A stretch of 64,000 nt of DNA from the NCBI RefSeq assembly GCF_006345805.1, contig NC_043006.1, positions 32,860,001 to 32,924,000 of the forward strand, written 5' to 3'. This document shows, in pieces, positions 1 through 64,000 of the stretch (positions within the stretch are counted from its first letter, which is position 1; every line of letters starts with the position of its first letter). This stretch comes from Octopus sinensis (lineage: Eukaryota). The position numbers were made by a program, and so were the translations under genes. The notes under the pieces were generated by a model. That model searched no databases. It was not told the DNA's origin and worked only from the letters and a program-made list of their open reading frames with translations.

Positions 1-127
1 GTAGCAGTTACGCATTGGGGTCGATATTTTTTTTCTGTGCCTGTCCTTCTAATTCTTGTTTCTGTTGTCCGCCTTTATGACGTTTATCTGTCCGAACGTT
101 TTAATGCCCTCTATTCTCTTTTTGTTC

Positions 128-146
128 CATATATCTATATATATAT

Positions 147-241
<95 letters not shown>

Positions 242-276
242 TATTATATAATATATATATATATATATATACATAC

Positions 277-330
<54 letters not shown>

Positions 331-334
331 TATA

Positions 335-378
<44 letters not shown>

Positions 379-434
379 ATATATATTATAGTATCTATAT
401 ATATATATAATATATATAATATATATATATATAT

Positions 435-468
<34 letters not shown>
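128..468. repeat. (TA)n microsatellite, representative of many (e.g. 16575-16832, 17122-17537, 25930-26110, 33920-34045, 53560-53680)
   Basis: Direct reading. Confidence 0.98.
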
Positions 469-472
<4 letters not shown>

Positions 473-493
473 TATATGTATAATTCTAAACAA

Positions 494-580
494 GAATATT
501 ATTGACTTCGAAGTTTCGGGCAAGGCATTTCGACGAAATCTTAACTGATCAAAACTTCAAAGTCACTATCAATAATATTC
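494..580. repeat. Short fold-back element with GAAAC-ttcgaa-GTC motif
   Basis: gaatattattgacttcgaagtttc ... aaacttcaaagtcactatcaataatattc; central hairpin atttcg-a-cgaaat; about 25 bp from the (TA)n tract 128-468. Confidence 0.6.
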
Positions 581-997
581 TGGTTTCAGAATAAAAAATT
601 TGCACTCTACAAAAGTATAGAATGATCCATACAATTTATATAAAGCTGTTTTTATTATAACTGAAGATAAATAACAACTATATATATTTGAGAAGACACA
701 GATAGGTATAGATACCTGTGTGTGTGTGTGTGTTTGTGTGCGTGCGTGCGTGTGTGGTGTGTGTGTGTGTGTGTGCATACATGTATGCTTTGAGTGAGTA
801 TATTTCAAACAGAATAGAACAACAGACATTGAAACCCAGAGATATTCCTTTTAAATTAATGTCGTAGAATGGTTTATTAATTTTAGTTTGATTTATTCGA
901 ACTTCTGTGGAGTGTTGTGCATATTTTTGTGTTATTATTTAGTGTGGCTAGGTGATATACACACCACACACACACACACCACACCACCACACAACAT

Positions 998-1072
<75 letters not shown>

Positions 1073-1198
1073 ATATATGTATGTGTATATAAGTATATAT
1101 ATATGTGTGTGTGTATGTGTGTGTGTGTGTATTATATATCATCTTGCCACACTAAATAATAACACAAAAATACATACTCACACACGCACACACAGACA

Positions 1199-1264
<66 letters not shown>

Positions 1265-2492
1265 TATAGCAAATAGGAAAGTATTTGAAAAAAATGATTT
1301 CATATATATTGATACCTTAAAGAACTATCAAAGATCGTATAACTTATTGTTCCATTTAGTTTTCATCAGTTTATAGAACCTTATTTACGATATCTATTTA
1401 TCAAATGACAAATGATTGCTCACATTTTGGACGCAAATAAACAGAAAACTATATTATATGTAGTATTCGATTATATTTCAGTGTTATTTCCTTCTTGATT
1501 GATGATATAATTTAGAGAAATGGACATAAATATTTCGATATATATCGATGATGAGATATCATCTCTTATTTCTCTTCTTGTGTATTGTATGTAATATGCA
1601 AGATGGCGTTACTAAATATTGGAAATAGTGGAGCGATTGATATGAAATGTCACCTCCCTGAAAACTAGGCCTTTGTATTAACTTTTCATTCTTCACTTTC
1701 AACTGTCTCAACGGTCTTTTGGAATAACCATGATGCACACCGTTTCAAAACCCTTGTGAAGTTATATTTCTCACAGTCTCTAAGCGTTCTTTAATAACAG
1801 TACACAGGTCATAATTTCCCTTCCATCCATACTTACAATATAGCCAAATGCACACGACCATTTGAAAATTAGATGATATACTACAGCGCATGCGCTTAAA
1901 TTAGTTCTGGTTGAGAAATCATTTCAGGCCTTAGCTTACAACAGTTTTAGAGTTTAAACCTGAGCGATGATATCCGTTTTCAACAATGATTGCTATTGCA
2001 ATCAAACTAAATTGCATTAGTCTGGACACATTTTACGTCTCTCTAACGATGGTATATAAGACGCATTCTGACGGTTCCTATACCCAGGACCCTTAAAGTT
2101 TAATGCAGTAAAGACATTTTTTTCCTGAATTTATGCAGTTGAAATTGGGGTACATCTAATACATCCGCGTGTCTTTTATGCCATCATATTGAATAGTTCC
2201 GATATTGACTACAATAAATAGAGTGACTGAGAGATAGGGTGTGTTCAATACATCACGTTTAACTTAATGGAAATGCAATGAATTCAAAAATATGAAAGTG
2301 TATTACGTAAATGATCCCATCTACATCTAAAGACTTTAATGTAGATACAAAGACAGTTGTTCACGCTGCTGTTTAAGTCTTTGTCACTTCTATTTAAGTA
2401 TATCCGTAATATAAGCTATTTCGACCTTGAGTGTCCCATGAATTTTAGTTAAGTGTCATCATCATCATTATTATCATTAACTGAAGCAATTT

Positions 2493-2852
2493 AAGGCGGC
2501 GAGCTGGCAGAAACTTTAGCACACCGGGCGAAATGCTTAGCGGTATTTCGTCTGCCGTTACGTTCTGAGTTCAAATTCCACCGAGGTAAACTTTACCTTT
2601 CATCCTTTCGGGGTCGATAAATTAATTACCAGTTACGCACTAGGGTAGATATAATCGACTTAATCCGTTTGTCTGACCTTGTTTGTCCCCTCTGTGTTTA
2701 GCCCATTGTGGGTAGTAAAGAAATAGGTATTTCGCTGTCGTTACATTCTGAGTTCAAATTCCGCCGAGGTCGACTTTGTCTTTTATCCTCTCGAGGTTGA
2801 TCTAATCGACTGGCCCCCTCCCCCAAGGTTTCGGTTCTTATAGAAAAGAATA
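2493..2852 (+). mobile_element. SINE family A (tRNA-like head, Nin-like central domain) with partial internal duplication
   Basis: aaggcggcgagctggcagaa head, B-box-like gagttcaaattcc, central cctttcatcctttcggggtcgataaattaa; module repeats from about 2726. Confidence 0.9.
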
Positions 2853-3267
2853 TCAGAGTTCTCATTCTGACAGTTTTCATTTTACTATCGCATAGTCTAA
2901 CAGAGATTTAATATATACCATTAATACACTTCTTTACTCTATCGATTTACCGGAAACCAATCTAAAGACACACTTTTCAAGTCTAAAAAGAAAATAGGAC
3001 TTGCATACACACTGTGTTTACAGTTCTGTATTTAAGAGGTGTATTTAAATACACCGTGTTTATACTGTAACGTAAGATTTTAATCGAGTACTTGACTGTC
3101 TTTTAATCAGAAGCAGAGTTTCAACCACTCGAAAATAGCGAGTTCTCCAAGTGTTTCTCAATATCTGATGATGTTGTCGGTATTCTTACAATTAAACAAA
3201 CTTAATGATCAGTATTAATATTTTCATCGATTTTTGTATGGAGAAATGCCTACCAGCATTAATTATA

Positions 3268-3625
3268 TTATATTTTATTTGTTTCAGACATGGGATTTTG
3301 AAGCGTTTTTAATCAAACAAATTACACCTAGTGCTTACATTTTTATGTTTGAAACCAATTTTATCGGTTTTTTTTTTTACTGAACCGCTATGGTGTGCGG
3401 TCTTAAACCAAGACCGTTTGTCAAACAGTGGGAGTACAAACACAAACAGAAAGACACACACACACACTCGGCAGGCTTCCACATAGACAGTTACCACCAA
3501 CCAAATTCACGCACAAGACATTGTTCTGTTAGTCTCCCCGGCGCTATACTAGAACATACTTGCTCAAGGTGCCTCGCAGCGGGACTGAACTCGAAACCAC
3601 TCGGTCGCAAAGCGCGCTTCACTTA
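3268..3625 (-). mobile_element. SINE family B, decayed
   Basis: ttgtttcag..accaaattcacgcacaag..ttgctcaaggtgcctcgcagcgggactgaac. Confidence 0.75.
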
Positions 3626-4825
3626 AGCAAAAGTTTTATTGTGAAATATTTTCATGTGTAGAGTATAAATGGCTCATCATTTAAATATTTATTTTGTTGA
3701 GATAAAAATGTAGGGTTTGGTTTTAGAGATCTTTTACCGTTAAGTGTTCCCGATCAAACGATAACGTATCGGCCCATCTCGTTGGTTCACAATTATATAT
3801 ATCGCTATATCGCTATCAATTACTGTGACTTTGATGTTAATAAATTCTCATTGAATCTCGATATGTCGTGCCGTAACTACGGAACTTTCTATCGTGATGC
3901 AATTATTTGATCAGTAAAGTAATCTTCTCCAATCTGACAAGTTATATTTGTCATAAAATCTACGGTTAAATATTAGAAAGCTAGGGTGTATACGAACGGA
4001 AATCACTCTACCGGAATTTAGATATGTTAATGGCAAAATATATTCAAAAGCGTAGGTATATTACTTTGCTGTAATGAGAGAAAATCTCGATTGTTTCAAG
4101 GTGTCGTCGTTCCTACGACACATCTCTCACTTTACTAATCTTAATCTTCTTGTTTCTATTTCTTCGTATAATTTTCTTTTTTACTACATTTGCACAGACT
4201 TTTCTGGTCGTAGAACTCTTTAAGTCTCCTTGAAATTAAAGTTTAAAGAAGCTTACTTTAACCCAGCAGCAATTGTATCAATAATGTGATATCAATGACA
4301 CTTTTAAATATGCCCTATTTTTGTTCAAGGTTACAGTTAAAATTCGCCATGGGGCGCTGGAAGCCAGCTTATTGAGAAATTCTTTAAAAGTGTTAAAATA
4401 ATAATATTGTAGCTTCTAATTCCCCTAGGAGGTTATATAAATTACAGAAGAAACAATTGCTGCAATACATGGAGTTGTGTAGCATTTAAAAAAAAATCTG
4501 CCTGTGACATGGTTATTCTTTCTATATAGTAATATTTGATACTCCAGGCTCTCACTCTGTAACGATATTACTGATTCCAGCCTATCAGACTGAAGTTTTT
4601 AATTTTTCATTTATTACTCGTGACTATAAATATGCATTCATTTTATTACAAAACTTTCAAGGGCAGAATTAAATATTCTTTCCTTCCTTAAATCCAGTTA
4701 CCCAAACTGATTAGGAAGACTCCATAATCTGTGAAAAATTTCTAGACTTCCGCGAGATTAGATGTATTTTAGTATAATTTACAAAAATTTCATCTAATGT
4801 AGTCAGAATTATGTACATTATTTAC

Positions 4826-5287
4826 ATATTCTGAGGCAGAATTTTGTCCATAAAATATAGGTATAGTTTCCGAGGGAAAAATGTTTGATAACATCAAATG
4901 CATTCATCATCCTGATTGAAATAGGGTAAAATATTTAATTACAATTCATCAGTCAGAACATTATAACTATCGCACTCCTAGTAATACTATTAATTGTTGA
5001 ATCAACAACTATTATCATACCATATCATATCAGATATGATATGGTATGATAATAGTTGTTGATTCAACAATTAATAGTATTACTAGGAGTGCGATATGGT
5101 ATGATAATAGTTGTTGATTCAACAATTAATAGTATTACTAGGTGTGCGATAGTTATAATGTTCTGACTGATGAATTGTAATTAAATATTTTACCCTATTT
5201 TAATCAGGATGATGGATGCATTTGATGTTATCAAACATTTTTCCCTCGGAAACTATACGTATATTTTACGGACAAAATTCTGCCTCA

Positions 5288-5293
<6 letters not shown>
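4826..5293. repeat. Large near-perfect palindrome (about 206-bp arms, apex 5032) with a 55-bp tandem duplication in the right arm
   Basis: 4826-5031 is inverted at 5033-5293; 5038-5092 is repeated at 5093-5147; right end abuts (TA)n. Confidence 0.95.
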
Positions 5294-5316
<23 letters not shown>

Positions 5317-5320
<4 letters not shown>

Positions 5321-5425
5321 AGGGTACAAATTAGTACCGGCATTGCTAGAAATGAGAGTAAAAAGTAGCCACACGTCGTTTTAGCGCTTATTTCTAGCAA
5401 TGCTGATACACATTTGCACCCTTGT
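5317..5425. mobile_element. Small hairpin MITE-like element
   Basis: acaagggtacaaat..gcattgctagaaatgagagtaaaa versus ttttagcgcttatttctagcaatgc..atttgcacccttgt; begins at the end of a TA run. Confidence 0.6.
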
Positions 5426-5466
5426 TTATTAATTTGCCTTTTATATATACGTATATATATATATAT

Positions 5467-5755
5467 TTTTTTTATTTATGCACCCTTTTCAAGCCTAGTC
5501 AGGCTTATGGCCCCGGTTTCCCGGTTTCTATGGCATATGTATCCCCCCTCCCCTGCTGGACGGGACGCCAATCCATCACAACGTTACTAAAAAAAAAACA
5601 GGAAGAAAGAGTGAGAGAAAGTTGGGGCGAAAGAGTACCACAGGGGTCGCCACTAGCCCCTGCCGGAGGCTCGTGGAGCTTCAGGTGTTTTCGCTCAATA
5701 AACACACACAACTCCCGGTCTGGGAATCGAAACCGCGATACTCCGACCGCATCCA

Positions 5756-5757
<2 letters not shown>
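5467..5757 (-). mobile_element. SINE family C head with an alternative V-domain-like tail (type 2)
   Basis: Shares cgcggtttcgattcccagaccggg..tttattgagcgaaaacacct with 40878, then gtgatggattggcgtcccgtccag..gaaaccgg and an A-rich end. Confidence 0.85.
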
Positions 5758-5812
<55 letters not shown>

Positions 5813-6884
5813 TTTATTATTAGAACATGGGAACTAGGTATTTTCGGAAGTGCTTTTGGTTTTCATTTTTGTTAGATTTTTTTTTTCCGCTGTGTTTCGA
5901 CCATCATCATGTCAATATTAATAACACATGCACTGGTACAATTCTACTCCTTTATTGCAAATTAATTGGTTAAATGTCTGTCCAGCTAACAAATCTATCG
6001 TTTGTTTAACTGTTTGGTTAAACAGTTAATTGTTTTTTGTCAGTTCTTTCATCATGAATCGCAACCTTTTCAGTGACTTATCTCATTAATTTCTTCGTCG
6101 TTTTCCTATTCCCAAAATAACTTAGCTGGTTTTGAACAAGGTCCCATTTTACTTTCAGACATGGAAAAATGCTGTTACTAAAGTGGTGAAATAATTATAT
6201 TTATTATAAAAAAGAACAGCCGATGTATTTTTTAAGTGGCAAAAGTTTGTACATTGAGGGTGGATCATTTCGTGCAAGATCACCGGAAGGTGGCCTCTCG
6301 GTATAGACGGCCTACCACCCTCATGACAAGTCCCAATATCAGGGCTACCCAGGAAAATTCCAGTCTTTGTTCTTATATAAATCCAGCTTTGCTTCTTTGA
6401 TGGGTTAAAAGATCCAGAGGCACTTCAGTATTATTAGAAATATTATTGTCGTGTCTAGGACAGCCATAAATCGGTTTCCGAAGCCAGTTGTTTTCATTTT
6501 TCTGTTTCCTTTCGCACTTACAGATGAATAATCCTTCTTTTATATTATATCACAAAATGCTTAAACGTCGCGTTGTACGTATTTATTATATATACTAAAT
6601 AACCAATCTCGCGTTTGGCTAACTTGCAAGGCAGGAGAGAATTTCTCGGCGCTGTCAATAACAATCTCCACAAAGTATTTTATTACAGACCTCCTTTTGT
6701 CCACGTGTATATTTATTCGGATAGAGAAAGAGAGAGAGAGAGAGAAAGAGAGAGGGGAGGAGAGAGAGATGAAAAACTGACGAAGAATGGAAAGCAAATT
6801 TGTTAAGGTGCATAGCCATACATTATTTATCCATCTATCTGTCTATCTATCTATTTCTTTCTTTCTCTCTCTCTCTCTCTCTCC

Positions 6885-6923
<39 letters not shown>

Positions 6924-8044
6924 ATATATATATATATATCGTCCATAAGTCGTGTTCATCCCACGTGCTTCCACCCACTTAGTTGCGTAATATTTGATAT
7001 TAAAGTGATTCGGGACTAATAGTATTTTTATTACAGTATCTTACCGAATGCTGACGCAAAATATAATATTTAGTCCCGATATATTCACCTATAATATTCT
7101 GCAGAAAATATACTGAATAAAATATAGAGTAAAGAAACAATGATTAATCTTTATAGGTAGATTGTTGTATAAGTTATGACTGACTGCGGTAATAGGAACT
7201 GTCTGATTTTCCATTTAAATAATAACCGAAACCAATGAAATGATTTCCTTTTACAGCATAAGTGATGTCTATAGGTTTCTAATTTTTCATACATTTTCTC
7301 ATATATTCATACGTAAAAGCTTCCAGATAAATAATGACTATAGAATCACTCCTCTCGTGTCCTTTCTACTTATTGCATTACGATGCAGTCTTTAATTTGG
7401 TCGTCGTTTCTTTCGGAGTTATATTTATATCAGATGTATTTCGTATGTAAAGTTATATTGTAGAAAGCTCCAATTATCTGTTATGTGATTGATATTTACT
7501 CATATGTTGGTTTAGCGCCAATCATTTTGTAGGGAGTGTATAGTCTCTGCAATTGCTCCCACGATCTGACTGGTACTTTATTTTATCGGCCCAGAATGTC
7601 ACATTTGGATTCAGAATAAACAGGTTCGGAACGGCAAAGCATTTTGTTTTACACTCACAACATCGCTCTAAAAAGTCATGAATGATTCTATTTCCTACCG
7701 TTGTATTCACACTGACACGCAAAAATATACACACATGTTTTTGTGTCTTTCATCTCTCTCTGTCTCCGTCTGTTTCCCTCTCCCTTTCTCTCTCTCTCTT
7801 CTGTGTGTGTGTGTATGTGTAAAATATTATAACAGCCGTATTTTTCAGCTGATTTTCTCTAAACCAGGAACATACATTACTTATATGTTCCAGGGATGGT
7901 TTTAGACTCTTAAAATTGTTCAAATAGTGAGGAATGGTCCCCCTATGGACAGAAAACACCCGTTCGTGGGTTACGTGGAGAAGGGCGGTCACTCTTTGCG
8001 AAATAACCTTCAGAAATTGATTGTCTCCCTTGTCCATTTCCATA

Positions 8045-8189
<145 letters not shown>

Positions 8190-8308
8190 CAGATAGATAG
8201 ATTTATATGTACACTAATAATAATGAATAAAAAAATTTTTTCCCAAAATTCTGGTGACCATTTTTCTCAATATACAATATCTGTACACCATACCACCACA
8301 CCTAACGT

Positions 8309-8418
<110 letters not shown>

Positions 8419-8488
8419 GGATAATAAAACGAATGGTTTACACCTGGTAGCTTACTAGTGAAGCACGGTCACTTTCAGAGTGATCGTT

Positions 8489-8536
<48 letters not shown>

Positions 8537-9124
8537 TATATATAAGTAGCTGAATGGATATGCAAATGAACAGAACAGATAAATAAGTAGATAGAGAGGT
8601 ACATAGGTAATACGAACAAGCAAGTACACACACACACATACAAACACATGAAAACACATGAATGTGCACAATACATACATAGGACCGTACACGGGCGCAT
8701 ACATATATATCTACGTATACACATACATGCTTACATACATACATTCATACATACATGCATATATACATACGTGCATATATGTGTATATACATGCGCACTG
8801 AAGCACATGCATGCGCACAAACAAAAAAAAGCACGCAACTCCGATAACGTACAGAGTCAACGACCATTGAAGAGGTTGCAACAAGCAAAGAAAATTTTAG
8901 AATAGTAAATAAATGCGTGGAAATCGAACCGGTGAGTGTGGTAATTAATAAGGTATTAAAGCAGAATGACCATCCCCCCCCCAAGAAAAAAATCATGCTT
9001 CAACACACGAATTCACATAAAGAATCTTACAAACGAAATATACAAACGAAATATACATGCATGATGAGTACTTCATCTTGAGATATGATTGCCGTTCGAT
9101 CAACACGCTCACATACCACAGCCC

Positions 9125-9181
<57 letters not shown>

Positions 9182-9986
9182 GTACTGATAGATAAATAAA
9201 TAGATAGATAGATAGCTAAAGAGAGAGAGAGAGAAAGATATAGATACATATATATAACCATTATGCTATAGCTGTTTATGAATGTTTCTAACACTTTAAC
9301 ACTCTCACAGAGCTGGAGAGAAATACCAATATAGCTGTCCATATCGGCTGCTGTTCGGGATTCATACCATGTCTTTCAATATCATTCTAAATTTCATATT
9401 CAGGTAGACTCGCATTCCCACTAACAAGCAAACATACACGCAGAAGCATACATGTTGGTATATAGTTGTATCGATGGGGATATATATGCATTTGCTCATG
9501 GTGGCAAGAGTGACGAAAGTCATTGCTGTATCCCTCGTGTTTTCTGTTCAGTATTGTTTGTCGTATCTCGGGAGGATCATGCCAATAATAAACACACGCA
9601 CTGGTTTAATTTTATTTCTTTATTATTCGTCAGTTGCTTAGTTACTTTGACGTAAAGTGCTAGAGGTACTGACATAACATTAGCAGACGAGAATCACGAG
9701 GATTTAGCGCTTCTTCCGTAGCAGCTGTCCGCACACTGCATGCCAGCGAAATTTCACTGTCACCGATATATTAAAAAGCACATAAATTATTTGGTCACTC
9801 ATGCCCTAAATAGGCGGCAGGCTCTTTAAAGAATAAATTTTCGCGACGGAAGCACCATTAATACGCAATTGCAATCCGTGTATCCCACTTAACGGGGATG
9901 CATTGTGTTTGAACGCTTTATTATCGCGGTATTTGTCTTGAGAGACCCTGTCAAATAGATGTAATGCACTATAAGCTTCTGTCACT

Positions 9987-10403
9987 AAGGGCGGCGAACT
10001 GGTAGATTTATTAGAATGCCAGGCGAGATGCTTAGCGGTATTTCGTCCGGTGTTACGTTCTGAGTTCAAATTCCGCCGAGGTCGACTTTGCCTTTCATCC
10101 TTTCGGGGTCGATAAATTAAGTACCAGTTACGCACTGGAGTCGATGTAATTGACTTAATCCCTTTCTCTGTCCTTGTTTGTCCCCTCTATGTTTAGCTCC
10201 TTGTGGGCAATAAAGAAATAGGTATTTCGTCCAGTGTTACGTTCTGAGTTCAAATTCCGCCGAGTTCGACTTCGCCTTACATCCTTTCTGGGTCGATTAA
10301 ATAAGTACCAGTTACGCACTGGGGTCGATATAATCGACTTAATCCGTTTGTCTGTCCTTGTTTGACCCTATATGTTTAGACTGCTGTAGGCAGTAAAGAA
10401 ATA
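9987..10403 (+). mobile_element. SINE family A with two internal modules
   Basis: Same head; ggtatttcgtcc..gttacgttctgagttcaaattccgccgag at about 10037 and about 10221. Confidence 0.9.
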
Positions 10404-10426
10404 AATGTTATATATATTACCTCTTT

Positions 10427-10618
10427 AAGGCGGCCAGATGGCAGAATCGTTAGCACGTCGGGCAAAATGCTTAGATGCATTACGTCCGCTTGAGGTGAAA
10501 TGCTGCCGAGGTCGGCTTTGCTTTCATCCTTTCAGAGTTGATAAAATAAGTACCAGTTAAGTACTGGGGTTGATACTCTCCAAATTACTGGCCTTGTGCC
10601 AAATTTTGAAACCAATAT
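10427..10618 (+). mobile_element. SINE family A, older short form
   Basis: aaggcggccagatggcagaatcgttagcac..gataaaataagtaccag..ggccttgtgccaaaattttgaaaccaata. Confidence 0.85.
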
Positions 10619-11504
10619 TATCTTTATCAGGACAGTTATTAGTTTATATATGAGGATATATATTCCAATATTCGTGGACATAGCTGGGTTGTAATGTAGA
10701 AGGCTGGTGGGGGGGATCGGTGAAAGATGCAAAATTAAGATTTTCAATGGAAAGGAAATTATTTTGGAGCAGGAAGGTATTAAGTTACACAGAGATAATA
10801 TTTTCTACTAAACGTTTATATCTGTTTGAAAGACACCATCATTTTTGTTACTTTGTGTGAACTTCCGTGTTTGTCATCGACACTTTGTGCGCTTATGTCA
10901 TAAAGTCATTATTTATTTTCAGGTCGGTGGCAATATATGATGTACGAATCGTAACATAGCAATTTTGCTGACTTATACAGAGTTGCATTATATTTAAACC
11001 TTGTGTATTATAGGATTCAGACAAATGCAATATCGTGTGAATGGAAGAAAGATAGATGATAGCGGAAAGAGAGATAGGGAATAGCAGTGAAAACAAGAAA
11101 GTGAAGTAAAAAAAAATGGATTAAAAATAGTTAGTCTATACTTCTAGGAATTATAGCTTGAAACAGCTTCATAGCATTTAGGAAGCACAATGTGAGATCA
11201 AGCGAGATGGTATACGAGATAAATATAAATTATTTTCAAAAAAAAAAGTTACGGAAATTTGTATAGGTTTAAATAAAAAAGAAAAGATAAGGGATGTAGA
11301 CAGAAAGACTGAACCAGATCTAATGTAAAAGGGAAAGAAATATTTTTACAGAGAAAAATAGATAAAATATATAAAAAATATAAAATATATATAATGATGC
11401 TTTTTTTTGGTAGCTGAAAGCGAATGTGAAATCACAAATTCTATAAAGTTTTCCCCTCAGTTTAGTTAGTGTATTAAATGTGGCTACTACTACTACTACT
11501 ACTG

Positions 11505-11540
<36 letters not shown>

Positions 11541-11887
11541 TACTACTACTTCTGCTGCTGTTGCTGCTGCTACTGTTGCTGTTTTGTTATCAGTGGTGAC
11601 TTTTATTACATATGATATCAACGTTATCATCTTTAGAAAACGCTTCTTGATAATCCTTTTTATCGAATATCTTCGTGACTTCCAGGAAATAATACATTCC
11701 AGCGCCCTATTTTAGCTTTTCTACCGCCATTACTTAGTTTCTATTCTACAATAACAGATAATTATGCAATTCTTATTTTAAGCTTTTACTTTATTTGTCT
11801 ATTGGAGTTTATATGTAATCATGTTTCTAATATAATTGATCCCCTAATGCAACTACCACTACTAACAACTTTTAGCTATACATTTTA

Positions 11888-12456
11888 CCAGGGTGAGTCA
11901 AAAAGTAATGCCATTTTGTTTAGGACAGGTATAATTACCAACACAGGAACATGTATCATACATCAAAATGAAGCTGGTCCTCTGAAGATCACATCCCTAC
12001 TCTCGATATAGTCACCGTTTCTCCTAACAGCAATGTTCCACCTTCGAATGAGAGCATGTATCCCTGCCCCGTAAAATTCTGTTGACTGTCCTTTGAGCCA
12101 TTTCTTCACGACAGTTTTCACTTCCTTCTCACTGGAATAATGTTTGCCTCTCAAACCCACTTTCATGGAGCCGAAGAGAAGATAGTCTTCTAGTGACGAT
12201 GATAGTCCAATGACGAGGAAGTGAAAATTGTAGTGAAGAAGTGGCTCAAAGAACAGTCAACAGAATTTTACGGGGCAGGGATACACGCTATCATTCGAAG
12301 GTGGAACGTTGCTATTGAGAGAAACGGTGACTATGTTGAGGAGCAGGGATGTGATACACAGAGGACCAGCTTCATTTTGATGGATAATAGATGTTCCTGT
12401 GTTGGTAATTATACCTGTCCTACACTAAAATGGCATTACTTTTTGACTCGCCCTCG
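11888..12456. mobile_element. Palindromic mariner derivative: two transposase 3' ends in inverted orientation
   Basis: TIRs ccagggtgagtcaaaaagtaatgcc / ggcattactttttgactcgccctcg, with TA at 11886-11887 and 12457-12458. Both arms encode a mariner C-terminus (LFGSMKVGLRGKHYSSEKEVKTVVKKWLKGQSTEFYGAGIHALIRRWNIAVRRNGDYIE; ORFs 11963-12166 - and 12221-12472 +). Confidence 0.92.
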
Positions 12457-12534
12457 TAATTTGTTGCCGTAGCACTATGTATGTATGTATGTATGTATGT
12501 ATGTATGTATATATATATATATATATTATATATA

Positions 12535-12915
12535 TACTCTTTTACTCTTTTACTTGTTTCAGTCATTCGACTGCGGCCATGCTGGAGCACCGCCTTTAGT
12601 CGAGCAACTCGACCCCGGGACTTATTCTTTGTAAGCCCAGTACTTATTCTATCAGTCTCTTTCGCCGAACCGCTAAGTGACGGGGACATAAACACATCAG
12701 CATCGGTTGTCAAGCAATGCTAGGGGGACAAACACAGACACACACATATATATATATATATACGACGGGCTTCTTTCAGTTTCCGTCTACCAAATCCACT
12801 CACAAGGCTTTGGTCTGCCCGAGGCTATAGTAGAAGACAGCTGCCCAAGATGCCACGCAGTGGGACTGAACCCGGAACCATGTAGTTGGTTAGCAAGCTA
12901 CTTACCACACAGCCA

Positions 12916-12918
<3 letters not shown>
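12535..12918 (-). mobile_element. SINE family B (tRNA-like head, CORE-like ttgggca, internal microsatellite)
   Basis: Minus strand reads gagtggctgtgtggtaagtagcttgct..gggttcagtcccactgcgtggca..; tail (agtaaaag)n; TA runs on both sides. Confidence 0.92.
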
Positions 12919-12950
<32 letters not shown>

Positions 12951-12953
<3 letters not shown>

Positions 12954-13172
12954 GCGCTAAATCTCGCTCCGAGCATATTTTAAAAGAAGCTTTCAATTCA
13001 GCAACAAAATCTTACCAATTACTCGTAATCAACACAGGACTATTTCATATAACTATATATATATATACAGTTATATGAAATAGTCCTGTTTTGATTACTA
13101 GTAATTGGTAAGATTTTGTTGCTGAATTGAAAGCTTCTTTTAAAATATGCTCGGAGCGAGATTTAGCGCATT
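12951..13172. repeat. 104-bp inverted repeat around a (TA)n spacer
   Basis: 12951-13054 is the reverse complement of 13069-13172 with 2 mismatches. The right arm starts TA-cagttat, resembling a Tc1/mariner terminus. Confidence 0.9.
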
Positions 13173-15193
13173 TCATGTAGCGTTGTGCTGTTGTTGCAGT
13201 ATCATCAAAATTTTATGTTGTTTGATATATTTGGACGCTAACTGCTCGGCCGTAAGGAACTTGATTAATTAACATACGTTTATTGAAATAAGCAGCACCA
13301 TTTACATTCCATCCATCCATTTTCGTTAATCACTCTTTGTGAGAGGGACATTAGAGTCGAGCCCTCTGTCATCTCCTCTATCGGATCGAATCTGAAACTC
13401 TCACTATTTATGTTTAAATATTTATTTAACTATGCAATTGTTTGATTTTCATTATAAGTATCACATTTATTCCATCAAAATATCTGGGCACTTTATTTTA
13501 GTGTAAATAGTAACACTTAGACATCTCCACCATTAAAGGAATACTTGGTATTACAACAACAAAATTCGTTTTATTCGATGGTGGGAGGCATATTTTTTAC
13601 AAGTCTAATACTTTTTCAACAGATGTAGAAAATTTCATTTGAAAAATTATTCTGGTCTAACTTGCCAATTTATTATTCAAATGAATGTTTCATTAATACG
13701 ACATCAACTATTTATATTTCTAATATCTTCATACGTTTCCATAGGTGTATATGCACCTTTTTTGTACCTACAAACATCTTCACGAATATATGCATATAAA
13801 GATATATATATCGTATGCATGTGCGCTTGTATGTAATTATATTTCCAACTCTCACATCTCATCTCGCACTTGCTTTACGTTTTTCCAGTTTTCCATTTTC
13901 ATTTTGTTAATTCTACCACACTGAATTTTTTATCTCACCTTATCTCTTTCACATGGATCCTCTCTGTTAACCTCTAACTTTCCACGGTGAAAGCTGTAAA
14001 AGGAACTCTAAATCTGCCTTGTTCAGGTTTACATTAGTAGGACGTCGATACAAATCTCTAAAGCGAAATAAACAATAGTTTCCCTTCGTAATTATGCAAA
14101 CTAATTCATTTGGTTGCTGTTTCGAGCTGATTAATCGGGTACTGAGTAAGGAAAATATATTTCATTTCTACTTTGGTTGTAAATAGAAAACTTACATTCA
14201 TATGTTTCTACCGACTGACACCAAATAAAAACCTCTTTAGGGTTTTTATTTCATATCATTCTCCAGAACATCAATGGAATATGTTTTGAGTTGGAAAAGG
14301 AAAATTTAGAAACTTTACTCAACATGAAATGTAAAGAAAGTCACAAAAGGAGATGGAATGGACTTTTTAAATGAAATTTTCCGGTACCAGTCAAGTTTAT
14401 TAAAATAGATTACTTTCCCTAAGAGTAAATACGTCTTGTAAAAAAAAGAAATCTTCGGCAAAATTTAGAAAAAAAACGAAGAAAAAATAATGAAATTCCT
14501 ACTGTTATAAAAAGCAGAAAGAATAATGTAAATTTTGTGTCAGATGGGGATGTAAAATATACATAAGTTTACGAAGAAAATATGACTTTGACTAAGTGTG
14601 CGTGTGTGTACATTCCTATGTACATTTATATGTGTGTATGTGTGTATTGTGCATGTGAATCCACTTACGTGAATATGTGTGTATGTGAGTCATCGTATTT
14701 AATAACTGATCTTTCTTTTTGAATTAGGTTTGTCTATTTTGATTAATGATTTCACTCTGAATGTCACAAAATACTAAAGTATATCGAAAATGAATAAATA
14801 TAACGATGTTTATTTTGAACATAGAGTTGAATTTAATGATTCTCGTGGAAACTTTAAAGCATCATTTTAACATTCTTAAGTTAAAATTAATTCCAAAGTA
14901 GATTTGACTCATATTACATATATCTCCGTCAAACGACATCACCCAACCACTTTTTCTTTTAGTGGTGTGGTGGGGATTTCAAGATCAGTGTTTCGAAACA
15001 GTCACTGCGTAATGCCACACTGCTACACTGTAAAAAGTGATAATTTGCACATCTAAATATTTCTTGAATAATTAATCTAATTGGTAATTTGCAGCATTTT
15101 ATATTGCATATATTTATGCAGGATTATTTATAATTATTTATTTGTAATTTATTGTTCACTTGATATACGATATATAAAATATTTCATGTCTTC

Positions 15194-15411
15194 AAGGCGG
15201 CGAGCTGGCAGAAACGTTAGCACGCCGGGTGAAATGCCTAGCGGTATTTCGTCTGTCTTTACGTTCTGAGTTCAAATTCCGCCGAGGTCGACTTTGCCTT
15301 TCATTCTTTCGGCGTCGATAAATTAAGTACCATTAGTGTACCTTGGTCGATCTAATCGACTTGCCCCCTCCCCCAAAATTTCGGACCTTGTGCCTAGAGT
15401 AGAAAAGAATA
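15194..15411 (+). mobile_element. SINE family A, short form with TSD
   Basis: Full head to tgcctagagtagaaaagaata; flanking aatatttcatgt at about 15178 and about 15408. A decayed copy follows at about 15437-15625. Confidence 0.92.
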
Positions 15412-16571
15412 TTTCATGTGTTATAAAGTGTGCGAAAAGCTGACGAGCTGGTTGGATAAAAGGCTTAGCCGCATTTCTTCGGTCTTTTTACTTTCAGAGT
15501 TCATATCTCGATGAGGTTAACTTAACCATTTATTCTTTCGAGGTTGATGAGATAAACTGTCTGTCAAGTGCCGGGGCTGATGTAACCGATTCCTCCCCTC
15601 CTCACAAAAAATTGGCGTTCTGTTCAAAGATAACATCATGATTTTGGTCCCTTATATACCATGGGGACCGGGTGGAAGGTCATGTAAGATCTGACAATCA
15701 AGAAAAGATTTTTAAAAAACGTTCATCAAGGATAAAAATATATAAAATAAGAAAAGAGAAAGAGAAGAGAAGGAATTACTGATCAATGCAGTGCTCTGTG
15801 TTTTGCCAAGATAGAGACCGTTGCCTAAAATATTACTCGCTGTATTAGGTAATGCTTTTTATCAATACACAAGTCATATAAATTTAAATGTCTTCTCTAA
15901 TCATGATCGTGTGTTTATGATGCATAAAGTAATGCTTCTACAGAATGCCATAATTTAAGATATGCAAATATTCATATGTCTGTATTCCTGTTTTTTTCTT
16001 TCAGTTCAACATCAATTCTTTGACTTGTAATATTTCACATTATTCCCTGTACTCAAAAAAGATTCCACTTCTTTGATACGAAATTATGGCTATAACATCT
16101 ACTTTCGTCTACCGAAATAAAATGTTTCATAAATTAGCAAACATAAATTACTCGATGAAAAATGTAAAGCAAGCCCTTGAGAATCTGTACAAGATGCTGG
16201 CCAGGAAAACTACCACTTGGATTGCGAAGCTTAAGTAATTAATATATAGCAACAACTCATGTAGAACTTGAAATTTCCCGAATGAGTTACAAAAACCATC
16301 TATCTTTTCCTGTATTTCTTTTCCTACAAGATTATTCCAAAGTTCAACCAAACACACACATGCGCGCGCGCGCGAGTGCACGGCGTTATAGGGCCACACA
16401 GACTGCATCACAATCACGTTTTACAGTAAACATATAGCAGCGTAACTTCAAAACAACAGGCTTCACGTAGTGGTTGCTGAATCTTTTATCTCTTTCATTA
16501 CCACTAACACGACAGAACATCTGTTGTAAACAACAATCACACTTTACATCAAAAACATTTTACATCCTCAG

Positions 16572-16673
<102 letters not shown>

Positions 16674-16695
16674 GTATATATATATTATATATATA

Positions 16696-16736
<41 letters not shown>

Positions 16737-16790
16737 ATATATATATATATAGATATATATATATATAATATATATATATATATGTGTGTG

Positions 16791-16847
<57 letters not shown>

Positions 16848-17116
16848 GAGAGAGGGAGAGAGACAGAGAGACAGAGAGAGAGAGACGTAAGACGTACAGC
16901 ACATAGAAGTCTAGTGAAATAAAGCGGTGCACTGTGACACATAAGCCTGTGTGGGCTAAAAAGCTCTCTTTGCAACCGACCGGTTTTGGGTCATTCAGTC
17001 CCACTGCGCAACGCCTTGAGCAAGTGACTGCTCTCAAAATACGACGTGTGTTTATATATATATATATATAAATATATTTATATTGGCTAAACTGGCAAAA
17101 TGGCCTTTCCTAAATG

Positions 17117-17160
<44 letters not shown>

Positions 17161-17208
17161 ATATATGATATATATATATATATATAATTATATATATATG
17201 TATATATG

Positions 17209-17249
<41 letters not shown>

Positions 17250-17257
17250 TTATGTGC

Positions 17258-17289
<32 letters not shown>

Positions 17290-17305
17290 GTATGTATTTA
17301 TGTGC

Positions 17306-17355
<50 letters not shown>

Positions 17356-17359
17356 TGTG

Positions 17360-17390
<31 letters not shown>

Positions 17391-17412
17391 ATATGTATGT
17401 ATATGTATATAC

Positions 17413-17486
<74 letters not shown>

Positions 17487-17594
17487 CATATGTATATATA
17501 TATATATAATATATATAATATATATATATATATATATTCTCTTAGCACTATATCATCTCAATGATGTGGAAAATATTCCATCAGCATTGCCCAA

Positions 17595-17925
17595 ATGATG
17601 TTGGTACCGCCATTAAGATACATGACTTGGACCCCGTGCTATCCGCTCACACCATAAATTAAGTACCAGTTGCGTACTGGGGTCGATCGGGCCTTGTGCC
17701 TAGAGTAGAAAAGAATATTTAATAGAATGAAGGCGACGAGCTGGTCGAAACTTTACCGCGTCGGGCAAAACGCTTAGCCGCATTTCGTCTTCCATCGAGG
17801 TCGACTTTCCCTTTAATCATTTCGAGATCGATAATATAGGTAAAAGTTGAGTACTGGGATCGATGTAATCAATTTGCCCACCTCTCTTGACATTTCTGGC
17901 CTTGTGCCAAATTTTAAAACCAATA
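17595..17925 (+). mobile_element. Decayed SINE family A pieces (3' part 17655-17717; full short copy 17730-17925)
   Basis: ataaattaagtaccagttgcgtactggggtcgat; aaggcgacgagctgg head; aatattta(a/t)tagaat flanks the second copy. Confidence 0.8.
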
Positions 17926-17984
17926 TTTATTAGAATTACAAGATAATGATTCTATAGGTTAAAAAGTTTAGTCTCTTTGCTTTT

Positions 17985-18480
17985 TGTCAAGCATCGTAGT
18001 GTCTTTCATCATTTGATCCATCGACGCTTGTCGAGCGCCATGCCACATCATAATAATAGCAATTTGTATATCATTGTTTCCACTGTATACTCGCTTAGTG
18101 GTTTCGCACCGTCGTAACAATAACCCAACAGATTTATTATTATTAACATTCCACTACCCCTTATACCTTCAAACATTGTGCACCTCAGACCACATTATTT
18201 AATGTGTCATGCTTCTGTCAAACGAAATCGTTTGATTTGATGGCGATCCGATGTTAGCTCTTTAGTGTAAGCCGCTTAACTAATTCATTGCCTCATATTT
18301 GTTCCGAGAATGGAGAGATTTCGTCTTATCCGTTTTTATAAATATGGTTTATAAATAAATTTAAAATTTATTTATAAATAAATTGGTGTTTATTTATGTC
18401 ATCAAACATCGATGGTTCAACGACCACAGACATCTGTCTCTTCACGCCATGTGTTATTAGCATGGCAATGAAACTGAGAT
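17985..18480 (-). mobile_element. Possible very old Tc1-like transposase remnant
   Basis: Fragments WSE, YTVETM and MMW on the minus strand; weak. Confidence 0.25.
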
Positions 18481-18873
18481 CCATTCCACAGCAAATGTTA
18501 TCCTTCGTAGCTCTAAGAAACTAATCCAATCAAGCGGCGTAATTTATAGATATATGCACGACTTCCAAGGTTCTGCTTACGAGACATTGTTGCACTGTAT
18601 ACACAGACATACATACGCACGCGACGCACACATACACACACACACACACATACATGTAATTATACACGCGTGTCTCTCTGTAATTATGAGAAAGATGCAC
18701 ACGTTAAAGTCTATATAGCTTATCCACTTACAACTACGAATTTTGTTTGCGAAGGAAAAAACAATAATTCGCCGACACAGACACATATATTCAAATATAC
18801 GTGTGTATGTCTGTTTACGTGTGAGTGAACGTCTGTATGTACCTCTATGCGTGAGTCTGAATAGCTGTACATT

Positions 18874-18971
<98 letters not shown>

Positions 18972-19035
18972 GTCTGTGTCTGTCTGTCCCTTATTATATA
19001 TATATGTACGCACACACGCATATGTATGTGTGTAC

Positions 19036-19107
<72 letters not shown>

Positions 19108-19130
19108 TATATATATTATATATATATATA

Positions 19131-19174
<44 letters not shown>

Positions 19175-19957
19175 TTTATATTTCTGTATATCTTTTATAA
19201 ATAACATATCGTTATACAGGTATACGCATGTCGTGTGTACGTATGTGTGTACTTGTTTATATATATATATATACACGTAGCTATATGTGTGTGTGTATAT
19301 ATATATATATAGTCACACACACACATAGATAAATACTGAAATATACTTCTAACCTTAGATATAAAATTTTTCGAATTTTAATTGATAATTGATTTTTGTC
19401 ATTATATTGTAAAATATATCGTTAGACAAGTATACAGCACTGTTTTGGGGCTTCTTGTTCGTAAAAATGCATAATATATACAAGTTTTACATCTCCTTGT
19501 GATCAGAAAATATATTTGGTCAAAAAAAAAAGTAAACAAAAAGGAAACAACTGAAGGAGCTTAATCTAAATAATGTGTAGAGTTACAGTGAATTATTTGA
19601 AAAAAGAAGTGGAATAAAATTAATACAATAGCATGGAACGGGGAAAATAATTGCAATAAAATGTTGAATGTAAATCATGAAAATGAATATTGATTTTTGA
19701 AAGCAACAATCATAACTTTATCGAATTTATATATGCGTCATCAGATTTATAGTTACGTTATATGAAACAGTGCAACTATAAGGATAGACGAAATAGTTTT
19801 CACCTTCCAGTTGAATTAAATCGCTTTCGAAGTATCGATATTGGAATATATTGATATATATATATGTATGTGTGTGTGTGTGTATGTATGTATGTATATA
19901 TGTATGCTGGCCATTGATAAAATGTTTTTCCCGAAAAAAATCTTATCCTACATTACT

Positions 19958-20024
<67 letters not shown>

Positions 20025-20033
20025 TGTGTGTGT

Positions 20034-20064
<31 letters not shown>

Positions 20065-20329
20065 ATGTATGTATGTACGTATGTATGTATGTATGTATGT
20101 ATGTGTGTATGTATGTATATATGTGTGTGTGCGCGTGTACAGTGAGAGAGAAAGTGAAGTAGGGACAGATAGACAGATAACCAGTCAGATAGGCAGGTCT
20201 TCAGGATATGCACATTTGAATTGATTTGTTGTGCACTTTTAATAGTTAGTAAAACAGTTGAACAAGGGTACGACTTAACTGAGGCTCGTGAATATTGCAT
20301 TTAGATTTTTAAATCGAGACCCCTTCTCT

Positions 20330-21320
20330 TGGAAACTTTCCAAGATGGCTGTATTTTTAATTTGTGATTTATCAAACTAACTGAAGTATGGAAGAGTTGT
20401 GAGAAGGTTTGTTTGGCCAATAAATAACGTAAAATTTCTTGGAACTAATGTATTAGCCTCACTGCCATCCATCAACATAACCAAATTGGTGTTATTCACT
20501 TTAACCGGAAATATATTGCCTTTTCTATCCTTGTAATGTAAATACATTTCTATGTCGTGCATTTCAACTTCAATTTGCTTATGAAGTTGTTCCACACATT
20601 ACACTCTTTTTGCTTCATAGCTACAGACCGACTGAATGTTTATAATGTGTTAATTGGATTTCCGAATGCAAGAGAGTTCCATATAAAAGACACATATTGA
20701 TAACGATAGTCTGTGTATATGATGGTCATTAATCTCGAGAGAAATGTTGAATTTAATGAAACACAATGTCATATCCGATTGTATGAAGTCCACATTTGTA
20801 ATGAATAATAGATTTCACAGTTATAGTTGTTTAAACATCTTTGGTATGTGTAATGTATGGTACATGCTCATTCAATGAGTCTTTTTGTATTTCGTTCTTC
20901 GAATACAGTAGTTACCTTGACCAAACTAATCGAACCTAATATCGATTTATGTTATGAAAGAATTTTCGATGTTAACGTTGTGCTGAAATATTCCTTAAAG
21001 TAGAGATATAAATCTGGTGTGCTCTGTTATGAGGAACTTCTGTTTAAGTTACGCGTCATTCATTTTAGTTTAACAAATCTCACTCATACACATGTCATCC
21101 AAGTACTTCGAATGAACCATAAGCGACAGTACAGCAACAATACTGATCTTTGACACTAAATCCCCGATCTCTTGCAAACTACTGCCTACTACTGACTTTT
21201 GTTGTATTCCTGAGATGGCTGTAAATCATCCATGTTTTAACAATGTCAAGATCAATTAGCATCAATTCGGATCTTAACTGCAGCATCAATAATTTTTTGA
21301 AGCAAAGAACTGAAAGCTGA
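20330..21320 (-). mobile_element. Possible decayed Gypsy-type gag/protease remnant
   Basis: VKVNNTNLVMLMDGSEANTLVPRNF..IGQTNL resembles a retropepsin D(S/T)G region; upstream MNDA*LKQKFL resembles gag; heavily mutated. Confidence 0.4.
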
Positions 21321-21325
21321 TACCG

Positions 21326-21759
21326 TTCTTTTATTCTTTTATTTGTTTCAGCCATTTGACTGCGGCCATGCTGGAGCACAGTCTTTAGTAGAGCAAATCG
21401 ACGCCAGGGCCTATTCTTTGCAAGGCTAGTAATTATTCTATCGGTCTCTTTTGCCGAACCGATAAGTTACTGGGACGTGAACACAGCAGCATCGGTGGTC
21501 ATTGTTAAGAGATGTTGGGGGACAAACACAGACACACAAACACACAGAGACACACAAATACACACACACATGCATATACACATACATATATATACGACAG
21601 GCTTCATTTCAGTTTCCGTCTACCAAATCCACTCACAAGGCTTTAGTCGGCCCGAGGGTATAGTAGAAGACACTTAGCCAAGGTGCTACACAGTGGGACT
21701 GAACTAGGAAGCATGTGGCTCGTAAGCAAGCTACTTACTACTCATCCACTCCTGCGCCT
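21326..21759 (-). mobile_element. SINE family B
   Basis: gactgcggccatgctggagcac..cagtttccgtctaccaaatccactcacaaggcttt..aagcaagctacttac; a further mid-fragment lies at about 21885-21970. Confidence 0.92.
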
Positions 21760-22020
21760 ACAGTTATACAGTTAATACACAATTACTATTTATATAGTAG
21801 ATTGTCTAGTAGGCTATCAAAATAGTCCTCTTAAGTATTAATAGCTAAGAAGGTCTTTCTCTCTCCCTCTCTCCCTCTCTCCCGTTCACTTTTGCCGAAC
21901 CACTAGCTTACGGGGACGTAAACACACGAGCATCGGTTGTCAGGCGATGTTGGCGGAAAAACACATACACACAAACACACACACACACACACAATACACA
22001 CACAACACACACACACACAC

Positions 22021-22076
<56 letters not shown>

Positions 22077-22174
22077 TAGTAATAGCGTGACAACAAAAGA
22101 AAGAATGGGAGCTCGATATTATGTAAATAGAGGAATATCTCTGTAAAATAAGATGTGACAATTATTCGGTTGTT

Positions 22175-22240
22175 ATAATAAAACTCCGAGTTTCAGATGT
22201 CGGTGCGGAAGTCTGCTCCGGCATCTCGTCAGTTATTAAG
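22175..22240 (-). ncRNA. Hammerhead-like motif (left arm, minus strand; GUU cleavage triplet)
   Basis: Reverse complement reads taataa-CTGACGA-gatgccggagcagacttccgcaccgacatct-GAA-ACTC g GAGT-T-ttatta. Helix III is a short palindrome, as in minimal or dimeric PLE hammerheads. Confidence 0.6.
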
Positions 22241-22333
22241 ACAAAGCAAAAATGTTATGAAAATGACCGTTAAACAAAGGCAAGGAACGTCTTAGTAATT
22301 TCCCGGTCATTTTCATAGCATTTTCGTTTTTTT

Positions 22334-22398
22334 CTTAATAACTGACGAGATGCCGGAGCAGATTTCCGCTCCAACATCCGAAACGCGGAGTGTTATTA
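22334..22398 (+). ncRNA. Hammerhead-like motif (right arm; position 17 is G, likely inactive)
   Basis: taataa-CTGACGA(22342-22348)-GATG cc GGAGC agatttcc GCTCC aa CATC c-GAAAC(22380-22384)-gcgga-GTG-ttatta; helix I taataa/ttatta. Confidence 0.55.
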
Positions 22399-22849
22399 TG
22401 GCAACCGAATAATTGTCACATCTTATTTTATAGATATATATATATATATATTGCCTATAGATAATATATATTTGAATGGGATTTCAAATTTTATCTTTGA
22501 TCAAAACAAGTAGAAATATTACTCCTAGTACCTCGTTCTATGCATTTGTGTTGATAATAACGTCCTTCCGGTTCCCCAAGGATCTAGATAGTGGTGATAT
22601 ACAGTACTTGTTTCTATTTGTGAACGCAGTCACACGTTGTGCAAATCATCGTATTAGGATATTCCCTGTTAGTCCAAAGTAACATTTTAGCGCATCGAGT
22701 CCTGAAATATCAGCTCTTTCTACCAGCTACTTCTTCAAGCATTTGCTTCTTGGAATTCAGTGGCCAAGGGATCTTCAGGTACTTAAAGGTTGTGGTGTAG
22801 TTACATTAGTATAGTTATTCTGGCTACATACTTGAAAACCTATGTCGAG

Positions 22850-23135
22850 GAGGCAAATATTAAGCTCACTTTTTACGTTGATTTTATTGAATATTTTGCG
22901 ACAACTATCTGGGATGGAAACTTGATATTGATGAGCATGCTGCACTTATTGATACATTGATGCTATATGGTAGTTTTAACCACATGATTTTACTAGTTCG
23001 GTTGAATTTGATGCGGGTAATATTTTGTTTCTAGCTCTTCTCGTTAGTGTGCTATTTCAATGGGAAGCAGCTTTACTGCGTTACATTGCAATAGTTTTAT
23101 CTGGAGATGAGCGAGAATGTTGGTAACTTGTTTAG
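22850..23135 (-). mobile_element. Highly decayed Naiad-type PLE fragment
   Basis: Minus strand reads AASH*NSTLTR, RTSKIMWLKLPYSINVS and SCRKIFNKINVK, homologous to the AAPYYNEAL / HISWYNPP / TILNKNTIRLS segment of the 49-50 kb ORF. Confidence 0.55.
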
Positions 23136-23279
23136 TAACTGATAGTCGATGGTTCGAGCCTTTAGTTTTAAAGGTAATTTCTCATTACTTTTCGGGAAAG
23201 GGGTTGTGTTAAGCAGTGCTAAGATTCTTGGTTAAGAATCTTAACACATGTATTGATTCTTCTAATGTTAATTTCAATT

Positions 23280-23472
23280 TTTGAAACAAGGCCAGCAATT
23301 TCGAAGAATGCAGTAAGTCGATTACATTGAAACCAGTCTTCAACTAGTATTTATATCATCAACCCCGAAAGGAAGAAAGGCAAAGTCGATCTCGGCGGAA
23401 TTTGAACTCAGAAGAAATGTCGCTGGGCATTTTTGCCCGGCCTGGTAACGGTTCTGCCAGCTCGTCGACTTA
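23280..23472 (-). mobile_element. SINE family A
   Basis: ccccgaaaggaagaaaggcaaagtcgatctcggcggaatttgaactcagaa..ttctgccagctcgtcg is the reverse complement of the family sequence. Confidence 0.85.
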
Positions 23473-24024
23473 TTTAACTATTAAAATGTTAAATGTTAAC
23501 AAAGGTTTAAGTTATGTTATTATTCTAGTATTTTATCTCTAATTCTGTTCAAGTATGCCTGCTTCTGTTATGTAACAGCCTCAACATCTCATCTCTTTAG
23601 AGTCCTATGTCAGACATATTTGTTTAGAACGAAGCGAATCACAAAGTCTGCGATTTCAATGACATCGTTGTTCTACATGACGACTTGAAAGAGTTCATCA
23701 CTTTTCTTTCTAACGCAACAAGAATCTTTGTGGAATAGCACGGTTTTCCTTCTGTCATAATTATATTAACTTTGAAGTCAATAATTGTGGCTTGCGGATG
23801 TAAAATGTTTTGAGTAGGTCTTAAATTTTCCCTCCTTCATTATTTTCTTGATTTGTATATTTTCATTTTTTAAATTTCATTTTATATTATCTTTATACCA
23901 TTTCTTCTTATTTTAATAGTCCATTCTGTAAATGTTACTTCAAATCAACTGTTGTAGACAACGTAGTAGAGAAAAAGAAATATTCATCATTACAACCTCT
24001 GAATGATTATTTCCTTTCAAAATC

Positions 24025-24226
24025 CAGCGGAATGACAGACGCGTTAGTGCGTCGGATGAAATGCTTAGCAGTATTTCTTCCGACTCATTATGTTCCGATT
24101 TCAAATTACACGGAGATCGGCTTTACCTTTCATCCCTTCAGGGTCGAGAAAATATGTTTAATTCAACACTGGAGTCAATGTAGTGTTCTCCCCTAAAATC
24201 GCTACCCTGGGTCAAAATTTGAAACC
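24025..24226 (+). mobile_element. SINE family A, decayed
   Basis: aaatgcttagcagtatttc..ttcaaattacacggagatcggctttacctttcatcccttcagggtcga. Confidence 0.75.
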
Positions 24227-24419
24227 CTTATCTCTTCTCCTGCATTCCTGTATATATAACAACATTGTTGAGGTGAAAATCTCGTACTTCAAGTCATTTC
24301 TAAACTATCTCTCTGTCTCTGTGGCTACCGTGCTTGCTCCCCAATTATAGTACCAGTGTGCGGTCCATTAGGCAAGTAACTTCTACTTTGGTTCTAGGAC
24401 GAAGAAATGCCACCTGAAC

Positions 24420-25166
24420 GATTATAGTTGAAGGGATCGGTTTGGCAACCTCTCATTGGCTGGCTTCGTGCTCTTGTGTTCCCTGAGGCGTCAGCATCGA
24501 AGACCCGACCAGGTCCATCAATGATCTACATTGCTGGCGATTTCATGCCAGGTTCTCTACATCTTCCTAGGTGGTGTCAAGCCTCTGGAGATGTTCCCCA
24601 ATCACGTTCAGCAACCTGGCACGGGGTCTCTTCCATCCTGCACCGGCTACATTGAGTGAGAGTAAAGCCATAGAAGATGATCTAGACAGAGGACATGCCC
24701 GTACCAGCGCATGTGACGGATAACTATGACGTGGAAGACTGGAGGCTGGCAACATTTTATTGGATACAAGATGGTATCTTCTAATGTTCTTGATGGTTCA
24801 AACAGCTCTGCTATCGAAACCGCCGTTCCTCTTTGGTGAGACCTTCAAGAGGGATCCCATTTCTGCTCCACAGAGAAGAATGAAGAAGGTCGATGCGCTG
24901 TAGATGTGGAGCTTCATCTTCTGAGAATTACACCAGTAGCGTCAGATGGGCTTCAATAGAAGGTAGATGAACCCAGCGGCCAGACCACATCTGCGGTTGA
25001 TCTCCGGGGACAGGTCTAGCTGTTGGTGGCTAGGTAGCACAGGTAAATGGAAGAGCTGAGAAAATCCACGATGTCGGGGTCTATATGGAGGAGGGAAGCG
25101 TCTGGATCATCGCCGACATACATCAGCATGGTCTTCGCCCGACTCACTTAAGGCAAAACTGCTGAC
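24420..25166 (-). mobile_element. RTE-type LINE, 5'-truncated decayed RT C-terminus
   Basis: SRAKTMLMYVG, DLSPEINRRCGLAA, KMKLHIYSAS, ILLCGAE, FDSRAV*TI, LVSN and RPRAR motifs. Confidence 0.75.
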
Positions 25167-25209
<43 letters not shown>

Positions 25210-25289
25210 AGGTTCAAATGGAACACACAAGTTGATATAGATGCAAAAAGTCAAGGTCTACCTTGACTTTTTTCGATATACACACACAC

Positions 25290-25350
<61 letters not shown>

Positions 25351-25423
25351 CATATATACATATACATATATACATATACATACATATATACATATATATA
25401 TATACATAAATATATATATATAC

Positions 25424-25454
<31 letters not shown>

Positions 25455-25486
25455 ATATATATATATATATTATATTATATATATAT

Positions 25487-25925
25487 GTGCGCAAAGCAAC
25501 TACTACCACAATTTTTAATCTTTCCATTTTACCAATGTGCTATCGGATCATCAACACAAATTAGACTAAACAAGGAAACATTCTTCATTGAAAAGTACCA
25601 GCCCAGACTTAACCATGCCAACATACTGATACAGAGAAATTCACACCAAGGGAAAGGAAAAAAATTTTAAGCGATTATCTCCCTCACACCAGAAGAAATC
25701 ACTCATTACCTCCCCTTATTTAGAACTCTTTTGAACATAAACATAACGATAACTCTATTCAACATAAACATAACGTCGCAAGAAATTTGAAAAGCTAACG
25801 CGAAACCGTCTTTCTTCTAAATTATGTCATTGTAAGGAAAAAAAAATTTTAATATTCTTCAGACATATTGACGCAAATATATATTATTTTAACCTTTAAG
25901 CCTTCTGTAGTTTTTTCACTTTTTA
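25487..25925 (+). mobile_element. PLE 3' fragment (GIY-YIG C-terminus plus pLTR) within (TA)n
   Basis: ORF 25485-25670 contains [34 protein letters not shown], matching the R..E..FI....P.LN end of PLE GIY-YIG domains. Degenerate hammerhead downstream; TA tracts on both sides. Confidence 0.7.
25779..25817 (+). ncRNA. Degenerate minimal hammerhead motif
   Basis: aagaaa-t-TTGAAAA-GC taac GC-GAAAC-c-GTC-tttctt; helix I aagaaa/tttctt; core mutated from CTGAnGA. Confidence 0.45.
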
Positions 25926-25926
25926 C

Positions 25927-25977
<51 letters not shown>

Positions 25978-25981
25978 ATTA

Positions 25982-26070
<89 letters not shown>

Positions 26071-26431
26071 ATATATATATCATATATATATACATAAATA
26101 TATATATATACCCTCTTTTTCACGCTCCACTTACTGGATTATGATCATTCTGGGGAAGCACTTTGCACAATTAACAAATCGATTTCAATATTTATATTTT
26201 ATAGTCTGGTATTCAAACTATATATTAGTGTGTATGTGTGTGTGTATGTATGTATATATATAATATATATATATATATATAATATATATATATATATAAT
26301 ATATTATATATATGTATGTCTTGTAAATTAGATGTCCACTAAAGGAAAATAAATGAGGCAGTATCCATCTATCTATACGTCTCTCTCCCTTTCTCTCTCC
26401 CTTTCTCTATCTCTCTTTCTCTGTCTCTTCT

Positions 26432-26470
<39 letters not shown>

Positions 26471-27029
26471 GCACACACACACACACACACACATTCACAC
26501 ACATACACACTCCTATATATGTTTCTATGTATATATACGTCATAATGTATGTATCCATTTTCATAAACAAACTTACATACAAATATTTCTCTTTCACAAA
26601 CACTCGCGCGCACATACACACTCACAAATACACACACCCACACAGACGCACACACATCCGTAGTATGAAGTGAAGTTTATCGATCACAAATGTCTCGTAT
26701 TTTTACTATAAAAAAAATTACGAGACTAGTTTTTACAGATATGTTAGGATGATTTTTGAGAATGAAATTTTTGGGTTAAATGAGGTGGAAATATATAGTT
26801 CTTTGCCTCACCTCTTCTACTTCATCGGTTTATATAATAAAACTGTTTTCGTTTTATTATTATCTTTCCATTTCTATTATTGTCATTATTCCTGATGGAG
26901 TCAGACGATCCTTTATTTGCTGTGAAAATTAATGCCGTTAATTTTATTGCTTTTATGAAATAAAAAAAATAAAACTAATGATGATACCTCTAAAATAATA
27001 ATAATGATAATAAGGGGAACAATTGTGTC

Positions 27030-27215
27030 TAATTGTGGTACAATGTCAGCGATTTTGAGGCGATGAGAACATCGATTAGTACTTCACTGGTGCGTATTTT
27101 ATCGACCCAGAGAGGATGTAAGTCAGAATCGATTTAACTCCGAACGCAAGAACCGGCAAAAGTATACCCAAATAATCTGTCCGGTGCGCTAACTATTCGG
27201 CCAGCTCACCACCTT
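27030..27215 (-). mobile_element. SINE family A, decayed, abutting (AAT)n
   Basis: ttatcgacccagagaggatg..gcgctaactattcggccagctcaccacctt. Confidence 0.75.
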
Positions 27216-27216
27216 A

Positions 27217-27286
<70 letters not shown>

Positions 27287-27386
27287 TGATGATGATGATG
27301 ATTATAATAATAATAATAATAATAACAACAACAACAACAACAACAATAATAATAATAATAACAACAACAACAACAACAACAACAAC

Positions 27387-27441
<55 letters not shown>
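27216..27441. repeat. Compound (AAT)n/(GAT)n/(AAC)n microsatellite
   Basis: Direct reading; a similar array lies at 52011-52112. Confidence 0.98.
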
Positions 27442-27443
<2 letters not shown>

Positions 27444-27935
27444 GATAGACTCTCCTGATGAAGAGTGTCCAGCCTTTACTAAATGATCAGCACAAATGAT
27501 TTGTTTAGAATGATCAAATGAAGCAGAAGTAATAGGAGGAGCTATATCACAAGACTACGATGATGACCAACAAGACATGGTGAGGAAGCTGTGCCGAGAT
27601 ATTAGAGGAGACCAGGATCAAGCACCTCCCCCACCAACCTGAGGTGCATTGATCGACGCAAGCTCAAAGTTCAAACAGAAAAGATAGATTCGGTTCTTGG
27701 ACTATTTCAGACGAGAAATACAACAGAAACTAACAAGATTATTTGTGCTGCAGCTATGGCTGCTGAAGATAGAATTGGATACAAAGGCAGAGAACAAACA
27801 GAACGTATAGAACCATAATGGCGTAGACGAATTTGCGAGAAAGAAACAAAACTAAAAAGATATTTAGGACAAGTTGACAGATTGAGTAGAGGGGAATTGC
27901 AGAACGAAAGCATAAGAATAATCGATTGATATAAT
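27442..27935 (+). mobile_element. R4/Dong-type LINE, N-terminal ORF remnant
   Basis: NLRCIDRRKLKVQTEKIDSVLGLFQTRNTTETNKIICAAA..EP*WRRRICEKETKLKRYLGQVDRL resembles the ITETN.L.YAAA..PPWKRRLE motif of R4/Dong ORFs; starts right after (AAT)n. Confidence 0.65.
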
Positions 27936-28103
27936 TGATTATTCCCAAATAAAATTGCACATGAATTTTATGAGCGCAATGCACCTTATAGCAGAAACAA
28001 CTGTAAGCTGATGGACTTCATTACATAATTTCTTATACCCTTGTCGTTTACTTGATTTCTTTTCCTCAAGCGTGCGTGCGCGTGTGCACGAGCGCGCCCG
28101 TGT

Positions 28104-28152
<49 letters not shown>

Positions 28153-28155
<3 letters not shown>

Positions 28156-28298
28156 GGAGTAAACACATAAATGTGAAACAAGGTGGAAAAAAGAGTACTC
28201 AAATACCAGTGGTATTTATTTAAAGCAGCAGAAAATTCAAAAAAACCTGTTACTCAGAGTAACACGTTTTGTTGAATTTTCTGCTGCTTTAAATATAA
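28153..28298. mobile_element. Fold-back element in (TA)n; hairpin 28217-28295 centred on ACTCAGAGT
   Basis: tatttaaagcagcagaaaattcaaaaaaacctgttactc-a-gagtaacacgttttgttgaattttctgctgctttaaata, with (TA)n on both sides. Confidence 0.7.
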
Positions 28299-28373
<75 letters not shown>

Positions 28374-29029
28374 CAGACAGACATATAGACAGACAGACAG
28401 ATATGTATGCATCTCTGTATGCATATATACACACATGCGCACAAACTTCCTGACCCAAGAAGTAATCCAACTTATCCAAATCATAACCTAAAACTATCCA
28501 ATTAACAAATGACTCATTAATAGAAGCCTTCCAGTCTATAAAGATTGGTTAGAAAAAAAAATAGTCCATTCAGTTTCGAATGTATTCCGTTTATTTCATG
28601 AACTCTCAAGAGTGATATTTGGCACGTCTTTCCGCAGCAAATACCACCGCCACCTTCAACGAAAATAGCAACGAAAACAAACAACACAAGTGAAGAAAGA
28701 AGAGACAGACGAAGAAGAAACCCACCACCACCGCCACTGTTGTCTTCACCAACACCACCAAAACCACAACAACAACAATAATAGCAATAGCAACAATAAT
28801 AGATAAACAAAAAGAAATATGAAATGCAAATGCGGGAGAACAGATTTGATAAAAAAAGTATTTTAAGAATCAAAATTAAATCTCTCTACCTAACTGAAAA
28901 TCTACTTTCTGCTGAATGAAGGCACCTCCAAAAGATTTTGCTGTAATTTACGCAGTTATTTGGTTTTGGAGTGAATTTTCTCTCTCTTTGGAAAGTATGT
29001 AGTCATCCATGCGAGTAACCGTTCTCAAA

Positions 29030-30070
29030 TAAAACAATTGGCTTTCATCTTGAAAAGCTTTATGTATTAGTTGTACAACTTAGAAAAGACATTGACCGCA
29101 AAGATAGCAAGAAAAGACGAAAAATTGGCCATCACTGTCATAATTAAGCATATGCAGATAGGAATGTTATTATAAAGTTGAATTAAATGAATATTATAAA
29201 GTTAAATGAAATGCAACAACATCTGTAGTTAAGAAGGTGCTTATTTCTTCAGAACCAGTAAAATGGGAATATTAAAATCCAAGGATAGTGCATGAAGTCA
29301 GAAATGAAAGAACTCAACTGAAAAAGACACAGAAGGAACTGAGATAAAATGTTATAAAATTATAACATGAGTAACCGAATTAAGTCGAAAACAAAGACCG
29401 TTTAAAACAAAAGATCTTTGCTTGTAAAATCTCCAGGTACGTGTGAGCATGAAAACTGTCAAACGATTTTGTCACGAACATGATAAAAGAATATAAGGGA
29501 AGTCAATGTAACATGAACGCCAAGAAAGGTAGAATAATTTAAAGGAGAATTATGGATAATGAAGATATCACTATTGACTAGATAGTTCTTTACAGGATGT
29601 AGACAATCATACGAAGTCATAACTACAGAAAATACACAGATTCCTTAAGGAAAAGCAATATGAGATATTAAATCTCTGGTTTAAATCTTTTTAACAGGGA
29701 CGCGTAAGGTGCAAGTAGAGACGTTTAATGAGATACTAACATAGCTAGAGACAGCTCCTGACTAATTTACAGAAGGAAAACCCTTTTGATTAAGAAAATA
29801 AAAGAAATCATAAACCTTCAAAACTACTGATCCCAAACATGTCTCCTTACAAAATACAAAACATTGATTTTAATAATATCACTGAAAGTAAACAAATATC
29901 TAGGAAAACACACTTTTTTCAGAGAATCAGAAGGCAGGACACAAAGATTTAATTGGACTTAATGGTCAGTTATTAATGAACGATAACTACAGAAAGAGAG
30001 AGAAAAATTTTGGAATAACATGGTACGTCTACTGAAGATATTTGACTGAATTCCGAACAGTTGGTTCCAG
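29030..30070 (+). mobile_element. R4/Dong-type LINE, decayed start of the RT domain
   Basis: TEGK, NLQNY*SQTCLLTKYKTLILII, ENQKA, GQLLMN, KNFGITW and FD*IPNSW correspond to NYRPITCL..YK / EQKG / DQLLID / AWIDYKKAFDSVPHSW. Confidence 0.65.
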
Positions 30071-31215
30071 GAAACATTCCTGTAAACATTCCTCATTACA
30101 AAAATCGAAAATACATAATGAAGCCGAAAGCATGACTGCAACATGTGCGGAAATGAGGAGAAATAAACATTTCCTACGAGCACCTAGTAAGAATGCTTCC
30201 ATAGCAATGATAGAATTGGAATTTATATATGCTGGTATTATGAAATATCAACAGAAAATAAACTATATAAGCATCGACCAGAGACTGAGAAATCAACCAT
30301 ATGCCAATACGCAGACAAACAGAATAATAATAAGTTTTTGTATGCAAAGATTTTCAATATTTGGAAATTTATTTCCGAATATTGAATTTATTTGCAAATA
30401 ATTTTGCAAATAATTTTGCAAATAACGAAAACATTTGAAGACATATTTGACAAAAATTGATATCCAAATATTAAAAATAAAGGGACACAATCTCCACCCC
30501 CACATGCAAACTGAGGTATTTTAATGATAAAGAAATCCCTGCATTCCTTGGAGGGTAAAACAATAATAGTTCATGGCTTATTAATGCGGTTTTTATCGAC
30601 AATATATTTCTTGCATCGTCTGTGTTACACGTAATCGGAAACACTGATTGGTTCTCAATGTTGCCAACTATATTGTTGGCGACTTCCTATCTCCCACTCC
30701 CTCTTTCCATATCTTAATTACTTTCGTTTCCGTTTACTTTATTGCATGATGTGCTGATTCTAAAGATGATAGCATTTATACCAGCCGTTCACTTTTTCAA
30801 TCGATCAATCGAACGACTGGGTAAACAGGACCGTCAACGCACCTAAAATACTTAGCAGAAACAGTTGTGAGTCTACCATGCACAAAAAAATATGTACAAT
30901 GGCTATTATCTACGCTTTTTCTGATATATATATATTATATATATATATATATATATATGAAATTCATTTATATCATCCGTTAATTGAATGTTTCTACGGA
31001 AAAGATGGATTCGTTTGCAACGTTTCTGCTCGCCCCTTTTGGCAAAGCAATTATTTTGAATCCTGTTATATCTTGTAAGAAATTTTACTATTTTTGCTAT
31101 CATTTGTATTAGACTTCTATGTCATCTTCCTTTTTGGTATTGCAGGCTGTCCGTGGTGCTCTGAAAATCTAGTTTACTGATTCGCTGTCGTTGTTTCTGC
31201 CTATATTAGCGATGA

Positions 31216-31320
31216 TTTCCTCTCCTTCTCTTTCGTTCTCACTCACTCTTTCTCTTCCCCTCCCTCTCTCTCACTTTCTCTTTCTCATTCTCACTAACTC
31301 TTTTTCTTCCCCCTCCCTCT
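31216..31320. repeat. About 52-bp pyrimidine-rich tandem duplication
   Basis: ttctcact(c/a)actcttt(c/t)tcttcccctccctct occurs twice. Confidence 0.8.
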
Positions 31321-31689
31321 CCCTCATTTTCTCTTTCTGCCTCTCACTCAAATGCGATCTGTCTTTCTAGGTCCTTAAGGTAAATATCCCTTGGCCTCAA
31401 CTTACTGAAACGTGTATTTCATCTGGGCTTTCAAACCTACACCTGCAGTTTTCTTGCTCCTATTTCTGCACGTATATCATATAACTCCGGTATTGTTTTC
31501 TGGTTTTTCAGTTATTAGAAACTGCATCTCTACGCTCGCCTCCCCCAGGCGACCATATCCTATTTCTAATCAAAACGGCGCTCATCATCTTCGACAGTAA
31601 GTGTTAGATCAATATAATATTTACAACAATGTTTTCTATCTTGGCCATCGTGTTTCATTGTTCCAATGTATTGTAGTTCTATTTTGTTT

Positions 31690-32030
31690 TACATTGGTCA
31701 TCATCGCCTTTTGTTGTCCCATGTATTGCAATACTATTTTGTGGCCCACGCACATAAAGCACCTGCTTTGTTTTCCTTGTCCTCATGTTTAGATTGTGGG
31801 TTCACATTCCTATATTTGAAGCCCCGGTCTATACAGAAAAAATGCTTCTATAGCCCAATAGAGTCTTTCTCCTGAGAGCAGCTGAAAATCACCTTCTTCT
31901 CCACGTCCTCCCTCGTTTACAAAGTACAAATGCTTAATTACTCTGGCCCGTTCTTGGATAAATCCCTTAGATTCGAAAACACTACCGCTGGGTGATATGT
32001 CACAAAAGGTTTTCATTGGCAGCCTAACAA
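31690..32030 (-). mobile_element. Possible MULE-type transposase remnant
   Basis: GRGEEGDFQLLSGERLYWAIEAFF followed by a M.DKE-like segment; weak motif match only. Confidence 0.3.
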
Positions 32031-32744
32031 TATAAATTCCCTTTGGCTAGTAAGTCTAGCGAAAGAAATTTTTCTGTTATTAACGTTTTCTTCAGTAATT
32101 TTTTCACTAGTTAAAATTATGTTACTTTTCTCCTTTAACAACATTTATATCTGTCCCTCTTTTTTTTCGGTTTGTTTTATCCTGTTTTCCCCATTTTTTG
32201 GCTGTGTGCTTGAAACGAGAATATTTTTTTCTAATCCACATGTTCTCAACTTCTCTATATAAAATAATTCAGAAAAGAACTCCATCCATTTTAAACGTGG
32301 CAATAATCCAATTTTCTTGCAACTATCTCAAAACAATCTCATTTACACCAAAACATATTCGTAATAACAGTCGTTGTCATGTATCATACGCTTTTGCCTT
32401 GATGAATGCAACGAAAGTATTTCCGTTAAGCGCCAGTTCTCCCAATGGATGAAGTTATTGCGTTACTTCGTTCTCACTTTCTCACAGTAACTTCTTGGCG
32501 GAGATATGGGGTTGGTTTGTCATTGTCTTCCCTAAATAGCTGTCCTTTGGCCGCAAGGAGCTCATCCGCTTTCGATGGGTTTTGTTTTTAGTTCTGCTCG
32601 AAGTCCAGACACCCTCTTCCCTAGTCAGTTTAGTCACTGACCACTCGACCATGGAACGGATGGTACTTGTTTATCATGGAATCAGTCGCAGGTCCCATGA
32701 GCTTGTGATGAGATCCTTTACCTGACTATAAAAATTATAATAAT

Positions 32745-32845
32745 GAGAAGGAGGAGGAGGAGGAGGAGAAGAAGAAAAGAAGAAGAAGAAGAAGAAGAAG
32801 AAGAAGAAGAAGAAGAAGAAGAAGAAGAAAAGAAGAAGAAGAAGA
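32745..32845. repeat. (GGA)n(GAA)n microsatellite
   Basis: Direct reading. Confidence 0.97.
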
Positions 32846-33922
32846 ATTGCTATACACAAACATCTAAGACAACACAAGGAACAGGGTGACACAATACAGA
32901 ATTATGAATAATCTAACTGTGTGTATGCGTGTGTGTGTGTGTGTGTACACATGTCTGGAAGCGGCTGGTTTTAGATTGTATGTGTGAGAACGTAGAGCGT
33001 GTGATCGTAGATATATGTATGTACACGTGTACTACCGCTATGTGTGCTTGTGTGCGCATGTGTGTACGTGTCGGTGCATAAATAATAATACTAACACTAT
33101 GCTGTTATGTTGAAACGTCGTACAAAATAATATGTCAACTGTTATACTTTTATATATAAATCTACCGTCTGTTGAAGCCACAAGGTCACGTGGTTTTATA
33201 GGTAGTACATTATGGTATTAACGTATTAAAGCAAAGATGATACGCTCTGCTGAATAACATAATGTCCAACACGTTCTAGGAATTAAAACCTCGATCTCCC
33301 GATCGTGAGCGAAACATTCTAATCACTAGGACATGCACCAAGCTATAAGGTTTTACGCAAGTATGCAATTATAAGTGCATTGCATCTTATTGCAGAAACA
33401 GATGTAAGCCAATGAAGTTGTCGCCTAATTTTTTGGTTCCGAGTCATTTTTTTAGTACTCTTTGTGCTTGTCTAAAGCATAAGCATACTTAGTTCTAACA
33501 CCAGGTTCTTGGAATCACTGCGCGTAAGCGATATATCTATATATCTATATCTATATATGTATGTGTGTGTGTCAATGTATATATAGATATATATATATGT
33601 ATATATTTACATACACGTTTATGTAACAGGTGGTATAATTATAACACAGGGCAAATTTTTTAGCCATTTCTCCGCGGATTGAAAACAAATGATGAATAAC
33701 CTTAATTGATTTTCGAACCTTATTGGGTTATCATCAGAGGCGTCTACACCATTCTCACAGTCTCTAGAGAAGTAAGCAGCCAAACTGTTTATATACTCAA
33801 CAAGTGCAGCTGTTACTCTATGAAGGAGTCCCTAATTTGCATACCGAAAGAGTAACACGTGCGCATGTATTTACGTTATTTCGTTCTCACGTGTGTGGTG
33901 TGTTTCTATGTGTATTATGTAT

Positions 33923-33967
<45 letters not shown>

Positions 33968-33987
33968 CATAATATATATATATAATA

Positions 33988-34046
<59 letters not shown>

Positions 34047-34966
34047 CGTATACATACACACATATATATGTGTGTGTGTGCATGTGTGCATGTGTGGTGG
34101 GGAGAGAGATTGTGATCTGTGAATATAACAGAAATATTTTTTTGTTTCAAGACGATTAATTTGCTTCTTGTAGTTACAGCCATGTATAATTGCAATGCAT
34201 TTTGCTAATACATTCCCTACAGACACCGTGTGGCACTTTTAGTACTTTTGATTTCATTTTAAGTGATATTTAGTGCCGTGTTGGCCTACTTCAATCATTT
34301 CCTAACTTATTTCTTGGCTTGTTATAACATTATAAATTAGGGGCTATTGAACACAATTTCAAAATTCTCACCCTTTATTATATATCTTGTCTTCCTTAAT
34401 TAACTTGTCACCTTGTCTACGAATGGATCAGGAGAATTTAATGATGATGTATGCCATTCAGTAATCGCACACCCTTCGGTTGTAATCTTTTACGATGTTG
34501 ATCCTTCAAATCTGTGATTTATTATGTCGAAATGAAACAACAAATGTATCAGAGACCTCTTAACCAAACTGCTTTACAAAACGGGAAAACATATTGGATA
34601 ATGTAATTCTCTCTGCAGTTTGTCTTAAAACAAAATACAAAAACAACAATAGCATCAGCGCCACAAAAAGCAATACATACGAGATTACTTGAATTGTCGT
34701 AGACAGCATATTAGCCGTATAATCTAAAAATGTTTGATCAGGCCTTTTTTGTTGAGTTTGAGGAGGGTCATTAAGCCAATTACTGGCTCTAATTCACTAT
34801 TTTTCTTCTTTTATTATTGTTATCATTATTACTAACCCAGAAACCTGGTAGAATCGTTGGTGCATTGGACAAAAATACTGAACGACACATATTTGAACTC
34901 TTTACGTTGTAATGACAAATCCCGGGGAGGTTGACCACGCTTTTAGTCTTATCGACATCGTTAAAC

Positions 34967-35011
34967 ATGTAAATTTATATTTCTACTCAGAGTAGAAATA
35001 TGATTTTACAT
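34967..35011. repeat. 22-bp-arm hairpin centred on ACTCAGAGT
   Basis: atgtaaatttatatttctactc-a-gagtagaaatatgattttacat (2 mismatches). Confidence 0.7.
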
Positions 35012-35132
35012 TTTTCACATCTCTCTAACTCCGAAACGCGTATACAGTTAATCAGATCCTGGTGGATTCGTTGTTTTTTTTCTTCACCCGCGTGAGTTGT
35101 TGAGTATTGCTGTCTGGGAGATATCTTATAGT

Positions 35133-35488
35133 CATCATCATCATTATTCGACCGTGGTCGAGACAATGGAATTTACCATGCTACGCCAGACTTCACGGTC
35201 CATCATGGCATTACGGAGGTCCTGTTGCTGGATGCCTGTATCCCTGGAGATAACATCAGGGTAGGAGAGTGTGCGCCCTCTGGTATTGCGAGTAGATGGC
35301 TTCCAGAGGAGAAGAGTAGAAATTACCTCTTTTTCAGCTCTACAACAATGTCCAGCAAACTGGACTCTCTTACCTTTCACAAGAGAGGACACAGGTGGTA
35401 GTTTCCCATATATTTGCATTTTGGTTGGATGGCGCTTCCACGAGAGATTTTGAGATCTCATAAGGAGGTGAGTGTAGGTTCCATCCAG
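35133..35488 (-). mobile_element. RTE-type LINE 3' end with (TGA)n tail and 8-bp TSD
   Basis: LDGTYTHLLMRSQNLSWKRHPT..FAGHCCRA..LLLWKP..RGR..YPDVISRDTG..AMMDREVWR, then stop and tgatgatgatg tail; cttatagt at 35125-35132 and 35489-35496. Confidence 0.9.
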
Positions 35489-35687
35489 CTTATAGTAGTA
35501 GAATAGTAGTTTAACCGCTATATCTAAATTTCGGTATGTGGTGAAGCAAATTTTGCTGAACACTAATTGTAATTATGCTTATAATTATAGAATTTTTGTA
35601 TAAGTTAACCGATAATTGTTCTTTTAACATACCGAACTTCTTGGTAAAATTATTAATTATTAATTATTTAATTTTACCCTTTATTAT

Positions 35688-35789
<102 letters not shown>

Positions 35790-36054
35790 TAATATATAAG
35801 TATGTATCAAGTAACGGTGCCTGTTTACAATCGAGGCATTAAACTCGCTGGCACACCGTGGTACAATTAGCTAACAAAGTAGTCGGAGGTATTCCAAAAT
35901 TACTCACAATCCGCCAATAAGGCAATAAAAGTCAAAGAAAATCAAACTTTCTGCGAATCCAAAGATTTCAGCAGACAAACGCTGCATATTTATCGCGGTG
36001 TAAAATATGATCATATAGAAAACTATGTACAGAGATAACTATTTTACCATATAT

Positions 36055-36103
<49 letters not shown>

Positions 36104-36158
36104 CATACAATCGTACGTGCATATACTCTTTAATTTCACACGTATATTATTGTAGTGT

Positions 36159-36525
36159 GGAGTCGCAATGGCCCAGTGGTTAGGGCTGCTGACTCGCGGT
36201 CGTAGGATCGCGGTTTCCATTCCCAGGCCGGGCGTTGAGTGTTTATTGAGCGAAAACTCCTAAAGCTCCACAAGGCTTCAGCAGGGGCGGGGCGAAGCCA
36301 GCTGTAGCTTTTCACAACAATTTTCTATCATTCTTTCTTCCTGTTTCTGTTGTACCTTCATTTTAAAGGGCCAGCCTTGTCACACTCTGTGTCACACTGA
36401 ATCTCCCGAGAACTACGCTAAGGCTGTACGTGTCTGTAGAGTGCTCAGCCACTTGCACGTTAATTTCACGAGCAGGCTGCTCTGTTGATTGGATCAACTG
36501 GAACCCTCGTCGTCGTAACCGACGG
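36159..36525 (+). mobile_element. SINE family C, tail type 1, with 13-bp TSD
   Basis: atattattgtagt at 36144-36156 and 36526-36538. Confidence 0.92.
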
Positions 36526-36691
36526 ATATTATTGTAGTAGTCTTGAAAATTGCTATATAAGAGATGGGAGATGTTTGGAAGAAAGAATATGGATTTATTG
36601 CGTTTAATTGCCTAGAAAGAATTGAAAAATACATGATTTGATTGTTAGGAATTAATGAATCGATTTCTCATCGAAATGTTCAGTTTAAATA

Positions 36692-36796
<105 letters not shown>

Positions 36797-36797
36797 C

Positions 36798-36835
<38 letters not shown>

Positions 36836-36865
36836 GTACAGATATATACATAGATATATATATAT

Positions 36866-36899
<34 letters not shown>

Positions 36900-37105
36900 G
36901 TATAGATATAGATATATGTATATATGCATGTATGAAGATATGTATATATGCACAAAAGTACTTAAATATGTATATATATATATATATATATACATATTTA
37001 TACACGCACACACACATATATATACATATGTATATACTTACATATATGTAAAAATTTATGCGGCTATGTACTTCCCTATGCATATATATATAAATGTATA
37101 TATAT

Positions 37106-37139
<34 letters not shown>

Positions 37140-37747
37140 CTTGTACATAATGTACATATATGCTTCCAAAGCTGAGCAAAAAGTGACCGTACGCCGCTAA
37201 ATGCTGGCAAACTTCACATAAATTCAATTCCTTTCCATAAAATTTATCTTTCTAAATATTTAAACACATAATTATATTTCACCCATTTCCATTTTCTCTT
37301 CTACATACTTTCCATTTCTTACTCTCTGTTCTTCTCTCATTTCCTTCTTTCTAAATATTCCTTGAAACACCTGTCATAAGATTAGACATTTATTTTTCAA
37401 TGTTTCAACAAATATTTTGTTAGCCTAACGCCTACTACACTAACACACAAACATACACATAAATACACACACGCGTTCACACTCACACACCTCTACACAT
37501 ACACACCCGTTCATACACTTTTCCAATACGAAAAATTCCATTCAGCGTAGGCTCGCAGAAACGTTCCAACCCCACACTCTTACACAAGATGTCTACCTTT
37601 TCCAGTACTAATGTTTCAACACTACTTCAAATGTAGTGCAATCAAAAACGACTGCTCATATCTCTTCTCTATTGCTCTACAGGGTTCTTTTAAGCAGTTT
37701 AAAATTCCAATTAACATATTTTCAGAAAACAATATATGTCCAAATTA

Positions 37748-38335
37748 AGGCGGCGAGCTGGCAGAATCGTTATGCACGCCGGGCGAAATGCTTAGCGCTA
37801 TTTCGTCTGCTGCTACGTTCTGAGTTCAATTTCCGCCGAGGTCGACTTTGCCTTTCATCCTTTCGGGGGTAGATTAAATAAGTACCAGTTACGCACTGGT
37901 GTCGATATAATCAACTTAATCCATTTGTTTCACCTTGTTTGTTCCCTCTGTGTTTAGCCCCTTGTAGGTAGTAAAGAAATAAGTATTTCATCTGCCACTA
38001 CGTTCTGAGTTCAAATTCCGCCGAGGTCGACTTTGCCTTTCATCCTTCGGGGGTAGATTAAAGAAGTACCAATTACGCACTGGGATCGATATAATCGACT
38101 TAATCCGTTCGTCTGTCTTTGTTTGTCCTCTCTATGTTTATCCCCTTGTTGATAGTAAAGAAATAGGTATTTCATCTGCCGTTACGTTCTGAGTTCAAAT
38201 TCCGCCGAGGTCGACTTTGCCTTTCATCCTTTCGGGCTCGATAAATTAAGTACCAGTAGCGTACTGAGGTCGATCTAATCAACTGGCTCCCTCCACAAAA
38301 AATACCGGGTCTTTTGCCTAGAACAGAAAAGAATA
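37748..38335 (+). mobile_element. SINE family A with three internal modules (about 185-bp period)
   Basis: tatttc(g/a)tctgc at 37799, 37984 and 38168; flanks aatatatgtccaa / aatataagtccaa. Confidence 0.95.
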
Positions 38336-38494
38336 TAAGTCCAATACACTCATCTTACCGTGCGGTCAATTTTTATAAGCGAAACTGTGAAGTAATTACC
38401 AGCTTTCAATAATTATACGTAGAGTATAATTATTTAATTCTGCATTGCGTATTAATTTCTATTGATATATATAAAGGGGCTGTTTAATCAATAT

Positions 38495-38921
38495 ATTCTT
38501 TTATTCTTTTACCTGTTTCAGTGGAACAAATCGACCCCGTTACTTGTTCTTTGTAAGCCTAGTACTTATTCTGTCGATCTGTTTTGCCGAACTGCTAAGT
38601 TACTGGGACGTAAACGCACGATAATCGGTTGTCGAGCGATGTTGGGGGGACAAACACAGACACACAAATACTCACGCACACACACACATGCACACACACA
38701 CACATGCACACACACACACACACAGACACACACACATATATATATATATATTTATATATGCACGACGCGCTTCTTTCAGTTTCTGTCTACCAAATCCACT
38801 CACAAGGCTTTGGTCGGCCCGATGCTATAGTAGAAGACACTTGCTTACAGTGCCACGTAGCGGAACTGAAACCTGAAACCATGTGGTTGGGAAGCAAGCT
38901 TCTTCCCACAAGCCACGCCTG
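38495..38921 (-). mobile_element. SINE family B
   Basis: Same blocks as 12535-12918; an opposite-orientation mid-fragment lies at about 39065-39150. Confidence 0.9.
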
Positions 38922-38925
38922 CAAC

Positions 38926-39014
<89 letters not shown>

Positions 39015-40234
39015 GTGTGTGTGTGTGTATGTGTGTGTGTGTGCGTGAGTGAGTGGTGGATGAGTTGGCGTGTTTATGTCCCCGTAACCTAGCGTTCCGG
39101 CAAACGAGTCCAAATAAATAAGTACCAAACTTAAGACAAAATAAGTACAACATAATTCACCTTGGATTGTTGGCATGTAATGCAGTAAATTTTGCTTTGT
39201 GTCTTTTTGCTTTTCTTTTTATCTTTTTTTTTGTTGCTTTCTTTCTTGTTTTGCAATTAATCTTTGCATAAATCTTCATTTCCTACCCCTTGTATTTGAA
39301 CTATGCCCTGTTCTGTTATTTCACACGCTCACGGCGAGCCTCTCTGCATTTTGTTACCCTTTATATTTCAGTCCTCGATGCGAATTTCGCGTTTGTTAAG
39401 ACGTTTAGTTTTCGTTCTACCTGTCATATTTCTCGATTTCTTGTGTCCGTAACTATTGGATATATACAGTCTTGCCATATTAAATGGGGTATTTCTTTCT
39501 ATATGGGATTTAAAACTAAAATTTCACTATTGGACGTGTCAATTTATTAAACAGACAAACCCAAAGCATCTAAGAATGTGAAAGATAGGAAGAATAATTG
39601 TAATACGAAATACAAAACTGAAATATATCGTATGAACTGCCTCACATGTCTATAAAGTAGTGTGTGATTCAATTAGAGAACTGTTGTTACAATCACATTT
39701 TCCCTAATTACCGAAATGGAAGTTCCCGTTCATTCATTTCCATAGGGAAGAAAAATCACAACAATAATAATAACAATAAATTCCAAAATCTGTCATTAAA
39801 TTGGGATGTTTCTGACATCTCTACTTGCTTTTATTGCAGAAAATAAATATTATTTGATAGGCATTTCTGTGTAGATTTTATCACCAAAATTTGAAATTCG
39901 GTCGTTATATTTATCCATGCTCAATCACGTGTTTATTTCGATTGTGGTTCATAAATGTCGCCGGTTTATTTCGGTTTTGTATGTTTAATGCTTAAAGTAT
40001 CCATCTTCAATATTCTATTTTTGTTTCATGGGAAATTTTGAAGACCATGGTTTGTGAAATTGCTGCGCGCTACTTTCTTCTTATCTTCCTTTAGATCACG
40101 TTGCATACAAATTGGAAGAATAGTTTTACTACTTTATTCCGTTTCATATATGTGTCTGTGTGTGTGTTGTATGTGTGTGCAAGTAAGTAAACACACACAC
40201 ACACATATATATATATATAAATAAATATATACAC

Positions 40235-40291
<57 letters not shown>

Positions 40292-40539
40292 ATATATATA
40301 TATATATATGTATAATAAATAGTTTAATATATACATAGATAATATTTACATATGCATATATACTATTCCAAATGCCCCCGGATAGCTAGTGATTGTCTTT
40401 CAGAGCTTCCATGATCAGGAATTGCTTTACTATGGCTTCAAATGTAAAAATCATTTGGGCTTTGTGGGGCATCCTAGAAATCGGGGATAAGGAGCCTAAG
40501 GGATCACACAAGATGATAGTCCCACGTGACTGATATTAG

Positions 40540-41610
40540 ATTTTATGCTGTGACACACTCTCCGTTTTCTTCTCTACTGATTGAGCTTCAGTGTCCTAAC
40601 CACTCTCTCTTTATGACAAGCTCTTTTTCTCCTCGTGCTGTAGATCTTGACAACCTCAGTCTGTCCTGCCTCTTCTATGTCGCTCAACAGTTCAGTTTGA
40701 ATTATATATGACACTGTACCGGTTCTACTGATTTGTCTGCTCTCCATTTCTTCTCTTTTCCCTTCCATATGCCAGTTGGAAATCACTCTGTTGAAAAACG
40801 TTTGTGTCACCAAAATATCTTCATTAACGCCACTGAACAATAGCTGCAAACTCTTAATGGTCTTGTACAGAAATCACGGAGGCGCAATGGCCCAGTGGTT
40901 AGGGCAGCGGACTCGCGGTCATAAGATCGCGGTTTCGATTCCCAGACCGGGCGTTGTGAGTGTTTATTGAGCGAAAACACCTAAAGCTCCACGAGGCTCC
41001 GGCAGGGATGATGGTGATCCCTGCTATACTCTTTCACCACAACTTTCTCTCACTCTTACTTCCTGTTTCTGTTGTACCTGTATTTTAAAGGGCCGGCCTT
41101 GTCACTCTCTGTGTCACGCTGAATATCCCCGAGAACTACGTTAAGGGTACACGTGTCTGTGGAGTGCTCAGCCACTTACACGTTAATTTCACGAGCAGGC
41201 TGTTCCGTTGATTCGGATCAACCGGAACCCTCATCGTCGTAACCGACGGAGTGCTTCCACACACTGTACAGAACTGCACTGCCAAAGCCGTGCAAATGTC
41301 CTCTTCCCTTGTGAAGAGCACAGCTGATGTTCCTTTCAAGGAACTCGAATATGCCAATGAAATGTTTTCAGCACCAACCCTAATCGTCAACCTCGGTGGG
41401 AGCCAGAATTCAATACAACTGTTGGACTTTTCGATTGTAGTAGAATATATCGTCATTTGTTTCTCTTTAATGTATATAGAGACAGTTCTGAAGATTGAGA
41501 CACGGAAAGTTTTGACCAATTTCTCTTCTCCAGCACAAGTAAGCCTGACTTGCGAGCTTGAAACATATGGTGTTAGGGTAATAAGTTTAGCAAATAATTG
41601 CACCCTCAAC
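40540..41610 (-). mobile_element. Very decayed RTE-like LINE interrupted by the SINE at 40878
   Basis: Traces such as VDD, ISLAYSS and AVLYSV; higher GC than flanks; weak match. Confidence 0.35.
40878..41258 (+). mobile_element. SINE family C (tRNA-like head), tail type 1
   Basis: ggaggcgcaatggcccagtggttagggc (A box) ..ggtttcgattccc (B box); body closely matches 36159-36525. Confidence 0.92.
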
Positions 41611-44503
41611 CTACTCCATGCGGCACAAAATACTTGTCCTGTTAAATCTATGAATACATGTTGCTATCTTGGGTGTTATTCATGAAGCGCAGAATTTCTC
41701 TGTATTCTATCTGGGCAAACTTGTTCACTGTATTTATGACAAGAGCAAAAAGAATAGCAATCATTGCACAGCGTGTTATTATTTCTTTTGTAATCTAATG
41801 CCAATCAAAGGTCTCTGACCCAGGAATGGACCTAAGTTAAAATTACTGTAGCGATCCAGAAAATAATTCGTGATTTAATGAGAATACTTTGGCGGTTTTA
41901 ATACAAGCGAGATTAATCTATCTGAAATGAAGTCATAAATTTTGACTTGAACCAAATTCAAAATTGCTAGGTCATTTCTGTTCCTTATGGGTTTCTCTAA
42001 TAAGCTCAGTAATTAAGCCAGCAATACCCCTACAAATATTAACTTCAAGAATATGAACTCTTCTGTACAACTAGCAGTTTCAAGCTGAGGAAACCAAGTT
42101 TGAAAGAGTTTAAAGAGAACATTATGTGTTGCTCTCAGCCTTTGCTTCAGGTTCAAGTGACTCGCTTTTCGTAGATTAAGGTTATCTCAAGTTCAGCTGG
42201 TATAAGGATGAGAGCTGCCAACAATTCTGATGGAAACGAGGTGGTTTGGATTCCCAAACAGGAAACCTCAAATAATATTCTGTTTCACTGGAGGAAGTGC
42301 GTTTCTCAAGCAAAACGAATTTCTGCTCAAAAGCATGTAGCTAGGCCTATCAAACATCTGTTAGGTTCGAACTTCATTTTGAACATCGCATCGTTCTGGG
42401 CATCGTGGAGGGAAAGATGATCTTCCTCTGTTGAATAGATTGCCACTCCCTGAATTATTTGATTTGTGGACTTGTATACCTACATCTATTGAAACACACA
42501 CACACATGCACGCGCGCGCACACACACACATATACACACACAAACACAAACGCAAACTCACACATCACCGCATGTATCGATTAGACAGCGTGTGTACTTT
42601 TAAGGACGATAAATAATTATCTGCTTATTATTTGTGATTGGAATCATACTCGCACACGCAAATATACACTCACACACATACACATACGTACATACATACA
42701 TATATACATACATGCATATACTCATACATACATACATACATACACACACACATACACACACACATATATATATATATATATTGGTACATTAAATCACTAG
42801 ACGGTTAAACGAATCGACGAATTGATAAGGCGTTTCGTTTTCAATCAATATATTTGATTCTATAAAGTTGAATGTCGTTACTATTTCCATTATAAATACT
42901 TTTAATCATAAATGAAATCTATAAAGAATATTATTTATTGTGTTTCTATTTTTTTCGCTGCCGGACGAAGACTCACTTTAATAAGTTTTCATTTTATATA
43001 AAGAAATCGTTGTTTTTTTCACATTTAGTTATTTTGGGTGTAAAGAATGCAACATTATCTGGTTCAATGTACAGAGTGTCTCGTAGTATTTCTTTAGAGC
43101 CATTTACATTTTGAGATGAAATCATCCGAAGACCTACAACATTGCTTCTCGTCCTTTAAATTCCATCCACGCATGTATTTTTTAATTTTTTTGGGGGCGT
43201 TGCTGTTGCCAGAGTCGGTAGAGCGCCAAAGAAAAATGCTTGTAAGCGCCTTATAACGGAGTTACATGGCTACAAATTAGAAATGATGTGAAGAGATTGC
43301 TATATCGAAGATTCTATTTAGCGCATAGTTTGAGAGGCAGCGTCCTCTACTCATAGATGTTGCTGTCGTTCTTTTAGATAGTTTGAACTTCTCCTGGCGG
43401 AAGACACACAAGAGATACTCAAAGTCATAAATAACAGAGTAATAGCTGATCCTTAGTCTCTGCAACATCACTTTCTACCTTCATAACAGGGTACAGTTTA
43501 CAAGGTCTCGGTGGTTGTCAGGGATCGAAACAGCCCACCCGATGAAACGTAGTTTGTCATCATTTTCGTATTTTTTACCTGCCCAAACTACTACACACAG
43601 GCGGAAACAATTCAAGGGGTGAGAACAGAACCAAAGCAGCTAACAACCCACTTTGTGTTGCATGGATCCTTACAGCGGTTAAACGTCGATAAGTGAGTAC
43701 TTCACCTATCTATTTATTTCGATGAGTGAGTGTTTTTATCTATCAGTTCAGCCCAATGTTCATCTCAGCCTTGGCCTTGAAAAGCAGGTCCAAGGTCCCG
43801 TTGGATTTACGTGTATCAATGGATGTAATGCTGCTCCTTGTATCTAGAAATTCTCTCGGTTGCCCTTTTGATGCATAGATACGTTGGTTTCCTCTGTGAT
43901 CGCTCTAAAATAAATTACTCGGACAAAGTGACAGAGAATTTACAAATACAGTTTGACCATAGCTATATCTGAGCCAGTGTTTTGTCTATAAGTAAAATCA
44001 TCTTATTTGAAATAATACAGGTAAAATAATTTTTTCCACTAATGTTTTCGCATGACGAACCTTGAGTGTATGTGAGATCTAGTGTTGTTGTTCTCATCAC
44101 TGCTGTTTTACTGGTTAAGTATTAGAATTATTTTCGATTCAACAGAAGTTTTGTCTTTCCAAAAGGTCTCTGTCTAATACGAGTTCATGCTTTTTATTTT
44201 TCATTGTTTAGCACTTGCACAAACATTTTAATCCTTCTTTGAAAGGGCAGACATTAAAAACAAATCAAACGTAAATGTTGTCATAAAGTGTATCTTTTCT
44301 CCAAAAGAAAGAAAAATGCCAACAACAAATAAATTGCATTGGATTGTCATCTCATAAATGCAGAATCTTTTTCAAACCTCAAATATGAACGCAGGATTGT
44401 TTTGCTATATGTATTATTGTTTCAATGGTCATGTTCGCTCTCCCTACATGCTTTGCATCATTTCTTTTCTCTATCTTTGTCGCTATCTCTCTCACTCTCT
44501 CAC

Positions 44504-44577
<74 letters not shown>

Positions 44578-45178
44578 CTTTCATTTCTCTCTCCGATCTC
44601 TCCATCCATTTCTCTCTCTACTTCTGACATTCTCACTCACATTACTCTGATTTGCATTCCCAGAATGCTAATCTCTCTTTCCAATCACTTTCCTAAGCCT
44701 ATTCAAACCTGCTACCATTCTTTTCATATTCAGTTCTCTCACAGACCACGCTAATTTCTGCATCACGGAGCTAATATTCTCATTCGCTCAAGAACGACTC
44801 TTCTAAACTCTAATGTCACTATCCATCTGTTTTACAGTGTTAGGTACGTTTTCTTTATTTTGGCCTATTTTCATTGAAAAATACTAATGATTCACGTCTC
44901 TCTTTCCCAATCACCAATTTACGCCTGTTTTTCTGTCTAGCTAGAGATTCTGTCCTAAAGCATGGCAAGTAGAGATCATATGAGGACAATTATTTTGTTT
45001 GTTCTGCTTTATGTTTTCGTTAACAATACACAATTTCTCCAAGCAACGACTCCTACACAATATTTTCCACACACCACCAACAACACACACACACACACAC
45101 ATAGTATAGTATATATATGTATATATATATATTAATACATACATATACATATACATATACATATATATATATATCTAT

Positions 45179-45231
<53 letters not shown>

Positions 45232-45778
45232 GCTTTTTTCAGTCTATTCTCCTCGTAGTACCATATATATATATATATATATATATATAGTGTATTTTGC
45301 TACCCAGGTATCGGTTATCTTTTGAATAATCCGTAACAAGATAATTCATTTATCCATTTCAATAATATATATATATATATTATATATTATATATATTATA
45401 TATTATATATATATATATATAATATAATATAATATAAAATAATATAATATATATATAATAAGAGTAAACAATAGCTTTAATGGTTTTTTAAAAAACCAAC
45501 AATTATTTACTGGTTGATTTCGGCATGTAAATATAACCATTAACGGTAGGAACTTCTGTAAAAGTTCAATATATATTTTGTATATAAATAAAAAAGGCAC
45601 GCAACAGTTCGTAAATAACTGTTAGACTTTGTTTTCGTTTTTCCTTCCTTCTGTTTTGCATATGTGAATTACAGGGATATGTCGTATGTGGAGTCTTATT
45701 TGTAGAAAATAGAAATAAGCAGTCTTTGACTGCTATTTCTAATTTTTCCGGTATGTGGCTAAGCAACCTGTTGCTTGC

Positions 45779-45822
<44 letters not shown>

Positions 45823-45897
45823 GCCATGATAGATCGGTAGCCACTAAATTTTTTTTTTTTTCTCTCCCTGTTATTTCTGTGTTCCTTTCTGTTTGAA

Positions 45898-45997
45898 NNN
45901 NNNNNNNNNNNNNNNNNNNNNNNNNNNNNNNNNNNNNNNNNNNNNNNNNNNNNNNNNNNNNNNNNNNNNNNNNNNNNNNNNNNNNNNNNNNNNNNNN
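45898..45997. other. Assembly gap (100 N)
   Basis: Run of n. Confidence 1.
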
Positions 45998-46766
45998 TAT
46001 CTCGTTATTACTTTTGTTATCTTTGGCCGCTGGTCACAAGCTCTTGGCTATGACAGCCCAGTCTATTCATCTGTCTACTGGAAAAAGACACTCATTCACT
46101 CCACGCACACTCTTAGGACGTTATTTCACTCATTCGTACTCCATACACATACACGCACGCACGCGTTATATTCCTACATACATCCATCTAATACATTAAG
46201 TATATACACATCCGGGGGCGTTACCTACAGAGTTAGTGTCTACACTCTTAGAAGGCTAGTCAATATATATACAACCAATAAATATAAATAACACACACAT
46301 ACATAAAACCTACATAAAAATACATACAGTATGTATATAATATATATATATATATATATATTATATATACATATATATATCTATTATACATAGATTATCT
46401 TACATATATACTACACATACATACACACCCCATATATACACACAATACGCATACACACACATATACCATATATATACCCTACACGCACATACACATGTAA
46501 CGTACCCATACACACACACCACGCGCGCATCCAATATATACACATAAGCACACACATGCATACAAGTATACATGTATAATGCTTACACATACACACACAC
46601 ACACGCGCCCCTTATATTCATACACACGCATACTCAAAAAATAGCTAAATAGTAAAATATATATACGCGCAGTTTTCGTACATATACTCAAAAAAATATA
46701 AATATAAATATAAGTATAGACATGCATTCTATTATATGGACGGATACATACATATACAACTTACAC

Positions 46767-46803
<37 letters not shown>

Positions 46804-47833
46804 TATTACATATACATACTATTTATATATACACATTACACATACACTTACATATATACATACAAATACATGACATATATACCACACACACATACACATA
46901 CATATATACATTATATCATACTTACACACATTTACATATAAATACACATTAGATAACTACACGTACCTACATATGCATAAAACACACGAGCGTCGACGCA
47001 TATGTACATATACACACATACACATACACACGCATATATATACATACATACTTAACATACACATGTATTACACACACACCCATATATATATATATATTAT
47101 ATATACATATACATACACATACACATATCTATCTATATCTATATATTATATACATATACATATACATATATTATATATACATATATATATATACACCCAC
47201 ATATACATACAACATATATATACACACACACACACACATACAAAACACATACATACACATATACATACATATACACACACATATACACAATAACATATAC
47301 AATACACATACCCACACATTATACAGGTGTGCAAACATACATACATTATCATACAAGCATAAGACACACTTAATTTACATATATACACACACTACACACA
47401 TATATACAATACAACATATACATACATACGTATATGCATACTCAAACAACACATTTACATAGTATATATATATATACGCGCATTTACACATACACATCCC
47501 AAAATATATATAATACATATTAAGTATATGTACATGCAGTTACTTATATCTAACATACTCGCATACAAATCATATATATATATATTACATATATATATAT
47601 ATACATATACACACACTACATATACCATATACATGTATAATATACACACACACATATATACACACAATCTAACAATTTACATACTACACTCACATACCTG
47701 CACATACCACATAACCCTACTACCTACATATACATCGAACACTCGAGCGTACACTCATTATATACACATATACACTATACACACACATACATATTACATA
47801 TACATTATACTATACAACTATATACATATAATA

Positions 47834-47878
<45 letters not shown>

Positions 47879-48090
47879 ACATACATATATAATTATATAT
47901 ATATATATGTATATATATATATGTGTGTATACGGTAGGCCTGTGAGTGTGGTGTGTATACACACATATATGTGTAGTGTAGATACATATATGCATGTGTA
48001 TGTGAAGTGTATATACATGTATATATATGTGGTACATGTATGTGTGTATGGATGTGTATATATGTTGCATGGTGTGTATGTTGATACAAT

Positions 48091-48460
48091 GTGCATAGGT
48101 ATAAGTGAGCATCTCTATATTTACCTACAAACCATATCCCCCCTTTTTTTTATCTATAGGTTTTTAGTTTGTATTTTTATTTAGAATTTTTTTATATATA
48201 TAGGTTTTTTTATTTTATTTTTTTATTTTTTATCTTTTATATTTTTTATTTATTCTTCTATCTATTTAACATGACTCCTTGACCACTCCCCAAGTATGAT
48301 ATTTTGTGCTACTGCCTACCCGCCATAAAAAGTCTACCCACAACACCCCGACAAACTGCCTAAATGTATAATGCCAATACAATTCACATAAATAGCTTCC
48401 TGAAGAGTTCTCTTAAATGAAACAGTACATAGTCATGTAGAAGCTCCTTCATATAATAAT
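48091..48460 (+). repeat. Second copy of the PLE pseudo-LTR (direct repeat of about 50542-50898)
   Basis: Shared blocks gtgcataggtat, tgactccttgaccactccccaagtatgatattttg, ctgcctaaatgtata, agcttcctga and tgtagaagctccttc; many small indels between the copies. Confidence 0.85.
48394..48445 (+). ncRNA. Minimal type I hammerhead ribozyme motif in the PLE pLTR
   Basis: agcttc-CTGAAGA(48400-48406)-gttctcttaaat-GAAAC(48419-48423)-agtacata-GTC(48432-48434)-atgta-gaagct. The flanking agcttc/gaagct can pair as helix I, offset by a 5-nt bulge. Confidence 0.6.
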
Positions 48461-49009
48461 CAACATACTCTGCATGATTGAGTACCTTATTTATATGGTT
48501 AACCCGAATCAACCGGGACCTACATATATTATATATACATATATATATACATACATACATACATACACATATACATACATGTACATATACACATACACCC
48601 ACTATATATACACACACATACCTATATCAACAATTGAGGGTAAAGTTAATTAGTTATTAATCAATTTCACAAGTATTCAGTATGTAAAAGGACCATTATA
48701 TTTATGAGTAAACAATGTCTGAGGGAAAATATTCTCTAAGTAGTGGAAGAGGCTCAAAAAACTTTTTGGCTGCTATTTCTAGAAAGTTCATATGCGGCAA
48801 AGCAATCCATTTCACTAAGCCCTAATTATATAATATTTTATACATACATACACATACATACACACATACATATACACATACATATGCATACACACATGAT
48901 ACACATATACAAGCGTGCACATACAATATGTGAGAGGTCTTAGGAGAAAAGGTAATCGGGGGTGCTAGGGGAACGGTGGGTTTGGGGGGTTATTGTGGGT
49001 GGGGTGTCA

Positions 49010-50050
49010 TCAATCTGGTTGCCGGGTAGGTCTATAGTTCTTGTAGTTCGCATACTTCTTATGCATACAATTTCGGGAGTGTTCTGAGATTTTGTTAAGG
49101 AGAGGGCCTTTGAGAACAATATCTCTAGGCTCTCCGATATGCAGAGGTCACAGCAGGTATGGCCTCCTGTGTACGAGCGCGCCTTCTGTAGTAGTTTCCA
49201 CTTGGTCTTGAAGGGGATGGAGTTCCTTTTAAGGTACCAGAGGGCGGCGAGGGTGTTTGGTTGGATTTATCCTGTCGCCGGACGAGTGTGTGTGTGTGTC
49301 TTAAAGCTGTTTGACGTCATTCCTATGTAGGATTTTTTTTTATCGTCAGGGCCTGATCTTACCTCGCATGTATATACTAGGTCCCTCTGTAGGCAGTTGT
49401 TGTTGAGGGGCAGGTGGTTTTATCAGGGCAGTTGCAATTGCTATGGACGTTGGATGGGCCTCGGAAAAAGTAGATATGTTAAGTTTTTTCACATTGTTGT
49501 GGCTAGGTTCCTGGCTAGATTGGGCGTGGTAGAGTAGGAGAGTCTAATAGTGTTCTTATTTAGGATAGTGTAGTACTTATGTTGGGTGGGGAAGTGTTTC
49601 TGTAGGAGAGTGAAGAAGATTTTTGCTACAGGTGTAGCGACCTCACGGTTGAAGGGGGGTTGTACCAGCTAATGTGTCTTCGTTTATTTTTCCTGGGTTG
49701 CCGTGGGGCTATACTGGTATAGGTAATCTTATCTTTGAAGCCACTGCGGGCCAGGGCCTCGTTGTAATAGGGGGCTGCGGCCTTAAAGATATCTTCCGAG
49801 GCGGACAGGCTAGAAATTCTAATTGAGACACTTTTACTAGGTTATCTAATATATTTTGGGGTGGTTGGAATTAATATCTATATATTTAAGGATTCATTCG
49901 GTTTGTGGTACGGGTAATAAAGTGAGGTTTTTAAGTCGAGGGTGACATCAAGGAAGTTAGCTTAGTTAAGTAGATTCTAAGGTAATCCTAAGGCCTAAGT
50001 TTTTAAAGAAGGTGTAAGATTCTTCCGGAACCCATCCGTGGTCCTAGCGC
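49010..50050 (-). mobile_element. Penelope-like retroelement (Naiad-type), 5'-truncated, frameshifted ORF: RT thumb, CxCx5C linker, GIY-YIG endonuclease
   Basis: Manual minus-strand translation across frameshifts gives FFKNLGLRIT, NFLDVTLDLKTSLYYPYHKPNES, YIDINSNHP, RISSLSASEDIFKAAAPYYNEALARSGF, RRHISWYNPP, KHFPTQHKYYTILNKNTIRLSYSTTPNL, CNCPDKTTCPLNNNCLQRDLVYTCEV (first three Cys at 49410-49436), SYIGMTSNSFK (YIG at about 49321-49329), WYLKRNSIPFKTKWKLLQKARSY, CDLCISE and RNCMH. These motifs are typical of PLE RT/GIY-YIG proteins; the CxCx5C linker is characteristic of Naiads. Confidence 0.9.
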
Positions 50051-50895
50051 CAAAGATAACAAAGTAATAACGAAGATAATAAAATAAAATTAGGGAATGG
50101 GTCTGTATTTGTATGTGTATATATATGTGTGTATGTGTGTAGGTTTGCATAGGTACATATGTATATATATACATGTATGTATATGTATGTGTGTGTATAT
50201 GTGTGTGTATGTGTATATATGTGTATATAGGGACTAGTGTGCTGTGTGTGTGCATGTGTGTGTGTGGATGTGTTGTGTATGCGTGTATGTGAGTATGTGA
50301 GTATGTGTGTGTATGTGTATATATATTTTTCTGTGCGTAATGTATGTGAGGTCGTGTGTGTATATATACATGTGTGTATACGTGTATGCATGTGAGTGTG
50401 TGTATGTATACATATATGTGTATGTGTAGATATGTATATGTATGTGATGTGTAAGTGTATATATATGTATATATATGTGTGTGTGTATGTGTGTATGTAT
50501 GGTATATATGTTTGTATGTGTGTGTATGTATGTATACATGTGTGCATAGGTATAGTGAGAATCTCCTTATTTACCTAAAACTCTATTCCCCCTTTTTATA
50601 TATAGGTTTTTTTATATATAGGTTTTTTTATTTTTTTATTTTTTTTTTATTTTTTTATTTTTTTATTTATTTATTATTTTATTTTTTATTTATTCTTCAT
50701 CTAATTTAACACTGACTCCTTGACCACTCCCCAAGTATGATATTTTGCGCTATGCCTACCCCCAAAAAGTCCCCCACCAACACCCCGTTAAACCTGCCTA
50801 AATGTATATAAATGCAATACAATTCTTGTTAACTAGCTTCCTGAGATTTCTCTTGAATGAAACAGTTCTAGTCCTGTAGAAGCTCCTTCTATATA

Positions 50896-50898
<3 letters not shown>
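50050..50898 (+). mobile_element. Inverted pseudo-LTR / 3' UTR copy joined to the truncated 5' end of the PLE
   Basis: Begins exactly where the minus-strand ORF homology stops. 50050-50078 (ccaaagataacaaagtaataacgaagata) is a near-exact reverse complement of 45998-46027. It ends in a hammerhead-like motif. Inverted pLTRs at 5' truncations are an established PLE architecture. Confidence 0.65.
50835..50884 (+). ncRNA. Hammerhead motif, second pLTR copy (core has a 1-nt deletion, CTGAGA)
   Basis: agcttc-ctgaga-tttc tctt gaat-GAAAC-agttcta-GTC-ctgta-gaagct; same position in the pLTR as 48394-48445. Confidence 0.5.
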
Positions 50899-50931
<33 letters not shown>

Positions 50932-51010
50932 CATGGTATCAAACATCTGTACATGCATTCTGTTATATACAGTTGTATATAGTGTATGTGCTGAGTATAT
51001 TTATATATTA

Positions 51011-51054
<44 letters not shown>

Positions 51055-51371
51055 TATATTTTTTTCATTTTTCATAAATTAATGAGTATGTGTGCGCATA
51101 CATATGGTGTAGTAAGGATCCCTGTATGGAAGTGCTATGAAACACAGTTATAAATACATAAAATGAGAGATGTTAGTTTGAAATATTCAATTCCTAATTG
51201 CTCTGCTTAAAATTAGACAGTAAGATTCCAATCTATTTCGGTTAGTTGTGCATGAGCATTAATAACATACAGTCTGTTACCAGACATTACACAAACTTTT
51301 GCATTTAATCATATACTTCCGCCCCGTGAAAATATTTGACAGATCAATTATATCAGGTTTTACGCATTGTC

Positions 51372-51562
51372 TCTAGGCCAGCAATTATGGGATGGGAATC
51401 GATTACATCGATTCCAGTGCATAACTCGTACATCTTTTATCGTTCCCGAAAGGAGGAAACAAGGTCATCTTGGCAATATTTGAACCGAGGACTTTAAGAC
51501 GGGTAAAATGTGACCATCCGTTTTGCTCGGCGTGTTAACGATTCTGCCAACTCGCTGCCTAA
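51372..51562 (-). mobile_element. SINE family A, decayed
   Basis: tcgattacatcga..ttttatcgttcccgaaagga..gttaacgattctgccaactcgctgcct. Confidence 0.75.
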
Positions 51563-52069
51563 ACAAAACATTTCAGATGAAAGCGAACTGGTTATAGTGC
51601 TTATATCATACCACAATTTACTGAATAATTCTTTCAAAATACAATTCTTTCTTTTATTCTCGCCCTTCCTCTCGCCCACCCTCTCTCTCCCTCTCTCTTT
51701 GTTTTGCATACATACCTGCTTCAGGTGATGTGAATTACCTGAACAAGTTATATGCGCACATCCACAGATACCTATAGAATGTATAAACACACACACACAC
51801 ACACACGCAAACACACACACACACACACACACACACGCGCAAACACACACACACACATATACACACACATACACGCCTGCATAAGAGTGAAGGGCCAATA
51901 GGTGTACACTAAGATGTTAATAGTTTCAGCATAAGACACAAATCTTTAACGACATGAGGCTCGTATATTTGTGCACCTACGTCACTTTGATAGCATGCGC
52001 TGCTCTCCCCTAATAATAATAACAATGATAATGATAATAATAATAATAATAATGATAATAATAATAATA

Positions 52070-52101
<32 letters not shown>

Positions 52102-52299
52102 TAATAATAATAAAGGCACAACACCTGCAATTTGGGGGGGAGGGAACTAGTCGATTATACCAGACCGTAAATACATCTCTATTGATGTATTTACATACAT
52201 ATTTAACGCTTCTTATAGATCTGCATTACTCAACATTAACATGGACCTGCAATGTTTTAGATAGCAATGGGTTGTAGGGTACGACACGTCTCTTACCAA

Positions 52300-52595
52300 T
52301 GTTCATCCATTGCCCATTAACTTTGATCTTAGTAGTGTTTAGGGTAATCAAAGGAAAATGAATGGGTCATTTCCCTTGGGTGATAAAGGAAAATATATTG
52401 GTTATGTATGCGGGGTGCTTCTAGGAGCCCTAGCCATCCAATTATAGATATTTATTAAACTGGAATGAACCTAGTAACAATCTGGATGTTACTTTAGCAT
52501 CTTTGCAAAGTTTTTAACGAAAATTCGTTATCGGGTGTAGCTGGCAAATTGACACAAACAGACATCCAAACAGACAACTTGCGTTTATATATGTA
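52300..52595 (+). mobile_element. Possible Helitron/Helentron-like non-autonomous end
   Basis: gcaaagtttttaacgaaaattcg..acaaacagacatccaaacagacaacttgcgtttatatat resembles DINE/HINE-like termini; a related segment may lie at 7830-7925 in the opposite orientation. Confidence 0.3.
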
Positions 52596-53595
52596 TATAT
52601 GTATATACATACACACACACAAATACGCACATATATGTATATATATATATATATATTATATATAATATATTATATATATAATATATTACATATGCATACA
52701 TAGATACATATATTATGTATGTATGTATGTATGTATGTATGAATATTTAATATCTGTCTTTTGTATGAGAATATGTATCTGTAACAATCATCATTACTAT
52801 CTATGTATTTGTCTATGTATCTATCAGTCTATTTGTCAATGTGTGCGTCCGTGTGCGTATGTATTCGTATGTATGCGTGCGTGCGTGCGTGCGTGCGTGA
52901 TGATGTAAATGTAAACACACCTAAAAGGAGTGTACACATATGGTAATAATGTTCTCTTTGTAATCAAACCACCATTTCCTGAAGCGGTTTTGTTTGAATA
53001 ACAATCATTTGATTGTTAACCGAACAGAAAAATACGATATTATTTAGAAAATCTTGAAAGAATCAATAAGACATCTGAATCTATATATTTTTTCAAACTC
53101 CTGAAAATATTCAAGCATCTTTAGCATTCTATGCACGAATATATACTCAATCGCAAAGAACTATAAACATACGTAGGTTCGTTCCGGAGTCAGTGTTTGT
53201 TTTACGCTATTCTGTGCATATTTGCATATTTGTAACAGAATATATATATGTATATATATATATATATGCATATATATATATATATTGTTATTTAAAACTT
53301 ATATATATATGTATATACGTATACATATATATGTATATGCCTGTGATTGTGCATCTTGTGGTTATATAAGTATATATATATACTTCTTTGTATGAAAATC
53401 TGTTATAAACGCTTTAGATGGTAATTGTATTTCTGTTCGGTTGGGAACGCTGTCTTTGTGTTGACAGCAGTTTAAATCAGCCTTTCAATTACTGCAATAA
53501 TATTCAATGTTTATATGTGCGCAAAATATATACATACATATATGCATAGACACACACACATATGTATATATATATATATATAATATATATATATC

Positions 53596-53629
<34 letters not shown>

Positions 53630-53637
53630 ATATATAT

Positions 53638-53680
<43 letters not shown>

Positions 53681-54066
53681 CATACATACATACATACATA
53701 TACATCTATATATGTTTTCACATACAAACATATGTGTATTCATATATATTCATATATATGCAGATATAGTTATATATATATATATATATATAGTTATATA
53801 TAGATATAAATTTATACGCTTATATATGTATATATGACTATGTTTATGTATATATAAACAAGTGCTTTTCGGAAAAATGTGAAAATATTAAAAACAAACT
53901 TCCACAATATTGACAGGTATATTTCCGTCTACATTATTTCTATGTATGTATGTATAAGTGTCACCGTGAATGCATATATACCTGCACAGAATAGTTCATG
54001 TATACATATATCCACACACACACACACACACAAACACGAACGCACACACATGCACACACCCATATA

Positions 54067-54447
54067 TGGGCCTATCTGTGTAGTGAGAAGCTAGCAACAT
54101 AGTTTCGGGTTCAGTCCCACCTGTGTGGCACTTTGGGCAAGTCTCTTCTTTATAACCACGGGCCGACCAATGCCTTCTGAGTGTATTTGGTAGATGGAAA
54201 GTGAAAGAAGATCGTATACACGTGTGTGTTTGTCTTTGTGCGTGTGTTTGTGCGCCACCTGCGCTTGACAACAGGTGCTCGTGTATTTACGCCATCACAA
54301 CTTAGCAGTTCGTCAAACACACAATTAAAATAAGTACCAGGCTTAAAAATTAAGCACTGGTGTCGATTAATTCTACTAAAAATTCTTCAATGTGGTGTCC
54401 AAGGACGGCCGCGGTCTATTGTCTCAAACAAGTAAAATATAAAAGAT
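54067..54447 (+). mobile_element. SINE family B, decayed
   Basis: gggttcagtcccac..ctttgggcaagt..tttggtagatggaaagtgaaagaag..ataagtaccaggctt..aaacaagtaaaa. Confidence 0.85.
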
Positions 54448-54924
54448 ATATATCCTCCCTGAAGAAGGCGGTCAGATTTACTTAATGTTTCACTACTGTT
54501 TTACTTTTTGCGAAACTTTATGACGCAATTGCGAGCCTCTACTTAGTTTGTTGTATCTTTGCACAGTTTGTAAGTTTGCTTTGTTACTATTGAGTTATGT
54601 ATCGTCTAATGCATGAATGTTCATCGCCTGAATATTTTCGGTCCTTGCTTTCCCTATATATCTTAGCCCAAGAGGTTTTGTTAGTTTATATGCATTATTA
54701 TCCCTATGTGTGTTCACCAGGATTCCTCCTATGGCCACTCTCTACCCCCGCGGACTTAGTCCTCGGGAACATTTTGGATTGCAAGTTTAAACCATCTGTG
54801 CACTGTTAAGTGTTTTCTATATTGAGCATCACAGGTTCACATTCTCTACCTCTCTCTCTATCTCTATCTCTCCTCTATCTCTCTATCTATCTGTCTATCC
54901 ATCTGTGTATATATATATATATAT

Positions 54925-55041
54925 ATACATACATACATACATACATACATACATACATACATACATACAAACATACATACATACATACATACATACATAC
55001 ATACATACATACATACATACATACATACATGCATACATACA

Positions 55042-55070
<29 letters not shown>
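54925..55070. repeat. (ATAC)n microsatellite
   Basis: Direct reading. Confidence 0.97.
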
Positions 55071-55073
<3 letters not shown>

Positions 55074-55084
55074 CAAATATATAT

Positions 55085-55180
55085 ATATGACGGGCTTCTT
55101 TCAAATCCACATAGTGGGATTGAGCCCGGAACCATGTGATTGGAAAGCAAGCTTCTTACCAAACAGCAACACCTGTGCCT
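55085..55180 (-). mobile_element. SINE family B head fragment (others at 60788-60960 - and 16945-17032 +)
   Basis: gacgggcttctttca..gtgggattgagcccggaaccatgtg..aagcaagcttcttacc. Confidence 0.8.
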
Positions 55181-55396
55181 ATATATGTAAGCATGTGTAG
55201 GTGGTGTGCATAGGTGCGTGTGTGTATGCGGGTGTAGTAGCATCGACACATTGAATTATCAATTCAGTATTTCCATTAATCACGGAGTTTTTGTCTACCA
55301 ACTCAGTCTTTCATTTATTTATGTCCTCTTGGCGCCGTTTCCCGTAGATTCGCCCGCAGATTTATTACCTAAATATGTTTACTTTCTCATACCTAC

Positions 55397-55456
<60 letters not shown>

Positions 55457-56353
55457 TCATCTATTTATTTATTGATCTATCAGTTTATATATGTCTCCCT
55501 GTGTGTGTATGTGTGTATATATATATATATGTATATATTATAGATTTAATATAATATAATATGTATGTATATGTAGACACACACAACCAATTTATTTATT
55601 TGTATTTATTTATTTCACATATATTACAAATATATATATATATGCAGACAGACAGACACGTAAAATCTACGCGTATATAAGTATACAAGTACACACAGAT
55701 ACGTGCACGCGTTGACACATACACACACACACACACATACACAAACATATATATATGTATGTAAGTAAATGCAAGCGTATAGCATGTGTGTGTATGTGTG
55801 TGTGTGTGTGTGTGTGTACATATACATACATGGCTATTCATAATATCTTATACATATACACGTGTTTATATTTAATCATAATTTATGAACATGATTAAAT
55901 ATGCATGTTATTGTTGTTATTAGGATTACCGTGACTATTATTATTATTATTATTATCATTATTATTGTTGTTGTTGTTTTTATTATCATTATTTTTGTTG
56001 TTGTTGTTATTACTGCTGTTGCTTTTGTTGTCAGAAATTGCAACAAGTTTGTTTCATATAAGTATCAACAAATCTGTATCGAAGCTTTTGAAGAATCGAG
56101 GTGTTCGTTTGTTATTCTTATGCTATTTGTTATTCTTCTGCAAGATCTAAGCAAACAATATAAACTGCAAGACATGTGCCCCCACAATATTTGTCTAGCA
56201 TACTATTTTCCATATATGTGTAAGTTAAATTCACGCTTGTTCTAGGTCCAACGTCTATCTTCAAATAAATACGTACGTACGTGTATTTGCGTGCGTATTT
56301 TTATGCATGCCGTCTCAACTCCATATCAGTTTCCTGCCTGTGCATTGTCCTCA

Positions 56354-56450
56354 CTGCAATGGATGATCAGAGGGACACTTTATTGCATTCTTTTACAGAG
56401 ATTTCTCTAACGGATGCAATAAAGTTTTCCTTGATAAGCCATTGCGGTTA
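56354..56450. repeat. Imperfect hairpin, possible old MITE
   Basis: actgcaatgg..actttattgcattc versus ggatgcaataaagt..ccattgcggt. Confidence 0.55.
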
Positions 56451-56549
56451 AGCACCCAAATACACTTGGAACATCCAATACTGAGTTCCAAATAACTGCA
56501 ATGGTGTAACGTGCGTAGCTGCAATGGTGAAAATTACGTAGGAATTAAA

Positions 56550-56660
<111 letters not shown>

Positions 56661-56694
56661 GTATGTATCTATCTATAATATATATATATATATT

Positions 56695-56855
56695 GATAAA
56701 AAAGGTAAGACAACAAAAGAAAGAAAGAGACCTCGATATTATGTAAATAGATGAATTTATCTGTAAATGTAATATGGGACAATTATTCGACAGCTATGAT
56801 AAAACTCCGAGTTTTATCATGGCTACCGAATAATTGTCCCATATTACATTTACAG
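56695..56855. mobile_element. Collapsed copy of the 22085-22433 family; hairpin 56761-56855 centred on ACTCCGAGT
   Basis: Similar left extension and arm sequence to 22090-22191, then folds back at 56808; follows a (TA)n tract. Confidence 0.8.
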
Positions 56856-57914
56856 TTGTAAATGTGTGTATATATTGGTGTGTGTGTGTACGTATATATG
56901 TTTGCATACACATATGCATTAATACCTATATACATACATACATAAATGCACACAGACGTCCAGATTCAACATGCACAAATACTAACGCATACACACACAC
57001 ACACACACAGGCATGCACATACATATTGTTGATAATAGGGGATCCATGGAGGATCGAGGCATATCGAAGTGAAGCTCGCCACCGTTACTGGCTTAACAGA
57101 ATAACCTAGAACAGTTAAGTAATGCATTATCATAGCACGGAATGTATTAGTGAAAGAATGTCCTCCCTTGTTAAGTAATCCATAGATCCAATATCATGGA
57201 ATAGGATCCAACGATGATTGAATTCTTAAGCATAATAAAAACGGACGAATGGATTATCTGGTATTGCGACAATTGTTTCCATAAGAATCTTTATTTTGAT
57301 GTGAGATATGTCGTATGCATAGCATCCATAAGATTACAGAAAATGTGTTGTGTATGTGCGTGCTACGTACATGATTGTACTATGCTCACGTCATAATAAA
57401 GACTCTGTCGCCATGGGCGCTGTTTGGTTGTTGTGTCGTGGTGGAATTGGTGAATGAAAATATTTTATTTGGCAGTAACTTAAAGCAATAACTTAAACAC
57501 TACCTACGAACGGTTAACTGGATCATTTATTGCCGCTCATAAAGACAATCTACGTTGGCCATTTACAATTAACAACAGCAATAGTTAGGGAGATTGGGAG
57601 AGAACTACTATTCTGATATTACAAGAAGCTATCTGTACGGCAACATGTGGTCGGCCCAGCATAGCTAAAACTAACTGCATTATCTTCGTGGCGGCAGAGG
57701 TCCTTCGACATATGCCCTAGGTCGTCTGTTTTAGCCGTTTACTTTATATATGGAATCATCAGAGTGAGAACAAAAGAAGCCCATGTCGCTGAACTGCTTT
57801 CAATATTCTGCCTGGCAAGAGGTGAGACGTGTGAATAAATCTCAACGCTCTGCAAGGAGATTACGTGCCAAAACGACTTTTTTTTATACGGTAAAAAAAA
57901 CATTCTAGAAAACG

Positions 57915-58030
57915 AAATCCCGCCATGGCTACACGCTGATTGGTTGCTTAATAAACCGTGAAACTACTTTGGTTCGCTCGTGGTATATGACCGGTTACCT
58001 AGCGACTCAGTTTCGAATCACCGCAGCGAC
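57915..58030 (+). promoter_or_regulatory. Candidate promoter: RFX X-box-like sites and reverse CCAAT
   Basis: cccgccatggctac 57919-57932, ATTGG 57939-57943 and GTTACCTAGCGAC 57994-58006, in CpG-richer non-repeat sequence about 200 bp upstream of an ATG exon. Confidence 0.45.
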
Positions 58031-58333
58031 TTTAAACGTAATAATTGGTGCTATACCAGATAACCGTTCGTCTTTATGTGTGTGTGTGTGTGTGTGTGTA
58101 TGTGCGGTATATTCATGTGCGTGTATGAGCGTGTGTACTCAAATATATCTTTAGTCACTGGGTTATTCGTTTTTCTTTATCGTTGAAATTTGTTTTGTCT
58201 TTTCCAGATATTGAAAAACCCGTTGAGAAAAAGAACCAACAAGACGCAAGACTGAATTATAAATGTATTTTCACATATCTACATTGATAAGGATATAAAT
58301 ATATGAATAATTCGTTGGCATAATTTTAAAATA

Positions 58334-58412
58334 ATGGCTGCCTCGATTTTATATGAAAATGCTGAGAAATGTTTCGAACATCTCGGACGCGATGCTTTCG
58401 GTAAAGGAGACG
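58334..58412 (+). CDS. Probable first coding exon of an unidentified gene (MAASILYENAEKCFEHLGRDAFGKGD, phase-1 end); exon 58208-58412
   Basis: Polypyrimidine acceptor tttgttttgtcttttccag ending 58207; ataATGG context; donor G/gtaagt at 58413; no family recognised. Confidence 0.5.
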
Positions 58413-58980
58413 GTAAGTCGATGTCAAGCATAATTCTATGAAATATCTGGATATATGTGCGTCTTGTCTACGTAGATGCGGTCTGATGCAATGTTGTCTT
58501 TATTTGCATTAAGTTGTGAATATAGAACTGTATTAATTAATGCTGGGCATACTTATTGATTCAAACATGTACGTGTAACAATTAGCATATTGAAATTAAT
58601 ACTGCATGAAGAATGTTACGAAACGGATGTAATCACATGGATGTCAAATGGAAAATTAAATGTTTTCACATTCTCACACCTCTTGACTTTACGCTTTATT
58701 TACTTCTCACAGAAAAATTTGTCGCTCAGCTTTTCTGAGTCTTCAATCACATGCATATATTACATAATACTGCACTACCATTGATTACTCCGTAGACTGA
58801 TATTATATGTGTGTGTGTCTGTGTAAGTGTGTGTACGTTTGTGTGTGTGTGCACATGGTTGCTTGTGTGTGGTTGCTTTATATTACATATAGTATTTGTG
58901 TATATATATTTTTTATATTTATAATGTATTTTTATATAGATGCCAATGACTACATTGCATATATAATATATATGTGGATG

Positions 58981-59196
58981 AGGCGGCGAGCTGGCAGAAA
59001 CGTAGGCACGCCGGGCGGAATGCTTAGCGGTATTTTGACTGTCTTTATGTCCTGAGTTCAAATTCCACTGAGGTTGACTTTGCCTTTCATGCATTCGGGG
59101 TTGATAAATTAAGTACCAGTTGCGTACTGAGGCCGATCCAATCGACTGCCCCCTCCGCCAAAATTTCGGGTCTTGTGCCTAGAGAAGAAAAGAATA
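58981..59196 (+). mobile_element. SINE family A, short form
   Basis: aggcggcgagctggcagaaacg..cttgtgcctagagaagaaaagaata. Confidence 0.92.
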
Positions 59197-59676
59197 TATA
59201 TATATGGAGGTAATATATATCAGTATGTGTGTGTGTGTGTGTGTCTATGTTTGTTAATATGTGTGTCTACATGAGAGGTATATTTGTAGATACTGTATTT
59301 GTATCAGTAGGAAAGCTTTGTGGCATTTACCTCGTCACTCTGAGATCTGTGACGAAGACCTTGTTTTCACCTTCGCCGTTCGTCGCTTTGGTTCCTATAA
59401 ATATATCTCCGAAATGGCGTCCATATTAATCTTCCTCGGTCTTTTTTTTATTCTTTTTTATTTTTTCTCTGAGGTATATTGTTTGGTAGAGTGGGCTTTG
59501 CCAGGCTTCAATGCTAAAGACGCACTTATATGTGATACCCTACCATTTCGCCAGGAGTTGGTTGTTCAAAGAAGACTGCTATGTTACGTTAAGGCTTAAG
59601 ACTACTGAAATTGTAATGTCATTTTGCTGTCTTGATTAGCACTGCTTTACAGACACAAGTTTCGATAATGAAAACA

Positions 59677-59755
59677 GAACTGACAGCAGCCCTAGAACGA
59701 GTAAGAGCACAAAAACCGAATGAAATATTTCTTAATATTTGCGACTCAATTGGTT
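59677..59755 (+). mobile_element. Short fragment of the same transposase family, inverted relative to 61845-61925
   Basis: ELTAALERVRAQKPNEIFLN versus ELRAAIERLSVQTPNEIFLD; identical stretch accgaatgaaatatttctt. Confidence 0.7.
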
Positions 59756-59861
59756 TCTCTCTCTCTCTCTGTCTGTCTGTATGTCTCTCTTTCTTTCTTT
59801 CTCTCTCTCTCGCTCGCTCTGTCACACCCCATACACACCTCTGTATGTGTTTACATATATA

Positions 59862-59907
<46 letters not shown>

Positions 59908-60095
59908 TCATTTATTCTTTTGCTTATTTCAGTCTATCTTTACTTCTTCATTCGCTGGTGCCTCAAATTTAGGTTAAATCAGTGTTTCTCAAAGGGGAGG
60001 CCTATGGGACGGTCGGAAAAGTTGTTTTGAGAAAATTTGGTTTAGATATTTGACAACTCAGCACCGTCCATTGGACGGGGGGCATTTTGCTCGTA

Positions 60096-60138
<43 letters not shown>

Positions 60139-60140
<2 letters not shown>

Positions 60141-60514
60141 GTGCATATATGGGTACAGGCCGTTACCAACGTTCAAACGGTGCAAATAACAAGAAATATG
60201 TAAAGAAACGAAGGAAAAGCGAGTGAAATGCGTAAACAACGAGAACAAAATTGAGAACAGAACACATAAACAGAGAGAAAGGAGCCTTCATCAGTAGTAG
60301 GCTGTCTATCTACTTCTCATTTCGAGCATTCAACGACAATGAATGCTCGAAATGAGGAGTAGATAGACAGTCGACAACTGATGAAGGGTCCTTTCTCTCT
60401 GTATATTCATCCTGGTCTCCATTTTGTTCTCGTTGTTTAAGTATTTAACTCGTTTGTTTATATATTTCATCTAATTTATACCGTTAGTGGCATCCTGTAC
60501 CCATATATGCATGT
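60139..60514. mobile_element. Palindromic non-coding element in (TA)n with hammerhead-like half motifs
   Basis: Terminal tgcatatatgggtacagg / cctgtacccatatatgca; imperfect arms over about 190 bp. Apex is gagcattca-acgacaa-tgaatgctc, flanked by tttc and GAAA. CTGATGA occurs in both arms (60378-60384 on +). Confidence 0.75.
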
Positions 60515-60552
60515 GTATATATGTATATATATACATATGCATATACATATAC

Positions 60553-60594
<42 letters not shown>

Positions 60595-60595
60595 T

Positions 60596-60642
<47 letters not shown>

Positions 60643-60734
60643 ATATATGTGTATATATTATATCATATTATATTATATCATATGATTTATTATTTATTAT
60701 TTAATTGAACGCGACGCATCCATTTCCAAGTATA

Positions 60735-60790
<56 letters not shown>

Positions 60791-61579
60791 CGGTACACTC
60801 CTGTTAGTTTCGCCTACCAAATACACTCACAAGATTTTGGGTTAAGGTTAGGGTTAGGCTATAGTTGAAGACACTTGACCAAGGTGCCACACGGTAGGAC
60901 TGAACCCGGAACCATGTGGTTGAAAAGCAAGCTTCCTATCACACAGCCACGTTTGCGCCTGCGTCTATAGCTTCTAACACATATGTCTATACATGTACAC
61001 AAATATATATATATATATACAACATATATCTATACACACATATATCTATACACACACACAAATATATACATATATCTATACACACACAAATACACACACA
61101 CAGACATATATACATTTGTATATATGTACGTCTGCATATGAGATCGTATGTCAGAACAGCTTACGCACCGAAAATCTTCAAAGACAGTTATATTCCTTTT
61201 CATTTTCTTTGTTAATAATTGTTAATTATAATTTGTTGTATAAGCAAATAGATACGACGCACTTTTGCGCCTCGGTCACTGACTCATTAATGATGAAATC
61301 AGTGACATGTTAGCGACCAGGTCATAGGAGAGCGTCGACACTCTTAGCTGTTCATTGTTTAAAATACAGTTTAGAAATAAAATGCTACGAAGCCATCTGT
61401 TTCTTGTATTCTTATTTTGTAGCTGTATTTCTTACACAATGTAGTTATCTGTTTACGTACTTGCATACATATATACAAAGAAGCATACACACACTCACTC
61501 TCTCTCTCACACACAGACACATGTATGCAAGTATGTAGACAGACGATTACATTGTGTAAGAAATAAAGATGCAACTAAC

Positions 61580-61619
<40 letters not shown>

Positions 61620-61799
61620 TTCTGTGTGTGTATACATAAATAAATATACATGTTTGTATATATGTGTGTATATGTGTAAAGTGTTTAGTGTGTTTATACA
61701 GAGCGTTCGAGAACAAGTCATTAAATGACTATAAATCATTGTATCAAATTACATTTCATATTCAAAATTTAACATAATCAACAGATAAAATTTGATATA

Positions 61800-62330
61800 T
61801 TCTATGAACGTCTGGTCTTGGAACTGCTGATAATACGAAGCAATATAACCAGAAAACATCAAGAAATATTTCATTCGGTGTTTGCACGCTTAGTCGTTCA
61901 ATGGCTGCTCTCAATTCGTCGACTTTTCTTGTTTGGAGCTGTATACCCTATCGTTTAAGTAACTTCATAAAGCATTTAGTGGTGTCCAGTGAACGTGGAA
62001 GGTGTTGCATTGCACCTTTTCCTTGTCTCCAGCAGCTTTGCAAGATTTCATTAAATGTAGCTAGTCTCCCATCTTTTTGGAATTATGACTCTACATCTTC
62101 AAAGTCCTCTTCAATACTTCCCATGACAGATTGTTGCAGAAACTTCATATATACGGAACCAGTAACAGTATTGTAAAGAAAAGAATGGCCTAATTTATCA
62201 ATATCATGCTAAACTTCACCATATTCTAAATCTAGTAAATTAACTTGATCTTCCTCCTTCATAATATGCGAACTGTTAGGGTCCCAGTACATGCAACTGT
62301 AGGGTTGAATCGAACTATTTAATTTAAATG
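61800..62330 (-). mobile_element. Decayed Tc1/mariner-superfamily transposase (catalytic region)
   Basis: GHSFLYNTVTGSVYMKFL, *FQKDG, LPRSLD and VDELRAAIERLSVQTPNEIFLDV correspond to IGP.F..TVTG..Y / WFQQDG / WPPRSPD / ELK.AI motifs. Confidence 0.7.
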
Positions 62331-63409
62331 CAGCCGCAACGCTCCAATCAATCTTTGTTGGAAGCTATGCATCCATTAGTATCTTGCCAAGTATCACTCA
62401 ATTTTACAATACATCTTTTAAAATCACTAAGCGAGCATTACATTGCCAGGAGCATAATTTTACTTATATATTTTGCAATTTCCCAATGATTTTATATTAT
62501 TCATTTTCTACTCCGTTGTCGGGATTTAAAAGGATAATATAATGAGTTGAGTCACTCGCGATATTCGTCACGATTTTGGTTTCAGGCGAATCACTCAGAT
62601 TTTCCATTGTCAATCAACTCTCAATGGTTTAATAGTTGCACATATATAAAGGAGTTTTAAGATGATTCTAAACCGACCAATATTTTCCATTGAACATTTC
62701 TTGAAATAATTGCAAAGATTATCTTTTAATTCTGTTTATGCTATTAAATATTTAATGTCATTAAATTGAGTTTTAATTAGACCAATGATGCTTTTTTTTT
62801 ATCACCGTTCTTCATCTCTTTTTTATTTTAACTCATTTCATTACACAGTCGATGCCTTAAGTGTCGAAGATTTCCTTTAATGCAAAATAAGCAGAAAATC
62901 AAATGCAAAACCACCTTCATGCACATTTATAGGAATTCTCTTCTTAAAGGGTTCAAACAAATGTGAAGAGGTCCTTTAACACAACGACTTACTCTTCTGT
63001 AATGGATACAATTATACTTTGAACTGTGCTGCATCAAGAAAACACTTTCACTAAGATGCTTTGTCTTTATCTTGCATTTCCTCCTTGCTTGTTGCCGACC
63101 ATCAGTATGGATTAAACGGATTGTTTTGCAGTATCTTTGTGGTTCATCTAAAATGTCATTTATTGGGAAAAATTGCTGTTCAGAACCAGCGAAAAAATTT
63201 CTTTTGCGGTATTTAGTGATTGGATGAAAATAATTAACAAAAGCTTTTTAATTTAGCACTAGTGCCTTGAGGGCCAGATATCTTCTTGACCACCACATAT
63301 TATTAAGAGAACGAAACGATAAAGTTTTGTATTCTACAATCCTGACTTTCTTTAAATTTATTTGCTTGAACTGGATCGATTTTCATGCCCATCTCACCAG
63401 CAATAACAT

Positions 63410-63715
63410 GAAGAATATGATCGCGAATAAAGCGACCGAAATTAGGTTATTTCGGAGGATTTCTGGTGTAACGTTACTCGACAGGATGCGCACTCGAAGA
63501 TCAAGGAGAGACTCCAGGCCGCGCCGCTGCTTTTCCGCATTAAGAGGTCACAGTTCCGATAACATGCTCATGCGATTTGAACGAGTCAGCAAAAATCTAC
63601 AAGATAGAAGCTTCAGGCCGAGTCAACAGGCAGGAAACACAGAGGGTAGACCAAAACAGAAGATGGTTGGATAACATGCATAGTCTCACTTGGTGTCGCT
63701 TAGAAATCTGGTTGC
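63410..63715 (+). mobile_element. RTE-type LINE 3' fragment
   Basis: KATEIRLFRRISGVTLLDRMR, IKERLQAAPLLFRIKRSQFR, RGRPK, RWLDNM across frameshifts. Confidence 0.8.
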
Positions 63716-64000
63716 TTCTGATATGAGCGATCCTTCCAGGAAACGTGATCGGAGAATATGGGTGGATGGTTGCTCTACAATTAACTTTAATGACTGTCTT
63801 GAGTAATGTTTTTACTCAGTTCGCTCCTGGAATACTGTTCCGATCATCGATTACTCCAAACTGTTCAGGATGCTTGATACAACATTGTCCAATTAAATTA
63901 GAGACAAGCTGTTTAAGCTGAATCATAAACCCTTTGTTTGTACTTTTCTGACATTAAAGATGCACCATTTCAAGTCAACAACATTAGTTTTTATATAAGT

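Follow-up and report, generated by a model that had tools for sequence, protein, structure and literature searches.

Two truncated, hammerhead-bearing Penelope-like element ends joined head to head form a decaying fold-back insertion in Octopus sinensis

The window analyzed here is a 64,000-nt stretch of the Octopus sinensis genome (RefSeq assembly GCF_006345805.1, contig NC_043006.1, positions 32,860,001 to 32,924,000). It carries a fold-back element related to the pseudo-LTRs (pLTRs) of Penelope-like elements (PLEs), as well as a second insertion of the same family. Their features are as follows:

22026..22073, no strand: left (TA)n target tract; (TA)n is the listed target preference of Hydra PLEs
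22072..22280, minus strand: left arm, the 5'-truncated 3' end (pLTR) of a Hydra-clade PLE
22072..22137, minus strand: tail of about 65 nt, on the left arm only; in full elements it runs on into the 5' UTR and ORF
22176..22238, minus strand: left hammerhead, minimal type I by motif and covariation, with a predicted cut between 22182 and 22181
22281..22292: point where the two 5'-truncated arms meet head to head, with short filler; boundaries approximate
22289..22435, plus strand: right arm, a second 5'-truncated pLTR copy, terminating at the short 3' end (about +44)
22336..22398, plus strand: right hammerhead motif, in decay, with triplet GUG and a broken pair in helix III
22436..22451, no strand: right (TA)n tract, the right-hand junction
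56692..56856: second, independent inverted insertion (long and short end), whose arms meet at the helix III palindrome (56801-56815)

The inverted repeat is made of outer arms at 22124-22245 and 22329-22450 (122 nt, 87% complementary, flanked by (TA)n tracts) and an inner pair at 22243-22274 and 22299-22330 (32 nt, 84% complementary). The computed fold of 22124-22436 was one single hairpin with an MFE of -196 kcal/mol. A first-pass annotation had described a roughly 290-bp fold-back between (TA)n tracts. The fold-back is real, but its full extent is 22072-22435 and it is asymmetric, with about 65 nt more on the left arm that are unmatched on the right. The left arm extends to the long 3' end (about +110 relative to the cleavage site) and matches the pLTR unit of retrieved locus L031, which runs into an RT-endonuclease ORF, at 87% over 204 nt; likeness to family sequence stops after 22280. 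The junction at 22281..22292 is unique to this copy. The two arms differ at 11 of 110 positions, each mismatch being unpaired in the hairpin. As annotated, the element is non-coding, with no ORF of at least 150 aa overlapping it. The locus is an ordinary decaying insertion in which two cut-short Penelope-like ends are joined back to back.

A SINE-like repeat that is very common and ends in (CA)n is present at window 21330-21760 and 21885-22025, as copies or fragments. The fold-back was inserted at the tail of the second of these, and many of the retrieved loci are flanked by this repeat as well. Elsewhere in the window, a 157-codon open frame at 41212-41685 (plus strand) has a normal protein-like composition, gave no Pfam match and is possibly an exon, and an assembly gap (a run of N) lies within 45566-46033.

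A hammerhead motif had been claimed on each strand, and the helices and core are as named. CTGACGA starts at 22342 on the plus strand and at 22232 on the minus strand, and helix II, GAAAC, helix III and a helix I of taataa/ttatta are present in both motifs. The left arm conforms to the CUGANGA/GAAA/NUH core with three helices, as it has CUGACGA, GAAA, the triplet GUU and a palindromic helix III, ACUC-G-GAGU. The right motif is decayed; its triplet is GUG compared to GUU or GUC in the family, and one helix III pair is broken. Under the NUH rule, a G in that position of the triplet prevents cutting. The computed self-pairing of the helix III 12-mer was -12.1 kcal/mol for the left arm and -7.3 kcal/mol for the right arm. 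The model search that had been proposed did not recover the motif, since an Rfam scan of 21000-23500 at E<=10 returned no hammerhead family and merely chance miRNA-type matches. Therefore, the assignment to minimal type I hammerheads is based on motif and covariation and not on Rfam.

Covariation was assessed in 67 rows, namely 65 of 85 motif hits plus the two window arms; the 20 hits left out had junction-cut flanks or indels or belonged to another family. The hammerhead structure had 86% of cells paired compared to 32-52% in slid controls. There were 48 two-sided changes compared to 18.5 +/- 7.5 in shuffles (0 of 500), a test that kinship of the sequences inflates, and the core columns were fixed by the row selection. 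Most of the signal came from two pairs, one in helix I (G-C 28, A-U 22, G-U 11) and one in distal helix II (C-G 32, U-G 20, U-A 10), while helix III was 95% paired with no two-sided change. The covariation expected across helices I-III was thus borne out for helix I and distal helix II but not for helix III. Because the core was preselected and the sequences are related, the covariation, judging from this alignment, shows selection between active subfamilies and not in the copy at 22072-22435.

Cleavage in vivo was assessed by counting the 5' ends of arms at the cut site and at a control offset. The cut site was not enriched, with 56 of 3094 arms breaking just upstream of it compared to 55 of 3953 at the control offset, and 19 of the 56 breaks were plain 1-nt indels by eye. 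The lack of an excess suggests that the RNA was copied mostly uncut at this site, in agreement with Frangieh et al. 2024 (PMC11167929).

The search for the family covered 2.72 Gb of genome and gave 3033 first-look candidates for the pLTR unit. A 15-mer from the core had 905 exact matches compared to 0 for the reversed control, so the hammerhead-bearing unit is not due to chance. A downstream 17-mer had 3953 exact matches compared to 1 for its control. Since 35 of 116 sampled arms matched the 17-mer exactly, the genome total is about 10,000-13,000 arms as a rough figure. In the second window insertion, both catalytic cores are absent.

The first-pass annotation had attributed the element to PLE machinery, and the retrieved loci confirm this origin. 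In L025 and L031, the pLTR unit, in which the hammerhead is located, continues past the tail into a 5' UTR and then an ORF, whose ATG lies 211-215 nt after the cleavage site (215 in these two loci). The L031 ORF is decayed but retains the order RT, then GIY-YIG endonuclease (EN). Its identity to an intact 708-aa ORF is 72-82% (aa) over four RT and C-terminal segments and 54-75% in frameshifted segments. A search with the N-terminus of this ORF led to open frames of about 700-727 codons. Among 150 scored of 1993 candidates, none had an intact ORF of the focal subfamily, and the intact-ORF copies carry a pLTR that is 75% related to the focal unit. Thus, the autonomous PLE that had been predicted to share the pLTR is represented by the L031 unit with its decayed ORF and by intact ORFs with the related pLTR.

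The intact copy at L075 has a single ORF of 708 aa (<3 kb) with RT motifs at 197-349 followed by C-terminal EN motifs at 574-693. Its motifs include RWK at 37, DKT (in place of DKG) at 114, FDIVDFY, MGSYDG, YKDD, YVGLTE and RFNNH, together with the cysteine motifs CxCx5C (CSCRNKELC, 557), CxxC (CGLC, 660) and CxH (CPH, 691). Pfam gave no family for the 708-aa or the 727-aa ORF, with sub-threshold matches for three relatives, and a PDB sequence search with the ORF gave nothing significant. The protein search found 979 relatives among 7999 scored, with no name among the 120 matches listed. The RT and EN assignments are based on motifs and on resemblance to published Hydra proteins, compared by eye. 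The pLTRs of L075 are in direct orientation (98.9%), and L076, L077 and L080 have head-to-head pLTR arms (1.2-1.8 kb, 97-99%); both kinds of end, long and short, are retained in these copies. A dinucleotide repeat (AT, AC or GT admitted) immediately follows 53 of 56 short ends and 42 of 60 long ends. By its motifs, (TA)n target and pLTR hammerhead, the family is, on sequence grounds, a Hydra-clade PLE.

Several other loci were noted. The pLTRs of the youngest Hydra family, which has open 708-codon ORFs (L073-L077, L084 and L086; for example L075:3204-3286, minus strand), have the core CCGAAGA, with C at position 4 where U is normal in 8 of 8 aligned rows and with helices I-III retained; this is possibly a weakened or variant ribozyme. 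A second Hydra-like family is represented by L082 and L088, whose 727-codon open frames (2871-5051 and 2943-5123) are 44% identical to L075. Its pLTRs are inverted (97-98%) and its hammerhead is of far smaller size, with the helix III ACUC-N-GAGU common to both families. At L019:1750-1950, a pLTR arm adjoins the C-terminal endonuclease region of an opposite-strand ORF, which is an inverted insertion with very unequal arms. L108 contains two direct units of different subfamilies 4.2 kb apart (2533-3042 and 6800-7271). Unrelated hammerhead-like motifs (CTGANGA...GAAAC) at L137:4011-4093, near 7421 in L080 and near 1068 in L088 suggest further ribozyme-bearing repeat families in the genome.

The insertion census used two samples, each taken from the first 100 listed matches of one of two patterns and collapsed to loci on contigs C1 and C2; from sample 2, duplicates, one direct neighbor 1.4 kb from another match and 9 sample 1 loci were excluded. 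Sample 1 (90 loci) contained 42 head-to-head pairs, 45 single arms and 3 loci without a scored arm, and sample 2 (77 loci) contained 41 pairs and 36 singles. About half of the 167 sampled insertions were head-to-head pairs and half were single arms. A tail-to-tail neighbor was found at one locus of sample 1, about 1.1 kb away, and at two loci of sample 2.

Counted from the cleavage site, the arms end either near +110 with the tail (long) or near +37 to +47 (short), where short-end alignments blur into TA up to about +66. One long and one short end were combined in 34 of the 38 classifiable pairs of sample 1 (P=3e-7 compared to independent choice) and in all 39 of sample 2 (P=2e-12). Over both samples, this makes 73 of 77 pairs, with 4 otherwise; another 6 of 83 pairs (4 in sample 1 and 2 in sample 2) were unclassed because one arm was too truncated. 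Single arms used the two ends equally, with 20 long, 23 short and 2 truncated in sample 1 and 20 long and 16 short in sample 2. A rare long/long pair at L061:1274-1665 has arms that are 97% identical with the same 5' end on both sides and may stem from later hairpin duplication or conversion.

The junction was distinct in 72 of the 73 long/short pairs, suggesting that the palindrome is made anew at each insertion. The arms overlapped by at least 2 nt in 31 of the 73 pairs, abutted in 12 and were separated by a gap of 2-15 nt in 17 and by a larger gap in 13. Sequence was shared between the arms in 68 pairs, and the arms were non-overlapping in 5. The sole repeated junction (-13/-31) occurs in L176 and L212 on a 5-nt GTTTC microhomology, and the flanks are unrelated. 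In 34 of 35 cases, the partner within an insertion resembled an arm more closely than the median other arm did, and in 2 the partner was the best match of all, which fits a common source followed by independent decay. Junctions on or beside the helix III palindrome and GTTTC were seen at window 56801-56815 and in L149, L166, L196, L176 and L212, and these positions suggest that joining is favored at palindromes within the ribozyme itself. An empty site was not encountered, and a target-site duplication is unreadable inside (TA)n.

The identity of the arms, their long and short ends, the unique junctions and the decay were observed directly. Together, they make it highly probable that the insertion consists of two 5'-truncated, hammerhead-bearing PLE 3' ends, set head to head in (TA)n, likely by priming on both target strands in one event. 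The RT-endonuclease protein, probably as a dimer, would cut both strands of (TA)n. On uncleaved RNA, priming from one target strand would begin at about +110 and from the other at about +44. Both cDNAs would stop early and their ends would be joined via microhomology or short filler, while loss of one cDNA would leave a single arm. Long/short pairing in 73 of 77 pairs, together with equal use of the two ends in singles, constrains the mechanism to coupled, asymmetric double priming. The template could be one RNA copied twice or two RNAs, as the arm overlap in 68 of 73 pairs requires either strand displacement on one RNA or two RNAs. Tight junctions gave no significant support (p 0.10-0.13) to a trailing-RT model, in which the long arm would end behind the short one. 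The palindrome would be a dead-end by-product, and in read-through RNA from it a long hairpin would form and keep the ribozyme inactive. In vitro work on a Poseidon PLE (PMC11167929) established that both target strands are cut and extended and that reverse transcription has two internal start sites on the RNA, which mark the limits of the tail; a dimeric form of the protein was predicted.

A more speculative and rather doubtful extension is that the Hydra PLE hammerhead is mainly an RNA-pairing module and not a cutter, with helix III joining two RNAs that are asymmetrically primed by one dimer. If true, this role would explain the overlapping arms, the strict long/short pairing, the junctions on helix III, the missing 5' ends at the cut site and the retention of helix III with the CCGAAGA core.

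Another possible explanation, which we consider unlikely, is a single priming event followed by fold-back, in which the cDNA, having switched to itself or to antisense RNA as template, is copied into a hairpin. Fold-back self-priming was discussed by Arkhipova 2013 (PMC3846280). The overlap of the arms in 68 of 73 pairs and the several junctions on the helix III palindrome are consistent with it, as is a correlation between the arm 5' ends (rho 0.44, p 9e-5; tight junctions 0.30, p 0.018), although this correlation may stem from limits of the reference copies. However, the 5 pairs with non-overlapping arms would be impossible by fold-back copying, and the fixed other end of the second arm in 73 of 77 pairs is unexplained, though both ends terminate singles.

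The first-pass annotation had instead proposed a non-autonomous, MITE-shaped palindromic ribozyme element mobilized as a unit by PLE proteins. Palindromes do make up about half of the insertions, with arms from one source lineage, and one junction was found twice. This proposal is nevertheless very improbable, because 72 of 73 junctions are distinct, the repeated one lies on microhomology with unrelated flanks, singles are as frequent as pairs, and full-length autonomous copies carry the same inversion. MITEs have fixed terminal inverted repeats and uniform length and internal sequence, whereas here the two ends differ and nearly every junction is distinct.

It had also been suggested that transcripts from either strand could switch between self-cleavage and a dsRNA hairpin. 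Use of such an RNA switch by the host would be in keeping with the intact left core and with the covariation of the family structure between subfamilies, but it is extremely improbable at this locus. In a thermodynamic model without tertiary contacts, forcing the hammerhead fold on the full palindrome cost 74.7 (plus) and 73.8 (minus) kcal/mol relative to the ensemble, compared to 11-14 kcal/mol for an isolated arm. Given the head-to-head geometry, transcription of either strand reaches the antisense arm first and the ribozyme second, which leaves the ribozyme no co-transcriptional window. Further points against a switch are the 11 differences between the arms over 110 positions and the GUG triplet of the right motif. 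Contigs of two presumed RNA runs contained short family pieces and left the unique flank of the locus uncovered. Finally, a DNA-transposon MITE with (TA) target sites, which the annotation had named as the competing possibility, would fit the palindromic shape and the TA flanks but has practically no chance of being correct, as the termini at +110 and +44 differ in sequence and hence form no terminal inverted repeat, the inner ends vary, and the linked ORF is an RT and not a transposase.

The inverted form had been described as not known to be a named class, but opposite-strand hammerhead pairs and inverted pLTRs are already published (Arkhipova 2013; Cervera and De la Pena 2014; Craig et al. 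2021). An inverted 5'-truncated copy with a tail at one end is a typical PLE insertion (PMC3846280; PMC8557442), the inverted pLTR form is in the Fig. 2 legend of Craig et al. 2021 (PMC8557442), Penelope-13_HM carries hammerheads on both strands (PMC8557442), and dual min-HHRs lie 100-700 bp apart on opposite strands in Schistosoma (PMC4209133). The element at 22072-22435 shares with the PLE inverted units the head-to-head 5'-truncated copy, the tail at one end and the hammerheads on both strands, but both of its arms are stumps without an ORF (PMC3846280; PMC8557442). Like the minimal PLE hammerheads, its motif is type I with a palindromic helix III suited to dimers, whereas the unpaired base lies 3' of helix II here and between positions 9 and 10.1 there (PMC4209133). 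Non-LTR retrozymes are likewise non-coding and pLTR-derived with a type I hammerhead and are defined as tandem repeats (bioRxiv 10.64898/2026.07.22.740005). Identity with a retrozyme was rejected since tandem direct repeats with a hammerhead are absent, with no direct neighbor within 1.5 kb at any of the 90 sample 1 loci.

Dimeric variants of PLE hammerheads were reportedly described in a 2017 paper. In L1 twin priming, as here, two target-strand primers give an inverted product with a microhomology junction. The L1 arms are adjacent, non-overlapping parts of one RNA and are primed by homology, whereas the octopus arms start at fixed sites and mostly overlap. The coupled double priming proposed here also differs from that of Poseidon, a PLE of another clade, for which no start-site difference between the strands was reported (PMC11167929), while the Hydra-clade pairs are strictly long/short.

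The nearest known element is Hydra-1_Obim, listed in the supplement of Craig et al. 2021 (PMC8557442), from which the Hydra-clade features were taken. The octopus family shares with this clade the short single ORF with RT and then C-terminal EN, the RWK, DKT, CxCx5C, CxxC and CxH motifs, the (TA)n target and a hammerhead near the 3' end, and its helix III actc-N-gagt is as in Hydra-2_aMil, Hydra-1/2_aJap and Penelope-3/16_HM (PMC8557442 and its supplement). It is separate from Hydra-1_Obim, as the protein is roughly half identical by eye and the hammerhead differs in sequence, with a longer helix II and one bulged base next to GAAA. Its RT motif, YKDD, is unlike that of Hydra-1_Obim and the Hydra clade, and its tail is about 65 nt compared to the 30-40 bp reported for PLEs. 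A 2026 annotation of Octopus vulgaris lists 31 recently active PLE families. The available text of the literature searched contained no count of long/short pairing and no description of the octopus family. The family is new, set apart by eye comparison and with a Repbase or Dfam entry possible, and the insertion form is known; the strict long/short pairing is the one result without a count in that literature. Inverted pLTR stumps are easily misfiled as MITEs in repeat libraries. Craig et al. 2021 (PMC8557442) list the formation of PLE inverted units as unresolved. This one locus is a stump in decay; the value lies in the family, whose thousands of short insertions record how such units form and whose young open-frame copies in the same genome make the mechanism testable in vitro.

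What the first reader, a model, noticed from the sequence alone, without database searches (positions are those of the whole stretch)
56695..56855. Sister copy has collapsed exactly at hammerhead helix III
Seen: 56709-56812 follows 22090-22191 up to ACTCCGAGT and then turns straight into the right arm, so both catalytic cores and the spacer are missing. Inference: helix III is itself palindromic, so its two inverted copies act as direct repeats. Slippage, template switching or RT fold-back there would delete the interior. Having the full and collapsed forms in one window makes the breakpoint directly visible.
Basis: partly seen in the sequence, partly recalled or inferred. Interest (0 to 1): 0.72.

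Follow-up and report, generated by a model that had tools for sequence, protein, structure and literature searches.

The report
Retroelement fold-back joined at ribozyme palindrome
This short DNA hairpin is one of at least 43 places in this genome where a small non-coding jumping element is folded back at exactly the same 13-letter palindrome of its hammerhead-like motif; the junction was likely made when each copy was pasted in, in the known Penelope-like way, and not by collapse of the full copy nearby.

Summary
Window 56761-56807 and 56809-56855 are 47-nt inverted arms meeting at C56808, the centre of ACTCCGAGT. The left part follows 22090-22191 in 88 of 104 aligned columns.

The "sister that collapsed" reading does not hold. 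The two copies belong to different subfamilies (full = A, short = B). The short copy's nearest relatives are other short hairpins on other chromosomes, up to 93% identical.

The exact junction ATAAAACTCSGAGTTTTAT occurs at 43 sites in the 2.7-Gb genome, against 0 for the reversed control. It occurs in subfamilies A and B and in two B tail variants. The centre base is C in 20 and G in 12 of the 32 copies that could be oriented. So it formed repeatedly, at least five times.

The family is a roughly 0.7-kb non-coding element with a hammerhead-like motif. It has a 3' tail of about 65 nt and sits in AT-rich microsatellites. Copies are often head-to-head with a one-sided tail and a fixed outer end, which is the published Penelope-like insertion pattern.

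In 100 unselected insertions, fold-back points are not uniform. They cluster around the ribozyme motif. Helix III is the sharpest single site but a minority (about 0.5-1% of insertions).

Earlier notes of this scan already read similar hairpins elsewhere in this genome as Penelope-like stubs. This is ordinary in kind, with a new detail.

The parts
56693..56760 (-). One-sided 'tail' of the short (subfamily B) copy, i.e. the 3' end of the element read on the - strand (TTGATAAAAAAGGTAAGACAAC...GAATTTAT). It abuts (AT)n on its left.
   Evidence: The same tail is found, on one arm only, in 32 of the 43 helix-III copies.
56761..56807 (-). Long arm of the short copy (element sense on the - strand), continuous with the tail.
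   Evidence: inverted repeat I1; matches monomer positions 211-335 in antisense.
56804..56812 (.). Apex: ACTCCGAGT with centre C56808. It lies inside the 19-nt junction word ATAAAACTCCGAGTTTTAT (56799-56817).
   Evidence: One search lists this site as C10:32916799-32916817, one of 43.
56809..56855 (+). Short arm (element sense on the + strand). It ends at ..CATTTACAG, about +47 from the centre, and is followed by TTGTAAAT and GT/AT simple repeats. It has no tail.
22073..22283 (-). Full (subfamily A) copy: tail plus long arm, element sense on the - strand. It holds the hammerhead-like motif at 22232-22190 and helix III ACTCCGAGT at 22183-22191.
22284..22303 (.). Spacer at the apex of the full copy, about 82-96 nt upstream of helix III in element coordinates.
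22304..22445 (+). Full copy: inverted arm without tail. It carries the motif CTGACGAG..GAAAC at 22342-22384 and a degraded helix III, ACGCGGAGT, at 22383-22391. The next base, the predicted cleavage-site base 17, is G. The arm ends at ..TTTTATAGATA and runs into (AT)n.

Best explanation
The hairpin at 56693-56855 is a head-to-head copy of a non-coding retroelement with a hammerhead-like motif, and its two arms meet at the centre of the palindrome AAACTC-S-GAGTTT. This junction was likely formed at insertion, when two minus-strand cDNAs, primed from the two cut strands of an AT-rich target in the Penelope-like manner, would anneal to each other through that palindrome.

Shown:
- The anatomy: tail on one arm only, a fixed outer end of the other arm, and microsatellite flanks.
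- The junction recurs at 43 sites, in several sublineages and with both centre bases.
- 5' ends of arms cluster around the 3' half of the ribozyme motif.
- Genes for reverse transcriptase plus GIY-YIG endonuclease are abundant in the genome.

Inferred:
- One cDNA starts at the tail end and the other at an internal start about 50 nt downstream of helix III. These would be the two start sites described for a lizard Penelope-like element.
- Reverse transcription often stops between the cleavage site and the base of the GC-rich helix II, which leaves the palindrome at or near the cDNA 3' end.
- Two such identical ends pair over 12 of 13 positions, with a C-C mismatch at the centre. Repair or replication then fixes C or G.

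The hammerhead motif matters here as a source of a conserved palindrome and of a stable hairpin, not through its catalysis.
For: 1. Architecture. All hairpin copies read have the tail on one arm only. The other arm ends near ..ACAGATA (about +50) next to (AT)n or (AC)n.
2. Published pattern (passages read). An inverted 5'-truncated copy, an optional tail on one side, AT-rich simple targets and palindromes at the inverted junction are described in PMC3846280. Both target strands being cut and extended, two internal RT start sites, and the tail being the stretch between them are described in PMC11167929.
3. Recurrence. There are 43 exact junction sites against 0 in the control.
4. Independent origins. 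41 are subfamily B and 2 subfamily A (L047, L049). Both B tail variants are represented. The centre is C in 20 and G in 12 of the 32 oriented copies, and both bases occur in each B variant. The share of A among junction sites (2 of 43) is in line with the share of A among unselected insertions (8 of 100 by best reference).
5. Ends accumulate there even without a fold-back. In 100 unselected insertions, 21 long arms end between -15 and +7 of the helix III centre, a span of 23 nt. The other 65 ends that fall inside the 271 nt mapped are spread over the remaining 248 nt. Seven of those 21 (L100, L123, L126, L132, L141, L173, L178) run straight into non-element DNA or simple repeats.
6. The palindrome is top-ranked in the 3' 230 nt of the element: a 6-bp stem with a 1-nt spacer, tied in stem length only with a 3-nt-loop palindrome at -104 in that one copy.
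7. Among the 43 copies the inverted arm never runs past about +50 into the tail. This fits a second start site rather than copy-back along the first cDNA.
8. Enzymes. 147 of 150 scored GIY-YIG candidates match, out of 5029 first-look candidates, with open frames up to 883 aa. One frame carries RVT_1 plus GIY-YIG.
Against: 1. No autonomous element with this family's 3' end was found. The 8 GIY-YIG loci compared show no similarity to it.
2. The tail is about 65 nt, longer than the 30-40 bp described in print.
3. The same end product, and both centre bases, would also arise from slippage between the two helix III copies of a full hairpin. Nothing here separates the two timings.
4. Nine of the 43 copies have an inverted arm of only 9 nt, which needs a second priming site other than +50 or a later loss.
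5. Helix III takes only about 0.5-1% of insertions: 8 of 1684 tail words lie in exact junction copies, and 1 degenerate case was seen in 100 (L164). Of 14 symmetric fold-backs in the sample, 7 lie at -50 to -80 and only 1 at helix III.
6. Rfam does not recognise the motif.
7. Target-site duplications cannot be read inside microsatellites.
Confidence: 0.55

Rival explanations
1. Deletion after (or apart from) insertion. Each helix-III copy began as a full hairpin. Because helix III is palindromic, its two inverted copies are 12-of-13 direct repeats that lie opposite each other in the extruded hairpin. Replication slippage between them would remove the interior.
For: In family-typical copies the two helix III copies read AAACTCCGAGTTT and AAACTCGGAGTTT. 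Crossing over left or right of the centre would give G or C, which matches the mixed centres. Substrates are plentiful: 56 of 100 insertions have an adjacent inverted arm. An asymmetric junction, GAGTTT|CCAC, with TTTC shared on both sides, recurs in L075, L144 and L169 and could equally be a microhomology deletion.
Against: No locus was seen in both states. Plain 5'-truncated copies with no inverted arm also pile up at this spot (7 cases), and deletion inside a hairpin cannot produce those. The window's own full and short copies are of different subfamilies, so they are not a before-and-after pair.
Confidence: 0.2
2. Amplified subfamily. After a few founding events the short hairpin with its tail became a template itself. 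It keeps the tail and the internal start region, so most of the 43 would be copies of short-hairpin masters.
For: 41 of 43 are subfamily B. Many are nearly identical in architecture: 50-nt arms, the same tail, and 85-93% identity to the window copy for the best 14. The short form retains everything downstream of helix III.
Against: Both centre bases occur in each B tail variant, and the form also occurs in A. At least five founders are therefore needed, assuming a master passes its centre base on unchanged. Gapless arm lengths run from 9 to 50 nt. The share of A among helix-III copies matches its share among all insertions, as expected if every lineage makes them at the same low rate. No private shared substitutions were noticed, but no tree was built.
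Confidence: 0.2
3. Assembly artefact: a longer palindrome was collapsed by the assembler at this locus.
For: Palindromes are hard to assemble, and the reads laid here could not span the apex.
Against: The same junction sits at 43 places with different flanks on 24 large contigs and 5 small ones. Contigs of two other runs match 56826-56990 and 56828-56990 without a difference, running from inside the right arm into the flank (table 8).
Confidence: 0.03

Closest known systems
Insertions of endonuclease-bearing Penelope-like elements with an adjacent inverted, 5'-truncated repeat and a one-sided 'tail' (Arkhipova et al. 2013, PMC3846280; Frangieh et al. 2024, PMC11167929; passages read)
   Same: Head-to-head arms, a tail on one arm only, a fixed outer end of the other arm, insertion into AT-rich simple repeats, a palindrome at the inverted junction, and a hammerhead motif in the repeated part.
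   Different: This is a non-coding element of about 0.7 kb, and no matching autonomous partner was found. The tail is about 65 nt rather than 30-40 bp. The junction recurs at one nucleotide inside the hammerhead's helix III. I did not find that stated in the passages read, nor in the listings of two full-text searches.
Minimal or dimeric type-I hammerheads of metazoan Penelope-like elements (Cervera and de la Pena 2014, PMC4209133; passages read)
   Same: CUGANGA and GAAA boxes, a long helix II with a bulged base, and a small palindromic helix III that would pair between two RNAs.
   Different: Activity is untested. Rfam models do not match it. A transcript through either window hairpin would fold as a plain long hairpin in the energy model (-199 and -66 kcal/mol on the + strand).
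Metazoan non-LTR retrozymes (Cervera and de la Pena 2020, PMC7229834; bioRxiv 10.64898/2026.07.22.740005; search listing and abstracts only, and for the preprint a term search that found none of my terms in its text)
   Same: Non-coding, hammerhead-bearing, presumably mobilised in trans.
   Different: Retrozymes are tandem arrays with one ribozyme per unit and yield circular RNA. Here copies are dispersed single units or head-to-head pairs. The two direct pairs seen (L085, L086) are separated by microsatellite.
Twin priming and 5' inversion of LINE-1 (recalled, no paper read here)
   Same: Both target strands would prime cDNA, and the two cDNAs would be joined by microhomology.
   Different: Twin priming inverts a different segment of one RNA. 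Here both arms copy the same segment, so an inverted duplication results.

Membership tests
Hammerhead ribozyme, type I, Penelope-type (minimal or dimeric) | Conserved boxes CUGANGA and GAAA in the right order and spacing | tested here: met
   CTGACGAG..(helix II)..CGAAAC is on both arms of the full copy. CTGAAGAG..CGAAAC is in subfamily B. Both boxes are absent from the short window copy.
Hammerhead ribozyme, type I, Penelope-type (minimal or dimeric) | Helices I and II can form, with compensatory changes between lineages | tested here: inconclusive
   Read by eye. In helix I the fifth pair is A-U in A and G-C in B. One helix II pair is C-G in A and U-A in B. That is only two lineages, and no statistics were run. 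Energy folding does not return the hammerhead fold.
Hammerhead ribozyme, type I, Penelope-type (minimal or dimeric) | Short palindromic helix III followed by a cleavable triplet (GUH) | tested here: met
   The sequence ACTCGGAGT followed by T gives GUU. In the right arm of the window's full copy the base after GAGT is G, which would not be cleavable (the rule itself is recalled).
Hammerhead ribozyme, type I, Penelope-type (minimal or dimeric) | Match to a curated covariance model | tested here: not met
   No hammerhead family matched at gathering score on the window or at E<=10 on 22050-22480.
Hammerhead ribozyme, type I, Penelope-type (minimal or dimeric) | Self-cleavage | not testable with these tools
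   One indirect hint only: 6 of 100 long arms end at +5 to +7, the predicted cut site.
Penelope-like (EN+) insertion, or a non-autonomous rider on it | Adjacent inverted, 5'-truncated copy (head-to-head) | tested here: met
   Both window copies show it. So do 12 of the 40 places scored (the query's own place among them), 12 -/+ pairs, and 56 of 100 unselected insertions.
Penelope-like (EN+) insertion, or a non-autonomous rider on it | Optional short extension ('tail') on one arm only; the other arm ends at a fixed inner site | tested here: met
   The tail is about 65 nt, and the other arm ends at about +47 to +53.
Penelope-like (EN+) insertion, or a non-autonomous rider on it | Targets in AT-rich simple sequence | tested here: met
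   (AT)n or related microsatellites flank nearly all copies read.
Penelope-like (EN+) insertion, or a non-autonomous rider on it | An autonomous element (RT plus GIY-YIG) sharing the terminal sequence | tested here: not met
   RT plus GIY-YIG frames are abundant. The 8 loci compared share nothing with this family. Eight of 5029 candidates is a small sample.
Penelope-like (EN+) insertion, or a non-autonomous rider on it | Short target-site duplication | not testable with these tools
   The flanks are microsatellites.
Metazoan retrozyme | Tandem head-to-tail units, each with a hammerhead, able to give a circular RNA | tested here: not met
   Linear copies are single units of about 0.55-0.75 kb. 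No array was seen in 100 unselected loci.
MITE or foldback DNA transposon | Terminal inverted repeats of fixed extent with both ends equivalent | tested here: not met
   Apex and arm lengths vary from copy to copy, one end carries a tail, and most family members are not inverted at all.

The most novel reading that the evidence does not exclude
The conserved core of the hammerhead (GAAAC, helix III, GUUU) doubles as the annealing site for the two cDNAs of a Penelope-type insertion. The ribozyme motif would then dictate, to the nucleotide, where the element is folded back. The mixed C/G centre base would be the fossil of a mismatched cDNA-cDNA heteroduplex. That would be natural evidence that head-to-head Penelope structures arise by pairing of two minus-strand cDNAs rather than by self-priming of one strand. 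The pile-up of 5' ends at the predicted cut site would add the first genomic trace that such hammerheads cut their RNA in vivo.
Probability: 0.3. Interest if true: 0.55.

Novelty: new member of a known kind. Interest (0 to 1): 0.35.

Why it matters
How Penelope-like elements make their odd inverted structures is still open. Self-priming on an antisense template has been proposed (PMC3846280). Two-strand cutting with two RT start sites has been shown in vitro (PMC11167929). This genome holds well over a thousand insertions of one short non-coding rider, so junctions can be read to the nucleotide.

A junction that recurs at one palindrome, in several lineages and with both centre bases, is a countable natural read-out of the joining step. 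It also shows a practical point for genome scans: paired hammerhead motifs in long palindromes, and short hairpins without any ribozyme core, can be by-products of one insertion mechanism rather than designed double ribozymes or decayed ones.

Tried and rejected
- Rfam at gathering score and at E<=10 gave no hammerhead. The E<=10 hits are miRNA and sRNA models matching the long hairpin, far below their cut-offs, and were discarded.
- Energy folding and co-folding of the motif did not return the hammerhead fold or a clean helix III dimer. This says nothing either way for minimal hammerheads.
- Laying contigs and reads of four runs on 56690-56990 was swamped by thousands of family copies. No record spans the apex at this locus, so the assembly question and the state in the other species label stay open.
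- The first mapping of the 100-locus sample, with the subfamily A reference alone, produced false arm ends at ref 397, where A and B diverge. It was redone with a B reference.
- The lenient BLAST scoring ran inverted arms on into AT repeats, giving apparent ends at +72 or +132. Outer ends were taken from the sequences themselves.
- Looking for the autonomous partner among 8 GIY-YIG loci found none.
- Our-findings look-up by sequence found nothing.
- A viroid-like or rod-shaped RNA copied into DNA was considered for the full hairpin. It was dropped because most family members are linear 0.7-kb units and the hairpins differ in apex.
- Simple snap-back self-priming of a single cDNA was considered. 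By my reasoning it predicts centre C only and arms that could run into the tail, and neither is seen.

Full report
**What is in the window**

The stretch 56693-56855 consists of four parts:
- a 68-nt unpaired left part (56693-56760);
- a 47-nt arm (56761-56807);
- one central base (C56808);
- the reverse complement of that arm (56809-56855, 94% complementary).

The centre lies in ACTCCGAGT (56804-56812).

The copy at 22073-22445 has the same left part. Its arms are much longer (22124-22245/22329-22450 at 87% complementary, and inner arms at 84%). They carry CTGACGAG...GAAAC on both strands, at 22342-22384 on + and 22232-22190 on -.

The two copies agree in 88 of 104 aligned columns from 22090/56709 up to and including ACTCCGAGT. 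After that the short one turns back on itself. Only these two copies of the family lie in the window.

**What the family is**

The window is C10:32860001-32924000 of a 2.7-Gb genome. I searched that genome with the full hairpin.
- The first look found 3331 candidates, of which 40 were scored.
- 28 of the 40 match only query positions 4-199. These are single-arm linear copies.
- 12 of the 40, the query's own place among them, are hairpins.

Read in the sense of the hammerhead-like motif, a linear copy has these features:
- about 0.55-0.75 kb of non-coding sequence with a GT/GC-rich low-complexity 5' part;
- a duplicated TTTAACGGTCATTTT..GTCTTAATAA module;
- the motif CTGANGAG, then a roughly 30-nt GC-rich hairpin, then CGAAAC, then ACTCGGAGT, then TTTTAT..;
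- a 3' end ...TTCTTTTGTTGTC.TACCATT..T.AAT that abuts (AT)n or a similar microsatellite.

Two subfamilies are easy to tell apart.
- Subfamily A has GGTTGCCATAAT.., helix II ATGCCGGAGCAGATTTCCGCCCCGACATC, and tail ..TTAATAGTAATGGTATGAC.
- Subfamily B has GGTAGCCATGAT.., helix II ATGGCGGCGTGGATTTCCACCTCGGCATC, and tail ..TTGATAAAAATGGTAAGAC.

The window's full copy is A and its short copy is B.

**Is it a hammerhead?**

The boxes, a long helix II with one bulged base, a helix I, a 9-nt palindromic helix III and a GUU triplet are all there. Between A and B, one helix I pair and one helix II pair differ on both sides and stay paired. I read that by eye.

This matches the published description of Penelope-type hammerheads: a long helix II with a bulge, and a small palindromic helix III that is active only as a dimer (PMC4209133, passages).

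Against it, Rfam finds nothing and energy folding prefers other folds. I therefore call it a hammerhead-like motif. Cutting is untested.

**The hairpins follow the Penelope-like insertion pattern**

In every hairpin copy I read:
- one arm runs on into the tail of about 65 nt;
- the other arm stops near ..ACAGATA, about 50 nt downstream of helix III;
- both outer ends touch AT-rich simple repeats.

This matches the published picture.
- Arkhipova et al. 2013 describe an adjacent inverted repeat, an optional tail on one of the inverted repeats, a preference for simple AT-rich targets, and palindromes at the inverted junction (PMC3846280, passages).
- Frangieh et al. 2024 show that a purified Penelope-like protein cuts and extends both target strands. 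Reverse transcription starts at two internal sites of the RNA, and the tail is the stretch between them (PMC11167929, passages).

The genome is rich in such enzymes.
- 147 of 150 scored GIY-YIG candidates match, out of 5029 first-look candidates, with open frames up to 883 aa.
- One frame tested has RVT_1 plus GIY-YIG.
- None of the 8 loci compared shares sequence with this family, so the partner is unidentified.

Earlier notes of this scan reached the same Penelope-like reading for other hairpins of this genome. I used them as a lead to the two papers and checked the anatomy myself.

**The helix-III form is recurrent, not a local accident**

The junction word ATAAAACTCSGAGTTTTAT occurs at 43 sites. 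The reversed word occurs 0 times. I read all 43.
- 41 are subfamily B and 2 are subfamily A (L047, L049).
- Within B, both tail variants occur (GAAAGAAAG and GAATGAA).
- 32 could be oriented by their tail. In those, the centre base is C in 20 and G in 12, and both bases occur in each B variant.
- Two pairs (L056/L070 and L071/L072) have identical flanks and are probably duplicate contigs. Removing them gives 19 C and 11 G.
- The gapless inverted arm is 43-50 nt in 15 copies, 9 nt in 9, and in between in the rest. It never enters the tail.
- A few are compound: L038, L052 and L064 switch strand at helix III and then continue with other pieces. L066 is probably an antisense copy with an internal deletion.

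The window copy is 93% identical over 151 nt to L032 and 90-91% identical to L031, L039, L045 and L048. It is only 85% identical to the full copy 34 kb away.

If a master passed its centre base on unchanged, A with G, two B variants with C and two with G require at least five separate origins.

**Where do fold-backs fall in general?**

For an unselected sample I used a 31-nt word from the tail side, which both subfamilies share.
- It has 844 + 840 matches.
- I fetched the first 100, all on C1.
- I mapped each against an A and a B reference, in coordinates relative to the helix III centre. Upstream is negative, and the predicted cut lies between +5 and +6.

The 5' ends of the tail-bearing arm fall as follows:

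| Interval | Ends |
|---|---|
| +20..+40 | 8 |
| +8..+19 | 3 |
| +5..+7 | 6 |
| -8..+4 | 7 |
| -15..-9 | 8 |
| -38..-16 | 11 |
| -49..-39 | 0 |
| -80..-50 | 28 |
| -230..-81 | 15 |
| beyond -231 (linear) | 14 |

So 21 of 100 ends lie in the 23 nt from the cut site to the base of helix II. A second cluster lies just upstream of the motif.

Other results from this sample:
- 56 of 100 have an inverted arm next to the long arm.
- In 14 of those the two arms start within 6 nt of each other. Their apex positions are 0 (L164, a degenerate helix-III copy), -24 (helix II loop), about -31, seven between -50 and -78, then -89, -157, -236 and -242.
- The rest are asymmetric, often with a few shared bases at the joint. 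One example is GAGTTT|CCAC, with TTTC shared, seen three times (L075, L144, L169).
- The 12 close -/+ pairs in the first 100 matches of a B-specific word show the same spread, with spacings of 35 to 314 nt.

Thus apex positions are not uniform. They are also not concentrated at helix III.
- Exact helix-III copies account for 8 of the 1684 tail words.
- One degenerate case appeared in the sample of 100.
- Per single nucleotide this is still the most used site I saw. The seven symmetric apexes of the -50..-80 cluster are spread over about 30 nt, whereas helix III is one position.

**Mechanism**

AAACTC-S-GAGTTT has a 6-bp stem and a 1-nt spacer. That makes it the top-ranked short-spacer palindrome in the 3' 230 nt of a B copy. 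It consists of conserved hammerhead positions: GAAA, C15.2, helix III and the GUU triplet.

Just upstream of it sits the GC-rich helix II hairpin. A reverse transcriptase coming from the 3' end would plausibly pause there, and the -15..-9 cluster fits that. A cDNA that stops there carries the palindrome at its 3' end.

Two such cDNAs, one from each cut target strand, are identical in sequence. They can pair with each other only at a palindrome, and here they would pair over 12 of 13 positions with a C-C mismatch. Filling and ligation would give the perfect hairpin. Repair or replication of the mismatch would give C or G.

This accounts for five features:
- the nucleotide precision;
- the recurrence in all lineages at similar low rates (A is 2 of 43 among junctions and 8 of 100 among insertions);
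- both centre bases;
- the one-sided tail;
- the arm that never passes about +50.

The steps from "pauses" onward are inference.

**Alternatives**

A single cDNA snapping back on itself would, by my reasoning, keep C at the centre and could copy back into the tail. Neither is seen.

Slippage between the two helix III copies of a full hairpin gives the same product and both centre bases, so it cannot be excluded. I rank it lower because plain truncations without any inverted arm also accumulate at this spot (7 cases).

Some amplification of short hairpins as templates is possible on top of repeated formation.

An assembly artefact is very unlikely given 43 sites, although reads could not be used to check this one locus.

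**Verdict**

The thing is real. It belongs to a known kind of structure, the Penelope-like head-to-head insertion, here of a non-coding hammerhead-bearing rider.

The idea that the helix III palindrome is a preferred turning point does hold, as one hot spot among several. I did not find this link between the ribozyme's helix III and the inversion junction in the passages I read, nor in the listings of two full-text searches. Supplements were not opened.

Noticed in passing
L179 969-1042 (- strand of the locus; G000:C1:157581230-157582410), also in the overlapping locus L180: In one insertion the tail-bearing arm stops about 14 nt downstream of helix III. In the place of the inverted arm stands a complete tRNA-Gln(CTG) sequence in the inverted-arm orientation (ARAGORN). 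The second cDNA may have been made on a tRNA instead of the element RNA.
   Followed up: partly
L098, L100, L122, L123, L178, L186: Six of 100 unselected insertions have their tail-bearing arm ending at +5 to +7, exactly the predicted hammerhead cut site (..CCATGATAA). This could be a trace of in vivo self-cleavage. It may also be only part of the broader pile-up of ends between +7 and -15.
   Followed up: partly
L075, L144, L169: The same asymmetric joint, GAGTTT|CCAC.., occurs in three separate insertions. The long arm ends just past helix III and the inverted arm starts in the helix II loop. TTTC is shared by both sides, which points to microhomology joining.
   Followed up: partly
Element positions +40 to +53; in the window about 56755-56768 and its mirror 56848-56855: The fixed outer end of the tail-less arm lies in a small stem-loop, ATTTACAGATAAAT (5-bp stem, 4-nt loop). 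PMC11167929 reports RT start sites in a stem-loop of its lizard element (passage).
   Followed up: no
L195 2621-2680 (+): Beside a GIY-YIG match lies another hammerhead-like motif, CTGATGAG...GAAACTCGAGTTT, with a perfect 12-nt palindrome at helix III. Other element families of this genome may share the feature.
   Followed up: no
L056/L070 and L071/L072 (C14 vs C9321; C10833 vs C11487): These pairs of helix-III copies have the same flanks. They are probably duplicate or haplotype contigs, so site counts are slightly inflated.
   Followed up: partly
L085, L086 (G000:C1:37388940-37389755; 52810443-52811033): Each locus holds two direct copies of the 3' part of the element, 394 and 169 nt apart and separated by microsatellite. 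The copies are near-identical to each other. This suggests local duplication of an insertion together with its simple repeat.
   Followed up: no
window 21900-21960: A different GC-richer sequence (..ACGGGGACGTAAACACACGAGCATCGGTTGTCAGGCGATGTTGG..) runs into the (CA)n/(AT)n tract left of the full hairpin. By eye it resembles a stretch in front of a microsatellite in L021. It may be the end of another repeat family that seeds microsatellites.
   Followed up: no
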